Shown: positions 1-64,000 of the stretch, piece after piece | Position numbering within the stretch: the stretch's first letter is position 1 | Layout: each line of letters begins with the position of its first letter | DNA from: an uncultured Thermoleophilia bacterium | GTDB taxonomy: Bacteria > Actinomycetota > Thermoleophilia > Gaiellales > Gaiellaceae | NCBI GenBank assembly: GCA_963823265.1 | Contig: CAWGLA010000011.1 | Coordinates: 57,877 to 121,876, forward strand | Direction of reading: 5' to 3' | DNA length: 64,000 bases | The notes under the pieces: model-generated | What the model saw: the letters and a program-made list of their open reading frames with translations, nothing else | What the model was told of the DNA's origin: nothing | Database searches by the model: none | Made by a program: the position numbers and the translations under genes

Positions 1-1
1 G

Positions 2-382
2 CAGTGGTGGACCGACCATGTCGCCCGGGCGCTGACCGCAGCCCAGCGCGAACAGTGGCTCGATCCGGCCCACTACGAGATCGTCGAGCTGCATGTCCGG
101 CCGTCCTGGCAGCGGCGCGGCGCCGGCAGCGCACTGCTCGCGCAGCTCTTGAGCCGGCAGCCTCACGACCGGGCGCTGCTCTCCACACAGACCGGGTCGA
201 GGAAGGCGCGCAGCTTCTACGCCAAGAACGGCTGGACCGAGCTGGCCGGTGTCGACTTCGGCCGGAACTACCCGCCCTATCTCGTGCTGGGGAAGCGGCT
301 TGGCGCGGCGAAGGCGTTCCTTTCCGACCGCCGGACGACGTCCGGCGGGCTGTCCTATTTTCCCGAGACGCTCGAGACGTAG
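2..382 (+). CDS. GNAT-family acetyltransferase, C-terminal part (5' end outside window)
   Basis: Frame 2 is open from the window edge. It reads ...VELHVRPSWQRRGAGSALLAQLL..., which matches the GNAT acetyl-CoA binding motif (Q/R-x-x-G-x-G/A). The 3' end overlaps the convergent cytochrome c gene by about 28 nt. Confidence 0.55.
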   Translation, partial: QWWTDHVARALTAAQREQWLDPAHYEIVELHVRPSWQRRGAGSALLAQLLSRQPHDRALLSTQTGSRKARSFYAKNGWTELAGVDFGRNYPPYLVLGKRLGAAKAFLSDRRTTSGGLSYFPETLET

Positions 383-1029
383 GCCGCCACGGCCGCGATC
401 TGCGCTGGGCTCAGTTGCCCCTTGAAGGACGGCATCGCGCCGCCTCCGACCTCGACCTGGTGCGCGACCTGCGCCGCCGACGGCTCGAGCTGGTCGAGGT
501 TCGGGCCGACGTTGCCGGTTGCGCCTGCGTCCTTGAGCGTGTGGCAGCCGCCGCAGCCGGCCGAGGCGAAGACCTGCTTGCCGACCGCGGTCGGCGAACC
601 GCCGCCGCCGGACGTGGTCGTCGGCGTGGTCGTCGTCGCGGGGGTCGTGCTCGCGGCCGTCACACCGCACGCCGGCTGTGCGGCGCACTTCGCGACGTAG
701 ACCGCGACGTCGTCGGCGTCGGAGCCCTCTACGAGGTTCGCCGGCATCGGGGCCTCGGGGTAGGAGATCTGGCCGCGCACCACGTCCGCCATCGTCTGCT
801 GTGAGAACCCCTGTGCCTTGTCCGACGCGAATGCATCGTCGAGATTCGGCCCGGTCGTGCCCGTCGCCTGCGCGTTCGCGAGCGTGTGACACGAGGCGCA
901 CTTGGACTGAAAGAGCGCCTTGCCCTGGCTCGGGTCGCCCGAGGTGACCCGCTTGACCGCACCGCATCCCGACGCGACGACCGCGACGAGCAGAACCGCA
1001 GCTGGAGCGAGGAGTCGGCGCGCGTTCAG
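355..1029 (-). CDS. diheme c-type cytochrome, predicted lipoprotein
   Basis: ORF-track piece 355..792 continues upstream in the same frame. That extension reads LNARRLLAPAAVLLVAVVASGC (signal peptide plus lipobox), then CASCH (heme 1) and CGGCH (heme 2). There is no ATG, GTG or TTG at the signal peptide, only CTG at 1029 or 1035, so the start is uncertain. Confidence 0.75.
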   Translation of the reverse strand: MNARRLLAPAAVLLVAVVASGCGAVKRVTSGDPSQGKALFQSKCASCHTLANAQATGTTGPNLDDAFASDKAQGFSQQTMADVVRGQISYPEAPMPANLVEGSDADDVAVYVAKCAAQPACGVTAASTTPATTTTPTTTSGGGGSPTAVGKQVFASAGCGGCHTLKDAGATGNVGPNLDQLEPSAAQVAHQVEVGGGAMPSFKGQLSPAQIAAVAAYVSSVSGK

Positions 1030-1058
1030 GGTCAGCTCGTTGTCAGGTCGGCTCGGGG

Positions 1059-1424
1059 TCAGGACGTGGGCTGGGAGACGCCGTCGAGCTTCGAGATCGC
1101 CTCTGCGCGCGTCGCGTGGATTGCGAAGACGCGATCGAGGCCCGTGATCTCGAAGATCTTCGTGATGTTGCGGTCGCTGCAGACGAGTGAGAGTTGGCCG
1201 TCGTTCGTCCGCAACCGCTTGACGCCTCCGACGAGCACGCCGAGAGTGGTCGAGTCGATGAAGGTGGTCGACGAGAAATCGACGATCACCTGCCTGCCGC
1301 CCTGCCCGATCACCTCGAGGAGCTGCTGCTTGAACTCCGGCGCCGTGTAGAGGTCGACCTCGCCCGTGAGGGAGATCACGTAGGCGTCGTCGGAAAGCTG
1401 CTCGGTCTTGATGTCGAAGTTCAT
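1059..1424 (-). CDS. STAS-domain anti-sigma-factor antagonist (SpoIIAA-like)
   Basis: 121 aa. ...VISLTGEVDLYTAPEFKQQL...VIVDFSSTTFIDSTTLGVLV... is the typical STAS fold signature. Confidence 0.85.
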   Translation of the reverse strand: MNFDIKTEQLSDDAYVISLTGEVDLYTAPEFKQQLLEVIGQGGRQVIVDFSSTTFIDSTTLGVLVGGVKRLRTNDGQLSLVCSDRNITKIFEITGLDRVFAIHATRAEAISKLDGVSQPTS

Positions 1425-1469
1425 CTGTCTCCCCCGGAAGCGTCGGTGGCGGGGCGCTGCGGCGTGAGT

Positions 1470-2372
1470 CTAACCGGAGGTCGCGCCCAGGGCGCCGGCA
1501 GCCGCCTGGGCCTTGAGCAACTTCAGGGCCTGCTTCACCTGAGGCGCGAGCGGATCGGTCGGGGCCAGCTTGAGGAACGCCGTGAACGCCCTGATCGCGG
1601 TCGCCGAGTCCTGAGCGGCCTGCGCCGCCTGGCCGAGCTGGATCTGCGAGGTCGCATCGTTCGGGTTCAGGCCGACGAGCCGCTGATAGGCGCTCTCGGC
1701 GTTGCGCTGAGCGCTCTGGTAGCCCGAGAGTGCGGTCTGCTGCTTCGCGGCGGCCAGCGTGGCGACCGCGGCGGAGATCGGGTCTTTCAGCCCCGTCGAG
1801 CTGGCGAAGGCCCGGCCGAACGGCGTCGTCGAGGGCGGGCCGAAGGCGGAGGCCGGTGACTCCTGCTCCGCCATCGACTGCTGGGCGGCGGCATAGTCGT
1901 TCGAGTAGTTCGTCGCGAGCGTTCCGTACTGGGACGCGAGCTCGGCGAGAGCGCCCTGGTCCCTGGGACGCAGCGTCGTGTAGCGCTCGAGCGCGTTGAC
2001 CGCGTCCTGCGTGCGCTGCTTCTGCTCGAGCGCGGTGGCGAGGTCACGCCACGCTGTCGGATCGTTCGGGTGCTTGTCGGTCTTGCTCTGGAGCTTCGAG
2101 ATCGACGAGCCGCCCTTGTTGCCGAAGTTGAAGGCGTTCTGGAGCGCGTCGCTGATCCCGGTCGAGCCCGAGCCGACACCGAAGAACACGAATCCGAGCG
2201 CGAAGACGACGGCCAGCAGCACGAAGGCCCACTTCGCGTGCACGCGAAGGCGCTGGAAGAAGAGCTCCTCCTGCCATTGCGGCGGCTTCTGCTTGTGCGG
2301 AGCCGCCGCTACGGACGACGTACGAGCATTCTGCGCCGGGCGGCGCTTGCGGTGCTGCGTACCTCTTGCCAC
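1470..2372 (-). CDS. membrane-anchored TPR-like repeat protein
   Basis: This is the C-terminal part of track ORF 1470..4229. A GTG at 2372 is preceded by GGAAGAAGAGGA. The product has a basic N-terminus, a TM helix (WAFVLLAVVFALGFVFFGVG) and Ala/Gln-rich TPR-like repeats. The start is inferred. Confidence 0.6.
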   Translation of the reverse strand: MARGTQHRKRRPAQNARTSSVAAAPHKQKPPQWQEELFFQRLRVHAKWAFVLLAVVFALGFVFFGVGSGSTGISDALQNAFNFGNKGGSSISKLQSKTDKHPNDPTAWRDLATALEQKQRTQDAVNALERYTTLRPRDQGALAELASQYGTLATNYSNDYAAAQQSMAEQESPASAFGPPSTTPFGRAFASSTGLKDPISAAVATLAAAKQQTALSGYQSAQRNAESAYQRLVGLNPNDATSQIQLGQAAQAAQDSATAIRAFTAFLKLAPTDPLAPQVKQALKLLKAQAAAGALGATSG

Positions 2373-3578
2373 TGGTGTTCCTCTTCTTCCTTCCGGTAGC
2401 GGGTCTCGCCGTCCACGATCGTTTCGAGCACTCGTTCCGGTGAGCCGCCGAAGACGACTGCCGCGGCGGGGTCCTCGACCGGCTGGTAGAGGCTGCCCGC
2501 GAGCGACACGACCGTCAGGTCGGCGTGCTTGCCGGGCGTCAGGGTACCCACCTGGTCGTCGATTCGCAGAGCGCGCGCCGAACCGCCGGTCGCCAGGCGC
2601 AGCGCATCCCCGGCCAGCAGCGCCTCCGGGCGCCGTTCGCGCGCCCGCGTGGCGTAGACGGCTGCCCGCATCTCCGCGAAGACGTCGAACGAGGGTGTCG
2701 AGGCGGGCGAGTCCGTACCGAGGCCGACGACGACGCCCGCCGCCCGCATGGCGGTGACCGGCGCGATGCCGCAGCCGAGGAGCGCGTTCGAGCGCGGGCA
2801 ATGCGCCACGGGGACGCTGCGCTCGGCGAGCAGCGCGATCTCGTCCTCCGACACGTCGACGCAGTGGGCGCAGAGGAGGTCCGGGCCGAGCACCGGCTCC
2901 AGCGAAGCGACAGCCCGGCGGCCGGTCGGCGGGACGAGGATCGGAATGCCCCGCGAGCGCACCCGTTCCGTGCTCGAGCCACTCGTTCTCGCTCGCGCTC
3001 TCCGCGAGGTGCGTGCCGACGGGGATCCCGAGCGACAGGCACCACCGATACGTCTCGACCGAGCAGGTGTAGGGCGCGTGCGGTGAGACGCCGATCGCGA
3101 CCAGCGGTGTCTCGTCGACGAGCGCCCGTTTCTCCTCGAACTGGCGGCGTGCGGCCTCCGGATCGTCCGCGAAGACCTCGAGGTAGACCGTCGCGCGCAG
3201 ACCGAGCTCGGCCGCCGCGAGCGCGCTCGCGCCCGAGAAGCTGTAGTCCGCCGTCGTCGTGACCCCGGTCCGGAGCGAGTCGACGACGCCGCAGCGGGCG
3301 ATCGCGACCATGTCCTCGGGCCGGAGGCGGCTCTTGCGCTCCACATGCGTCTTGAGCCACACCCCGAACGGCGCACCGTCGCCGAAGCCTGCGTAGACGG
3401 CGTATTCGAGATGGGAGTGCGCGTTGACGAAGCCCGGCAGGATCACCGAGTCGCTGTAGTGGCGCTCCGCACGTCCGGCGTCGACGGCGACGATCCTGCC
3501 GTCCTCCCAGCGCACGCGCCCGCCTTCGATCGGCGGCCCGTCGCCGGGCAGCACCCAGTCGGCGGAAACTTCGGTCAC
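2309..3578 (-). pseudogene. amidohydrolase (chlorohydrolase/deaminase family, SsnA/MtaD-like), frame-disrupted
   Basis: The N-terminal part, VTEVSADWVLPG...PGFVNAHSHLEY...GTHLAESASENEWLEHGTGALAG, lies in one frame. The C-terminal part, IPILVPPTGRR...LLCAHCVDV...GLGTDSPAS...PGKHADLTVV, lies in another. The switch is at the CCCC run 2949-2952, and removing one base restores the frame. The length is 3n+1. The GTG start overlaps the tatC stop (GTGA). Confidence 0.7.
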
Positions 3579-4351
3579 GTGATGCCGGCGGCGGCAGTGG
3601 CGCGTGCGGAGCGCCGGTCGAGCAGGACGGAGAGCCAGATCGACAGCTCGTAGAGCAGGATGAGCGGGATCGTCTCGAAGAACGTCGTCACCGGGTCGAC
3701 GCCCGGCAAGGCGACGCCGATGCAGGCGACGATGAAATAGCCGATCCGCCGGTTCCGGCGCAGCTTCGAGGTGCTGACGATGCCGAGGCGGGTGAGCCCG
3801 ATCACGAACAACGGCAGCTCGAACACGATCGCCATCGCGACGAGCACCTTCGTGGCGAACGTGATGTACGGCCTCGCCTGGATCTTGACGTCGTAGAGCG
3901 ACGAGTCGAAGTTCGTCAGGAACTTGGCCGCTGCAGGGAGGGCGACGTAGTAGCCGAAGAGGACGCCGGCGATCATCAGGACGGTCGCGAGGAAGACGAA
4001 CGCCTTCAGCATCCGTTCGTGCGCTGTTTCCACCGCGGGGATGAAGAACGCCCAGGCTTGCCACAGCACGATCGGGATCGCGAGCAGGAAACCGAGATAG
4101 AGGCTCACCCACACCGACGTCATGAACGGCTCGCCGATGCCGAGCGTCAGCAGCTGGCGGTGCTGTGGCGGCAGTTGATCCGTCAGGGCGCGGATGACGC
4201 GGTCGTGGACGATGAACGCCGCGATCCATCCGACCACGACTGCGCCGATGCAGACGAACAGCCGCTGGCGCAGCTCATCGAGATGCTCGACGAGGGTCGC
4301 CTCCTCGCCGTGGGCGAGACGGCGCGGCGGGCGCCAGAACCGCACCCGCAT
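3575..4351 (-). CDS. tatC: twin-arginine translocase subunit TatC
   Basis: 258 aa, six TM segments. Includes ...LVEHLDELRQRL... and ...FELPLFVIGLTRLGIV..., both typical of TatC. Confidence 0.9.
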   Translation of the reverse strand: MRVRFWRPPRRLAHGEEATLVEHLDELRQRLFVCIGAVVVGWIAAFIVHDRVIRALTDQLPPQHRQLLTLGIGEPFMTSVWVSLYLGFLLAIPIVLWQAWAFFIPAVETAHERMLKAFVFLATVLMIAGVLFGYYVALPAAAKFLTNFDSSLYDVKIQARPYITFATKVLVAMAIVFELPLFVIGLTRLGIVSTSKLRRNRRIGYFIVACIGVALPGVDPVTTFFETIPLILLYELSIWLSVLLDRRSARATAAAGIT

Positions 4352-4357
4352 GTTCGG

Positions 4358-4591
4358 CTAGTGAACGGTTTCGTTCTCGCGCGGCGGCGCAGGCGTGCCG
4401 GCGTCCTGCGTCCCTACCGGCAGCTGTGTCGTCTGAACCGGCTCGGGCTTGTCGTGCCCCGTCACCGAGTCCTTGAACTCTCGCATCCCGCTGCCGAGGG
4501 AGCGTCCGATCTCCGGCAGCCGCTTGGCGCCGAAGAGGAGGAGGGCGAGCAGGAGCAAGCCTGCGATCTCGAGCGGACCAATGTTGGACAT
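4358..4591 (-). CDS. tatA: twin-arginine translocase subunit TatA/E
   Basis: 77 aa. [33 protein letters not shown] gives an N-terminal TM helix plus an amphipathic helix. It sits directly upstream of tatC. Confidence 0.85.
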
Positions 4592-4737
4592 GGGGCCAGC
4601 GTATCAGCGTTTACGGCCGATCCAGGTGGGAGAACCAAGTATTAACCTCGGCCTTCGGAGGCCGCTGGGCTACGATGATCGGTGCACGGGAACGGGCCAT
4701 GCGCCTCGTTCCGGAAGCCCTCAAGGACTCGGAGACC

Positions 4738-5513
<776 letters not shown>

Positions 5514-5514
<1 letters not shown>

Positions 5515-6947
5515 TGGCACAGACCGAATCCGAGATCGTCCAGGAGATCGGTGCCGACTACGGCACCAAGTACGGCTTCTCGAACCCGGACGAGGCAAAG
5601 GACTACTTCTTCAAGAGCGGACGGGGGCTCTCGCACGACCTGGTCGACGCGATCTCGGCGCACAAGGGTGAGCCTGAGTGGATGAACAAGTTCCGGCACA
5701 AGTCGCTCGACTACTTCCTCGCGCGGCCGATGCCCACGTGGGGCGGGATGCCGTCGCTGGCCGAGATCGACTTCGAGAACATCTACTACTACATCAAGCC
5801 GACCGAGAACCAGGCCGACTCGTGGGAGGACCTGCCCGCGGACATCAAGGACACCTGGGACAAGCTCGGCATCCCCGAGGCCGAGAAGAACTATCTCGCC
5901 GGCGTCGGAGCCCAGTACGAGAGCGAGGTCGTGTACCACAAGCTGCAGGAGCACCTCACGGCACAGGGCGTGATCTTCCTCGACACCGACACCGCGCTTC
6001 GCGAGCACGAGGACCTGTTCAAGCAGTACTTCGGCACGATCATCCCGCAGAACGACAACAAGTTCGCGGCGCTGAACAGCGCCGTCTGGTCGGGCGGCTC
6101 GTTCATCTACGTGCCGAAGGGTGTGAGGATCGACCTGCCGCTGCAGGCCTACTTCCGGATCAACGCGGAGAACATGGGCCAGTTCGAGCGCACGCTGATC
6201 CTCGTGGACGAGGACGCATACGTGCACTACGTCGAGGGCTGCACCGCGCCGATCTACTCGACCGACTCGCTGCACAGCGCCGTGGTCGAGATCGTGGTCA
6301 AGAAGGGCGGCCGCTGCCGCTACACGACGATCCAGAACTGGTCGAACAACGTCTACAACCTCGTCACCAAGCGCGCGGTCGCCGAGGAGAACGCGACCAT
6401 GGAATGGGTCGACGGGAACCTGGGCTCGAAGCTGACGATGAAGTATCCGGCGATCTGGCTCACCGGCAAGGCCGCGCACGGCGAGGTGCTGTCGATCGCG
6501 TTCGCCGGCAAGGGCCAGCATCAGGACGCGGGTGGCAAGTGCGTCCACATCGCCCCGAAGACGACTAGCGTGATCACATCGAAGTCGATCTCGAAGAACG
6601 GCGGCCGCGCCGGCTACCGTGGGCTGCTCGAGGTCGCGAAGGGAGCGAGCGGCGCGCGGTCGAAGGTCGTCTGCGACGCGCTGATCCTCGACGATGAATC
6701 GCGTTCCGACACGTATCCGTACATCCGCATCGACGAGAACGACGTCGACATCGGCCACGAGGCGACCGTGTCGAAGATCGGCGAGGAGCAGCTCTTCTAT
6801 CTCATGTCGCGCGGGCTCTCCGAGTCGGACGCATCGGCGATGGTGGTCAGCGGCTTCGTCGAGCCGATCACCAAGGAGCTGCCGCTCGAGTACGCCGTCG
6901 AGATGAACCGCCTGATCCAGCTGCAGATGGAGGGGTCGGTAGGTTGA
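5514..6947 (+). CDS. sufB: Fe-S cluster assembly scaffold SufB
   Basis: The ATG overlaps the sufC stop (TGATG). [22 protein letters not shown]...[23 protein letters not shown]...[14 protein letters not shown]...[20 protein letters not shown] is the typical SufB pattern. Confidence 0.92.
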
Positions 6948-7321
6948 TCGTCGAGCGCACGGACTTCATCTCGCTGCCCGTCACCGACATGGAGCGGTCG
7001 AAGAAGTTCTACGGCGAGACTCTCGGTCTCGAGCCGGTCGCTCATCGCGAAGAGCAGGGTTTCCCGGAGTACCAGCTCGGTGAGAACGTCAGCCTCTACC
7101 TCCTCGACATGAAGAACATCGGCTCCGAGTTCACCGCCCCCCACACCGCGTCGATCGCGCTGCGCGTGTCCGACGTCGAGGAGGCGCGCCGCGAGCTCGA
7201 GCGGAAGGGCGTCGTCTTCGACGGTGAGACGTTCGACTCGTCGGTGTGCCACATGGCGTTCTTCCGCGATCCGGACGGGAACGCGATCATGCTGCACCGC
7301 CGTTACGCGCCGCCGTCATGA
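6944..7321 (+). CDS. VOC/glyoxalase-family protein inserted between sufB and sufD
   Basis: 125 aa. ...[23 protein letters not shown]...[14 protein letters not shown]. The TTG start overlaps the sufB stop, and the stop overlaps the sufD ATG. Confidence 0.8.
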
Positions 7322-8478
7322 CGACGCTGACACGCGAGCAGGCCGCGAAGCGGTTCGCAGAGCTGCCCCTGCCGTCCACCAAGGACGAGCACTGGCGCTT
7401 CACCGATCTGCGCGGCTTCGATCCGCAAGAGGTGTCAGACACCGTTTCGGTGTCCGACACCAGCCCTGCGCTCGACTTGGACGTCGCCGCGCGCGCGGTC
7501 GTGACCGAGAGCGGGATCGAGATCCTCTCGGCGCCCGAGGGTGTCCGGTTCGAGCTCCTGCCGCACGATTACGCGGCGACACTGATCCCCGACGACGACC
7601 GCTTCGCGGCCGAGAACCTGGCCCGCTGGGAGCACGGTCTGCTCGTCCATGTCGCGAAAGGCGTCGAGCTCGAGCAGCCGCTCTACGTCCAGGTGACTTC
7701 GAGCGGTGGCACGCTCTTCTGGCGCATGGTCGTGATCGCCGAGGAAGGCGCGCGCTTCTCCCTGATCGAGGACCTGTCGTCGGCGACGCCCGAGACGGAG
7801 GCCTACACGAACGCCGTCGTCGAGCTGTTCGTCCATCCGGCCGCCAAGATCGAGTACGTCTCCCTGCAGAACCTCTCGCGCGAGACCTGGCACTTCGGCC
7901 GCTACAAGGCGTGGCTCGAGCGCGACTCCGAGCTCGACTGGGTGATCGGCGGCTTCGGCTCCAAACGCGGCAAGGTGTGGATCGAGAACGATCTCGCGGG
8001 GCCTGGTGCGACCTCGCGCGTCACCGGCGCGTACTTCGCCGACGGCGACCAGCATCTCGACTACGACACGTTCCAGGAGCACATCGCTCCGAACACCGAG
8101 AGCGACTTCGCGTTCAAGGGTGCGCTGCGGGAGAACGCGAGTGCCGTGTGGCGCGGGATGATCCGGGTCGAGGAGCAGGCGCAGAAGACGAACGCCTACC
8201 AGGAGAACCGCAACCTGCTGCTCTCCGACAAGGCTCACGCCGACTCGATCCCTGGCCTCGAGATCATGGCCAACGACGTGCGCTGCACCCACGGCGCGAC
8301 CCTCGGCAGGATCAACCGCGAGGAGCTCTTCTATCTGATGGCGCGCGGTCTCAGTCGTGCCGAGGCAGAACGCCTGATCGTGCGTGGATTCTTCCAGGAC
8401 GTGCTCGACCGCATCGAGCTCGAGCCCGTGCGCGCTGCGCTCGGCGCCGCACTCGAAGCGCGGATCCCCCAGGCGTAG
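7318..8478 (+). CDS. sufD: Fe-S cluster assembly protein SufD
   Basis: [31 protein letters not shown]...NRNLLLSDKAHADSIPGLEIMANDVRCTHGATLGRINREELFYLMARG. Confidence 0.85.
   Translation: MTTLTREQAAKRFAELPLPSTKDEHWRFTDLRGFDPQEVSDTVSVSDTSPALDLDVAARAVVTESGIEILSAPEGVRFELLPHDYAATLIPDDDRFAAENLARWEHGLLVHVAKGVELEQPLYVQVTSSGGTLFWRMVVIAEEGARFSLIEDLSSATPETEAYTNAVVELFVHPAAKIEYVSLQNLSRETWHFGRYKAWLERDSELDWVIGGFGSKRGKVWIENDLAGPGATSRVTGAYFADGDQHLDYDTFQEHIAPNTESDFAFKGALRENASAVWRGMIRVEEQAQKTNAYQENRNLLLSDKAHADSIPGLEIMANDVRCTHGATLGRINREELFYLMARGLSRAEAERLIVRGFFQDVLDRIELEPVRAALGAALEARIPQA
7431..7461. repeat. tandem 13-bp palindrome (GGTGTCAGACACC gtttc GGTGTCCGACACC), copy inside sufD
   Basis: Read directly from the sequence. 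Same architecture as the copies at 55046..55075 and 61324..61352. Here it is in frame and encodes ...EVSDTVSVSDTS... Confidence 0.5.
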
Positions 8479-8546
8479 GTCCTCGCACTGGCGCCCGCCC
8501 GGGCGATCTGCCAGCATTCGGTGTTCCACGAGCAAAGGAGCAGCAC

Positions 8547-8750
8547 ATGCTCGGTCGCAGGGTCGCTTTCGCCGTCGCTTTCATCGCTGCCGTCGCATTC
8601 AGCGGTGGGGCCGCAGTCGCGGCGACGCACGGCAGCTCACACAAGCTCCAGCCCCCGAAGCTCCGGCCCATGAAGCAGCCGGCGGCGACGAACAACCACC
8701 TCACGCGCCACTACTGTCACGAGGACGGCGCGATCTCGGCATCGCTCTAG
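8547..8750 (+). CDS. small secreted His-rich hypothetical protein
   Basis: The ATG is preceded by AAAGGAG. MLGRRVAFAVAFIAAVAFSGGAAVAATHG looks like a signal peptide. 67 aa. It lies just upstream of the NRAMP gene. Confidence 0.4.
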   Translation: MLGRRVAFAVAFIAAVAFSGGAAVAATHGSSHKLQPPKLRPMKQPAATNNHLTRHYCHEDGAISASL

Positions 8751-8857
8751 CCCCGGTAGGACCTCCCGACGCACCCGCTCTCGTTCTGCGGGTTCTCACG
8801 GCTCGATCAGTAGCTGCGGCGGAGGCGGTAGGCCGGCCCGGCCGCGACGCTGGCAGC

Positions 8858-10078
8858 GTGAGGACGATCGGGCAGCGCCGCTGGCTCTGGGTGGTCGGGC
8901 CCGGTCTGATGGTGATGCTGGCCGACACCGACGCCGGCAGCGTCGTGACGGCTGCTCAGTCGGGCGCGGTCTGGGGCTACCGCCTGTTGTTCCTCCAGGT
9001 GCTGCTCGTCCCGGTGCTCTACCTCGTGATGGAGCTCACCGTTCGCATCGGGATCGCGACCGGCAAGGGGCACGCACAGCTGATCAGGTAGCAGTTCGGC
9101 CGCCGCTGGGTGATCGTCTCGGTGGGCACGCTCGTGGTGGCCGCCGTCGGCGCGCTCGTGACCGAGTTCGCCGGCATCGCAGGCGTCGCCGCGCTCTTCG
9201 GGATCCTCGGCTGGGCTGCGATCCTTCCCGCCGGCGTCTTCCTCATCTGGCTCGTCCTCGCGGGGACCTATCGCCGGGTGGAGGTCGTCGGGATCGTCCT
9301 CGGCCTCGCCGAGCTGGCGTTCGTCGTCGCGGCGATCGTCGCCCATCCACAACTGCCGGATCTCGCGCATGGCCTCTCGCCCCTGCAGCCGCTCGGCCAC
9401 ACCGGCTACCTGGCGCTGGTCGCGGCGAACATCGGTGCCGTCGTGATGCCGTGGATGGTCTTCTACCAGCAGGGCGCAGTGATCGACAAAGGCCTCGGCC
9501 CGCGGGATCTTCGCGCGGCCCGTGTGAACACCGCGATCGGCGCCTGCGCGACTCAGGTCGTGATGGCCTCGGTGCTGATCGCGGCCGCCGTCGGGCTGCA
9601 CGGCCGGACCGGGTCGCTGCGCAGTGTCGGGGGCCTCGCCGTAGCGCTCTCGCCGGTGCTCGGCTCGAACGCCGCTCGGCTCGTGCTCACCGCCGGGATC
9701 CTGGGAGCGTCGCTCGTCGCGGCGATCGTCGTCTCGGTCGCGCTCGCCTGGGCGATCGCGGAGGCATGTGAGCGCCCGCGCAGCCTCGACGACTCGCCTC
9801 GCCGGGCTCCGCTCTTCTATGCGATCTACACGGCCGCCGTCGCGCTCGGGGCGGGGCTCGTGCTCGGCAGCACCTCGCTCGTGCGGCTCGCGGTCCATGT
9901 CGAGATCCTCAACGCGGCGCTGTTGCCGCTCGTGCTCGGCTTCCTCGTCCTGCTCGCGTTCAGGGTGCTGCCGCGGCCCGATGCGCCCGCGCTGCGCGAG
10001 CGGGTCGCGCTGGCAGGCACCGTCGCCGCGGTGGTCGCGATCGGACTGCTCTCGATCGGGCTCTCCTTCGGCCTCTAG
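8858..10078 (+). pseudogene. mntH: NRAMP-family divalent metal transporter with an in-frame TAG
   Basis: Track ORFs 8384..9091 and 9110..10078 are in the same frame and are separated only by the TAG at 9089-9091 (...GKGHAQLIR*QFGRRWVIV...). The product is polytopic and NRAMP-like throughout. A GTG start at 8858 is inferred. Confidence 0.75.
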
Positions 10079-10084
10079 GAAGGC

Positions 10085-10705
10085 TCAGTCGAGCAGGCCG
10101 CGCTCGCCGAGCCGGCGCTCGAGCTCGAGCAGCCGGGACTCGACTCGGCCCAGGCGCTGCTCGATCGTCGTCGGCTCACCTTCCGGCACCGGCACCGGCG
10201 CCGCCGCCGGCGGCTCTGACGCCAGCAGGTGCGTCCAGCGCTCCTCACGCCGGCCGGCCTGCCTCGGCAGCAGGTGGACGAGCTCCTTCACGTCGAGTCG
10301 CCCGAGCGTGGCCGTGACCTCGTCGGTCGATGCGAAGTGGTGCAGACGTTCGGTGCGCGTCTTCAGCTCGGCAACCGTCTGCGGGCCGCGCAGCATCAGC
10401 ACCGCCAGGACCGAGACCTCCGAAGGCAGCAGGTCGAGGGCCTCCGAGAAGAGCTGCCGGTATTTCGCCGTGCGCGAGCCCGGCCCGGTCGCGAGCCGGG
10501 CCCAGCCGAGTGTGCCGAGGCTCTGCGCCGCGCCACGCACCTCCGACTCGTCGAGCGCCAACACGGGGTCGCGGTTCGTCGCCTGGTTGCAGGCGAGGCG
10601 CAGGGCGTTCAGCGTCAGCGGATACTGCTCTGGGGTCGTCCGCTGTTTCTCGATCAGGCAGCCCAGCACGCGCAGCTGGACCGGATCGAGACGATGGACC
10701 ACCAC
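10085..10705 (-). CDS. DUF480 (YceH/UPF0502) family protein
   Basis: 206 aa. ...LDPVQLRVLGCLIEKQRTTPEQYPLTLNAL..., followed by a second winged-helix repeat and a C-terminal coiled coil. Confidence 0.7.
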   Translation of the reverse strand: MVVHRLDPVQLRVLGCLIEKQRTTPEQYPLTLNALRLACNQATNRDPVLALDESEVRGAAQSLGTLGWARLATGPGSRTAKYRQLFSEALDLLPSEVSVLAVLMLRGPQTVAELKTRTERLHHFASTDEVTATLGRLDVKELVHLLPRQAGRREERWTHLLASEPPAAAPVPVPEGEPTTIEQRLGRVESRLLELERRLGERGLLD

Positions 10706-10707
10706 GT

Positions 10708-12381
10708 CTAGGCGCGAACGAGGGGCTTGTACTTGATCCGGTGCGGCTCGAGCGCCTCGGGGCCGCGCGTCTCACGCACCCAGTCCGCATACTCGGCCCA
10801 GTCGCCCTCGAACCACGTCACCTCACTGTTTCCCTCGAACGCGAGGATGTGCGTCGCGACGCGATCGAGGAACCAGCGATCATGCGTGATCACGACGGCG
10901 CAGCCGGCAAAGTCGAGCAGCGCGTCCTCGAGCGCGCGCAGCGTGTCGACGTCGAGATCGTTGGTCGGCTCGTCGAGGAGCAGGACGTTGCCGCCGCTCT
11001 TCAGCATCTTCGCGAGATGCACGCGGTTGCGCTCGCCGCCCGACAGCTTGCCCACCGGCTTCTGCTGGTCGCCGCCGCGAAAGTTGAACCACGAGGTGTA
11101 CTGCCGCGAGTTGATCTCCTTCTTGCCGAGCAGCACGATGTCCTGACCGCCTGAGATCTCCTTCCACACGGTGCTCTTCGGATCGAGGCTCGCCCGGGAC
11201 TGGTCGACGTAGCCGAGCTGCACGGTGTCGCCGATCCGCAGCTCGCCCGCGTCGGGTGTCTCCTCACCGGCGATCATCCGAAAGAGCGTCGTCTTGCCGG
11301 CGCCGTTCGGGCCGATCACGCCGACGATGCCGGCCGGGGGCAGCGAGAACTCCAGGTCTTCGAAGAGGAGCCGGTCACCGAAGCCCTTGGCGACGCCCTT
11401 CGCCTCGATCACGACGTCGCCGAGCCGCGGGCCGGGCGGAATGTGGATCTCGACCCGGTCGAGGCGCACGGCGTCCTCCTCGGCGAGCAACTTCTCGTAT
11501 GCGCCGAGACGCGCCTTCGACTTGGCGTGTCGCGCCTTCGGAGCAAGACGCACCCATTCGAGCTCGCGCGCGAGGGTCCGCTGTCGCGCCGAGGACTGCT
11601 TCTCCTCGATCTGCAGCCGCGCCTGCTTCTGCTCGAGCCAGCCCGAGTAGTTGCCCTCGTACGGGATGCCGCGCCCGCGGTCGAGCTCGAGGATCCAGCC
11701 GGCGACGTTGTCGAGGAAGTACCGGTCGTGGGTGACGGCGACGACGGTTCCCTTGTACTCGGCGAGGAAGCGCTCGAGCCAGAACACCGACTCGGCGTCG
11801 AGATGGTTCGTCGGCTCGTCGAGGAGCAGGAGATCCGGCGCGCTGAGCAGCAGCCGGCACAGGGCAACGCGCCGGCGCTCCCCGCCCGAGAGTGAGGTGA
11901 CGTCGCGATCGCCCTCCGGCAGGCGCAGCGCGTCCATGGCGTGGTCGAGGTGCTCCTCGAGCTGCCAGGCGCCGCGGCGGTCGACCTGGTCTTGCACCTT
12001 CGCCTGCTCGGCCAGCAGCGCGTCGAAGTCGGCATCGGGCTCGGAGAACTGCGCGGAGATCTGGTTGAAGCGGTCGAGCAGGTCGCGCAGCTCGCGCACG
12101 CCGTCCTCGACGTTCTCGCGCACGGTCTTCGCGGCGTCGAGCTCGGGCTCCTGTTCCAGCAGCCCCACGGTCGCGTTGGGCGCCAATTCGGCGACCCCGG
12201 AGGAGGGCTCTTCCTGGCCGGCCATGATCCGTAGGACCGTCGACTTGCCCGCTCCGTTCGGCCCCAGCACGCCGATCTTGGCCCCGGGGAAGAACGACAG
12301 CGAGATGTTCGCCAGCACCTGACGGTCGGCGCCGTAGAACTTGTCGACCTTGTACATCGTGTAGATGTATTCAGCACTCAC
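10708..12381 (-). CDS. ettA: energy-dependent translational throttle, ABC-F ATPase EttA
   Basis: 557 aa. MSAEYIYTMYKVDKFYG..., two ABC cassettes, and the EttA-like arm and C-terminus (...HRIKYKPLV). Confidence 0.9.
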   Translation of the reverse strand: MSAEYIYTMYKVDKFYGADRQVLANISLSFFPGAKIGVLGPNGAGKSTVLRIMAGQEEPSSGVAELAPNATVGLLEQEPELDAAKTVRENVEDGVRELRDLLDRFNQISAQFSEPDADFDALLAEQAKVQDQVDRRGAWQLEEHLDHAMDALRLPEGDRDVTSLSGGERRRVALCRLLLSAPDLLLLDEPTNHLDAESVFWLERFLAEYKGTVVAVTHDRYFLDNVAGWILELDRGRGIPYEGNYSGWLEQKQARLQIEEKQSSARQRTLARELEWVRLAPKARHAKSKARLGAYEKLLAEEDAVRLDRVEIHIPPGPRLGDVVIEAKGVAKGFGDRLLFEDLEFSLPPAGIVGVIGPNGAGKTTLFRMIAGEETPDAGELRIGDTVQLGYVDQSRASLDPKSTVWKEISGGQDIVLLGKKEINSRQYTSWFNFRGGDQQKPVGKLSGGERNRVHLAKMLKSGGNVLLLDEPTNDLDVDTLRALEDALLDFAGCAVVITHDRWFLDRVATHILAFEGNSEVTWFEGDWAEYADWVRETRGPEALEPHRIKYKPLVRA

Positions 12382-12448
12382 CGTTCGGCCAAGATACCCA
12401 CGGCCGTCGGCGGTTCGCCGCCCAAACCCGCCTCGCTACTCTTCCCAG

Positions 12449-13690
12449 GTGGCCGTGACCACCCCAAAGCTCGACGCGCAGAAGCTGCGTGCCGACTTCG
12501 CCGTCTTCGAGGAGCTGACCAACGGGAAGCCGGTCGCCTACCTCGACTCCGCCTCGTCGACCCAGAAGCCGCGCCAGGTGCTCGACGCCATGCGCGAGTT
12601 CTACGAGCACTCGTACGCCAACGTGCACCGGGGCGTGTACACGCTGGCCGAGCGTGCGACGGCCGGCTACGAGGGCGCGCGCGAGAAGGTGCGGGCCTAC
12701 ATCAACGCCCCGTCGAATCGCGAAGTGATCTTCACGCGCAGCTCCACCGAGGCGTTGAATCTGATCGCCTACGCGTGGGGGCTGGAGAATCTAGGCCCCG
12801 GCGACGTCGTCGTGATCACGGAGCTGGAGCATCACGCGAACTTCGTGCCCTGGCAGTTCATGGCGAAGAAGACCGGCGCGCAGTTCGCGCACATCCCGAT
12901 CGACGACCACGGCGAGCTCCAGCTCGACGCGCTCGACGAGATCGCGGGCCGCGGCAACGTGAAGGTGGTCGCGAACAACCTCGTCTCGAACACGCTCGGC
13001 ACGGTCAACCCGGTCGAGAAGCTGGCGGCCTGGGCGCACGAGCAGGGCGCGATCATGGTCGTCGACGCGGCACAGGCCGCGCCGCACAAGCACATCGACG
13101 TGCAGGCGCTCGGCTGCGACTTCCTCGTCTTCTCGTCGCACAAGCTGTGTGGCCCGTCGGGTGCCGGCGCCCTGTGGGGCCGGCGCGAGCTGCTCGAGGA
13201 GATGCAGCCGTTCAACTTCGGCGGCGAGATGATCCGCTCGGTCGCGCTCGACCGCACGAGCTGGAACGAGCTGCCGTACAAGTTCGAGGCGGGCACGCCC
13301 GCGATCGCGGAGGCCTACGGCTTCGGCGTCGCGCTCGACTACGTCTCCGAGATCGGTCTCCCGGCGATCGAGGCGCACGAGCACGACCTCGTCGTCACCG
13401 CGATGGAGCGGCTCGTCGAGATTCCCGGGCTGCGCATCTTCGGGCCTCCTGCCGACCGGCGCACAGGGATCGTCAGCTTCGAGCTCGAGAACGTGCACCC
13501 GCACGACGTGGCGCAGATCCTCAACTGGGAAGGCGTCGCTGTGCGCGCCGGCCACCACTGCACGCAGCCGCTGATGACGCGGCTCGGTGTGGCCGCGACG
13601 ACGCGCGCGAGCTTCTACCTCTACTCGATCGAAGAGGACGTCGACCGCCTGATCGCCGGCCTGCTCAAGGTCAAGGACACGTTCTCGTGA
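12449..13690 (+). CDS. sufS: cysteine desulfurase SufS (class V aminotransferase)
   Basis: ...YLDSASSTQKPRQVLDAMREFYEHSYANVHRGVYTLAE...FSSHKLCGPSGAG...RAGHHCTQPL. The start is GTG at 12449 or 12455. Confidence 0.9.
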   Translation: MAVTTPKLDAQKLRADFAVFEELTNGKPVAYLDSASSTQKPRQVLDAMREFYEHSYANVHRGVYTLAERATAGYEGAREKVRAYINAPSNREVIFTRSSTEALNLIAYAWGLENLGPGDVVVITELEHHANFVPWQFMAKKTGAQFAHIPIDDHGELQLDALDEIAGRGNVKVVANNLVSNTLGTVNPVEKLAAWAHEQGAIMVVDAAQAAPHKHIDVQALGCDFLVFSSHKLCGPSGAGALWGRRELLEEMQPFNFGGEMIRSVALDRTSWNELPYKFEAGTPAIAEAYGFGVALDYVSEIGLPAIEAHEHDLVVTAMERLVEIPGLRIFGPPADRRTGIVSFELENVHPHDVAQILNWEGVAVRAGHHCTQPLMTRLGVAATTRASFYLYSIEEDVDRLIAGLLKVKDTFS

Positions 13691-13736
13691 GCGAGCGTCG
13701 GCGTAGGCTCGCCGGAGCCGAGCAGGAGTCGACTTC

Positions 13737-14174
13737 ATGAGCGAGCTCGAGCAGATGTACCGGGAAGTCATTCTGGATCACTACAAGTCGCCGCGTGGCC
13801 ATGGGCTCATCGAGCATCCGGACGCGCAGGCCGAGGGGCAGAACCCGCTCTGCGGCGACGAGGTGACGATCTCGGTCCGGTTCGGCGAGGACGGCGAGAC
13901 GATCGAGGCCGTCGGCTTCGACGGCCGTGGCTGCGCGATCTCGCAGGCCGCCACGTCGATGCTCACCGAGCTCGTCAAGGGCCGGACGGCCACCGACGTC
14001 GCGGCACTGCCGAAGGAGGAGCTGCTCGAGGAGATCGGCATCCCGCTGACGCCGATCCGTCTCAAGTGCGCGATCCTCGGTCTCGGGGTGCTCAAGGTCG
14101 CCCTGCACAAGGCGAAGGGGACGCCGCTGCCCGCGGAGTGGCAGAACCTGGGCGACGACTTGCAGTTCGACTAG
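13737..14174 (+). CDS. sufU: SUF-system Fe-S assembly/sulfur-transfer protein SufU (IscU-like)
   Basis: MSELEQMYREVILDHYKSPRGHG...NPLCGDEV...GRGCAISQAATSM...RLKCAILG. All three conserved Cys are present. Confidence 0.85.
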   Translation: MSELEQMYREVILDHYKSPRGHGLIEHPDAQAEGQNPLCGDEVTISVRFGEDGETIEAVGFDGRGCAISQAATSMLTELVKGRTATDVAALPKEELLEEIGIPLTPIRLKCAILGLGVLKVALHKAKGTPLPAEWQNLGDDLQFD

Positions 14175-14488
14175 TGGCGAAGATCGACGTTGCGCCGCTC
14201 GGGGAGTTCGGACCGGGCTCCGCCAAGATCGTGACGCTCGGCTGGACGTCGATCGGCGTCTACAACTGCAACGGCAAGCTCTACGCGCTCGAGGATCGCT
14301 GCTCGCACGACGACGGCCCGCTCTGCGAGGGCGAATGGGACCCGGATCTCTGCCGCGTCATCTGCCCTCGGCACGGCTCCGCTTTCGACCTCGAGACGGG
14401 CTCGCCGCTGTCGCTGCCCGCCTACGAGCCGGTCGAGACGTACCCCGTGGTCGTCGAGGACGGCGTCGTCAAGGTGGAAGTCGCATAG
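14174..14488 (+). CDS. Rieske-type [2Fe-2S] ferredoxin
   Basis: The GTG start overlaps the sufU stop. It carries ...CSHDDGPL... and ...CPRHGSAF... (CxH / CxxH Rieske ligands). Confidence 0.8.
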   Translation: MAKIDVAPLGEFGPGSAKIVTLGWTSIGVYNCNGKLYALEDRCSHDDGPLCEGEWDPDLCRVICPRHGSAFDLETGSPLSLPAYEPVETYPVVVEDGVVKVEVA

Positions 14489-15058
14489 AACGCTGCTGGG
14501 AAACCACCGACGAGCGGTACAACGCCTACCACGACGAGGAGTGGGGGCGGCCCGTTCGAGATCGAGCGCGGTCTCTACGAGCGGCTCTGCCTGGAGGGGT
14601 TCCAGTCGGGCCTTTCCTGGCTGACGATCCTGCGCAAGCGGGAGGGTTTCCGGGCGGCATTCGAGGGCTTCGAGCCCGACCGGATCGCCGCCTTCGGCGA
14701 GCCCGACGTGATCCGGCTGCTGGCCGACGCCTCGATCGTCCGCCACCGGGGCAAGATCGAGGCGACGATCGCCAACGCGCGGGCGACGGTCGCGTTGCGC
14801 GAGACGGAGCCGCTCCACGACTTGTTCTGGTCGTATGCGCCCGAACGGCACGACGTTCCCGGGAGCCACACGGACTGGGCGGCCTCGACCCCGGAGTCGG
14901 CGGCCCTCTCCAAGCGGCTGAAGCAGGCCGGCTTCCGGTTCGTCGGGCCGACGACGGTCTACGCGGCGATGCAGGCCTGTGGCGTCGTCAACGACCATCT
15001 GGCCGGCTGCTGGGTCCGGGAGGCCGTCGAGGCCGAGCGATCCCGACGTCTGTCCTGA
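14485..15058 (+). pseudogene. tag: DNA-3-methyladenine glycosylase I (Tag), frame-disrupted and without a canonical start
   Basis: (I)ERCWETTDERYNAYHDEEWGRPV lies in one frame. LYERLCLEGFQSGLSWLTILRKREGFRAAF...IVRHRGKIEATIANA... lies in another. The switch is near 14553-14560. The position where Met is expected is ATA, and no in-frame ATG, GTG or TTG occurs for 150 nt upstream. Confidence 0.7.
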
Positions 15059-15099
15059 CCGATCCGGTAGATTTCCGGCTAACCGCGGAAAGGAGGTGG

Positions 15100-15296
15100 T
15101 CCGGCGTTGGAGACTTCAAGTACGGGCAGTGGAGGTACCAGCTCGTAGAGGTGTGTCCCCGGGACCTGACGGGGAATCGCCTAGCCAGCGTGGGGGACTC
15201 GCGTGAACGCGCCGCCTTGACCGGCCGGAAGCGCCTCTACGAAGTCCAAGCTGGTATTCGGACGGAAGGGCCCCTACGGGGGCCCTTCGTCTTTTC
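15100..15296 (+). ncRNA. candidate structured small RNA (family not recognised)
   Basis: The codon pattern is non-coding, with many A/T-ending triplets. Long-range pairings are CCAGCT (15138-15143) with AGCTGG (15249-15254), and CGTAGAGG (15144-15151) with CCTCTACG (15234-15241). There are internal hairpins, and the region ends in an intrinsic terminator. The 5' end is not defined. Confidence 0.3.
15265..15296 (+). terminator. intrinsic terminator
   Basis: GAAGGGCCCC tacg GGGGCCCTTC is a 10-bp GC stem, followed by GTCTTTTCC. Confidence 0.5.
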
Positions 15297-15430
15297 CGGG
15301 GCCGGCTTGCTAAGGCCGTGCAAAGGAGCCGCAAAGGACGTCTCCGTAGCCTGGACCGCGAGATGGCGATCGACCGGAGCAGTCCGACCGAGAGCGGCGT
15401 CCCGCCCCGTAGCTTGGGAGCGGAGTAGCC

Positions 15431-15958
15431 GTGCAGACCCGTGTGGTCGAGCTCAAACACGGCTTGAGGCTGCTCGTCAGGCCGCTCCGCCGAGGTGACG
15501 TCGAGACGGTCGTCGCGGTCTTCGATCGGCTTGGCGAGCAGTCGAGGCGCCGGCGCTTTCACGGAAGCAAGCGCCACCTCGACGAGCAGGAGCTACGGTC
15601 GCTCACCGCGTCGGACGCACGCCACCATGCACTCGTCGCCTATGTCGACGGGGACAGGCAGCCGGTCGCGATCGCACGTCTCGTGCGGACCGGGCAGAGC
15701 GCTGAGATCGCGATCGAGGTCGCGGACGAGCACCAGCAGCGCGGCATCGGCTCGGCCCTCACCCGTGAATTGATCGCCGACGCTCGCGCGGCCGGCGTCA
15801 GCGAGATCACTGCGCTCGTGTCGGGCGACAATCGTGCCGCCGTCGCCGTGCTCCGCCGGGTGATGGGCGCGCTGGAGATCCGCTTCGAGGGACCGGTGCT
15901 CTCGATCCGCGGCCGACTGCCGAAATCCAGTAGGCGCACTCTGAGCGAAGTGCTGTGA
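15431..15958 (+). CDS. GNAT-family acetyltransferase
   Basis: 175 aa. ...IAIEVADEHQQRGIGSALTRELI... is the GNAT motif A. The start is GTG. Confidence 0.7.
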   Translation: MQTRVVELKHGLRLLVRPLRRGDVETVVAVFDRLGEQSRRRRFHGSKRHLDEQELRSLTASDARHHALVAYVDGDRQPVAIARLVRTGQSAEIAIEVADEHQQRGIGSALTRELIADARAAGVSEITALVSGDNRAAVAVLRRVMGALEIRFEGPVLSIRGRLPKSSRRTLSEVL

Positions 15959-15992
15959 ATGGGCCTGTGCTCCATCGACGTCGGCATCCCTG

Positions 15993-17393
15993 ATGAGTAA
16001 CAGACAGCCGCTCCAGGAGCGGGCGCGCACGGGCGCCCGCGTCGCCCTGGGGCTCGTAGCCGTCGCCCTCCCCCTGGTCGGGCTCGCGTCGCTACTGCTG
16101 CGCTCGCAGCTCGATCCCCACATCGAAAACTATCCGCTCCACTTCGTGGTCTTCGGAGTGGTGGGCGCCCTCGCATTCGGCCTCGGCTACGCAGCAGGCG
16201 AGGCAGCCAACCGGCGCGGGGATGCCCGCGTCCTGCTCCTGTCGCTCGCCTTCATGGCGACCGGCGGGTTCCTGTGGTTGCACGCGCTCGGGACTCCCAC
16301 CATCCTCTTCTCGCAGGAGCACGCCGGCTTTCAGGTTGCGATTCCGGTCGGGCTCCTGGTGGGCGCAGTCTTTGCGACCGGCTCGGCGTTCGTCGACATC
16401 CGTCCCGGGCTTGCGGCCGTGCTCATTCGCCGGCGGACGCGCCTGCGACTGGCCGTGCTGGCGTCGATGGGGGTGTGGTTCGCCTGGACCGTCGCGAGTC
16501 TGCCACCGGTGGGCGGGCCCGACAGTGAAGCCGCCACAAGCCGTTTTCTCACCGTGATCGCGGTCCTCGGGGCGATTGCGTACGCGGTCAGCGCCGCCCG
16601 GTACTGGAGGATCTTCCGTCACGGTCGCAACCTGCTCCCTGCAGCGGTCGTCGCCTGCTTCGTGTTGCTGTCCGAGGCGACGATCGGCGTTGCGGTCACC
16701 GGGGAGCGCAGGTGGCACGCCAGCTGGTGGGAATGGCACGGCCTGATCGTCACGGCCTACCTGATCGTCGGGCTGGCGGCGCGTCGTGAATGGCGCGATG
16801 AGCGGTTCCGGCGGCTCTATCTGCCGACGACGCGGGAGCGCCACCAGGATGTCAGCGTCCTCTTCGCCGATCTTGCCGGGTTCACGGGCTTCGCCGAGCG
16901 TTCAGCACCGGCCAAGGCTGCAGCCGTGCTCGACGCGTACTGGGGCATCGCGGCGCCACTGATCACCCGTCGGTTCGGCGGCGAGGTGGAGAAGTTCATC
17001 GGAGACGGCATCATGGCCGTGTTCAACAACAGAGGAGACCAGCCTGATCACGCGCAGCGAGCGTCGTCCGCAGCTCTGGCGCTGCAGCGTCGGGCCGCCC
17101 GCTTGGCCGAGCAACATCCGGACTGGCCCCGCATGCGCATCGGCGTGAACAGCGGCGGGGTGGTGGTCCGCGAGATCGGAGGCGACGGCCACGTCGCCTA
17201 CCCCTCTGTGGGAGATGCTGTCAATACGGGCGCTCGCCTCGAGCGTCTGGCTCCTGTCGGCGGAGTGCTGATCGGCAGCGAGACCTACCTGCAACTGCCG
17301 CCCGGAGCCGTGGTCGAACAGTGGGCCGGCCTGCGCGTCCGGGGCAAGGACGGGGTGGTCGATGCCTACGTCTTGCACGCACTGCCCGCCTGA
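15993..17393 (+). CDS. membrane-anchored class III adenylate/guanylate cyclase
   Basis: The N-terminal ~270 aa are polytopic. The C-terminus reads ...VSVLFADLAGFTGFAE...KFIGDGIMAVFN...RIGVNSGGVVV...VGDAVNTGARLE, a cyclase homology domain. Confidence 0.85.
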   Translation: MSNRQPLQERARTGARVALGLVAVALPLVGLASLLLRSQLDPHIENYPLHFVVFGVVGALAFGLGYAAGEAANRRGDARVLLLSLAFMATGGFLWLHALGTPTILFSQEHAGFQVAIPVGLLVGAVFATGSAFVDIRPGLAAVLIRRRTRLRLAVLASMGVWFAWTVASLPPVGGPDSEAATSRFLTVIAVLGAIAYAVSAARYWRIFRHGRNLLPAAVVACFVLLSEATIGVAVTGERRWHASWWEWHGLIVTAYLIVGLAARREWRDERFRRLYLPTTRERHQDVSVLFADLAGFTGFAERSAPAKAAAVLDAYWGIAAPLITRRFGGEVEKFIGDGIMAVFNNRGDQPDHAQRASSAALALQRRAARLAEQHPDWPRMRIGVNSGGVVVREIGGDGHVAYPSVGDAVNTGARLERLAPVGGVLIGSETYLQLPPGAVVEQWAGLRVRGKDGVVDAYVLHALPA

Positions 17394-17426
17394 AGATCGG
17401 CGACGAGCAGCAGCGAGAGTCGGCGC

Positions 17427-18314
17427 TCAGGCGGAGCGGCGGATCTGCTCGTCGAGTGGGACGAGTGTGAGCCGGAACGTGTCGGCGGCATCCGTGTTCG
17501 ACACGATGTTGTCTGCGCCCTGGAGCATCGTCACCTGATCGACGGACAGCGGGGCACGGGGGAGCCACTGCGTCAGCTGCGCGCCGGTGCGGGCAACGCC
17601 GATCGGGACGTGCACGAGCCTGCGGCGCTTCCCGAGGACCTTGGCGATCGTCCGGTAGAGACCGTTCCAGTCGACGATGTCGGGACCGCCGAGCTCGAAG
17701 ATCCTGTTGGCGGCGTCCGGAGCGTCGATCGCGCGGGCGAAGTGCTCGGCGACGTCGTCGACCCAGATCGGCTGCGAGCGCTGCAGCCCGGCTCCGATCA
17801 CGGTGACGACGGGCGAGTAGCGCACTTGCTTCAGGAACGTCGGCAGCGCACCGCCGTCGCGCCCGAAGACGAAGCTCGGCCGGAAGATCACGTGCTCGAG
17901 CCCGGAGTCGATCACCGCCTGCTCCTCCGCCCACTTTGCCGCGTAGTACGGGACGGTGCCCTCCGAAGCCTCGCTCGTCCCGAGCGCGCTCATCAGGACG
18001 AACCGCTCGACACCCGCCTCCTGCGCCGCTGCGACGAGATCACGTGTGCCCTGCGTCATCACGCGGCGGAAGTCCTCGGGGCTGCCCTGGATGATCGCGA
18101 CGAGATGGACCACGTGCGTGCAGCCCGCGACGGCGGCGCGCAGGCTTGCCGGGTCGGTGATGTCGCCCGCCGCGAGCTCGACGCCGAGCGAGCGCAGGTG
18201 CGCCGCCTGCTCGGGCCTCCGCACGAGCGCACGGACGTCACGCCCCTGCGCGCGCAGCGCATGCACGATCCTCGGTCCGACGAACCCGGTCGCCCCCGTC
18301 ACCAAGACCTTCAC
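17427..18314 (-). CDS. NAD(P)H-binding NmrA/NDUFA9-like epimerase-family protein
   Basis: [20 protein letters not shown]... is a Rossmann GxxGxxG motif. The GTG start overlaps the dcd stop (GTGA). This is the C-terminal part of track ORF 17427..19226. Confidence 0.8.
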
Positions 18315-19906
18315 TGGGAGAAGTTCTGCCAGTAGCGGGAAGGCGTCGGGCCGCGCTGGCCCTGGTACTTCGAGCCGAGCGACGAGCTGCCGTACGGCGA
18401 AGCCGCCGGCTCGGTCAGCTGCATGAAGGAGATCTGGCCGATCTTCATCGCGTGGTAGATCGTGATCGGGAGGTTCGCGACGTTGGACAGCTCGAGCGTC
18501 ACGTGGCCGTCCCAGCCCGGGTCGATGAACCCTGCGGTCGAGTGGATCAGCAGGCCCAGCCGGCCGAGCGACGAGTTGTGGGTCGGCACGTAGGAACGGG
18601 TGACGAGGAACTGGCCGCTTGGCGACGAGACCTCGATGCAGCGCACCGGCACGCTTGCGACCGGCCGGACGTCGACGACGGCCCGAAAGCGGTGGAACCG
18701 TCCTTCGAGCTTCTGCCGGATCGCCTTTCTGATCACTCGAAAGACCGGTTCGTTCGCCATGAACTGGACCTCGAACTTCGGGCCGCAGTCGACCCCGTTG
18801 AGCACCGCGCGCTTCCGCGCAAGCGTTGGCCTGAAGCCGAGGCTCGAGACGAGCTCCATGTATTGGAGCGCGAGTGGCTCCAGAATCGTGGTGAGATCGC
18901 AGCGTCCGAGCTTGTCGACGTAGCCGTCGGTGTCCATGAGGCCCTCGAGGAGCGCCAGGCGCTGGTTGACGGATGAGCGCAGGTAGATCTCCGGAATGTG
19001 CTTGTGCCCGGCGAGGCCGTTTGCTCGCAGCGTGCTGGACAGAGAATCGTTTGCCTCGTAACGCCCTGTTCCGGGATTGCGCGTATGCCCGGTACCACCG
19101 ATTCGATACTGAAACCGCTGCGTACGAGCTTTCGTGACCGCGTAGCCGGCCATCTCGATCTCTTCGAGGATCTCGCGATCGGCGCAAGTGATCTCGGCCT
19201 TCGTCGAGGTTCCGTCGCCGAGCCACGCACCAAGGACATAGGGAGCGATCGGCAGGTCGCGTTTTGGATATTGCACGGCGTTCGTCAGGGCGATCTGGTG
19301 ATTCCGCTCTCCTCGAACTCGAAGTGTGCCGGCGAGCTCTGCGGCGGTCCGAACGCGTGGAACGTGCTTGCCGTGCTCGCGGTCAGGCTTGGCGACCGTG
19401 ACCCACTGGTGGCTCTCATCGCAGACGATCGCGGTGCCCTCTGACAGGAGAACCTCGACGCAGGGGCGTCGAAGCATCGGAGCAGTCGCGGCCACGACGA
19501 CCGTCGGCTCGCCGAGCTCGTTGAACACCAGGTCTCCGACCTCGACGTCGCGCATCGTCTTCCAGCCGGCTGGTGTCGGGACCTCCGTGTCCAGAGCCAG
19601 GGCCTTCCCTTCCAGACGTGCCACGAGGTCGTCCGGCAGCGCGACCCGCTCGAGCGTCGAGCCGAGGACGAACTCGCCCGGGTGCAGGATGAACGGCTCG
19701 TCGTCTCCGATCTCGACGGCCTCGGTCAGCGCCTCCTGCGGCTGCTTCACGTCGATGAACGGATACCGCGCGTTGTGGAAGACCCGAAAGTAACGGTCGA
19801 CGCGCACGTCGACGCTCGAAGGCTGCAGGAGCGACGGCTCATACGGATCGATCTTGATCCGGCCTTCGCCGATGAGCCTTTCGATGGTGCGATCGGAGAG
19901 GACCAC
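18311..19906 (-). CDS. dcd: dCTP deaminase interrupted by an intein
   Basis: The N-extein is 101 aa ([12 protein letters not shown]...LVARLEGK) and the C-extein is 87 aa ([31 protein letters not shown]...). Joined, they give a normal-length Dcd. The start is GTG at 19906. Confidence 0.9.
18575..19603 (-). mobile_element. intein with LAGLIDADG homing-endonuclease domain (343 aa)
   Basis: It begins [14 protein letters not shown] (Ala1, codon GCC) and ends ...YVPTHN, followed by Ser+1. The LAGLIDADG motifs are [10 protein letters not shown] and [12 protein letters not shown]. Block B reads DESHQW and block F reads VRCIEV. Confidence 0.8.
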
Positions 19907-20369
19907 GACCTGATTCTTCCATCAGCGCGTCGCCGAGGGCGCTTAGTCCCTTCAGGAACGCCGCCTGCTCGTCGGCGTCGAGCTTCGCGAGCGCCTGCTC
20001 GAGCGGCTTGCTGCGCCGCTCGAGCCAGCTCCGCACTGCGCTCGTCGTCTCCGCGTGCAGACGAACGACGGTGCGGCGGCGGTCGGCCGGGTCCTCGCGG
20101 CGTTCGATCAGTCGGTGCTCCTCGAGCTCCCGGGTCAGCTTGCTCACCGCCGGCAGGGAGAGGCCGAGCGCGGCGGCGAGCTCGGACACGGTCTGCTCCC
20201 CTTCGGTGCCGATGTGCGCGAGCAGGGCCACGTGCCGCCGTCCGAGGGGCGGGTCGCCGTGGACGAGCGCGAGCAGCTCGCCGGTCGGGCGCCGGCGGCC
20301 CCAGAGGCCGCGCATCACACGCCGGAGCGAAGCGCGGAGCTCGGCCAGTTGCTGCTCTTTTGTTATCAT
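19839..20369 (-). CDS. MarR-family transcriptional regulator
   Basis: [17 protein letters not shown]...[56 protein letters not shown]. The track ORF starts further upstream, and the ATG at 20369 was chosen. The 3' end overlaps dcd by 68 nt. Confidence 0.8.
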
Positions 20370-20371
20370 CG

Positions 20372-20384
20372 GATAACTATTATC
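20372..20384. promoter_or_regulatory. AT-rich inverted repeat GATAA-cta-TTATC in the marR / small-ORF divergent region (possible operator)
   Basis: This is the only AT-rich island in the neighbourhood. It lies between the marR ATG (20369) and the divergent small ORF (20412). Confidence 0.3.
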
Positions 20385-20411
20385 GAAAGATAAGAGAGGA
20401 GGTGAGCGTAC

Positions 20412-20591
20412 ATGTGTGGAGGACACCATCATCGTCGCGGCCGTCGCGGCTACCCGAACCGGGAGCAGTGGGTCGAGCGGCTTCAGTCCTACCGCGACCA
20501 TCTCGAGGGCGAGCTCAAGAACGTCCAGGAGCTGATCGAGCGGCTTGGATCGCCGGCGGACGACACGCCCCAGCCGACGCAGTCGGCGTAG
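20412..20591 (+). CDS. small hypothetical protein (59 aa), not in the ORF track
   Basis: The RBS AGAGAGGAGGTGAGCGTAC precedes the ATG. The product is MCGGHHHRRGRRGYPNREQWVERLQSYRDHLEGELKNVQELIERLGSPADDTPQPTQSA. GC-rich third codon positions are consistent with coding sequence. Confidence 0.45.
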   Translation: MCGGHHHRRGRRGYPNREQWVERLQSYRDHLEGELKNVQELIERLGSPADDTPQPTQSA

Positions 20592-20604
20592 CAGCCGAGC
20601 CCGG

Positions 20605-22321
20605 CTACCTGTCGGCGCGCGTCTGCGATGCCGGCAGGTAGTACCGCTCGGTGTATTCGATCACGGCGCGTTGCATCGAGAACCGCGGGGCCAGGCGGGC
20701 GATCGAGCACTTCATCAGCTCGATCCAGGCGGCGCGATCCTCGAAGCGCGGCACGACGTCCTCCTCCAGGAGGTGGTAGAGCTCGGCGGCGTCACTCTCG
20801 TCGGAGTCGCCTGCGAGCGCCCAGCCGACCGACGGGTCGTATGCCTCGGCCCACCAGCCGTCGAGCACCGACAAGTTGGGGACGCCGTTGACGGCAGCCT
20901 TCATGCCGCTCGTTCCCGAGGCCTCGTGAGGCCTGCGCGGAGTGTTCAGCCAGATGTCGCAGCCGGGGATGATCGCCTGCGCGAGCTCGATGTTGTAGTT
21001 CTCGAGGAACACGACGTGCCCGGCGACGGCCGGGTCGCGAGAGAGCTCGACGATGTGCTGCATGACGTCCTTGCCCGGCCCATCCTGCGGATGCGCCTTG
21101 CCGGCGACGACCATCTGCACCGGCAGCGCGAGCAGCCGCTCGAGGTCGGAGTAGACGAGGCCCGCGCGCTTGTACGTGGCGAAGCGCCGTGCGAACCCGA
21201 TCGTGAGGCGGCCCGGGTCGATGCCGGCCAGATCCGCGAGCCGCTCCTTCAGCAGGGCATGCACCGACCACAGCGCGTCGGGGTCGAGATCGTGGACGGC
21301 CTCCCAGCCACCGTCCGCGGGCGGCGCCTCGGGGCGCACGCCGATCGAGCGCAGCAGCCCGGCGAGCTCCGGTGCGAGCCAGGTGCCGAGATGAACACCG
21401 TTCGTGACGTGGCCGATCGGGATCTCCGCTCCCGGCCAGAGCCCCGCCCACATCTCACGTGCGACCTTCCCGTGCAGCTCCGACACGCCGTTGGCGTAGG
21501 CCGACAGGCGAAGCGCGAGCGGCGTCAGGCCGAAGCCGTCCGTCTCGTCGCTGCGCCCGAGTGCGAGCAGGGCCGTCGGTGGAGAGCCCGGCCTCGGTCG
21601 CGAGGCCGCCGGCATAGCGGAGGACCAGCTTGTCCCCGAACACCTCGTTCCCCGCGGGGACCGGGGTGTGCGTCGTGAACACCGTCGAGCGCCGGATGTG
21701 GTCGAGCGCGGCGCTGCTCGTCATCCCCTGGGCGACGAGGATGCGCGCGCGCTCGAGCGCGAGGAACGCCGAATGTCCCTCGTTGACGTGGAAGACCGTC
21801 GGGTCGAGGCCGAGCGCGGCGAGGGCGCGCACACCGCCGACGCCGAGGAGCAGCTCCTGGCGAATCCGGTGCTCCCGGTCGCCCGAGTAGAGCGCGTCGG
21901 TGAGCAGATCGACGTCGAGCAGGTAGAGCGGCACGGTGGTCGCCGAGCCCGTGCCGACGTCGTAGCGCCACACGTCGGCCGTGACGGTCTCGCCGGCCAG
22001 GTCGACCTCGACGGTGACGGGCTCGCGGTGCAGGCCGAGTGCCTCCGGGTCGATCGCGGTGTACGTCTCCGTTTGGCGGCCCTCGTCGCTCAGCCCCTGG
22101 GTGAAGTAGCCACCCCGATAGAGCAGCCCGACGCCGACCAGCGGCAGCCCGAGCTCGGCCGCGGCCTTCAGGTGATCCCCTGCGAGGATGCCGAGGCCGC
22201 CCGAGTAGATCGGCAGGCGAACATCGACGCCGAACTCCATGCTGAAGTAGGCGACCAACAGGTCGCTGCCGTCCCGGGCCTGCGACCACCAGGTCGCGGC
22301 GGTGTCCGTCGTCTGTTCCAT
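20605..22321 (-). pseudogene. glgP: alpha-glucan (glycogen/maltodextrin) phosphorylase, GT35, frame-disrupted
   Basis: The N-terminus is MEQTTDTAATWW...AYFSMEFGV...IYSGGLGILAGDHLKAA...NEGHSAF (track 21455..22387). The C-terminus is ...ANGVSELHG...ARRFATYKRA...EASGTSGMKAAVNG (track 20605..21615). The switch is near 21575-21580. The length is 3n+1. Confidence 0.8.
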
Positions 22322-22358
22322 CGTGTTCAAGACCGCGACGAGGCTAGCGAAACTCGGC

Positions 22359-24431
22359 TCACCCGTTCGCCACGAACGTCGCGACACTCGAGACGGACAC
22401 GCTCCCGTCGAGTGCCCGTGCCACGGCGACCGCGTCGAGCTGCTCGTGTTTTTGGTAACGGGCCGGGTCGACGAACGCGCGGTAAGGAGCAGAATCGTCG
22501 ATCGCCAGGCGCTGCCAGGTCCCGCCCTTGCGGCGCAGCGCGAAGGTGACGCTCACCGGCTCCCCGGGCACCGTCGCCGCGAGCAGGTCGTAGGAGGTGA
22601 GCGGGTCGGGCGACTCCTTCAGCTTCGGCGCCGCCGGTGCCGTCTGCGGGACGGCCGCTGCGGGCGCAGCCACGAGCGCGGACACGGGCGGGATCGTCAG
22701 CGAGAGGCTCGTGCCCGTCTCTCCGGCGGTGCCGCTGCCGAACGCGAGCTGCCACGTGGTGTTCGGCGTTGCGACCGGGACTGTCACATGCGCGGCTGTG
22801 GTGCCGTTGTTGAACGCGGTCACCACTTCATGGCCGGTCGCGAAGTCGACCCGCGAGACGACGAGCACGGCGTCGGTCGCGCGCCGCACGATCGATGCGC
22901 CGGTGGAAAGAGTGGGGAACGCATCGCGAACGGCGGAGAGTTGCATCAGCTGCGCTTCGATCGGGTTGTCGGTGACGTCGAACGACGAGCCTTTGCCGAT
23001 CGGCGGCGAGCCGACCCGCGGCTCTGTCTGCCAGCTGCCCACGTGGGTCGGGAACATGTCCTCGCGCGCCGCCTGGTCGCCGCCAGACCCGATCATCCCC
23101 ACCTCGTCGCCGTACAGGAGGGACGGGGCGCCGCGCAGGAGATAGAGCAGGTCGTACCCGAGCAGCACGTGCTGGACGAGCGCGCTCCCGGTGAGCCCCG
23201 GCGCCTGCGAGAGGATCTGCTGAGCTCCCCGGCCCATGTCGTGGTTGCCGAGGAACGTCGTGAAGGCGGGGTCGATGCCGTTCGGGAGGCGGAAGTAGTC
23301 ATCGTCCTGGAGCCGGAAACCGACACCCTTGGCGCCCGTCGCGCCCGCTGCATAGGCGGTCACGACCTGCTGGAACGGGAAGTCGAGGACCTGGGGCAGC
23401 CCGCGGTCGCGAACGAAGGCCGCGAGGTCGACGGCGTCGTTCAGCGTCACCTCGCCGAAGATCGGGAAGTCTGAGCTGCCGGCCGCGCGGGCGGCCGCGC
23501 GGATCTTCGGTACCCAGAGCTCGAAGAACGCCGCGTTGACATGCTTCGCGGTGTCGACACGAAAGCCGTCGACGTGGAAGCGCGTGATCCACGACGAGTA
23601 GATCTGCGCGAGGCCGGTCACCACGTTCGGGCTTCTCGGTGAACAGGTCGTCGAGCCCGAAGAAGTCACCCTGTTCGAAGCACTGATGGCTGCACGAGCC
23701 GAAGTCGATGTTGCCGCGGTCGTGGTAGTTGAGGGGGTTGTTCAGCCATTCCGGCTTCTTCAGCGTGGCTGTCCGCCTTCAGGAGCAGCGGCGTCTCGCG
23801 GCATGGTCGACGCCTTGAGGCACGGGAAGCGCTTCGAGGCGACGTGGTTCGCCGGGTTGAACCGCTTGCCGTGGCAGTCGCGGTACGGCATGTCGCTGTA
23901 GGACGAGCCGTTCGTCAACTGGACGACGTCGGCGGTGTGGTTGACGACGACGTCGAGGTAGACCTTGAGGCCGAGGCCGTGTGCGGCGCCCACGAAGCCG
24001 GTGAAGTCCTGGTCGGTGCCGAGGTGGGGATCGACCGTCGTGAAGTCGAGGCCCCAGTAGCCGTGGTAGGCGGCGGTCCCGTTCTCGACCGGGTCCTGTT
24101 TGAGCACCGGCGTCACCCAGATCGCGGTGAAGCCGAGATCCTTGATCCGCTGCAGGTGCGCAGGTGAGGCCCTGCAGGTCGCCGCCGTGGTAGTAGCCGG
24201 TGCTCGACGGGTCGAATCCGGTCTACGCCCGTCGGCCCGCTCAGCCCACCGGTGTCGTTCTCCGTGTCGCCGTTCGCGTACCGGTCCGGCATGACGAAGT
24301 AGATCCGCTGCGAGGCCAGGGAGCTCTGCGTCGGCGGCTGCGAGAGCGCTGTGAGAACGGCGCCGGTGGGCGGGCCCGAGGCGCTGGTGGCGCCCGCTGC
24401 GGTCACGAGCGCAATCGCGACGGCGATTGCG

Positions 24432-24460
<29 letters not shown>
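22359..24460 (-). pseudogene. secreted GH13 alpha-amylase-family enzyme, multiply frame-disrupted
   Basis: The signal peptide is [24 protein letters not shown]. Also present are [12 protein letters not shown], region I (DVVVNHTA), region II (GFRVDTAKHV) and FLGNHDM. These pieces lie in at least 4 different track fragments. Switches are near 24228, 24165, 23765 and 23629-23631 (GGG run). Confidence 0.75.
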
Positions 24461-25616
<1,156 letters not shown>

Positions 25617-25661
25617 GAGTGACTTCCTTTCGATCGGCAGAAGAGTTCGCCCGGAAGGGAG

Positions 25662-27481
25662 TCACCTACAAACCCTCCAGATGTGGAACGCGGGACCGTC
25701 GGCAGGCAGGACGCCGTTCGAGGCGTCTTCGCCGTACAGGGTTTCGAGGTCGTGGAACGGAGTCGTCGATCGGCTCGTGCGTCGCGCGTGACGGCGAGCA
25801 CGAGCAGCTGCTCGTCGCGGGTCTCGCGCAGGAAGGCGATTGCGTCGGCCGACACGTGCACGTAGCGGATGCCGCCGCGCGCGAGCGCACTGCTCGAGCG
25901 GCGCAGGCGCGACGAGCGCGCGAATCTGCTCGAGGAAGGCGGTGTCCCACGACTCGTCGGCGCCCCACGGCATCGTGCGGCGCGCGTCCTCGCCCCAGGC
26001 GCCTTCGAGCCCGAGCTCGTCGCCTGCGAAGAGCATCGGCACGCCGGGCAGCGACATCTGCAGGCCGACGCCGACGAGGTGGCGGTCCGCCGGTGCCGGC
26101 GATCGTGCGGAAGCGGGCCGTGTCGTGGCTGTCGAGCAGGTTCCAGGAGTGGAGCACGGACTCCCAGGGCACGCCGGCGCGGAACCGCTGCAGCGCGGCG
26201 ACGGACTGCTCGCCGTCGAGCTGCGGGACGCCGACGCCGGTATGCCCCAGAACTGCTCCTGCTGCTCGGGCTCGGGATCGTCGCGCAGCAGCCACGTCCA
26301 GAGCGGGCGCAGGAAGCCGGAGTAGTTCATGACGCCGTGCCAGCCGCGCGCGGCGAGGTCGGGCCGGAAGTCGTGCCCGTGCTCGGCGATCAGGAGGCCG
26401 TCTCCGACCTGCTCGCGCGTCCACTTCGACACGTCGCGGTTCAGATCGAGGTCGCGGTAGCGGCCCGACCATGTTCGGCGACGTCGATCCGCCAGCCGTC
26501 GAGGCCGAGCTCGAGGTAGCGGCGCAGCACCGCGCCGAACCGCTCGTGCAGCTCCGGGCTCTGCCAGTCGAGCTTCGGCAGCGTACGGATGGCCGAGCCA
26601 CGACTCGTAGCCGCTGGGGAGGGACTCGTCGAAGTAGTAGAACGCGCGCTCGGGCGCGTTCGGGCCGGCCTGCGCGGCCAGGAACCACTCGTGCTCGTAG
26701 CCGGTGTGGTTGAGCGTGATGATCGCCGAGCAGCCGGATGCCGCGGGCGTGCGCGGCCGCGCGCGAGCGAGACTCGAGAGCGGCGTCGCCGCCGAGCAGC
26801 GGGTCGACGTGGGCGAAGCTCGTCGCGTCGTAGCGGTGCGTCGAGCTGGCCGGGAAGAACGGCGTCAGGTAGATGAGGTTCGCCCCGAGCGACTCGATGT
26901 GGTCGAGGTGCTGCTCGACGCCCGCGCAGGTCGCCGCCGTAGAGCTCGAACGGCGTCGGGCGGCCGCGGCCGGTCGGCAGCTCGTCCCAGCTGCGTCGGC
27001 ACGGCCCAGTCGGGCAGGTCGGTCGCGAGGCCCGGCGGCGGCGAAGCGGTCGGGGAAGATCTCGTAGACGACCGAGTCGAGGTGCCAGGCGGGGCCCCAG
27101 GTCGCCCGACGGTGATCACGAAGTCGTCCGAGTCCGCCACCTCGTGGCCGCACGTGCCGAGCGCGTTCACCCACGCGTAGCCGGCGCTCCCGCCCGAGAG
27201 CAGCCAGCGGTAGCGCGTGACCGGGTTCGCGAGCGGGAACTCGGCGCGCCACCAGACGTCGGTCTCGGTCTCCTCGTCGACGTCGCCTCGACGCCGCGCG
27301 GCTCGCCGTCGCGCTCGTAGCGCAGGAGCGACGCGGTCGGCGCTGGTCGCCCGCGGCAGACGCGCAGGCGGACGACCGCCTCGCCGCCGAGCTCGTCGGG
27401 CCGCTCGAGCGACGTGCAGATCCGAGCCGTCGTGATGCGGCTGGTCGAGCAGGAGTGCACCGACCTCGTGGACGCGCTCAT
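25662..27481 (-). pseudogene. cytoplasmic GH13 alpha-glucosidase / maltodextrin-glucosidase-like enzyme, multiply frame-disrupted
   Basis: Fragments read YEIFPDRFA, HLDHIESLGANLIYLTPFFPASSTHRYD, LIAEHGHDF, NLLDSHDTARF and MSLPGVPMLFAGDELG. They are spread over several frames. The ATG at 27481 overlaps the upstream permease stop (ATGA). Confidence 0.7.
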
Positions 27482-28452
27482 CCCTTGACCGCGCCGGCGG
27501 TCAGGCCGCTCACGATCCACTTCTGCAGGAACAGGAAGAGGACGACGACCGGGACGACCGCCATCAGCGACGCCGGCGGCGAACGGCCCCCAGCGCTGGC
27601 CGTACTGCTGGCTGATGAAGCCCTGCATCCCGACCGGCAAGCGTGAAGTGGCTCGTTCGTCTGCAAGAGCGCCGAGGCGAGGACGAACTCGTTCAGCGTG
27701 AAGACGAACGAGATCAGCGCGACGACCGACGAGCACCGGCGCGGCGAGCGGCAGGATCACGCCCCAGAAGATCTGCGCGGCGGTCGCGCCGTCGACGCGC
27801 GCCGACTCGTCGAGCTCCTTCGGGATCGTGTCGAAGAAGCCCTTCATGCAGCCACGTCTGCACGCCCATCGCGCCGCCGAGGTAGACGATGATCACCGCG
27901 AGCCTGCTTGTTGAGCCCGATCGGGTGGGAAGATCTCGCCGACGTTCAGCATCGAGCAGGTAGATCGCGGCGACCGCGACGGACTGCGGGAACATCTGGA
28001 TCAGGAGCAGGCCGACCATGCCCCATGCGCCGCCCTCTGAAGCGGAAGCGGCTGAACGCGTACGCGGCGAGCGCGCCGAGCATCGTCGCGAACGAGCGCC
28101 GTCGCGCCGGCGATGATCATCGAGTTGAGCACCCAGCTGAGGATAGGGCGCGTCTGCTTTGCCGCCGCCGCTCGTCTTGACGTTGTTGTGCAGCAGGTTC
28201 GCCGAAGTTGTGCAGCGTCACGTGCGTGGGGATCACCTGCGCGCTCTGCAGCGGCTGTTGTCGCGGTTGAACGCCGACGAGACGATGAAGACGACGGGGA
28301 AGAGCGGCGATCGCAGACCGCGAACAGCGCCGACGAGATGCCGCCACCAGTTGCCCTTGAAGCTTCAACCGCGGCCGCGGCCCGCGTTGCGCGCACGCGT
28401 CGACCTTCGCGACTGCGGTGGGCTGTGAGCTCTGATCGCTCGGTCGTGTCAT
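27478..28452 (-). pseudogene. carbohydrate ABC transporter permease (MalG-like), multiply frame-disrupted
   Basis: Fragments read WVLNSMIIAGATAL, MVGLLLIQMFPQSVAVAAIYLL, KGFFDTIPKELDESARVDGATAAQIFWGVILPLAAP (EAA loop) and VVPVVVLFLFLQKWIVSGLTAGAVKG. They lie in different frames. Confidence 0.7.
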
Positions 28453-30096
28453 GCCAGGTTCTCCAATGATTTCGGTCGGTAGAAGAGATCGCCGAGATGC
28501 CGTGCCGACGATGAAGAAGATGATGATCGCGACCGCACTTGCCAGAGCGCGAAGTCCTGGCCCCTTTCCCGTGGCGATCGCGAGCTTGTAGGTGTAGCTG
28601 ATCAGGATGTCGGTGTGCCCGCGACCGAGGAGTCGCCCGTGTACGGGCCGCCGCCGGTCAGGAGATAGATGTTGCCGAAGTTGTTGAAGTTGAACGCGAA
28701 CGAGGCGATCATCAGCGGCGCGACGGCGACGAGGAGCAGCGGCAGCGTGACGCGGCGGAAGACTGCCCAGGCGCCGCCGCCGTCGACGCGTGCGGCCTCG
28801 GTGAGCTCCTGCGGGATCGACTGCAGGGCAGCCCAGTCGAGACGAGGAAGAAATAGGGCGTCGTCAGCCAGACGCTGACGAGGATGACCGCGATGCGCGG
28901 CCAGCTATGAACGGCGCCAGAGAGGTTGCCGCCGAACAGCCACGGCACGTGGATGCCGAACAGCCGGTTGACGACCCCGAAGTCGTCGTTCAGGAGGCCC
29001 GCCCAGACGAGCAGGCAGAGGAAGCCGGGCATCGCCCACGGGAGATCAGAGCACGGAGCGGTAGAAGCCGCTGGAAGCGCAGCCCCTGCTTGTCGAGTGC
29101 GATCGCGAGGAAGAGACCGACGGCGAAGGAGACGAAGACGGTCGACGCTCGCGAAGACGAACGTCCAGAGGAGGATCGTCAGAAACGGCTTCCGGTACAG
29201 CGGGTCGTGGACGATCTGGCCGAAGTTGCGGAAGCCGACATGCGTCTTCCAGCCCGGCTCGAGCTCGTCCGTGCCGTTGACGAACGAGCCGCGGCCCGTT
29301 GTCGTGGAACACCGCGCCGTCGGTGATCCGCACGAACACGTTGTGCTTCGAGTCGTAGCGCAGCGTCGGCTGCAGCTCGACGGCCTGATCGCGGCGCCCT
29401 GCGCCTGGATCGCCGCGTCGCCGTGCGTCGGGATCGTAGTCGCCGCAGCTGCTGGTCGAGCGAGAAGAGCTCGGCGCCCTTGATCAGCGTGTAGCCCTTG
29501 GCGGCGGTCGGCTGGACGTGTCGGGCGCGATCGTGACGTCGCTCTTCGCGAGCTCGGTCAGCCCCTTCGTCGTGCCGACGTAGACCGCCGCCCGGGCGTC
29601 GTCGCGGAGCAGCAGGACGAGGTTGCCCGACGAGTCGCGTGCGGGCGCGGCCTCGTACTGCTTGCCGTTCGCGGGCGGCTCGAGCGAGTTGATCTTGATC
29701 GCCTCGATCGCCGGCGCCTTGTCGATGACGTGGCCGGTCGAGTAGTTCGAGAAGGCGATCTCGATCGTGAAGAGGACCGGGACGATCTGGAACCCGATCA
29801 GGAAGACCGTGCCCGGGATCAGGAACTTCAACGGCAGCGTCTTGCGCCGCGGCGTCGAGGTAGACCGGGTCGATCGCGAGGGTCGCCGACGACGAGCATC
29901 GGCAACGCGCCGGCCAGTGGCTGTGGCGAGACAGGACGTAGGCGGCCCAGACGCGAGCGCGTTCGTGAGCGAGAGCAGCGACGATCTTGATCACGAAGCC
30001 CACGCTGCCCGAGAAGAAGGCGACCCCGCGCGAGATCCGTCCCGGCCGGAACGGCGCGCTCGGCAGGCGGGGGTCGGGGCGGTTGTCGGCGCTCAC
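28449..30096 (-). pseudogene. carbohydrate ABC transporter permease (MalF-like, with large periplasmic loop), multiply frame-disrupted
   Basis: Fragments read FSGSVGFVIKIVAAL, KFLIPGTVFLIGFQIVPVLFTIEIAFSNYSTGH, PGFLCLLVWAGLLNDDFGVVN and [13 protein letters not shown]. The start (GTG at 30096) and the end are inferred. Confidence 0.65.
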
Positions 30097-30118
30097 GGAA
30101 TGCTCGAGGGGAGAAGAC

Positions 30119-30146
30119 GGAGCGGGCGCCCGCAGGCGCCCGCTCC
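30119..30146 (-). other. intercistronic 12-bp GC stem-loop between the malE-like and malF-like genes
   Basis: GGAGCGGGCGCC cgca GGCGCCCGCTCC is a perfect inverted repeat. Confidence 0.35.
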
Positions 30147-30165
30147 GGAGCTTGATCGTTCGGAC

Positions 30166-31412
30166 TAGCCGATCTTGTGCGGAGATGCTGCGCGCCGCGC
30201 CCTTGAAGGAGCTGCGCGGCCGGCATCGCGCCTGCGCCCTTCGTCGAGCGGACCCACGCCTGGCCGAGATCGCTCCAGACCAGCTCATCTGGGGGATGTT
30301 CGGCATCGGGACGCCGCCCTTGCGACGCGTTGCCGAACTGGGCCAGCATCGGCGTCGATCGACCTTCGCCTTGATGTTCGCCGGGGGCGCGGCCGTCCGC
30401 AGCAGCGAGCTGCGTCTGTGCGCAGGGCGTCGCGAAGAAGTTCATGACGAGGTCCTTGGCCGCCGAGTCGACGCCGTGCGTCGCCGCGAACTTGGTGACC
30501 ATCATGCCGTTGACGCCGAGGAACGGCACCGAGGCCTTGGCGATCGGCGGCACCTGGACCGCCTTGAACGACACGCCCGCCTTCTGGATGTCGGAGACGG
30601 CCCACGGGCCGGTGACCCAGAACGGCGGTCTGCGCCTTCGTGAACGCGTCTGTCGCAGTCGGAGTCGTCCGTCTTCGCGTTGATCAGGCCTTCCTTGTTC
30701 CACTTGTCGATCAGGTGTCGAGTTCTTGAGTGAACGTCGGATTTGCGACGCCGACGTCCTTCGGGTTCGAGGTTTCCGGCCTTGTTGGTGCCGAAGACGT
30801 AGCCGCCGAGACCCGAGAAGAACGGGTACATGTGGTACGCGTCTCCGCCCGAGCCCTGCTGGACGCAGATGCCGAAGGACAGGTGCGTCGCTTCTTCTTG
30901 GCGGCGAGCGCCTCGGTCTCGAGCTGCGCGAAGGTCGTCGGGACCTTGGCGAGCTTGGTGTTCACGAGGAGGGCGATGTTCTCGACCTGCACCGGGATGC
31001 CGTACAGCTTCTTGACGGCGGTGCCGTACGAGAACGCGTCCAGCGTGTACTGACGGGAACTGCGCTGCGACGGCCTTGCTCGGGAAGAGCGGCACCACGA
31101 GGCCGTTCGCGGCCAGCTGGCCGGTCCAGTCATGTGCGGCCACGACGACGTCCGGGGCGTCCGCCGCAGCGACGGTGCCGAGATTGTCGCGATGTCGCCG
31201 AAGTTCTTCGTCACGACCTGGATCGTCGCGCCGTTGGAGGCGGCCCAGGTCGTTCGCGACCTTGGTGACGGAGGCAGCGCGATTCGCATCGGTCCAGATG
31301 ACGATCGTCGGCCCCGCCTTGTGCGCACGCAACGTGCTGACGTTGCGGCCACGGCGCCGATCGCCGCGACCACGCCAAGCAGCGCCCACATGCGCTTGAG
31401 CGAGTTCTGCAT
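30166..31412 (-). pseudogene. extracellular solute-binding protein (maltose/maltodextrin MalE-like), multiply frame-disrupted
   Basis: The signal peptide is MQNSLKRMWALLGVVAAIGAVAATSA. Fragments read DAPDVVVAAHDWTGQLAANGLVVPL, YTLDAFSYGTAVKKLYGIPVQVENIALLVNTKLAKVPTTFAQLE, FWVTGPWAVSDIQKAGVSFKAVQVPP and FLGVNGMMVTKFA. They lie in several frames. The 3' end is approximate. Confidence 0.7.
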
Positions 31413-31604
31413 CAGAGATTTGCCCTTCTATTCTTGGGGAGAGCTATGACAGGGGCCGGCTGGGGGCAGGCACCTGGCGGAAGTGTAGAGCGCCTTTGCC
31501 TCGCACTGGCCGAAATTGAGCCAGCTGGGTCATCCGGATGGCCTCGAGGCTGAAGCCCGACTATTCAGCCATGCAGGAGCTGACCCGTCCGCTACGCTCG
31601 GCCC

Positions 31605-32930
31605 ATGGCCACGACCCGCGCGATCGAGCTGAAGACCGAGATCCCCGGCCCCCGCTCGCGCGAGGTGCTCGACCGCCTGGAGGCCAGCGTCGCCTCGCCG
31701 CTCGCGATCACCTTCCCGCTCGTCGCCGCCGAGGCGCGCGGCGCGGCGATCACCGACCTCGACGGGAACACCTTCATCGACTTCACGGGCGGCGTCGGCT
31801 GCCTGAACGTCGGCCACTCCCATCCGCACGTCGTCGCAGGCCGCGCAGGAGCAGCTCGAGCACTTCATCCACACCGACTTCACGGTCGTGCCCGTACGAG
31901 AACTACGCGACCCTCGCCGAGCGCCTGCTCGCTCGCGCGCCGATCAGCGGGCCCGCCAAGGCGGCGTTCTTCAACGCCGGCACCGAGGCGGTCGAGAATG
32001 CCGTCAAGTTCGCGCGCGCCTTCACCGGGCGCCACGCGGTGATCGGGTTCGAGGGCGCCTTCCACGGCCGGACGCTATCTGTCGCTCGCGCTGACCTCGA
32101 AGACGCATCCCGTACAAGGCAGGGGCTCGGCCCGTTCGCGCCCGAGGTCTACCGCGTGCCCTTCCCGAACGCGTTCCGCGGCCCGTCGGCCGACGAGGCG
32201 CTCGCTGCGCTGCGCCGTGCGTTCTCGACGCTCGTCGCCGCCGAGGACGTCGCCGCGATCGTCTTCGAGCCGGTCCAGGGCGAAGGCGGGTTCATCCCGG
32301 CGACGCTCGAGTTCGTGCGAGGGCCTGCGTGAGATCTGCGACGAGCACGGCATCGTCCTCGTCTGCGACGAGGTGCAGAGCGGCTTCGCGCGCACCGGCC
32401 GCTTCTTCGCGATCGAGCACTTCGGCGTCGAGCCCGACCTGATCACGGTCGCCAAGTCGATCGCGATGGGCATGCCGCTCTCCGGCGTCCTCGGACAGGG
32501 CGGAGATCATGGACGCGCCCGCGGAGGGCGGCGTCGGCGGCACCTATGTCGGCAACCCGGTCGCCCAGGCGGCCGCGCTCGCCGTGCTCGACGTGATCGA
32601 GGAGGAGGGGCTCGTCGAGCCGCTCGGCCGCGCTCGGCGAGACGATGCGGGCGCGCCTCGAGTCGTGGCAGGCGCGCTGGCCGCAGGTCGGCGACGTGCG
32701 CGGTCTCGGGCGCGATGCTGGCGATCGAGCTCGTCGAGGACGGCGGGAAGGTTCCCGGCGACCGAGCTCGCCTCGCGGGTCGTCGACGAGGCGCTCGCGC
32801 GCGGGCTGCTGCTGCTCAAGGCCGGAGTGGCGGGCAACTGCATTCGGGTGCTCGTGCCGCTCGTCATCTCGGACGCCGAGCTCGACGAGGCGCTCGACGT
32901 CTGGGAAACGCTCTGGCAGCCGCGCTTTAG
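31605..32930 (+). pseudogene. gabT: 4-aminobutyrate aminotransferase-like class III aminotransferase, multiply frame-disrupted
   Basis: Pieces read MATTRAIELKTEIPGPRSREVL...GGVGCLNVGHSHPHVVA, PYENYATLAERLL...[73 protein letters not shown] and [26 protein letters not shown]. Frame switches include the single-base runs at 31839-31840, 31891-31893 and 32109-32111. Confidence 0.75.
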
Positions 32931-32962
32931 AGCAGACGAGCCGGGGGTAGGCTCACCGCCGC

Positions 32963-34411
32963 ATGGTCGGCGAGGTGTTGTCTGACCGCTACGAGCTCGA
33001 GGAGCTCGTCGGCACCGGAGGCATGTCGAGCGTCTTTCGGGCGCACGACCGGCTGCTCGACCGCAAGGTCGCGCTGAAGGTCCTGCACCAGCAGTACACC
33101 GACGACGCGGAGTACGTCGAGCGGCTTTCGCCACGAGGCGCGGGCGGTCGCGGCGCTCTCGCATCCGAACATCGTCACCGTGATCGATCGTGGCGAGCAC
33201 GACGGGCGCCAGTTCATCGTCTTCGAGTACGTCGACGGCGAGAACCTCAAGCAGCTGATCCAGCGCCGCGGCCCCGCGCCGGTCGCGACCGCGCTCGAGC
33301 TCGGCGATCCAGATGTCGCGCGGCGCTCTCGTTCGCCCATCAGCAGGGCCTCGTCCATCGCGACGTGAAGCCGCAGAACGTGCTCCTGAACGGGGACGGG
33401 CGAGGCGAAGGTGACCGACTTCGGGATCGCGCGCTCGCTCGACGTGCAGCACGGGATGACGCAGACGGGCACGGTCCTCGGCACGTCCGACTACATCGCG
33501 CCCGAGCAGGCGCAGGGGCAGCGGGTCGACGAGCAGACCGACGTCTACTCGCTCGGCGTCGTTCTCTACGAGTTGCTGACGAGCGAGGTGCCGTTCCCGG
33601 GCGAGAACTTCGTCGACCATCGCGATGCGTCACATCAACGAGCCGCCGCCGTCGATTCGCGACCGGCGCCCCGATGTCTCGCCGCGGCTCGAGGCGGCGG
33701 TGCAGCGTGCGATGGCGAAGGATGCGGCCGACCGGTTCCAGACGATGGCCGACTTCTGCCGAGAGCTCGAGGCGTGCCTCGCCGAGGAGCAGGGCGCCAC
33801 GCAGGTGCGCCGCCGGCCGCCGGCCTGAGCGCCCGCGGCCGCGCAGGCGCGGCGTCTCTCCCTGGCCGCTGGTGCTCGTGCTGCGGCGCTGATCGCGATC
33901 GGCGCGGTCGTCGCCGCTCTCGTCTGGGACAACGGCACCGGCGTCTTCTCGATCCACCGCTCCTCGTCCGGCAACGCGGGCGGCGGCGCGCCCGTCCAGC
34001 TCACCGCCGTCACCGCCTACGACCCGTACGGCTCACCGCCGCGGCCAGGAGCACAACGCCGCCGCTCACATTGCGACCGACAACGACGTCGGGACGTACT
34101 GGGAGACCGAGCGGTACCACGCCAGCTTCGCGGAGATCGGCAAACAGGGGGTCGGGCTCGTCCTCGACGCGAAGCAACCCGTGGAGCTGCACCGGCTCGG
34201 GATCGCCACCGCGACGCCCGGCTTCACTGCGGTCATCCGGGCGGGCGAATCGGAGAGCGTGTTCCCGGACACCGTCTCCTCTTCGCAGACCGTCTCGAGC
34301 GGGACGCAGTTCACGATCACCGGCGGGAAGCACCGCTACTACCTGATCTGGATCACGAGCCTGCCGCCCGGCGGATCGACGGTCCGGATCAACGAGGTCC
34401 GGGCAGCCTGA
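32963..34411 (+). pseudogene. Ser/Thr protein kinase with extracellular C-terminal domain, multiply frame-disrupted
   Basis: Pieces read MVGEVLSDRYELEELVGTGGMSSVFRAHD...KVALKVL, HPNIVTVIDRGEHDGRQFIVFEYVDGENL, GLVHRDVKPQNVLL, VTDFGIARS...GTSDYIAPEQ and a C-terminal ...FTITGGKHRYYLIWITSLPPG. They lie in at least 5 frame fragments. Confidence 0.7.
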
Positions 34412-34449
34412 GCGTTCGACCCGGTGCGCGCGACCAGGTGGCGCGCAGG

Positions 34450-35446
34450 TTAGAAGCGGAGCTGCCTCCGACGTTCGAAGCGCTCGACCGCGAGGTCGGC
34501 CAGGCGCTGCAGGAGCTCGCCGTAGCCGATGCCCGAGGCTTCGAACAGCCGGGCGTACACGCTCGTCGACGGTGAAGCCGGGGATCGTGTTCAGCTCGTT
34601 CACCAGCACCTCGCCGTCGTCGCGGACGAACATGTCGGCGCGCGCCATCCCCTCGCAGTCCGTCGCGATGAACGCGCTCACCGCGAGCTCCTGGGCGCGG
34701 AGGATCTGCTCGTCGGTCAGGCGGGCCGGGACGACGAGGTCCATCTCGCCCTCGTCGTACTTCGCCTCGAAGTCGTACCACTCGTTGTGCATGACGACGA
34801 TCTCGCCAGGCAGGGAGGCGATCGGCTTCTGGTTCCCGAGCACGCCGACCTCGACCTCGACGCCCGAGACGAAGCGTTCGACGAGCACCTTCTCGTCGTG
34901 TTCGAAGGCGAGCGCGACTCCACCACGCAGCTCATCCTCGTCGTGCGCCTTGGTGATCCCGACGCTCGACCCGAGTCTGGCCGGCTTCACGAACACCGGG
35001 TAGCCGAACGGGTTGCGCGCGTCGTCGCCGAGCCGCAGCGTGATGTTCTCGGTCACCGGCACACCGCGGTCGCGCAGCACCGCCTTGAAGACGTCCTTGT
35101 CCATGCAGAGCGCCGAGCCGAGCACGCCGGCGCCGACGTACGGGACGTTGGCGAGCTCGAGCAGGCCCTGCACCGTCCCGTCCTCGCCGAACGGCCCATG
35201 CAGGACCGGGAAGACGACGTCGACATCCGCGAGCGTGGTCGCGACCTCCTTGCCGGGCAGGCGGTCGCCGCTCTCCAGCGCTTTCATCCCCGCCCCGAGC
35301 TCCCAGCGGCCCTCGCGGTCGATCTGAACGCTGACGACGTCGTTGCCGGCTTGCTCGAGGGCTGTGATCACGCTGGCCGCAGAGGCGACCGAGATCGGGT
35401 TCTCGCTCGAGCGGCCGCCGAGGATGACGGCGATCCGCCGGCTCAT
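34450..35446 (-). pseudogene. ddl: D-alanine--D-alanine ligase with a frameshift near the 3' end
   Basis: MSRRIAVILGGRSSENPISVASA...VFPVLHGPFGEDGTVQGLLE...VNELNTIPGFT is followed, after a +1 shift near 34566, by STSVYARLFEASGIGYGELLQRLADLAVERFERRRQLRF*. The length is 3n+1. The ATG overlaps the pknB stop. Confidence 0.8.
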
Positions 35447-37394
35447 CCCGGGGGGATCGTCGGTGTCGTCGTCGCGCCGGGGGTGCTCTGCAGCTGGCCG
35501 ACGTGGATCGTCACCACCTCACCCGACTTGGCATCCGACCCGGGCGGCGGATCGGTGGACTGGACGATCCCGTCCTGGCTCGGGTCGGTGACCGGGTCGA
35601 AGATCACCGCGGGAGTCAACCCGGCGCCGGTCAGGATCGTCTCGGCCGCGGCCTGGTTCTGGCCGGTCACGTCCGGCACCTGCGTGGTCGCCGGCCCCTT
35701 CGAGACCGACAGGGTGATCTTCGAGCCTGCTGCCACGGAGGTCCCGGCGGGCGGATCCTCGGCGACGACGGTGCCCCTGCGGGAAGTCCGACTGGATGTC
35801 CACGCGGCCGACGACGAAGCCCTGCCCGTTCAGCGCGGACTTCGCGTTCGCAAAGGGCTGCGAGGTCACGTCGGGCACGGTCACCGGCTTCGCGCCGCGC
35901 GAAACGTTGATGTGGATCACCGACCCCTTGTCGACCCGGTCGCCTGCGTGCGGCTGCTGTGCTGTCACGGTGTCCTGCTGCGCGCCCGAGTAGATGCGCG
36001 CGATCTTCGGATTGAGCCCGAGTTGGGCCAGCGTCGCGACGGCGCTCGTCGCATCCAGTCCGACGACGTTCGGCACCTGCACCTTCGGCTTGCCGGTGGA
36101 GACGGTGAGCAGGATCGTCGAGCCCTTGCCGACCTTCGAGCCGCCGCCCGGGTTCTCCCCGGAGACCTGCCCCTTCGCCACGGTGTCGCTCGGTTGGGTG
36201 ACGACCCGCGGGGTCAGCCCCGCCTCCTCGATCTTCTGCACCGCCAGCGGGCGTGCCATCAGCATCACGTCCGGCACCGCGATCGGCTTGTTGTTGTTCA
36301 GCTGGTCCTGGATCTTCATGTAGAGGAACCAGCCGCCGCCCGCGCCGGCGACGATCAGGCCGAGCGCGAGCAGCCAGGGCCAGATCGAGCGCCTGCCGCG
36401 GCGGTTCCTCGTAGTCGTAGTAGCCAGGCGAGCGGTAGACGGGCGGCACGGGCGGCGGCGCCACGGATGTCCTCGGCCGTTGCACCATCGTCTGGGCGGA
36501 CGCGATCCCGGCGCCCGCGAGCACCTGGGTCATCGCCTCCTCGGTCTCGCGCGAGACGGACACCCCACGCGCGACGCGCGCCAGGTCGGCGTCCATCTCC
36601 TCTGCGGAGTCGTAGCGCTGCTCGGGGGCTTTCGCCAGCGCGCGCATGACGACGGCGTCGAGGTCGTGCGGCACGTCGGGCCGGAGCGTGGACGGCGGCT
36701 CGGGCACCTGAGACAGGTGCTTCATCGCGATCTCGACCGGGGTGTCGCCGGTGAACGGCACCGAGCCGGTCAGCATCTCGTAGAGCACGATCCCGAGTGA
36801 ATAGAGGTCGGAGCGGGGATCGACGGGCGCGCCCCGCGCCTGCTCGGGCGAGAGGTACTGGGCGGTCCCGACGATCGATCCCGCCTCGGTCATCTGGGAC
36901 GCGCCGGAGCGGGCGATCCCGAAATCGGTCACCTTCAGCCGCCCGTCGCTGCCGACGATGATGTTGTGCGGCTTGATGTCGCGGTGGACGATGCCGTTGC
37001 GGTGAGCGAAGGAGAGCGCGCCGAGGATCTGTCGCGCGTAGTCGATCGCGATCGGGACGGGTGTCGGGCCGTTGCGGACGAGCAGTTCCTTGAGCGTCCG
37101 CCCGTCCAGGTACTCCATCGCGATGTAGTAGGTCCCCGCAGCGTGGCCGCGATCGAAGATCGACACGATGTTCGGATGGTTGAGGCCGGCGGCGCTCTGC
37201 GCCTCGCGGCGGAACCGCTCGACGAACTGCTCGTCGGATGCGTGCCGGTCGTCCAGCAGCTTCAGGGCCACCAGACGGCCGAGCTCCTGGTCTTCGGCGA
37301 GATAGACGATCGCCATTCCGCCCGAGCCGAGCTTGCGCTTGATCACATAGCGCTTGTCGAACGTGCGGCCGATCATGGTGTCTGTCGAGGTCAT
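35443..37394 (-). pseudogene. pknB: PASTA-domain Ser/Thr kinase PknB, two frameshifts
   Basis: The kinase domain is intact (MTSTDTMIGRTFDKRYVIKRKLGSGGMAIVY...HRDIKPHNII...DFGIARS). There is a switch near 36390-36395 just before the TM segment (RSIWPWLLALGLIVAG). The PASTA repeats follow, with a second switch at the CCCC run 35774-35777. The last PASTA ends ...TTTPTIPPG. Confidence 0.8.
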
Positions 37395-37406
37395 GCGAAT
37401 CCGGCT

Positions 37407-38906
37407 TTAGTGCTTCGACGTCGGGGTCAGGATCGCCTGCATCAGCTGTTTGGCGATCGGAGCGGCGATCGCACCTCCGAAACCGTTCAGCTGGTGCTCC
37501 ACGGCGATCGCCCCGGCGACCTGGGGGTCGTCGGCGGGGGCGAAGAAGATGAACCAGGCGGTATAGACGTTCCGCTCGCTCGTTTCGGCTGTCCCGGTCT
37601 TGCCTGCCACCTTGATGCCGGGGATCTGGGCGGCTGTGCCCGTGCCGGACTGCACGACACCCTGCATCATCTGGTTGATCGCGGCGGCCGTGGAGGGCTT
37701 CATGGCGTGCTTCCAGACCTGTGGGTGGACCTTGACGACGGTGCCGCCGCCCGGGCTCGTCACCCGGCTGATCAGGTGCGGCTGCATGATCGTGCCGTTG
37801 TTCGCGACGGCGGCCGCGACCAGGGCCATCTGGAGCGGCGTCACGAGCAGCTTGTCCTGCCCGAACGCCATCCGGCCCGGATCGAGCAGGTGGACATTGT
37901 CGATCAGGCGGTGGTGCACGTAGTCGTAGGGGCCGCTCGCCGCCACCTCGCTCGGGGGCAGTTCGATCGGCGGCCGCGAGTAGAAGCCGAAGTCGCGCGC
38001 CTTGTCGAGCACCGTCTTCGCACCCAGCTTGATTCCGAGATCGCAGAAGACGGCGTTGATCGAGTGGATGAACGCCTGGATCAGATCGACGTTCCCGAAC
38101 TGCTCCGGACCGTTCTGGTCGAGTGCGTTGTGCACCTGCACGCCGTACTCCGTGCAGTAGCCGGGGTCGTAGAACTGCGAGTCCGGCGTGAACTTTCCGG
38201 AGTCGAGCGCAGCCGCCGCAGTGACCGTCTTGAACGTCGAGCCGGGGGCGTACAGGCCCTGCGTCGCACGGTTGTAGAGCGCGGACGAGGAGCCCGGGCA
38301 CGCACTCGGCGAGTTGATGATGCTCGCGTAGCCGGCCGAGGATTCGATCTTGTTCGGGTCGTAGCCAGGCGACGACGCCATCACGTACACCTGGCCCGTC
38401 TTCGGGTTGAGCACCACCGCCGCGCCACACTTTCCGCGAAGGGCCGTCTGGGCGATGTACTGGGCGCCGGGACGGATGTTGAGGACCAGGTTGTTCCCCT
38501 TGACCGTCGTGCCCTTCAGCTTCTCCGTCAGCTTGTCGAAGATCGTGCCGAGGTTCGCGTTCGCGGCCGTCAGGTACGCGTTCTCCTCGCGCTCGATCCC
38601 TGCGCGCGACCGGCCCTGGGTGGAGTATCCGATCACCTGCGACGCGATGTTGTGCAGCGGATAGCGCCTGAAGTACAGCGTGCCTCCCGCCGTCTTCTTG
38701 GCGACGTTCCTCGCGAACAGCGTCTTGCCGTTCGCGGCGTAGATCAGCCCGCGCTTGATCCGGAACTGCGCGACGCGTTGAATCGCGTTGTCCTGCTTCG
38801 CGGCGAGGCTCGGCGCCTCCCACGACTGCCAGTACGTCGTCGCGACGATCAGCGATGCGAGCAGCAGCAGAGCGACCATCGCGACCCGTGAGATCTGCTG
38901 GTTCAT
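37407..38906 (-). CDS. pbpA: penicillin-binding protein (class B transpeptidase, PbpA-like)
   Basis: MNQQISRVAMVALLLLASLIV...APGSTFKTVTAAAAL (SxxK)...HSIN (SxN)...KTGTAE (KTG). The ATG overlaps the rodA stop (ATGA). Confidence 0.88.
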   Translation of the reverse strand: MNQQISRVAMVALLLLASLIVATTYWQSWEAPSLAAKQDNAIQRVAQFRIKRGLIYAANGKTLFARNVAKKTAGGTLYFRRYPLHNIASQVIGYSTQGRSRAGIEREENAYLTAANANLGTIFDKLTEKLKGTTVKGNNLVLNIRPGAQYIAQTALRGKCGAAVVLNPKTGQVYVMASSPGYDPNKIESSAGYASIINSPSACPGSSSALYNRATQGLYAPGSTFKTVTAAAALDSGKFTPDSQFYDPGYCTEYGVQVHNALDQNGPEQFGNVDLIQAFIHSINAVFCDLGIKLGAKTVLDKARDFGFYSRPPIELPPSEVAASGPYDYVHHRLIDNVHLLDPGRMAFGQDKLLVTPLQMALVAAAVANNGTIMQPHLISRVTSPGGGTVVKVHPQVWKHAMKPSTAAAINQMMQGVVQSGTGTAAQIPGIKVAGKTGTAETSERNVYTAWFIFFAPADDPQVAGAIAVEHQLNGFGGAIAAPIAKQLMQAILTPTSKH

Positions 38907-40225
38907 CGCGTCGCGTTCGCCCGGTCGGAGACGAGCAACAGTCCCGCCAGCAGGAGGAAGTTCGCGACGACGGACGAGCCTCCGTAGGAGACGAACGGCA
39001 GCGTGATCCCCGTGAGCGGGATGATCCGCAGCACGCCGCCGACGATGATGAACGTCTGCAGCGCGAAGCCGAACGTGAGGCCGGCGGCGAGCAGCTTCGA
39101 GAAGCCGTCGTCGGCCTGCAGCGCGATCTTCATCCCGCGTGCGACGAAGAGCATGAAGACGAGGAGCAACGCCGCTGCGCCGACGAGCCCGAGCTCCTGC
39201 GCGAGCGCCGAGTAGATGAAGTCGCTGTTGATGAACGGGATCAGCGGGTGGCCGTCCGTGGTCGCAAAGGTCCCCTTGCCGAGCCCTGCCCCGCCGAAGC
39301 CGCCGTTGGCGATCGAGTAGAGGGATTTGACGAGCTGGTAGCTCTGGCAGTCCTGCCTGAGCGAGAGCCCGCCGGTCGAGGGGCAATAGACCTTCTGCGA
39401 CGTCCACGGATGCAGCCAGATCGTCACGCGCTCGTGGACGTGCCCGATCCGCTCGTAGGCGGCGAAGCCGCCTGCGAGGAAGAGTGCGATCCCCGCGAAG
39501 ACGAACGAGAGCCGTGCCGTCGCGATGTACAGCATTGCCAGGAAGATGCCGAAGTAGAGGAGCCCCGACCCGAGGTCGTTCGACGAGACGAGCACCAGCA
39601 TGCAGCCGCCCCAGATCACGAGCAGTGGGCCGACATCCTTGAGGCGCGCCTGCGCCAGCACCTCGCGCTTCTCGCGCAGGTAGGCGGCGAGGAACACGAT
39701 CAGGAAGATCTTCGAGAACTCGCCCGGCTGGAACGTGAAGCTGCCGACGTGCACCCAGAGCCGGGCACCGTTCACGGTCGTGCCGAGCCCCGGCACCCGC
39801 GGCAGGAAGAGCAGCACGATCGCGCCGATCCCGAACAGGTACTTGTACTGCTCGAGGTTCCGGTAGTCGCGTCGCAGGCCCCAGAGCGCGAGCGCGAAGA
39901 GCGCGACGCCCACCACGATCCACAGCCCTTGCTTGAAGGCGTCGCTGACCCCGAGCCGGTAGATCTCCGTCACGCCGACGGCGGTGAGGAGCCCGGCCAT
40001 CGGCAGGAGATATGGGTCGGCGTTCGGAACGGTGATGCGCGTGACGATGTGCGCGGCGACGTAGAGCGCGAAGAAGAAGACGGCGTAGCCGAGCGAGCCC
40101 CAGCTGACGAGGGACTGGCGCGCGATGTAGACCGACGCGAAGCCGATGCCCGTGAGGACGCCGACGACGGCGAGGTAGACGAGCTCTCGATTGCGGTAGC
40201 TGAGAGTCAGCGCGCGAGCCCCCAC
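38903..40225 (-). CDS. rodA: FtsW/RodA/SpoVE-family peptidoglycan polymerase
   Basis: 440 aa, polytopic. ...NSDFIYSALAQELGLVGAAALL...PLTGITLPFVSYGGSS... is the SEDS signature. Confidence 0.88.
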   Translation of the reverse strand: MGARALTLSYRNRELVYLAVVGVLTGIGFASVYIARQSLVSWGSLGYAVFFFALYVAAHIVTRITVPNADPYLLPMAGLLTAVGVTEIYRLGVSDAFKQGLWIVVGVALFALALWGLRRDYRNLEQYKYLFGIGAIVLLFLPRVPGLGTTVNGARLWVHVGSFTFQPGEFSKIFLIVFLAAYLREKREVLAQARLKDVGPLLVIWGGCMLVLVSSNDLGSGLLYFGIFLAMLYIATARLSFVFAGIALFLAGGFAAYERIGHVHERVTIWLHPWTSQKVYCPSTGGLSLRQDCQSYQLVKSLYSIANGGFGGAGLGKGTFATTDGHPLIPFINSDFIYSALAQELGLVGAAALLLVFMLFVARGMKIALQADDGFSKLLAAGLTFGFALQTFIIVGGVLRIIPLTGITLPFVSYGGSSVVANFLLLAGLLLVSDRANATR

Positions 40226-41208
40226 CAGACGAGCGCGACGATCACGGCGATCAGGACCGCGATCACGGCGAGTGCCAGAAGGCGCCTGCCGATGCCTGCC
40301 TGCGGTGGCTCGGGGCTCTGAGCAGCGATCGCCGCCTGGAGGTCTGCGGCGGCCACGACCATGGTGTCGGCGGGCGCAGGAGCCTCCTCGGCCGCCGCCG
40401 GCGGAGGCGCGACCCCGTCCTCGGGGTGCAGCGTGTCCTCGTCGTCGAGGGGGACCACGATCTCCCGCGTGCGTTCGTCCGGCTCGGTCGGCTCGCCCTC
40501 CACCAGCTCGAAGAGGACCGCGGTGATGTTGTCCTCGCCGCCGGCGCGGTTCGCCGCCTGGACGAGCGCCTTTGCAGCTGCGTCGAGGTCGTCGCGATGG
40601 GTCTTGACGATCGCCTCGATCTGTTCGCCGTCGACCATGTCCGACAGCCCGTCGGAGCAGATCAGGAACACGTCACCAGGCTCCGCGGCGACGGAGAAGG
40701 CGTCGACGTCGACGTCGGGGTCGGTGCCGAGTGCGCGGGTGATCACGGAGCGCTGTGGATGAACCTCCGCCGCCTGTGGTGAGAGCTCGCCGCGACGAAC
40801 GAGCTCCGCGACGAGCGAGTGGTCGTCGGTCAGCTGTTCGAGGCGCTCGCCGCGCAGCAGGTACGCGCGCGAGTCGCCGACGTGGCCCATCGTCACGGTG
40901 CCGTCGTTCTCGACCAGCGCAACGGTGATCGTCGTGCCCATCCCGGAGGTCTCCGCATCGGTCGAGGCGCGCTCGTGCACACGGCGGTTCGCCTCCTGGA
41001 TCAGCTCCACGACGTGCGCCTCGCCACCGCGACCGGCTCCCGATTCCTCGAGCGCGCTCGCCGCGAGTGCCGAGGCGACCTCGCCGGCGCGCGCGCCGCC
41101 CATGCCGTCCGCGATCGCGAAGAGCGGCGGCCGGCTGACGTACGAGTCCTCGTTCCCGCGCCGTTTCCGCCCCGGATCCGTCCGGGCCGCATACAGCCCC
41201 AGCCTCAA
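40207..41208 (-). CDS. pstP: PP2C-family Ser/Thr phosphatase (PstP-like) with C-terminal TM anchor
   Basis: ...RKRRGNEDSYVS...FAIADGMGGARAGEVAS...ICSDGLSDMV...GGEDNITAVL. Confidence 0.88.
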   Translation of the reverse strand: MRLGLYAARTDPGRKRRGNEDSYVSRPPLFAIADGMGGARAGEVASALAASALEESGAGRGGEAHVVELIQEANRRVHERASTDAETSGMGTTITVALVENDGTVTMGHVGDSRAYLLRGERLEQLTDDHSLVAELVRRGELSPQAAEVHPQRSVITRALGTDPDVDVDAFSVAAEPGDVFLICSDGLSDMVDGEQIEAIVKTHRDDLDAAAKALVQAANRAGGEDNITAVLFELVEGEPTEPDERTREIVVPLDDEDTLHPEDGVAPPPAAAEEAPAPADTMVVAAADLQAAIAAQSPEPPQAGIGRRLLALAVIAVLIAVIVALVWWGLAR

Positions 41209-41693
41209 GGCTCGAACCTCAGATCTGTCTCGCCGATCCGGACGACGTCGCCGGGCACGAGCCTGCGCTCACGGGTCAGGCGGATCCCGTTCACGAAGGT
41301 GCCGTTCGTCGAGCCGATGTCCTCGATCCAGACGCCGTCGCGGCGCGGTTCGAGCCGCGCATGGCGGGTCGACGAGTACTCGTCCTCCGGCAGCGACACG
41401 TCGTTCGTCACGCCACGGCCGATCGTGATCGGATGGGAGTCGAGCGTGAAGACGTCACCCTCGTCGAGCGCAGGGCTCTGCAGGACGGTCAGATGCCCGG
41501 TCTCGCGGGCGGACGGCTGGGCCCGGAGCCCCGCCGCAGCGGCCTGCTGCGGCGCCAGGATCATCGACTCCTGGGGCAGGCGCAGGTCGCGCGCCGCGGA
41601 GCGGACGATGCGCCAGATGAACAGATAGAGGAGAACGAGGAACGCAAGCTTCAGGGCGAGCAGCGTCGTCTCGACCTGGGCGGACGCAAGCAC
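41205..41693 (-). CDS. fhaB: FHA-domain protein FhaB/FipA-like
   Basis: GTG start. There is an N-terminal TM (LLALKLAFLVLLYLFIW). The C-terminal FHA domain reads ITIGRGVTNDVSLPEDEYSSTRHARLEPR..GVWIEDIGSTNGTFVNG. Confidence 0.8.
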   Translation of the reverse strand: MLASAQVETTLLALKLAFLVLLYLFIWRIVRSAARDLRLPQESMILAPQQAAAAGLRAQPSARETGHLTVLQSPALDEGDVFTLDSHPITIGRGVTNDVSLPEDEYSSTRHARLEPRRDGVWIEDIGSTNGTFVNGIRLTRERRLVPGDVVRIGETDLRFEP

Positions 41694-41695
41694 CG

Positions 41696-42469
41696 CTACT
41701 GCAGCTCCCGGGCGAATTCGATCTCCGTCGAGCCGATCGTGAACCGCGTACCGTCCTCCAGCTTCAGCCGTTTGACGCGCTTGCCCTTCACCTCGACGCC
41801 GTTCGTCGAGTCGAGGTCGACGATCCAGTACGCGGAGCCCTCCTGGCGCAGTTCGGCGTGCCGGCGGGAGACGTTCGGGTCGGCCACCTGTACGTCGGCG
41901 TCCTTCGAGCGTCCGATCACCACGCGCTGCTTGGCGACCTCGTGGCGCTGCCCGTCCCAGCTGAGGACGGCGACCTCGCGCTGGACGCCGAGCTCGACCG
42001 CCGAGGCCGCCTCGGTCGGCTGCAGCACGGGCGCCGCGGCCGGTTTGTAGAGCATGGTCGCTCCGGCCTCCGCCTGGGCAGCGGGCTCGCCCTTCGGCCC
42101 GGCCTGCACCATGCGGGTCGCGATGCCGAACACGCCCACGTCGAGGTCTTCGTCGGTCTCGAGCTGAACCTGCGGCGGGGAGAGCAGGGCGTACCCCTCG
42201 CGCCGCGCGTGCTCTGCGAGGTAGTCGGCGAGCTCGTCCTGCAGCTGCGCCTGGTAGGTCTCGAACTGGGCGCGGTCGCCGGGCGAGAGGTAGATCGTGT
42301 ACTCGTTCGGCACATAGACCCGCGAGACCGAGACGTTCCGGTGGTCGTCCATCTCCTTCACGAGCTTGCGGGCCAGCTCGACCGGCTGGACGTTGGTGCG
42401 AAATGCACGGCCGAAGACACCCTCGAAGAGCGACTCGAGCTTGGATTCGATGTTGCGGAGCACTGACAT
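41696..42469 (-). CDS. fhaA: FhaA-like protein (DUF3662 N-terminal domain plus FHA)
   Basis: MSVLRNIESKLESLFEGVFGRAF...VQPVELARKL... The C-terminal FHA domain reads VVIGRSKDADVQVADPNVSRRHAELRQ...DLDSTNGVEV. Confidence 0.85.
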   Translation of the reverse strand: MSVLRNIESKLESLFEGVFGRAFRTNVQPVELARKLVKEMDDHRNVSVSRVYVPNEYTIYLSPGDRAQFETYQAQLQDELADYLAEHARREGYALLSPPQVQLETDEDLDVGVFGIATRMVQAGPKGEPAAQAEAGATMLYKPAAAPVLQPTEAASAVELGVQREVAVLSWDGQRHEVAKQRVVIGRSKDADVQVADPNVSRRHAELRQEGSAYWIVDLDSTNGVEVKGKRVKRLKLEDGTRFTIGSTEIEFARELQ

Positions 42470-42503
42470 GGGAGGGCGGGGGCACGTGCCCCGGACCACA
42501 AGT

Positions 42504-44141
42504 TTATGTCCGAGGCTCGAACGCCAGTGCGGTGGCGGTCAGCCAGGAAGCGGCGATGAGCGGGAGGACCGCCGCAGCCGGGGCGAGCAGGGCCGTGCCG
42601 GCAAGCAGGGCGGCGCCGAAGATCGCGGCGGGCCACGGTCCGCGCCGGCGGGCCTGCGGCAGGAGCGCCGCGGCAGCGCCGAGCACGAGCGCCTCGCCGA
42701 CGAGGACGGGATGGGCCGCGAGCTGCGACCAGAGTGCATGCGCGACGGCGCTCGGACGGCCCGAACCGGCGATCCCGAGCCCGAGCGGCGGCGTCGACCC
42801 GTCGAAGGGAACCGAGGCATGTCGCAGGCCGGCGATGAGCGCGGCGAGGAGCACTGCGCAGCCGGCCTGAGCCGCCCGGCGCGCCCGGCCCCGTGCGAAC
42901 TGGGCGGCCAGGGGCAGCAGTGCGAGCGCGGCCACGGGGGCGAGGAGCGGCCCGGCGGCCAGGAGCAGCCCGGCGCGCGCGTCCCGCCAGCTCAGGGCGA
43001 GCCAGGCGGCGGCGATCGCGGCGTAGACCAGTGCCAGGCCCAGCGAGATGTTCGCGAGCGGGAAGAACGCGATGGTGAGCGCGTAGAGGAGGCCGAGACG
43101 CGGGGCGGCGAAGCCGAGCGCCGCTCCCATCGCGGCGATCCCGAGCGGCCAGCCGGCCGGATAGAAGGGCAACGTGGCCGCGACCCAGCCCGAGGCGACA
43201 CCGGTCAGTGCGCCGGGGACGAGCCGCTCCGAGGCGACGGTGCCGAGCGACCGCGGTGGCCCGGACGGCTTCGAGCCGCCCTGCTTCGAGCGGCCCTGCT
43301 TCGAGCGGTGGCGCTTCGGCAGCGAGCGGAGCTCCTGCGCCAGGCGCTCGGCCGTCGGGCGGCGCTGTGGGTTGACGACGAGGGCGCTGCCGACGGTCTC
43401 CAGCACGTGCCCCGGCAGATCGGGACGCAGGCGGGCAAGGGGGTCGGCGCCGTGCTGGATGCGCCGCGACGTCTCCGCCATGTCGCCCCCCCAGAACGGA
43501 TGCTCACCGGCGAGCGCCTCCCAGAGGAGCACGCCGACGCCCCACACGTCGGCCGCAGTGGTGGCCGTCAGGCCCTGCAGCCGCTCCGGCGAGATATAGG
43601 CGAGGGTGCCCGGGATGTCGCCGAGCGCGGTCAGCGTGTCGAACTCCGCCATCTGCGCGAGGCCGAAGTCGAGGAGACGCACGTCGACCGTGTCCGGCTC
43701 CGCATCCAGGTGCTGGGCCAGCAGGACGTTCGACGGCTTGACGTCCCGGTGGACGATCCCTTTCGCATGGGCGTGCGCGAGCGCTTCCGAGATCTGCGCC
43801 GCGACTTCGATCGCGGCCCGGTCGTCGAGCTCGCCGGCCCGCATCGCCTCCCGCAGCGTGCGCCCGGGGATGTACTCGTAGGTGATGTAGACGTGCGACG
43901 GGTCGCGGGCCAGCGAGAGGATTCGCTGGCAGCGCGGATGGCGCAGCGAGGCGGCGGCGCGGGCCTCGCGCTCGGCCCGGTGGCCGGACTTGCCCTCGCG
44001 GGCGACGATCTTCAGGGCGACGTCGAGACCGCTCCGTTCGTCGCGGGCGAGCCAAACATGGCCCATGCCCCCGGCGCCGAGAGGCCGAAGCGGCCGATAG
44101 CGGCCAAGGAAGAGGTCGTGTTCGAGCGTGGCCGAAGACAC
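42504..44141 (-). CDS. Ser/Thr protein kinase fused to a polytopic C-terminal membrane domain
   Basis: The kinase motifs GAGGMGHVWLA, VALK, HRDVKPSNVLL, DFGLA and SPER are present. After a basic linker, about 240 aa of Ala/Leu/Gly-rich predicted TM helices follow. Confidence 0.85.
   Translation of the reverse strand: MSSATLEHDLFLGRYRPLRPLGAGGMGHVWLARDERSGLDVALKIVAREGKSGHRAEREARAAASLRHPRCQRILSLARDPSHVYITYEYIPGRTLREAMRAGELDDRAAIEVAAQISEALAHAHAKGIVHRDVKPSNVLLAQHLDAEPDTVDVRLLDFGLAQMAEFDTLTALGDIPGTLAYISPERLQGLTATTAADVWGVGVLLWEALAGEHPFWGGDMAETSRRIQHGADPLARLRPDLPGHVLETVGSALVVNPQRRPTAERLAQELRSLPKRHRSKQGRSKQGGSKPSGPPRSLGTVASERLVPGALTGVASGWVAATLPFYPAGWPLGIAAMGAALGFAAPRLGLLYALTIAFFPLANISLGLALVYAAIAAAWLALSWRDARAGLLLAAGPLLAPVAALALLPLAAQFARGRARRAAQAGCAVLLAALIAGLRHASVPFDGSTPPLGLGIAGSGRPSAVAHALWSQLAAHPVLVGEALVLGAAAALLPQARRRGPWPAAIFGAALLAGTALLAPAAAVLPLIAASWLTATALAFEPRT
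43269..43313. repeat. 3 x 15-bp imperfect tandem repeat in the kinase linker (encodes RSKQG repeats)
   Basis: The units are cttcgagccgccctg, cttcgagcggccctg and cttcgagcggtggcg. Confidence 0.4.
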
Positions 44142-44212
44142 GATGCGTTTCTACGGTGCTGCCAGGACATTTCCTTTGCGGAGCGAACGAACGCGGTAGA
44201 TTCGGCCTGCAT

Positions 44213-45361
44213 ATGGACCCCCGCGACGACGACATCGACTTCGACTTCTTCGAAGACGAGGCTGCGACGACCGAGCAGGCCTCGCCGCAGAGCCGCGTCC
44301 GCCTGCCTCGCCGCGGGGGGCGCGGGACGGGCATGCGCCGCCCTGCCGGGCCGCCTCGTGGGCTGACGCCGCTCCTGCGGTTGCTGGCGCTGGTCGCACT
44401 CGTCGTCGCGGTGCTCGTGTTCTTCGGGCTGGTGCTCCAGTCGTGCGCGGCGACGTCCAAGCACGACCGCTACCAGCACTACATGACGCAGGTCTCGACG
44501 ATCGCCCACAGCTCGCAGGACGACGGTGCGGCCGTCGCAGATGCGTTGACCACGCCCGGCACGAAGGTCAGCAGCCTGACGACGAAGCTCGCGGGGATCG
44601 CCGAGCAGGAGCGGCAGAACGTCGCCGCCGCGCAGCGCCTGAATCCGCCCGGCCCGCTGCGCGACGAGAACCGCGCGATCATCCAGGCGCTGCAGCTCCG
44701 CGTCAGCGGCGTGGCGGGGCTCGCGACGACCTTCGCGACCACGGCGACCTCCAAGTCGGCCGGGGACGCCGCCATCCTCGCCTCGCAGGCGGAGCGGCTG
44801 CTCGCGAGTGACGTCGTCTGGGACGACTTCTTCAGGATCCCCTCGACCGCGGTGATGAAGGAGAAGGGCGTCAGCGGCGTCGTTGCTCCCGATTCCAACT
44901 TCGTCTCCAACCAGGACTTCATCACCGAGCACTCCATGGGCCTCGTGCTGCAGCGGCTCCGCGGCGCATCGACCGGTGGCACGCCCACCGGTGTGCACGG
45001 CACGAACATCGTCTCCACGAAGGCGAACCCTGGCGGACAGGTGCTGTCCGAGACGAACGAGAACACCGTCACCGCCAGCACCGACCTCGCCTTCGTCGTC
45101 ACGGTCCACGACGGCGGCAATTCACAGGAGGTCGGGATCAAGGTGACACTGACGATCGACAAGTCCGCCGGCTCGATCGTGAAGACGAAGACGATCCCGG
45201 TGATCAACCCCGGACAGGAGACGACGGTCACCTTCTCGGATCTCGGCAGCGTGCCGTTTGCGCGCAAGACGTTCGTCCACGTCGACGTCGCGCGGGTCCC
45301 GTCGGAGTCGGACCCGACGAACAACAAGGCGAGCTACCCGGTCATCTTCTCGCTCGGCTAG
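44213..45361 (+). CDS. membrane-anchored hypothetical protein with C-terminal CARDB-like domain
   Basis: MDPRDDDIDFDFFEDE... has an acidic N-terminus and a TM (LLRLLALVALVVAVLVFFGLVL). The C-terminus reads ...VTLTIDKSAGSIVKTKTIPVINPGQETTVTF...ESDPTNNKASYPV. Confidence 0.6.
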   Translation: MDPRDDDIDFDFFEDEAATTEQASPQSRVRLPRRGGRGTGMRRPAGPPRGLTPLLRLLALVALVVAVLVFFGLVLQSCAATSKHDRYQHYMTQVSTIAHSSQDDGAAVADALTTPGTKVSSLTTKLAGIAEQERQNVAAAQRLNPPGPLRDENRAIIQALQLRVSGVAGLATTFATTATSKSAGDAAILASQAERLLASDVVWDDFFRIPSTAVMKEKGVSGVVAPDSNFVSNQDFITEHSMGLVLQRLRGASTGGTPTGVHGTNIVSTKANPGGQVLSETNENTVTASTDLAFVVTVHDGGNSQEVGIKVTLTIDKSAGSIVKTKTIPVINPGQETTVTFSDLGSVPFARKTFVHVDVARVPSESDPTNNKASYPVIFSLG

Positions 45362-45380
45362 ATCGGCTAGCCTCGGCGTC

Positions 45381-45863
45381 GTGCACGTCACGGCGACAAC
45401 TGCGCTGATCGTCGGCCTCGTCGGCGTCGGGGTCGGCCTGGTCGGCGTCGGGCTCGCCTGGTGGGCCTCGATCAGGGTGCGGCGCGTGCGCGAGGCACAG
45501 CGGTCGCTGCTCGGCGGGGGCCGCAAGGACCTCGTCGACTTCGCCGTCTCGCTCCAGGGCCGCATCGACGATCTCCACCGCGCGGTCGACGAGGTCGCTG
45601 CGGGGCTCGCGCGCGTCGACCGCCGCATCGACGGCACGGTCACCAACATGTCGATCGTCCGCTACGACGCGTACGAGGACACGGGCGGACACCAGTCGGC
45701 GTCGCTCGCGCTCCTCGACTCGGCGCGGACCGGCCTGATCGTCACCGCGATCCAGGGGCGCGACTACGCCCGGATCTACATGAAGGAGATCGAGCGGGGC
45801 CGTGCCTCGATCGCTCTCTCGCCCGAGGAGCGAGAGGCCGTCGAACGGGCCATGGGCCGCTGA
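45381..45863 (+). CDS. DUF4446-family protein
   Basis: GTG start. There is an N-terminal TM, then ...MSIVRYDAYEDTGGHQSASLALLDSARTGLIVTAIQGRDYARIYMKEI... The family call is from memory. Confidence 0.65.
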   Translation: MHVTATTALIVGLVGVGVGLVGVGLAWWASIRVRRVREAQRSLLGGGRKDLVDFAVSLQGRIDDLHRAVDEVAAGLARVDRRIDGTVTNMSIVRYDAYEDTGGHQSASLALLDSARTGLIVTAIQGRDYARIYMKEIERGRASIALSPEEREAVERAMGR

Positions 45864-45951
45864 CGCACTCGGGCGGCGGCACGCTCCCGCCGGGCGGAGC
45901 CCGGTCGCGCGGCCCTTGCACGCCCGGGTAGTTGGGTACATTGCGCCCAGG

Positions 45952-46470
45952 GTGCAGCAAGTACTCGTCCTCAACGCGAGTTACGAGCCGCTGAACGTGT
46001 GCTCTCTGCGCCGCGCGCACGTACTGGTCTTCAAGGGCAAGGCAGAGCTGGTCGAGGAGCTCGATCGACCACTCCGCTCGGCCACCGACACCTTCCGGTG
46101 GCCACACGTGATTCGCCTCGTCCACTACGTGCGCGTCCCACGCATCGTCCAACGCAAGATCTCGCGCCGGGCGCTCTTCGCCCGTGACGGCTGGCGGTGT
46201 GTCTACTGCGGCACCGCGGGTGGCCGGCTGACGCTCGACCACGTGATTCCGCGCTCGAAGGGCGGCGACTCGACGTGGGAGAACGTCGTCACCTCGTGCG
46301 CGCCCTGCAACCTGCGCAAGGGAAACCGGCTGCCGCACGAGGTGCAGATGGAGCTGCCCGCGCGCCCGCGGCCGCCCGCGCCCGTGCTCTTCATCAGGCT
46401 CGCGACGCCGAAGATCCCGCAGCGGTGGGAGCAGTACCTCGGTCCGTTCGCGACCGCGACCGCCGCGTAG
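45952..46470 (+). CDS. HNH endonuclease-family protein
   Basis: ...RDGWRCVYCGTAGGRLTLDHVIPRSKGGDSTWENVVTSCAPCNLRKGN... is an HNH motif with Cys pairs. Confidence 0.8.
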   Translation: MQQVLVLNASYEPLNVCSLRRAHVLVFKGKAELVEELDRPLRSATDTFRWPHVIRLVHYVRVPRIVQRKISRRALFARDGWRCVYCGTAGGRLTLDHVIPRSKGGDSTWENVVTSCAPCNLRKGNRLPHEVQMELPARPRPPAPVLFIRLATPKIPQRWEQYLGPFATATAA

Positions 46471-46480
46471 CCCCTTGCAG

Positions 46481-47185
46481 CTAGGTCGAGCGCTCGACCG
46501 GTAACTGCGGATTCTGCTCCCACTCCGACCACGAGCCCGGGTAGAGGCGGCCGGCGCGGCCGGCGAGGTGGAGACGGTGCAGGGTGACGCACGCCGTGAC
46601 GCCCGACCCGCAGTACGCGACGACCTCTCCCGCAGGGAGGAATGGTCCCTCGCTCTCGTTCCACGGCGCGTTCAACGCGCCCGGGATCCGGCCGGGCACA
46701 CGGTCGATCGCGTTGGTCTCGCCCCGCCAACGGGGCGGGACACGCGCGTCGACGACGACCAGCTCGTCGAGCCGTCCCGCGAGCTCGTGACGGTCGATCG
46801 TGTCGTCCGTGCGCTCGAGCGCCGTGAGCACCTCCGGCTCGGCCGTCTCCTCGCCGGTGCGGAGCGGCCCGCGCCAGGCGTCGAGCTCGAGCACCGCGCA
46901 GTCCTCGTGGCCGAAGTGGCGCAGGAGCCACCACAGCCGCTCGGCGCCGCCGAGGGTGCCGTACGCGACGACGAACGTGTCGTCGCCGATCCCCGCCCGC
47001 CCTGCGGCGGCCGCGAACTGGGCACGGCCTGGAAGCGGATGGCGGCCGGCAGGTCCCGGTGTCGCGGAGAGGTCCTGTTCGACGTCGAGAAACATTGCCC
47101 CCGGGATGTGGCCTTCGCGGTAGGCGCGCCGCCCGGCCTCCGGGTCGTCGAGCGACCAGCGGCAATCGACGAAGCAGTAGCGCAT
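46481..47185 (-). CDS. rhodanese-domain sulfurtransferase (SseA/3-mercaptopyruvate type)
   Basis: There are two rhodanese domains and the active-site loop AYCGSGVTA. The start at MRYCFVDCRW was chosen within track ORF 46481..47494. Confidence 0.85.
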   Translation of the reverse strand: MRYCFVDCRWSLDDPEAGRRAYREGHIPGAMFLDVEQDLSATPGPAGRHPLPGRAQFAAAAGRAGIGDDTFVVAYGTLGGAERLWWLLRHFGHEDCAVLELDAWRGPLRTGEETAEPEVLTALERTDDTIDRHELAGRLDELVVVDARVPPRWRGETNAIDRVPGRIPGALNAPWNESEGPFLPAGEVVAYCGSGVTACVTLHRLHLAGRAGRLYPGSWSEWEQNPQLPVERST

Positions 47186-47222
47186 GTGTGACAGGAAAGC
47201 AGAGCGGCGGCGTAGCAGGTGC

Positions 47223-47918
47223 ATGAGACGCCTATTGACACTCACACTCGCCGCGACCGCTCTCGTCGCAGTCGCGGCCTTCGCCGGAGTCGGCCGGCCC
47301 GAAGCGGCGCGCGGTGACGTTGCGTCGCCCGACACGGTGACGACGACCGGGCACGGCGTCGTCACGCTGGTGCCCGACGAGGCGTCGGTCTCGGCCGGCG
47401 TGCACACCCAGGCCGCCTCTGCGGCCGCGGCTCTCGCGCAGAACGCGAAGCTGATGGGCTCCGTCATCGACGCCCTCGAGGCTGCGGGCGGCACGGAGCT
47501 GCAGACCCAGCAGGTCTCGCTCTATCCGCAGACGAACGACCAGAACCAGGTGACCGCGTACGTCGCGGACAACTCCGTCTCGGCGAAGACGAAGATCGCC
47601 GGAACGGGTGCGCTGATCGATGCGGCTGTCGCGGCAGGCGCGAACACCGTCAACGGCCCGACGCTCGACGTCTCGGATCGTGATGCGCGCTACCGCGACG
47701 CGCTCGGCAAGGCGGTCGAGGACGCCCGTGCGAAGGCCGCTGCGCTCGCCAGGGCGGGTGGGTTCGGCGTCGGCCAGGTCTCGTCGGTGACCGAGCAGGC
47801 GGCGAGCGCCCCGGTGCCGGTCTACGAGGCCGCTGCCGCCAAGAGCGACGCGACGCCGATCGAGCCCGGCACGCAGGACGTCACCGCGGATGTGACCGTC
47901 ACCTTCCGGATCAACTGA
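47223..47918 (+). CDS. SIMPL/DUF541-family secreted protein
   Basis: The signal peptide is MRRLLTLTLAATALVAVAAFA. Then ...VTTTGHGVVTLVPDEASVSAGV...PIEPGTQDVTADVTVTFRI. Confidence 0.75.
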   Translation: MRRLLTLTLAATALVAVAAFAGVGRPEAARGDVASPDTVTTTGHGVVTLVPDEASVSAGVHTQAASAAAALAQNAKLMGSVIDALEAAGGTELQTQQVSLYPQTNDQNQVTAYVADNSVSAKTKIAGTGALIDAAVAAGANTVNGPTLDVSDRDARYRDALGKAVEDARAKAAALARAGGFGVGQVSSVTEQAASAPVPVYEAAAAKSDATPIEPGTQDVTADVTVTFRIN

Positions 47919-48054
47919 CCCGGAGCTGCAGGCGCAGGGGCCGCTCGCAGCGGGCGCAAACGCTGCGAGCGGCACCCTTGCGCTCTGCGATGTGCACCGG
48001 CAGCGGCTTCTCGCACGTGCACCACAACGGCGTCGGTTCGACTGGGCGGCTCAT
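47911..48054 (-). CDS. small Cys-rich (zinc-ribbon-like) hypothetical protein, not in the ORF track
   Basis: The RBS GAAAGGGAG precedes the ATG. The product is MSRPVEPTPLWCTCEKPLPVHIAERKGAARSVCARCERPLRLQLRVS (CxC...CxxC). It overlaps the convergent SIMPL stop by 8 nt. Confidence 0.4.
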   Translation of the reverse strand: MSRPVEPTPLWCTCEKPLPVHIAERKGAARSVCARCERPLRLQLRVS

Positions 48055-48068
48055 GGCCCACTCCCTTT

Positions 48069-48149
48069 CTTCAACGTGGGTCCCGCGAGGGAAAGGAGCT
48101 AGCCGGCGACGGCGGGGTGGACGAAAGCGCCGGCTAGCACACGTTGAAG
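48069..48149. repeat. nested perfect inverted repeats (10-bp outer, 11-bp inner stem)
   Basis: The outer stem pairs CTTCAACGTG (48069-48078) with CACGTTGAAG (48140-48149). The inner stem pairs GCTAGCCGGCG (48098-48108) with CGCCGGCTAGC (48128-48138). The element lies about 100 nt downstream of the glnII stop. Confidence 0.4.
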
Positions 48150-48252
48150 CGCGCGACGATGGTCGCCGTGAGGGCGACTTGCTTGGCGAACATCGTCGAC
48201 GGCGTAACGGGCATGTCTGTTCAGTATGCGAGCACTGTCAAATCCGGACGAG

Positions 48253-49317
48253 CTACGCCGCGACCTCCTCCGCCACTCGCTCGGAGGCGTCCACCGCATC
48301 CTCGGTGGGCACCGTCTCGATCGTCTGCAGGATGCGGCCGGCGATCCGGTACGGGTCGCCCAGCGAGTTCGGGCGGCGATCCTCGAGGTAGCCGCGATAG
48401 CCGTTTCCGACGAAGCTGTGCGGGATGCGGATCGAGGCGCCGCGGTTCGCGACCCCGAAGGTGAACTCGTCCATGGCCGCCGTCTCGTGCAGCCCCGTCA
48501 GCCGCATGTGGTTGTCGGGGCCGTAGACCGCGATGTGATCGTCCTTGACCTCGTCGAACGCCGCCATCAGCGCCTCGAAGTACTCCTCCCCGCCGACCTC
48601 GCGGAGGTACTTCGTCGAGAAGTTCGTGTGCATCCCCGAGCCGTTCCAGTCGTGCTCGATGCCGAGCGGCTTGGGATGGAAGTTCACGTCGACGCGGTAG
48701 CGCTCGCAGAGACGCAGCAAGAGGTACCGGGCGAGCCAGACCTCGTCGGCGGCCCGCTTCGAGCCCTTCCCGAAGATCTGGAACTCCCACTGGCCCTTGG
48801 CCACCTCGGCGTTGATGCCCTCGAGGTTGATGCCGGCCTCCAGGCACAGGTCGATGTGGGCGTCCACGATCTCGCGGGCGACGTCGCCGACGTTCTTGTA
48901 CCCGACGCCGGTGTAGTACTCGCCCTGCGGGGCGGGGAACCCCTCGCGGGGGAAACCGAGCGGAACGCCGTCCTGGTAGAGGAAGTACTCCTGCTCGAAG
49001 CCGAACCAGGTGCCCGGATCGTCCGGGATCGTGGCACGGCTGTTCGAGGGGTGCGCTGTCCCGTCGGGGAGCAGCACCTCGCACATCACGAGCAGCCCGC
49101 TCCGGCGGGCCGGGTCCGGGAAGACGGCGACCGGCTGGAGGACGCAGTCCGAGTTCGAGCCTTCCGCCTGGCGGGTCGAGCTGCCGTCGAAGTTCCAGAC
49201 GGGCAGCTCCTCGAGCACCGGCTCGCCGTCGAACTCCACGATCTTCGTCTTGCTGCGGAGGTTCGGGACGGGCTCGTAGCCGTCGAGCCAGATGTATTCG
49301 AGCTTGTACTTGGACAT
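48253..49317 (-). CDS. glnII: glutamine synthetase type II (eukaryote-like GSII)
   Basis: 354 aa. MSKYKLEYIWLDG...NFDGSSTRQAEGSNSD...GFEQEYFL...YYTGVG...GINAEVAKGQWEFQI...NGSGMHTNFS...ANRGASIRIP...YLEDRRP. Confidence 0.9.
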   Translation of the reverse strand: MSKYKLEYIWLDGYEPVPNLRSKTKIVEFDGEPVLEELPVWNFDGSSTRQAEGSNSDCVLQPVAVFPDPARRSGLLVMCEVLLPDGTAHPSNSRATIPDDPGTWFGFEQEYFLYQDGVPLGFPREGFPAPQGEYYTGVGYKNVGDVAREIVDAHIDLCLEAGINLEGINAEVAKGQWEFQIFGKGSKRAADEVWLARYLLLRLCERYRVDVNFHPKPLGIEHDWNGSGMHTNFSTKYLREVGGEEYFEALMAAFDEVKDDHIAVYGPDNHMRLTGLHETAAMDEFTFGVANRGASIRIPHSFVGNGYRGYLEDRRPNSLGDPYRIAGRILQTIETVPTEDAVDASERVAEEVAA

Positions 49318-49349
49318 CCCTTCACTCCTTGTCTTCGTGGTCGAGAACG

Positions 49350-49385
49350 AAAAAAGGCCCCGCCACTCCTAGGAGTGACGAGGCC
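49350..49385 (-). terminator. intrinsic terminator after czcD
   Basis: On the minus-strand RNA, GGCCUCGUCACUCC ua GGAGUGGCGGGGCC is followed by UUUUUU. It ends about 30 nt upstream of the glnII ATG. Confidence 0.6.
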
Positions 49386-49432
49386 TCGTTGCCTCCGCGC
49401 GCACCGGCTTCGGCGCTGCACGTAGCGGCAAT

Positions 49433-50362
49433 CTAGCGGTCCGTGCGGCTGTTTCGCAAGGGCTCGATCGAGAGCAGGCGGTCGGACGTGTGCTCGACCT
49501 GCAGCGTCGTGTGCTCGATCGCGTACCGGTCGGCGAGCGCGCGTTCGAGCTCACGGCGGATGCGGTGGCAGTCCTCGCCCCGCTCGACGAGAACGTGGGC
49601 CGACAGCGCCGGGAACCCCGAGCTGATCTGCCACACGTGCAGATCGTGGACGTCGGTGACGCCCGTGTGCGACCGCAGCAGCGTTGCGACCTCGCCGGGG
49701 TCGACCCCCTCGGGCGCTGCCTCGAGCAGCACGCGCCCCGACGCCCGCAGGAGCGGCCAGGCCGCGGCGAGCATCGATGCAGCAACCGCGAGGGACGCGA
49801 TCGGGTCGGCTCGCTCGAAGCCGGTCGTCCAGACGACGATGCCGGCCAGGGCGGTGCCCGCGAACGCGTAGAGGTCGGTCAGGAGATGGCGGTAGCTGCC
49901 CTCGACATTGAGGTTGGCGCGGTTCGCGCGCGCCACCTCACGAAGAGCGACGATGTTCACGAGCGCGCCGACGACCGCCGTCGCGACGACGATCGGCGCC
50001 CGGACGTCGGGCGGGTCGATCAGGCGGCGCACTCCCTCGGCGACGATCAGCAGGCCGAGGACGAGCAGGGTCGCCCCGTTCGTCTGCGCGGAGAGGATCT
50101 CGGCGCGCCGGAACCCGAAGGTCAGCCCGCCGCCGGGCGGCCGCAGCGCCAGGCGCGCCGCCCAGACGCTCAGGCCGAGCGCGGCGGCATCGACGAGCAT
50201 GTGCGCGGCGTCCGAGAGCAGGGCGAGCGAGTCGGCGACGATGCCCAGGACGACCTCGGCGGCCATGAACGCGAGGATCAGAGCCAGCGCGATCGCGAGC
50301 GGCCGGGCGTCGGTGTCGGCCCCCACACCGTGGTCGTGACCGTGGTGGTGCGCCATCGTCAT
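49433..50362 (-). CDS. czcD: cation diffusion facilitator (CzcD/ZitB-like) transporter
   Basis: MTMAHHHGHDHG...LSDAAHMLVDAAAL...HLLTDLYAF...DVHDLHVWQISSG... Confidence 0.88.
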   Translation of the reverse strand: MTMAHHHGHDHGVGADTDARPLAIALALILAFMAAEVVLGIVADSLALLSDAAHMLVDAAALGLSVWAARLALRPPGGGLTFGFRRAEILSAQTNGATLLVLGLLIVAEGVRRLIDPPDVRAPIVVATAVVGALVNIVALREVARANRANLNVEGSYRHLLTDLYAFAGTALAGIVVWTTGFERADPIASLAVAASMLAAAWPLLRASGRVLLEAAPEGVDPGEVATLLRSHTGVTDVHDLHVWQISSGFPALSAHVLVERGEDCHRIRRELERALADRYAIEHTTLQVEHTSDRLLSIEPLRNSRTDR

Positions 50363-50450
50363 AGTCTTACCGTCATGGACGGTACGAGGCGTAGGCTCGA
50401 CGGAGCCGAGGAAGGAGCGAAGGTGCCGGCTCGGCCGGCGCCGTAGCGGG

Positions 50451-50924
50451 ATGGATGGCGTTGTCTTCGTGGAGATCCCGAGCGGCTCGCGGAACAAGTA
50501 CGAGTGGGACGAGGAGCTTGGCGGGATCACGCTCGACCGGCGGCTCTTCACGTCGATGAGCTACCCCGCGGACTACGGGTTCGTCGAAGGGACGCTCGCC
50601 GAGGACGGCGACCCGCTCGACGCGCTCGTGCTCGTCGGCGAGCCGACGTTCCCCGGCTGCCGCATGCGAGTCCGCGCCGTCGGCGTCTTCCACATGGCCG
50701 ACGAGAAGGGGCCCGACGAGAAGCTGATCTGCGTGCCGCTGAACGACCCGTCATGGAGCGCCATCTCCGACATCCACGACGTCCCTGCCCAGCTCCGCAA
50801 CGAGATCGAGCATTTCTTCCAGGTCTACAAGGACCTCGAGGAGGGGAACACCGAGACGAGCGGCTTCGGGAACCGCACCGAGGCGCAGGCGATCATCGAG
50901 GCCTGCCGCCGGCGCGCGGGCTGA
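50451..50924 (+). CDS. ppa: inorganic pyrophosphatase (family I)
   Basis: ...VFVEIPSGSRNKYEWDEE...YPADYGFVEGTLAEDGDPLDALVL...DEKGPDEKLI... Confidence 0.92.
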   Translation: MDGVVFVEIPSGSRNKYEWDEELGGITLDRRLFTSMSYPADYGFVEGTLAEDGDPLDALVLVGEPTFPGCRMRVRAVGVFHMADEKGPDEKLICVPLNDPSWSAISDIHDVPAQLRNEIEHFFQVYKDLEEGNTETSGFGNRTEAQAIIEACRRRAG

Positions 50925-51089
50925 TCGCTGAAATTACGGTATCTCATTTGCGGTCGTGGGCAACTTCGCCTAACCTTGCCCGCAGCCATGTCCGGGATCA
51001 CCAACGCAGACGTCACACGCCGCCGCTTCTAGCGGCGTCAGTGCGTCTCCGTTCGGTTCTTCTCCTCCCGCGATCCCAAGGAGCATGGC

Positions 51090-51903
51090 TTGTCTTCTTC
51101 ATCCGCAGTCGTCGTACGTGATCTTTCCAAGGCGTTCAAGCGCCGCAAAGGCGTGCACCGGCGCAGTCGCGCCGCGCTGAGCCACGTCAGCTTCTCGATG
51201 GAGCGCGGCGAATGCGTCGCGATCCTCGGCCAGAACGGCTCCGGAAAGTCGACGCTCGTGCGCCTGCTCTCGACGCTGCTCCTGCAGGACGGTGGGACGG
51301 CGCACGTCTTCGGCCATGACGTGTTCAAAGAGCCGCGCAAGGTGCAGCGGCTCGTCAACCGGGTCTCCGTCGAGGCGAGCTTCTTCAAGAAGATGAGCGC
51401 GGCCGAGAACCTCGCCTACGCTGCCCGGTTCTACGGCATGGGCCCGCGCGAGACGCACACGAAGATCCCGGTGATCCTGGAGCGGGTCGGCTTTCCCTCG
51501 TCGCGCCGCGGCGAGCCGATGGAGAACCTGTCCCGCGGGATGCAGCAGAAGGTCGCACTCGCGCGGGCGCTGCTCACCTCGCCGGTGCTGCTGCTGCTCG
51601 ACGAGCCGACGACCGGGCCTCGACCCACGCTCGAAGCAGGAGGTGCAGACGTTCATCCGCGAGATCCGGCAGCAGCACGACTCGACGATCCTCCTCTGCA
51701 CGCACGACATGAACGAGGCCGAGGAGCTCGCCGACCGGATCGGCCTGCTCGACCGCGGCGAGCTCCTGTTCATCGAACCGGTGGCCGACGTGAAGGAGCG
51801 GTACGGCGTCGACACGCTCGAAGAGGCGTTCTTCGTCGCGACCGGCCGCACGTTCGAGGACGAGAAGACGGAAGACGACGAAGAGAGAGAGGTATTTGCG
51901 TAA
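51090..51903 (+). pseudogene. ABC transporter ATP-binding protein (ABC-2 exporter type), single frameshift
   Basis: Walker A is GQNGSGKST and the signature is LSRGMQQKVALA. Walker B LLLLDEPTTG is followed by a frame switch at the GGG run 51615-51617, and the protein continues LDPRSKQEVQTFIREIR...LLCTHDMNEAEEL. The length is 3n+1. Confidence 0.8.
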
Positions 51904-52742
51904 TGGCCACCGTCGACACGACATTCACCCGTCGCAAGATCCTGCGCGACGAGCTGGTCGGCCTCTACGGGGTCGTCGAACGCAACCTGTATCTGACCAG
52001 GCGCTACTTCCTGTGGGACCTCGCGTTCCTGCTCTGGACGATCGCGAACACGCTCACGATCGTGTTCATCGCGCGCGGGGTGGACGTCGGGCCGGTGCAG
52101 CAGAACGAGCTCGCGACCAAGCTGCTCGTCGGCGGCGTCATCTGGGCGTTCCTCGGGATCATCTTCGAGATCGTCACCGAGACGGTCGCCTGGGAGCGCT
52201 GGGAGGGCACGATCGAGTACACGTTCATGGCGCCGGTCTCGCGGTCGGTGCACCTGATGGGCATGGGAGTCTACGCCGTGCTGTACGGGCTCGTCCGCGC
52301 AGCGCTGATCTTCGTCGCGGTCGTGGCGTTCATCGACATCCACCTGCCGGTTGCGAACTACGGCGCGGCCGTCGCCTTGCTCGCGATCGCGTCCGTGTCG
52401 TTCATCGGCGTGGGGATGATGACCGCGGTGCTGCCGCTCATCTCCCCCGAGAAGGGCACGCAGCTCGGATTCGTCGCACAGGGGCTGATGCTCGTCGTGT
52501 CGGGCGTCTACTACCCGGTCGAGGTGCTGCCGCAGTGGATGCAGTGGATCGCGAAGATCTCGCCCGCCACGTATGCGCTGCGCGGATGCCGCAACTCGAT
52601 CCTCCTCGGCGCAGGCCTTGCCTGGGACGACGTCTGGCCGTTGCTCGTGATCGGCGCGTTCTCGATCCCGATCGGGCTGATGGTGTTCAAGGCCGGCGAG
52701 CGCTACGCCAAGAAGCAGGGCAAGTTGAAGCGTTCCGGATGA
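51903..52742 (+). CDS. ABC-2 type transporter permease
   Basis: 279 aa, six TM segments. The ATG overlaps the ATPase stop (TAATG). Confidence 0.8.
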   Translation: MATVDTTFTRRKILRDELVGLYGVVERNLYLTRRYFLWDLAFLLWTIANTLTIVFIARGVDVGPVQQNELATKLLVGGVIWAFLGIIFEIVTETVAWERWEGTIEYTFMAPVSRSVHLMGMGVYAVLYGLVRAALIFVAVVAFIDIHLPVANYGAAVALLAIASVSFIGVGMMTAVLPLISPEKGTQLGFVAQGLMLVVSGVYYPVEVLPQWMQWIAKISPATYALRGCRNSILLGAGLAWDDVWPLLVIGAFSIPIGLMVFKAGERYAKKQGKLKRSG

Positions 52743-53623
52743 TCGAGCTCCACGTCGCCGGGGACGGGGAGCTCGACGTCTGGGCGCGGCTCAAGAGCCG
52801 CGTCGTGCCGAACGAGCCCATCAGCGCCGAGCAGCTGCGTACGGCGGACGAGCCCGACCGGCTGCTCCTGCTCGCCGATCTCGACGGCGTGGTTGCCGGC
52901 TGCGGGATCGGAGCCCGATCGAACTTCGGCGGCCGGGCGTTCATCGCGGCGCGTGTCCTGCCGGAGCACCGCCGGCGCGGGGTCGGCTCGGCGCTCGTCC
53001 GTGCCCTCTCGGCGCACGCACGAGAGCTCGGTCTGACCGGCGTGAACGCGTTCGTCTACGCGGACGAGCCGCACTCGATCGCCTTCGCCGAGTCGTACGG
53101 CCTGGCCGGGGTCGACTATCAGCTCGAGCAGGTGCGCGAGATCGGCGCCGAACCGGCCCCGAAGGTTCCGACCGGGCTCGAACTGGTCGCGCTCGGCGAG
53201 CGCCGAGAGGAGCTGCTGCGCAAGGCGTGGCCGGTCGCGCTCGAGGGGTACGAGGACATGCCGCTGCCGGGGGAGGTCACGTATCGGCTCGCGACCTGGC
53301 TGCGGGACGAGGCGACGCGGCCCGAGGGGTCGTTCGCCGCCCTCGAGGACGACGCGGTGGTCGGCTACGCGGGATTGATCGAGCACGCGAGCGGGGCGGC
53401 GGTCGCCGAGCACGGACTGACGGTGGTGCGGCGCGACCGGCGTGGACGCGGGATCGCCCGGGCGCTGAAGCAGGCGCAGCTCGACTGGGCGGCCCGCGCG
53501 GGCGTCACCCGGCTCGTCACCTGGACGCAGCAGGGCAACGAGGCGATGCAGGCGTTGAACCGCAGCCTCGGCTACGTCGACGAATCGAAGGTGATCACCT
53601 TTCAGGGGACGCTGCCGGAGTGA
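52739..53623 (+). CDS. double-GNAT acetyltransferase
   Basis: There are two GNAT motif A copies (PEHRRRGVGSALVRAL and RRDRRGRGIARALKQA). The ATG overlaps the permease stop (ATGA). Confidence 0.75.
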   Translation: MIELHVAGDGELDVWARLKSRVVPNEPISAEQLRTADEPDRLLLLADLDGVVAGCGIGARSNFGGRAFIAARVLPEHRRRGVGSALVRALSAHARELGLTGVNAFVYADEPHSIAFAESYGLAGVDYQLEQVREIGAEPAPKVPTGLELVALGERREELLRKAWPVALEGYEDMPLPGEVTYRLATWLRDEATRPEGSFAALEDDAVVGYAGLIEHASGAAVAEHGLTVVRRDRRGRGIARALKQAQLDWAARAGVTRLVTWTQQGNEAMQALNRSLGYVDESKVITFQGTLPE

Positions 53624-53669
53624 TACGACTGGGGCCTCTTTCGTTTTCCCCTCGAGAGGAGCTGGCGGA

Positions 53670-55033
53670 ATGGCAATGATCGAGAGCAAGGACCGGGCAA
53701 CCTCCGATCCCAAGGCCCGCAAGGCCGTGCTCGAGGAGGTGAAGAAGGAGGGCGTCGAGTACGTCCTCTTCTGGTTCACGGACATCGAAGGCCACCTGAA
53801 GAGCTTTGCGATCACGCCGTCGGAGATCGAGGGAGCGCTGAACGACGGGATGGGGTTCGACGGGTCGTCGATCACCGGCTTCAACGCGATCGAGGAGTCG
53901 GACATGGTCGCGATCCCGGACCCGGGCACCTGGCGCCTGATGCCGACCCGTGCCGGAGAGGCGAAGGTCGGCCGCATGATCTGCGACGTCGTCAAGCCGG
54001 ACGGCCAGCCGTACGAGGGCGACCCGCGCTACGTGATGCGCCGGGCGCTCGAGCGCATGGAGTCGATGGGCTTCGACACGTTCAACGTCGGCCCGGAGCT
54101 CGAATACTTCCTGTTCAAGGACAAGGAAGGGACCGAGACGCTCGACGAGGGCGGGTACTTCGCGATGACGGCGCTCGACGCCGCGACGGAGCTGCGCAAC
54201 GAGACGATCCGCGCTCTCGAGCCATGGGGATCGGCATCGAGTACCACCATCACGAGGTGGCGCCGTCCCAGCACGAGATCGACATGCGCTACTCCTCGGC
54301 GCTCGACATGGCCGACCAGACGATCACCTACCGGTTGATCGTCAAGGAGGTGGCGGCGAAGAACGGGGTCTACGCGACGTTCATGCCGAAGCCGCTCTTC
54401 GGGGAGAACGGGTCGGGCATGCACACTCACATGTCGCTCTTCAAGGAGGGCCGGAACCAGTTCTTCGACGGGAGCGACCAGTACAACCTCTCGCCGACCG
54501 GCAAGCAGTTCATCGCGGGCCTGCTCCGGCACGCGCGCGAGCTGTCCGGCGTCTTCGCCCAGTGGGTCAACTCGTACAAGCGGCTGGTGCCCGGCTACGA
54601 GGCGCCGGTCTACGTCGCGTGGTCACAGCGCAACCGGTCGGCGCTGATCCGGATCCCGCTCTACAAGCCGGGCTCGGAGCAGGCGACCCGCGCCGAGATC
54701 CGCTGTCCCGACCCGGCCTGCAACCCGTACCTCACCTTCGCGGCGCTGCTGCACGCCGGCCTCGAGGGGATCGAGCAGGGCTACGAGCTCGAGGCGCCGA
54801 TGGAGACGAACCTCTACCACCTGACCGCCGAGGAGCGGCGCGACCAGGGCATCGTCTCGCTGCCGGAGACGCTCGGCGAGGCGATCGACGAGTTCGCCGG
54901 GTCCGACCTGATGCGGCGTGCCTTCGGCGACCACATCTTCACGGCGTACGTGAAGCTCAAGCGCAAGGAATGGGACGAGTACCGCGTCCAGCTGACGCAG
55001 TGGGAGCTCGACCGGTACCTGGGCGTGCTCTAG
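53670..55033 (+). pseudogene. glnA: glutamine synthetase type I, single frameshift
   Basis: The N-terminus is ...VEYVLFWFTDIEGHLKSFAI...GFDGSSITGF...NVGPELEYFLF... up to ...ETIRALE. After a switch near 54216-54222 the protein continues MGIGIEYHHHEVAPSQHEIDMRY...NGSGMHTHMSLF...SYKRLVPGYEAP...NRSALIRIP... The length is 3n+2. Confidence 0.85.
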
Positions 55034-55045
55034 CGGCTGCGCATG

Positions 55046-55075
55046 GGTGTCTGACACCTTCGGGTGTCAGACACC
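55046..55075. repeat. tandem 13-bp palindrome / 13-bp perfect hairpin (GGTGTCTGACACC ttcg GGTGTCAGACACC)
   Basis: Read directly from the sequence. It lies 13 nt after the glnA stop. No U-tract follows. Confidence 0.6.
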
Positions 55076-55079
55076 TGCC

Positions 55080-55334
55080 TTACAGGAACGTACGGATCGA
55101 CTCGCGCTCGACGCGCAGGCCGATCACCTTCGAGCCGCCGTCGATCTGCTCGATCGACTCGGCCGGCACGAGCCGGCGCCGGCGCGCGAGCCAGCCGGAA
55201 CGGACGGAGAGCGCGTCCGGCGTCTCGGGGGAGGTGCCGTACATGGGGCACTCGACCGTCCCGACCACGCGGCCCTTGGCATCTGCCACGAGAAAGCCTG
55301 CAGTTCCACGGAGATCGATCGCGAGGGCGCTCAC
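55080..55334 (-). CDS. PRC-barrel-like small protein
   Basis: 84 aa, GTG start. ...FLVADAKGRVVGTVECPMY...RRRLVPAESIEQID... This is weak motif recognition. Confidence 0.45.
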   Translation of the reverse strand: MSALAIDLRGTAGFLVADAKGRVVGTVECPMYGTSPETPDALSVRSGWLARRRRLVPAESIEQIDGGSKVIGLRVERESIRTFL

Positions 55335-55392
55335 TGCGCTGAACCTATTCCCCGTTTGCGAGGAGTTTCCCCCCCTTGGCGTAAACGTTTTG

Positions 55393-55827
55393 TTAGCCCC
55401 ATTTTCCGGACATGGCGAGCCAGGCGACGGCGAGCAGGACGAGGTAGAGGGACGTGATCGCGGCCACGATCCGGCCGGCGAGCGGCTTGCCGCCCCGCAG
55501 CCACCAGTAGGCGCAGCCGATCGCGGCCAGGAGGAGCAGGAGGCCGGCGTCCGAGACCCCGAAGCCGATCCCGATCCAGGTCGGGTCGTCGTGGCCGCTG
55601 AATCCTTCCTCCGAGTAGATCCACTGCGCGCCCACGCGGAGGACGACGTAGTCCGGGATGCCGGAGACGAGCGCCCAGAAGGTCGCCTTGCGGAGGAACG
55701 CGCGGTCGGGCGCCCGCCACGCGGCGCCGGAGAGGATCACCGCGGCGAGGACCGCCCCGAAGAGGGTCATCGCACCGAGCACGTGCAGGAAGAGCGGCCA
55801 GAAGGGCCGGCTGTAGGCGAGCACCAC
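55393..55827 (-). CDS. integral membrane protein (4 TM), hypothetical
   Basis: 144 aa with a hydrophobic profile. It is translationally coupled to the upstream gene: its start at 55827 abuts that gene's stop. Confidence 0.5.
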   Translation of the reverse strand: MVLAYSRPFWPLFLHVLGAMTLFGAVLAAVILSGAAWRAPDRAFLRKATFWALVSGIPDYVVLRVGAQWIYSEEGFSGHDDPTWIGIGFGVSDAGLLLLLAAIGCAYWWLRGGKPLAGRIVAAITSLYLVLLAVAWLAMSGKWG

Positions 55828-56333
55828 TAGGCGCCCGGCTTCCAGATCATCAGGACGAGGATCCCGAGGGTGGCGAGCCCGGCGAGCCAGGAGATCGCGT
55901 TCCCTCTCGGGTCGCGGAGCAGCGCGCGCAGCTCGTCCGTCGACGTGTCGCCCGCGGCGGCGAGTTGCTCGGCCAGCTTGCGGGAGCGCTCCTGGTGGCG
56001 GCCGCCGATCCCGCCGAGCGCGTTAGCGATCACCCAGAGCACGAGCGAGGCCCAGATCCACCATGCTTCGAGCGGGAGGTCCAGCTCGTGCCAGAGCCAG
56101 ATGCCGAAGACGAGCGTCCCGGCGACGCCGATGCCGATCACCGGCAGCGTCACGCGGACGAGACGCAGCAGGTAGGCCGCCTCACTCGGGCGTTCCGAGC
56201 GCACGGCAAGCGTGTTGAGGATCGCGGCTGCGACCGATCCGCCGACGAAGAAGAACGCTGCTGTGATGTGCAGCATCAGCAGCCACTGGGCCGTGGTCAC
56301 CGGGCGAGCGTACGCTTCGCCGCGGATGGACAC
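55827..56333 (-). CDS. DUF2269-like integral membrane protein
   Basis: 168 aa, 4 TM. ...WLLMLHITAAFFFVGGSVAAAILN... The family call is from memory. Confidence 0.55.
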   Translation of the reverse strand: MSIRGEAYARPVTTAQWLLMLHITAAFFFVGGSVAAAILNTLAVRSERPSEAAYLLRLVRVTLPVIGIGVAGTLVFGIWLWHELDLPLEAWWIWASLVLWVIANALGGIGGRHQERSRKLAEQLAAAGDTSTDELRALLRDPRGNAISWLAGLATLGILVLMIWKPGA

Positions 56334-57736
56334 GCGCGAGCGTCATCTGCGCCTCCTGACCGAGACGATCGAGGCGGTCAACTCGACGCTCGACCTGCAG
56401 GAGGTCATGGGCCTCGTGGCCTCGAAGGTGGCGATGGCGCTGGTCGCGGACGCGTGCTTCGTCTACCTCTACGACGAGCGCGCGGACGAGCTCGTCCTGC
56501 GCGCGACGCACGGCACCTCGATCGACGAGATGTCCCGGCGCCCGCGGATGCGCCCGGGCGAGGGGATCACCGGCTCGGCCGCCGCCGCACGGGCAGCGGT
56601 GATGCTCGAGTCCCAGGCGCATCTCGATCCACGGTTCAAGAACTTCCCGAACCTTCCCGAGGACGAGTACGAATCGATCCTCGCCGTGCCGATCCTCACG
56701 CGCGACGGCACGCTCGAAGGAGCCCTCAACGTCCGCACGCGCGATCCGCGCGCGTTCTCGGAGGACGAGGTCGACTTGCTGCTCGCGATCGCCGCGCAGG
56801 TCGCGCAGTCGATCGAGCACGCGAAGCTCTACTCGGAAGCCCAGCGGCGCGTGCACGAGCTGGAGGCGCTGGCGCGGATCTCGGAAGCGGTCTCCGACTC
56901 CCTCTACCTGGAGGAGTCGCTCGAGGCGATCGTCAAGACGACGATGGACGCGCTCGACGCGACGGGCGCGGCGCTCGTGCTGGACGACGGCCGCATCGCC
57001 TGGCCGGAGGGAGTCGCGTCCACGCATGCGATCCGGCAACCGCTGCGCTGGCGCGGCCGGCAGATCGGCGAGCTCGTCGCCGATCGTGACCGCGCCTTCA
57101 CCGATCCGGATCGCGAGCTGCTCGGGTCGATCGCGACCCATGCTGCGGTTGCGCTCGAGCACGGGCGCGCGGTGCTGCGCGGCGTGCTCGCGCAAGAGAT
57201 CCACCATCGCGTGAAGAACAACCTCCAGACAGTCGCGTCGCTGCTGCGGCTGCAGGCGCGGTCCGCGGACACGATCGACCCGCGCGAGGCGCTCGAGCAC
57301 TCCGTCAACCGGATCCTCGCGATCGCCGCCGTGCACGAGCTGCTCACCGAGCGTCGTGACGAGGACGTCGAGCTCGCCGACCTGATCGACCGGCTCCGCG
57401 CGATGCTCGTCCAGGGCGTCGGTGGCGGCAAAGAAGTGACGGCGCGAGCTCGAGCCGGTGTCGCTGCCGAGCGCCCGGGCCACCGCGCTCGCCCTCGTGT
57501 TCGCCGAGCTCCTGCAGAACGCGCTCGAGCACGGCGGCGATCGCATTCGGGTCGAGCTCGCGCGGCGGGACGGCGAGATCGTCCTGGCGATCGCCGACGA
57601 CGGGTCGGGCGTCGACGCAGTCGTGGCGGGCACCGGGCTGTCGATCGTGCAGGCGCTCGTTCGCGACGAGCTCCGCGGGGCGCTCGACCTGACCTCGGTC
57701 GGCGGCACCCGCGCCGAGGTCGTCTTCCCCGCCTAG
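56326..57736 (+). pseudogene. pdtaS: GAF-containing HisKA_2-type sensor histidine kinase (PdtaS-like), single frameshift
   Basis: The GAF region reads ...LVLRATHGTSIDEM...GEGITGSAAA...SILAVPIL.... The H-box is EIHHRVKNNLQTVASLLRLQ. The switch is near 57440-57450. The ATPase part then continues ...ATALALVFAELLQNALEHGG...IADDGSGV...GTGLSIVQALV. The length is 3n+1. Confidence 0.75.
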
Positions 57737-58239
57737 AGCGCCTCCTGGATGCGGCGACCGCGCGCGGTCGGGCGATAGATCGTCGTGGGCGGTCGCGTCG
57801 CGACGACCTCGCGACGGATCAGCCTCGCCCCTTCGAGGTCCTGCAGCGCGAGTGCGAGCGCTCGTGGGGAGACCTCGAGCGACGAGCGCAGCTCGGAGAA
57901 CCGCCGCTCCTCGCCCAGCTCGGCGAGCACCGGGACCGACCACTTGCGCAGCAGGACCGCCGGGTCTCCGGCGGCGAGCACCCGGGCTGCCAGCTCGGCG
58001 GCCCGTTGGCCCTGCGGCGCCAGCACGTATTCGGGGCGCAGCGGGTGGCCGTAGCCGGGGTTGCGGCGCACGTAGCCGAGGGCGATCAGTGCGTCGATCG
58101 CGCGGTTCAGCGACTCGCGCCCGACGTCGAGCTTCCGCTGCAGCTCGACGAAGCGCACTCCGCCGCGCTCGCCGAGCAACGCGAGTGCCGGAGGCGCCCA
58201 GCGATGGTGAAAGAGCTCGATCAAATCGACGGTTGACAT
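57733..58239 (-). CDS. HxlR-type winged-helix regulator with two tandem wHTH modules
   Basis: The second module is classic HxlR (RKWSVPVLAELGEERRFSELRSSLEVSPRALALALQDLEGARLIRRE...IYRPTARG). The first is a degenerate copy (HHRWAPPALALLGERGGVRFVELQRKLDV...). Confidence 0.75.
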   Translation of the reverse strand: MSTVDLIELFHHRWAPPALALLGERGGVRFVELQRKLDVGRESLNRAIDALIALGYVRRNPGYGHPLRPEYVLAPQGQRAAELAARVLAAGDPAVLLRKWSVPVLAELGEERRFSELRSSLEVSPRALALALQDLEGARLIRREVVATRPPTTIYRPTARGRRIQEAL

Positions 58240-58261
58240 GAAACAGTAGGAAGTATAAAAA
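58233..58261 (+). promoter_or_regulatory. possible promoter (TTGACA ... TATAAA) giving a near-leaderless VOC transcript
   Basis: TTGACA lies at 58233-58238 and TATAAA at 58254-58259. The spacing is only 15 nt, or 17 nt to TAAAAA. The ATG is at 58268. It is an AT-rich island in GC-rich DNA. Confidence 0.25.
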
Positions 58262-58267
58262 CAGCAC

Positions 58268-58648
58268 ATGACGATTCAATACAACCCAGAGAACTGCGTC
58301 ATCTCGGTCGGGGTGACCGACTACGACCGGTCGCTCGCCTGGTATCGCGAGGTGCTCGGCTTCGAGCTCGTCTACGAGCTGAAGGACTACGGCTGGTGCG
58401 AGCTCTCGACACCGTTCGGCTTTCACATCGGCCTCGGCCAGTCGGAGAGCGTGACGCCCGGCAACATCACGCCCACGTTCGGCGTCCACGACATCGATGC
58501 CGCGATCGCGCATCTGCGCGGCCACGACGTCAAGGTCGAGGACTGGCACGAGATCCCGGACATGGTCAGGCTCTCGACGTTCTACGACCCGGACGGCACG
58601 TCGTGGATGCTTGCCCAGACGCTGGATCGAAAGGACGAGCGCGGCTAG
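58268..58648 (+). CDS. VOC/glyoxalase-family protein
   Basis: 126 aa. ...VGVTDYDRSLAWYREVLGFEL...STFYDPDGTSWMLAQ. Confidence 0.8.
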   Translation: MTIQYNPENCVISVGVTDYDRSLAWYREVLGFELVYELKDYGWCELSTPFGFHIGLGQSESVTPGNITPTFGVHDIDAAIAHLRGHDVKVEDWHEIPDMVRLSTFYDPDGTSWMLAQTLDRKDERG

Positions 58649-58957
58649 AGGCAGCGGGTGAGCTCGAGCCGACTGCGGCGGTGCGGAGGCGCGTCACGCC
58701 ACCGCGGTTCGCGACCAGTCCGTTCCACCACACCGCCGCGGCCGGCTGCGGGCAGGCGACTGAATCGTACGATCCCGGGAGGCAAAATAGAGCTGAAGTT
58801 CCACTTTCGCCCCACTTCCGTGCACGCTCCGTTTGGGTGGCTGCCACCAGACTTGTCTGAGCGAGACACGGCCAAGCGCGAGGGGTGTGCGTGACGTGAG
58901 TGCAACGCGGCGGTTCGGAGCCCACACGCCCGCGATCGCTCGGGCACGTACTCGGAG

Positions 58958-59218
58958 CTACTCGGGCTGGTCTTCGAACGAGAAGTGGAAGTGGTCGCCG
59001 TGGCTGTGCACGCCGAGCACCTGGTCCTCCAGCACCTCGGCTGCGGCCGGGTCGAGGAAGACACGCGCCTCGCCCCGCTCGATCACCTCGTCGCCCTCGC
59101 TCGGCTCGGACGCCTCGTCGATCGAGATCTCGACCTCGCCCTCGACCTCCTCGGCCGTGATGCGGATCGTGCCGATCTGGGCGAGCGCGGCAACGGCCTC
59201 GTCGTCGATCTGCAGCAT
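58958..59218 (-). CDS. small acidic hypothetical protein
   Basis: 86 aa. MLQIDDEAVAALAQIG...VFLDPAAAEVLEDQVLGV... It loosely resembles an IscA/HesB-type fold but lacks the Cys ligands. The codon usage looks like coding sequence. Confidence 0.5.
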   Translation of the reverse strand: MLQIDDEAVAALAQIGTIRITAEEVEGEVEISIDEASEPSEGDEVIERGEARVFLDPAAAEVLEDQVLGVHSHGDHFHFSFEDQPE

Positions 59219-59236
59219 CGTGCGATTCTATTGCGG

Positions 59237-59806
59237 ATGAGGATCCTGATCGCCGAGGACGAGACGATCATCCGGCTCGATCTGCGCGACCTGCTGGAGC
59301 GGAGCGGGCATGAAGTCGTCGCAGAGGCGCGGGACGGCGAAGAGGCGGTCGCGCTTGCCCGCGAGCACGAGCCCGAGCTGGCGATCATGGACGTGAAGAT
59401 GCCGAAGCTCGACGGGATCGAGGCCGCAAAGCAGATCCTCGGCGAGCGGCCGATCCCGATCGTGATGCTGACCGCGTACGGCCAGGAGGAGCTCGTCAGC
59501 CGCGCGGTCGAGGCCGGCGTCTTCGGCTACCTCGTCAAGCCGTTCCGGGAGCAGGATCTCGTCCCGGCGATCGCGACCGCCCGCGCCCGGCACGAGGAGC
59601 TCGCCGCGGTGCGCGAGGAGGCCGAGTCGCTGGCCGACGCGCTGTCCGCGCGCAAGGCGATCGAACGCGCGAAGGGCCTGCTGATGGAGCGGGACGGCCT
59701 GTCCGAGGAAGCGGCGTTCGCGCGGCTGCGCAAGGCCAGCCAGGTCTCGGGCCGGCCGTTGAAGGTGATCGCTGAAGCAGTGATCGCTACGCTCGCCACT
59801 GAATGA
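59237..59806 (+). CDS. pdtaR: response regulator with ANTAR RNA-binding output domain (PdtaR-like)
   Basis: The receiver domain reads MRILIAEDETIIRLDL...AIMDVKMPKLDG...LTAYG. The ANTAR domain reads ...ALSARKAIERAKGLLMERDGLSEEAAFARLRKASQVSGRPLKVIAEAVI. Confidence 0.88.
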   Translation: MRILIAEDETIIRLDLRDLLERSGHEVVAEARDGEEAVALAREHEPELAIMDVKMPKLDGIEAAKQILGERPIPIVMLTAYGQEELVSRAVEAGVFGYLVKPFREQDLVPAIATARARHEELAAVREEAESLADALSARKAIERAKGLLMERDGLSEEAAFARLRKASQVSGRPLKVIAEAVIATLATE

Positions 59807-60096
59807 CCCAGACGCTCACACCTCCCCGGACCAGGCTGCGCCGCTCGAGCGGCTCCGGCGCCGGCGATGCCTGGCGCGTGATCGTCCGCAACGACGACCA
59901 CAACAGCTTCGAAGGGGTGGCGTTCGCCCTCGCGCAGACGATCCCCGGCGTCGACTACGACAAGGGCATGGCGCTCGCGAACAAGATCCACACGACGGGC
60001 CAGGCGATCGTGTGGTCGGGCCACCGCGAGCTCGCCGAGCTCTACCACTCACAGCTCGAGGGCTACGGGCTGACACTCGCGCCGCTTGAGCGCTGA
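59803..60096 (+). CDS. clpS: ATP-dependent Clp protease adaptor ClpS
   Basis: ...WRVIVRNDDHNSFEGVAFALAQTIPGVDYDKGMALANKIHTTGQAIVWSGHRELAELY... Confidence 0.85.
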   Translation: MTQTLTPPRTRLRRSSGSGAGDAWRVIVRNDDHNSFEGVAFALAQTIPGVDYDKGMALANKIHTTGQAIVWSGHRELAELYHSQLEGYGLTLAPLER

Positions 60097-60478
60097 GGCC
60101 CTCGCGGGGATCGATCGCGTCTTCGCGGCGTTTCGCGGCGGCGATCCGCGTGCGCTCTTCGAGGTGATCGCCGCCGACGCGACGTGGATCGTCAACGGGA
60201 CCGTCCCCGTGGCCCAGGACTACGTCGGGCGGGAACGGATCTTCGACCTCTTCCGCGAGACGCGCAGGCTCACCGACGGCACGTACCTGAGCACGCTGCG
60301 CTGGTCGCTCGCCGACGACGAGCACGCCGTCGCCGTCTACCGCGCGCAGGGCAGGCGCCTCGGCCGTGAGCTCGACATCGACCAGGTGCTCGTGATCGAC
60401 CATGCGCTCGGTGTCTGGCAGCGGATCACCGCCATCCCGGCCGACCCGCCCGCGTTCGAAGCGTTCTGGGCAGCGTGA
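60086..60478 (+). CDS. SnoaL/NTF2-like fold protein
   Basis: 130 aa with an alternative (TTG) start. The pattern ...FAAFRGGDPRALFEVIAADATWIV... is typical of SnoaL-like domains. Confidence 0.6.
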   Translation: MSAEALAGIDRVFAAFRGGDPRALFEVIAADATWIVNGTVPVAQDYVGRERIFDLFRETRRLTDGTYLSTLRWSLADDEHAVAVYRAQGRRLGRELDIDQVLVIDHALGVWQRITAIPADPPAFEAFWAA

Positions 60479-61348
60479 CCATGAGGGTCGGGCTCCAGCT
60501 CCCCGAGGTGGAGCGGGTCGTGCGCCGCGACGAGCTCGCCGCGATGGCCCGCGCGGCGGAGGAGTGCGGCTTCGACTCGGTGTGGGTCGGCGACCATCTC
60601 CTCTATCGAGGGGACGGCCGCCCCGAGCGGGGCCCGTGGGACTGCTGGACGACGCTCGCGTGGCTGGCCGGTGTCACCAATCGTGTCGCGCTCGGGCCGC
60701 TCGTCGCCTGCACGGCGTTCCATCCGCCCGGCATCCTTGCGCGTCAGGTCGCTGCGATCGACGAGCTGAGCGGCGGCCGGTTCGTCGCCGCGCTCGGCGC
60801 CGGCTGGAACCAGGAGGAGTTCCGCGCCTTCGGCGTGCCGTTCGATCACCACGTCTCCCGGTTCGAGGAGGCGTTCACGATCGTGCGGCGGCTGCTCGAC
60901 GGGGAGCACGTCACGTTCGAAGGACGCTTTCACACCGTGCGCGATGCAGTGCTGCTGCCGCCGCCGCTGCGGCGGCCGAAGCTGATGATCGGCGCGAACG
61001 CACCCCGGATGCTCTCGATCGCGCTGCCTCACGTCGACGCGTGGAACACGTGGTACACGCACTACGGCAACACGCCCGAGGGATTCGCGCGCCGCAACGC
61101 GCGAGATCACGAGCGCTGCGGAGCGCGCCGGGCGCGACCCGGCGCAGATCGCGCGCAGCGCCTGCGTGCTCGTCGAGGTCGAGCCGGCGGGCGAGCGGCC
61201 GCGCGACGTCGAAGCGGTGCCGGCCGGCCGGCTCCGCGATCACCTCCGCGCGCTGAGCGAGGCCGGAGCGGACGAGGCGATCCTCGTCCTCGACCCGATC
61301 ACCGAGTCGTCGATCCGGACGCTGGTGTCAGACACTCTTGGTGTCTGA
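60475..61348 (+). pseudogene. luciferase-like (LLM class, probably F420-dependent) oxidoreductase, single frameshift
   Basis: ...GFDSVWVGDHLLY...FVAALGAGWNQEEFRAFGVPFDHHVSRFEEAFTIVRRLL... runs up to ...GFARRNA. After a switch near 61090-61100 the protein continues EITSAAERAGRDPAQIARSACVLVEV... The length is 3n+1. The last 8 codons and the stop lie inside the palindromic repeat. Confidence 0.75.
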
Positions 61349-61352
61349 CACC
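61324..61352. repeat. tandem 13-bp palindrome / 12-bp hairpin (GGTGTCAGACAC tcttg GTGTCTGACACC)
   Basis: Read directly from the sequence. It contains the stop codons of both convergent genes (TGA at 61346-61348 on the plus strand, TGA at 61328-61330 on the minus strand). Confidence 0.6.
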
Positions 61353-63193
61353 TGTTCGAAGAGCGACTCCCACCGTTCGAGCAGCGCCTCGAGATCCTCG
61401 CGCGCCTCGCGGTGCGCGGCGAGCAGGTCGTGGTCGCCCCAGTCGGCCGCGAGCTTCTGCTCGAGCTCGGCGACCCGGGCCTCGGCACGGGCGACCTCCT
61501 GCTCGACGAGCTCGAGGGCGGTGGGCTTCGCCTTCTCCGGGCGCTTCGGCTTCTCACGCTTCGGCTTCGGGGCCGGCGCGGGCGCGGCGTCGGCCTCCTG
61601 CGCGCGCGCGTAATCCGCCCAGCCGCCGGGATACGACGCGATCCGGCGGTCTTCCACCGCGAGCAGGCGGCCGGCCACGGCGTCGAGGAGCGCGCGATCA
61701 TGCGAGACCAGCAGGACGGTGCCCGGGAACGCCTCGAGTGCACCCTCGAGGGCCTCGCGGGATTCGAGGTCGAGGTGGTTCGTCGGCTCGTCGAGCACGA
61801 GCAGGTTGGCGCCCGATGCGACGGTGATCGCGAGCGCGAGCCGGCGGCGTTCTCCACCGGAGAGGACAGCGGCCGGCTTCTCGTGCTCGTCCCAGCCCGA
61901 GAAGAGGAACTTGCCGAGCAGGGACTGGGCCTCCGGCCGCTTGAGGCCGGTGCCCGACATCGCGGCGTCGAGCACCGAGCCCCGCTCGTCGAGCTCCGCC
62001 TCGTGCTGAGAGAAATACGCCGCCTCGACGCCGTGGCCGAGCCGCACCGTCCCGGCTGCCGGGCTGCGCAGGCCGAGGATCGTCTCGAGCAGCGTCGTCT
62101 TGCCGGAGCCGTTCGGCCCGACGAGCGCAACGTGCTCGCCGCGCTCGATCGCGAACGAGGCCCCGTCCAGGAGCTGCTTCTCGCCCGCCCGCAGCGTCAC
62201 GTTCTCCACGACCACGACGTCTCGGCCCGACCGCGCCGGCTTCAGGAACTCGAAGCCGAGCGTTCGGCGCTTGTCGTCGGGAGCGTGCACTCGCACCGCC
62301 TCGAGCTTCTTGATCTGCTTGATCTTCATCTGAGCCTGGCGGGCCTTGCTCGCCTTGTAACGGAAGCGCTCGACGAAGCGTTCGAGCCGTTCGATCTGCT
62401 CGGCCTGCCGCACGGCGGTCTTCGCCTGGTGGATCTGACGCGCCGCCTGCTCGCGGCGCCACACGTGCCAGGCGCCGGGGAAGTAGACGGACTTGCCGCC
62501 TTCCAGCTCCAGCACCGCCGTCGTCACCGCCTCGAGGAACCACCGGTCGTGCGCGACGAGGATGACGGCGGCGTCGAGCGTCTCGAGCAGTTTCTCCAGC
62601 CACTCGAGCGATTCGATGTCGAGGTGGTTCGTCGGCTCGTCGAGCAACAGGAGATCGGGCTGCGACGCGAGCGCACGGGCGAGCGACGCGCGGGTCAGCT
62701 CTCCTCCCGAGAACGTCGAGAGTGGACGGTTCAGGTCGGCATCCGTGAAGCCGAGACCACGCACGAACGACGCCGCCCGGTCGCGCCAGTCGTAGCCGCC
62801 CGCATGCTCGAGCTTCGCCTGGGCCGCGGAGTAGCGGCGCATCGTCGCCGCGTCGTGTGTGCCCGAAGCCATCGACTCCTCGAGCGTTCGCAGCTGCGCC
62901 TCCACGGCCGCGAGATCGGAAGTGCCTGCGAGGGCGTAGGCGCGCAGCAGCTGCCTGCTCTGCGCCGGCGGGCGCTGATCGTGCAGCGCGATCCGGGTCC
63001 CCTTGGAGAGCGCGAGCTCTCCTCCCTCGAGCGACACCTCGCCCGCCAGCGCCCGTAGCAGGGTCGTCTTGCCGGCTCCGTTCGGGCCGGCCAGCGCCAG
63101 CCGGTCGCCCCGTTCGACCTTGAACGAGACACCGTCGAAGAGAACGCTGCCCGAGAGCTCCTTGCGGAGGGACGATGCGATGACGACTGCCAT
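61328..63193 (-). CDS. ABC-F family ATPase (Uup/YheS-like)
   Basis: 621 aa. There are two ABC cassettes (GPNGAGKTT and GPNGSGKTT, with LSGGE signatures) and a C-terminal coiled-coil tail. Confidence 0.88.
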   Translation of the reverse strand: MAVVIASSLRKELSGSVLFDGVSFKVERGDRLALAGPNGAGKTTLLRALAGEVSLEGGELALSKGTRIALHDQRPPAQSRQLLRAYALAGTSDLAAVEAQLRTLEESMASGTHDAATMRRYSAAQAKLEHAGGYDWRDRAASFVRGLGFTDADLNRPLSTFSGGELTRASLARALASQPDLLLLDEPTNHLDIESLEWLEKLLETLDAAVILVAHDRWFLEAVTTAVLELEGGKSVYFPGAWHVWRREQAARQIHQAKTAVRQAEQIERLERFVERFRYKASKARQAQMKIKQIKKLEAVRVHAPDDKRRTLGFEFLKPARSGRDVVVVENVTLRAGEKQLLDGASFAIERGEHVALVGPNGSGKTTLLETILGLRSPAAGTVRLGHGVEAAYFSQHEAELDERGSVLDAAMSGTGLKRPEAQSLLGKFLFSGWDEHEKPAAVLSGGERRRLALAITVASGANLLVLDEPTNHLDLESREALEGALEAFPGTVLLVSHDRALLDAVAGRLLAVEDRRIASYPGGWADYARAQEADAAPAPAPKPKREKPKRPEKAKPTALELVEQEVARAEARVAELEQKLAADWGDHDLLAAHREAREDLEALLERWESLFEQVSDTKSV

Positions 63194-63212
63194 GGCCTGA
63201 AACTATCTAGAC

Positions 63213-64000
63213 GTGCGCCTCGGCCTGACAGCCCGCATCCTGATCGGCGGCGGAATCGTCGCCCTCGTCTTCCTCGTTCAGCTCGTGCTGACGACCGGTT
63301 CCTTCAGGTCGATCCGCCACGACACACGGCAGGAGCAGCGCGCCGACGCGTCGGTGGTCGCCGCGCTGGGGGTCGAGAACTCGATCCTCGGCCTTCAGAC
63401 CGGGCTGCGCGGCTACGTGATCACCTCGGACAGCCGGTTCCTGCAGCCCTACGTCCAGGCGCGGCGGGACCTGCCGGCCCAGTCGACGCAGCTGATGACC
63501 CTCGCGCCCGGCGCCTGGTCGACGGAGCTCGACCGCGAGTGGCGCTCCTACGTCCGCGACTGGGCGGTGCCGTTGATCGCCCTCACGGAGCGCTCGCCGG
63601 CCCAGGCCAGGTCGAGGATCCAGAGCGCCGGCAGCGAGCAGCGCGTCGATCGGATGCGCGCCCTGATCGACCCGTTCGTCATCCGTGCGGACGCGGCCGC
63701 CGAGCGAGACCGCGCGCGCGTCGCACACGCGGTCGACTCCGGCGTCAGCGTCGGCATTCTCGGCGCCGTGCTGCGCGCGCTCGTCTTCATCGCGATCATC
63801 GCCTATCTCCTTCGCTTCGCCGTCACGCCGATTCGGCGGATCGCGACGGCGACGGAGCGAGTTGCGGGCGGCGATCTCGACGTGACGGTGCCGGAGCAGG
63901 GCCCGGGCGAGATCGGCCGGCTCGCCCGCTCGTTCAACGAGATGGCGCAGTCGCTCGTCCGCCAGCGACGGGACCTCGCGACCCAGAACGTCGACCTCGA
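63213..64000 (+). CDS. CHASE3/HAMP-domain sensor protein, N-terminal part (3' end outside window)
   Basis: GTG start. The frame is open to the window end and is not in the ORF track. It has TM1 (ILIGGGIVALVFLVQLVL), a CHASE3-like region (...ILGLQTGLRGYVITSDSRFLQPY...), TM2 and a HAMP domain (PIRRIATATERVAGGDLDVTVPEQGPGEIGRLARSFNEMAQSL). Confidence 0.7.
   Translation, partial: MRLGLTARILIGGGIVALVFLVQLVLTTGSFRSIRHDTRQEQRADASVVAALGVENSILGLQTGLRGYVITSDSRFLQPYVQARRDLPAQSTQLMTLAPGAWSTELDREWRSYVRDWAVPLIALTERSPAQARSRIQSAGSEQRVDRMRALIDPFVIRADAAAERDRARVAHAVDSGVSVGILGAVLRALVFIAIIAYLLRFAVTPIRRIATATERVAGGDLDVTVPEQGPGEIGRLARSFNEMAQSLVRQRRDLATQNVDL

Follow-up and report, generated by a model that had tools for sequence, protein, structure and literature searches.

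The window, a 64,000-nucleotide stretch of contig CAWGLA010000011.1 from an uncultured Thermoleophilia bacterium, carries a dcd open reading frame (ORF) of 531 residues, and it raises the question of what a 343-residue insert in the middle of a dCTP deaminase might be. A preliminary description of this DNA, made from the letters alone, had proposed an intein of the class 3 type with a LAGLIDADG domain. Our analysis leads to the same reading: from sequence and model comparisons, the insert is very probably a full-length, likely active class 3 intein with a LAGLIDADG endonuclease, and it separates Lys101 from Ser102 in a dCTP deaminase of the bifunctional type (Dcd:dut). The kind of intein is known; in the literature searched we found no account of this host enzyme and insertion site.

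We first consider the host enzyme. In an NCBIfam profile search, the ORF matches TIGR02274 with 205 bits (curated cut-off 92.8 bits), in two stretches. This profile and Pfam DCD cover residues 2–101 and restart at residue 445, with a match to LAGLIDADG_3 in between. The proposed insert (residues 102–444) is exact to the residue. Without it, the spliced product is 188 aa long and aligns to Mycobacterium tuberculosis Dcd:dut (2QXX) without gaps over residues 1–186 (E 3e-79), including a stretch of 14 identical residues. Removal of the insert thus restores a contiguous dCTP deaminase loop, as the preliminary description had claimed, and its insertion point in the motif GK|SSLGRLG (the bar marks the junction) falls correctly at GK|SS. 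The features of the locus are as follows:

18311..19906, minus strand: dcd precursor ORF, 531 aa, GTG start; dCTP deaminase split by the intein
19604..19906, minus strand: N-extein, Dcd residues 1–101, ending ...ARLEGK; matches Pfam DCD at 2–101 and is collinear with M. tuberculosis Dcd:dut 1–101
18575..19603, minus strand: intein, 343 aa, ALALDTEV...YVPTHN, ORF residues 102–444; supported by phmmer, AlphaFold2 and the blastn break against empty alleles
19304..19603, minus strand: N-terminal splicing half with blocks A and B; intein residues 1–78 align to 6BS8 with identical numbering
18704..19303, minus strand: LAGLIDADG homing-endonuclease domain, intein residues ~101–300; matches Pfam LAGLIDADG_3, Hom_end and PI-SceI
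18575..18703, minus strand: C-terminal splicing half with blocks F and G; intein residues 309–343 align to 6RIX 111–145 and 6BS8 106–139
18311..18574, minus strand: C-extein, Dcd residues 102–188 and stop codon; its first residue, Ser+1, is Ser102 of the mature enzyme

As the residue numbering equals that of the M. tuberculosis enzyme, the +1 serine of the intein corresponds to Ser102. The dUTPase activity of M. tuberculosis Dcd:dut reportedly requires Ser102, Asp119, and Gln148 (PMC3360063, citing Helt et al.). The spliced product keeps Ser102, Asp119, Glu129, and Gln148, residues for deaminase and dUTPase activity. Judged by these residues and by a TIGR02274 score above the cut-off, the host is a dCTP deaminase of the bifunctional type, and the junction between Lys101 and Ser102 lies within the loop that bears Ser102.

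The insert itself consists of three parts with different relatives. In a phmmer search against the PDB sequences, its first 70–78 and last 35 residues match class 3 DnaB inteins (M. chimaera 6RIX/6RIY, E 4e-26 and 2e-25; M. smegmatis DnaBi1, 6BS8, E 3.5e-24), and its middle matches PI-SceI. The middle is also recognized by Pfam LAGLIDADG_3 (E 2e-7) and Hom_end; on the splicing domain, none of the Pfam intein models gives a match at E ≤ 1. An AlphaFold2 model of the intein, based on 62 sequences, has a pLDDT of 91.7 and a pTM of 0.89. A Foldseek comparison of this model with PI-SceI extends over the whole length (TMq 0.76), and its HINT part resembles 6BS8 and 6RIX (TMt 0.79–0.84), with Hedgehog and other inteins also among the matches.

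Class 3 inteins are recognized by their non-nucleophilic residue 1 and by a triplet of Trp at B:12, Cys at F:4, and Thr at G:5 (PMC2807308), and the roles of the corresponding residues in M. smegmatis DnaBi1 have been described (PMC6195587). We located each of these residues, and those of the endonuclease, in the window and checked their codons:

19601-19603, minus strand: Ala1, codon GCC (ORF residue 102)
19460-19462, minus strand: Cys48
19418-19420, minus strand: Asp62
19409-19411, minus strand: His65
19403-19405, minus strand: Trp67 (B:12)
19205-19240, minus strand: LAGLIDADG motif 1, 12 residues, containing LGDG; Asp130 at 19214-19216
18917-18955, minus strand: LAGLIDADG motif 2, 13 residues, containing DTDG; Asp226 at 18926-18928
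18638-18640, minus strand: Cys322 (F:4)
18581-18583, minus strand: Thr341 (G:5)
18578-18580, minus strand: His342
18575-18577, minus strand: Asn343, codon AAC (ORF residue 444)
18572-18574, minus strand: Ser+1, codon TCG

The insert starts with Ala rather than Cys, Ser, or Thr and ends in VPTHN followed by Ser+1, as had been noted from the letters. The preliminary description had placed the Trp/Cys/Thr triad by eye; we placed it by alignment to solved class 3 inteins with an experimentally shown mechanism. In the phmmer alignment, Trp67, Cys322, and Thr341 are paired with Trp67, Cys118, and Thr137 of DnaBi1. The Trp stands two residues after the block B histidine (His65-Gln-Trp67, aligned with His65 and Trp67 of 6BS8), block F reads VPVRC322IEV (VPVRC118VEV in 6BS8), and Thr341-His342-Asn343 in block G aligns with Thr137-His138-Asn139. 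As both positions and spacing are the same as in DnaBi1, the assignment by eye was right, and none of the three residues is displaced from B:12, F:4, or G:5. Together with the terminal His-Asn, the serine at +1, and the HINT fold seen in the AlphaFold2 model and by Foldseek, every sequence feature by which PMC2807308 defines class 3 is found here, which supports the proposed class 3 type.

The other two classes do not agree with these residues. In a standard class 1 intein, residue 1 is a nucleophile (Cys, Ser, or Thr); here it is Ala. Splicing in the manner of the class 2 (KlbA-like) inteins, with Ser+1 attacking the N-terminal junction directly and no block F thioester, would share the Ala1 that is common to KlbA inteins; such inteins are, however, devoid of the WCT triplet (PMC2807308), which is complete here, and the nearest relatives with a solved structure are class 3 inteins that no longer splice once the block F Cys is mutated (C118A in DnaBi1; PMC6195587). 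We consider class 2 splicing at this locus extremely improbable. With regard to the endonuclease, the two LAGLIDADG motifs that had been proposed are both present, each with an acidic residue at the catalytic position, in a domain with a PI-SceI-like fold. By analogy with PI-SceI, Asp130 and Asp226 are the putative catalytic residues.

Assuming the class 3 reading, a route from precursor to active enzyme can be outlined by homology to M. smegmatis DnaBi1, MchDnaB1, and MP-Be DnaB (PMC6195587; PMC7664689; PMC2807308). The 531-aa precursor would be inactive, as the Ser102 loop of its active site is split. Cys322 would attack the Lys101-Ala1 bond, aided by Asp62, His65, and Trp67, to give a thioester branched intermediate, from which the N-extein would be handed to the side chain of Ser+1. 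Cyclization of Asn343, aided by His342, would then free the intein, and an O-to-N acyl shift would remake the Lys101-Ser102 peptide bond, yielding the 188-aa enzyme. The freed 343-aa protein would act as a PI-SceI-like endonuclease that cuts intein-less dcd near GGG AAG|TCG TCG, after which repair would copy the intein into the cut allele (homing). For this locus the splicing chemistry, the endonuclease activity, and homing are all inferred from homology.

We then compared the intein with known systems. It shares with DnaBi1 (6BS8) and M. chimaera DnaB-1 (6RIX/6RIY) the N-terminus ALAL(D/Y)T, the identical numbering of Cys48, Asp62, His65, and Trp67, the sequences VPVRC(I/V)EV and VPTHN with 19 residues between Cys and Thr, the GK at positions -2/-1, and the Ser at +1. 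In contrast to the Dcd intein, which keeps a LAGLIDADG domain of 200 aa, these two are mini-inteins of 139–145 aa that have lost the endonuclease, and their host is the Walker-A P-loop of DnaB, not a dCTP deaminase with the dUTPase fold. A full-length architecture is found in the inteins of Brevibacterium phage Rousseau DnaB, Acidovorax phage ACF1 TerL, and the Cas4-type proteins of the mycobacteriophages Bixzunavirus/Myrnavirus. These phage class 3 LAGLIDADG inteins, the prototype of which is MP-Be DnaB (PMC2807308), are 33–39% identical to the Dcd intein over ~350 aa, but sit in replication and packaging proteins. The best phage relative is that of Rousseau DnaB, with the junction GEGAGK|ALALDT...IPTHN|TT. 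Bixzunavirus gp217 was considered as a Dcd-like host, since its alignment ran into the exteins; this proved a chance extension, with Pfam matches to the endonuclease only, and the Myrnavirus counterpart of gp217 (ScoobyDoobyDoo, hit H3) is a Cas4-type exonuclease (bioRxiv 10.1101/2025.01.02.630785).

Inteins in dCTP deaminase are not without precedent. That of cyanophage vB_AphaS-CL131, for which splicing was shown in E. coli (PMC6293099), interrupts the same active-site loop of the same enzyme. A comparison of the sequences places its site (IGKSTYAR|C...VKN|CGII) five residues downstream of the one described here, however, and it differs further in being of the class 1 type (Cys1 and Cys+1) and in having an HNH instead of a LAGLIDADG endonuclease. 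The same paper cites, from MacGregor 2013, two more bacteria with an intein in Dcd, a proteobacterium and a member of the Chloroflexi. PI-SceI, the VMA1 intein, has the two-domain architecture, the endonuclease fold, and similar LAGLIDADG motifs in common with the Dcd intein; unlike it, PI-SceI is a class 1 intein (Cys1, Asp in block F) in another host, at ~16% identity. Full-text literature searches turned up no report of Dcd as a host of class 3 inteins.

To place the intein within a wider family, we searched 1.84 billion representative proteins exhaustively with HMMER, using the intein alone. This yielded 18,091 clusters with E ≤ 1e-3, of which 13,224 reach E ≤ 1e-10. Among the best 133 full-length matches, 123 have Ala at residue 1 and 101 have a GK|S or GK|T junction; with the query included, Trp, Cys, and Thr are invariant (134/134). 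The hosts that we checked are terminase large subunits (TerL), DnaB-like helicases, and FtsK, and six of the best 133 are Dcd. In a neighbor-joining tree, five of these Dcd representatives group with the query and one (P0268, junction NGK|SSIARL) does not. The Dcd intein is thus a member of a very large family whose main home is the Walker-A P-loops (GK|S/T) of phage terminases and helicases.

Dcd does not belong to the P-loop proteins, yet the EGK|SS of its insertion site presents the same residues at -2, -1, and +1 as the Walker-A site. Phage inteins of class 3 have been proposed to switch exteins by way of nucleotide-binding sites that resemble one another (bioRxiv 10.1101/2025.01.02.630785). 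Most likely, we infer, it was this GK|S context, shared with P-loops, that allowed the intein to switch into Dcd. The resemblance of the Dcd site to a P-loop spans only three residues. A phage vector for the transfer was sought and dropped: searches of phage sequences and IMG/VR gave only P-loop inteins at ≤40% identity, and no phage-borne Dcd with the same intein was found in IMG/VR or INPHARED.

We next determined how widely the interrupted gene occurs. A search with the full precursor found 120 clusters (90% identity) of ~530-aa proteins with 69–81% identity; their named members are Gaiellaceae or Gaiella metagenome-assembled genomes, and the annotation is always just "dCTP deaminase". In all 120, the residues A1, C48, D62, H65, W67, D130, D226, C322, T341, H342, N343, and S+1 are invariant. 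A scan of the GTDB species genomes gave 291 related loci. The 80 of these that were listed include ~65 full-length Dcd-intein genes with the identical EGK|...|SSLGRLG site, in which the same twelve residues are kept across two phyla. The carriers among the 80 are all metagenome-assembled genomes and belong to the Actinomycetota (Gaiellales; Solirubrobacterales and Thermoleophilaceae; Acidimicrobiales and Microthrixaceae) and to the Chloroflexota (Limnocylindria, Chloroflexia). The presence of related sequence in 291 independent genome loci, besides the 120 protein clusters, rules out an assembly artefact, as do the syntenic empty sites described below.

The same data bear on whether the insert still functions. 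Across 13 Gaiellales genes, the Nei-Gojobori omega amounts to 0.22 in the exteins, 0.25 in the splicing domain, and 0.20 in the endonuclease; with values of about 0.2 in both halves, both functions of the intein are under purifying selection. An insert that no longer splices, leaving dcd a pseudogene, would have a precedent in the class 3-like intein of Arthrobacter Arth_1007 (PMC3196547). That intein has a WDT triplet in place of the full WCT found here, however, and in our data the catalytic residues are all invariant in >180 sequences and the exteins are intact, with low omega and with Ser102, Asp119, Glu129, and Gln148 kept. A dead element is therefore very unlikely, and we retain the reading of an intein that probably splices.

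Orthologous dcd genes had been named as a place to look for empty and occupied sites, and both were found. Four syntenic genomes (L080–L083), with 84–88% nucleotide identity to the window and 95–97% identity in the exteins, each encode a Dcd of 188 aa without the intein, and the blastn alignment of the window to them breaks at 19604|18577, a clean difference of 1029 bp. In L081 the empty site reads ...CTG GAG GGG AAG TCG TCG CTC GGC CGG.... A search with the spliced product showed that the intein is absent from the closest 120 Dcd clusters (85–96% amino acid identity, one 75%), the members of which, at 186–323 aa and mostly 187–193 aa, are too short to contain it. The nearest occupied genomes, at ~77% nucleotide identity, are more distant than the empty ones. 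Such a sporadic spread, with intact empty targets in relatives, is the pattern of a homing endonuclease. Two loci have in-frame deletions that affect the endonuclease domain only and leave all splicing residues in place, one of intein residues 235–299 (L064) and the other of residues 138–199 (L074). The two deletions are independent of each other. The composition of the intein also differs from that of its host gene, with a GC3 of 0.79 against 0.915 in the exteins and an overall GC within the lowest 3% of equal-sized windows. Taken together, the empty sites, the endonuclease-domain deletions, and the GC difference fit an element in a homing cycle.

Whether the intein is still mobile in these lineages is a separate matter. 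Relationships among the inteins mostly track the clades and taxonomy of their hosts, their nucleotide divergence is close to that of the flanking genomic background, and no co-conversion tract is visible beside the site. With divergence near the background, recent horizontal transfer is not demonstrated, and much of the data would be in keeping with an intein that has long been inherited vertically and is lost now and then. These observations, and the existence of the endonuclease-domain deletion variants, would also be expected of a domesticated intein, which splices but is no longer mobile, is inherited vertically, and is kept because precise loss is difficult or because it has acquired a role as a post-translational switch. 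Against this, both LAGLIDADG aspartates are invariant and omega of the endonuclease is as low as that of the exteins, the site is empty in the closest relatives but filled in more distant genera and in another phylum, and some nearly identical hosts have very different inteins (in L018 and L019, the exteins differ by 3% and the inteins by 26%). On balance we regard domestication as possible but rather unlikely, and prefer an intein with a probably functional endonuclease.

Two further comparisons that seemed to indicate transfer did not withstand scrutiny. The dS of the intein (1–2.2) exceeds that of the exteins (0.4–0.6); as proof of horizontal transfer this was dropped, as the nucleotide identity of the intein is about that of the background and the extein GC3 of 0.915 points to a codon-bias constraint. 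In the pair L013 and L016, the inteins are 100% identical and the exteins differ by 8%, which could suggest a fresh transfer. The two contigs match at 99.9% over 4483 bp before they diverge; most probably they represent a single population, or one contig is chimeric, and the pair was not taken as evidence.

The conservation of Cys48 bears on another possible role of the intein. In DnaBi1, a disulfide between Cys48 and Cys118 blocks splicing (PMC6195587), and the Dcd intein has Cys48 and Cys322 at the same positions. By analogy, a Cys48-Cys322 disulfide formed under oxidative stress could pause splicing, and with it the supply of dUMP/dTTP, until reducing conditions return. Both cysteines are invariant in all Dcd inteins examined, and the insertion splits the Ser102 loop (PMC3360063). 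However, Cys48 is present in 122/134 representatives of the family whatever the host, and DnaBi1 cannot splice without it; for these reasons its conservation is no argument for regulation that is specific to Dcd. A redox switch at this locus is thus improbable, and a Dcd-specific regulatory role of the Cys48/Cys322 pair is speculative. We are equally doubtful of the wider scenario in which the P-loop-like EGK|SS let a terminase/helicase intein jump, and the Cys48/Cys322 pair now couples dUMP/dTTP synthesis to redox state in soil Actinomycetota and Chloroflexota.

According to their first description, class 3 inteins occur only in helicase- and terminase-type proteins, mostly in P-loops (PMC2807308), and in a 2025 survey of actinobacteriophages no more than four host proteins contained them (bioRxiv 10.1101/2025.01.02.630785). 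The Dcd intein places one in an enzyme of nucleotide metabolism that has another fold, at a junction imitating GK|S. This offers a natural test case for how far the choice of target depends on extein residues compatible with splicing and how far on the specificity of the endonuclease. As a relative of the DnaBi1 redox-trap intein that is full-length and has an intact endonuclease, the Dcd intein could also be of use in protein engineering. The family is large and well characterized, and the understanding of inteins as such is unchanged. As the splicing domain has no Pfam intein match and the proteins are named plainly "dCTP deaminase", surveys based on models or names probably undercount the family. 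Elsewhere in the window, the ORF at 4449-6947 had raised the suspicion of a second intein, in SufB; its extra length is a spurious upstream run-on of the ORF.

The splicing domain of the Dcd intein (window 18575–19603, minus strand) matched none of the intein/HINT models of Pfam and NCBIfam at E ≤ 1, and the model matches on this intein were exclusively to LAGLIDADG models. The homologues of approximately 530 aa (cluster representatives P0002–P0120) are called 'dCTP deaminase' in every source that names them. Surveys that rely on such models or names would probably miss part of this class 3 family.

Two inteins per protein are present in the terminase large subunits L086:225-3650 and P0121. 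Intein 1 of L086 belongs to class 3 and is located in the P-loop (GPGK/ALALDT...PTHN/S). Intein 2, close to the C-terminus of the terminase, is of the class 1 type (Cys1...VHN/C).

Within the Dcd inteins, two loci carry in-frame deletions:
L064:3001-4392, Dcd-intein gene, deletion of intein residues 235–299
L074:3001-4410, Dcd-intein gene, deletion of intein residues 138–199
Both deletions are limited to the endonuclease domain, with all splicing residues retained, and these inteins look like intermediates on the way to mini-inteins. Apparent frameshifts or premature stops were found in the Dcd-intein genes of L021, L065, L068, L073, L075, and L078, as well as in that of L071 (C-terminal part). 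The isolate names of all these disrupted loci start with MFD; possible causes are assembly indel errors (an assumption) and real decay.

The loci L013 and L016, from two GTDB species representatives, are 99.9% identical over 4483 bp, a stretch that spans the N-extein and the intein, and part ways inside the C-extein. This pattern suggests a chimeric contig or a single population divided between two bins rather than intein transfer. In L017 (record titled Gemmatimonadota), the Dcd exteins are 80% identical to those of the window and lie nearest to a Gaiella sequence. The nearest extein neighbor of L024 (record titled Candidatus Acidiferrales) is a Chloroflexi sequence. By extein similarity, these loci point to mis-binned contigs or to real whole-gene transfer across phyla.

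Two further ORFs of the window were considered:
4449–6947, plus strand, SufB-containing ORF of 832 aa, SufB domains at residues 497–803 only
19839–20501, minus strand, MarR-family regulator ORF (Pfam MarR_2, E 5.5e-14)
The SufB ORF, which overlaps a low-GC stretch (window 5000–6200), was rejected as a second intein host: its translation places the true start at approximately residue 365 (MAQTESEI, approximately window 5541), and the upstream portion is a spurious Arg-rich run-on, as is typical in high-GC DNA, with no intein. The MarR-family ORF immediately precedes dcd and shares its strand. With the listed coordinates, the 3′ end of the MarR ORF runs into dcd by 68 nt, so that either the two genes have an unusually long overlap or the Arg/His-rich tail of the MarR ORF is not real.
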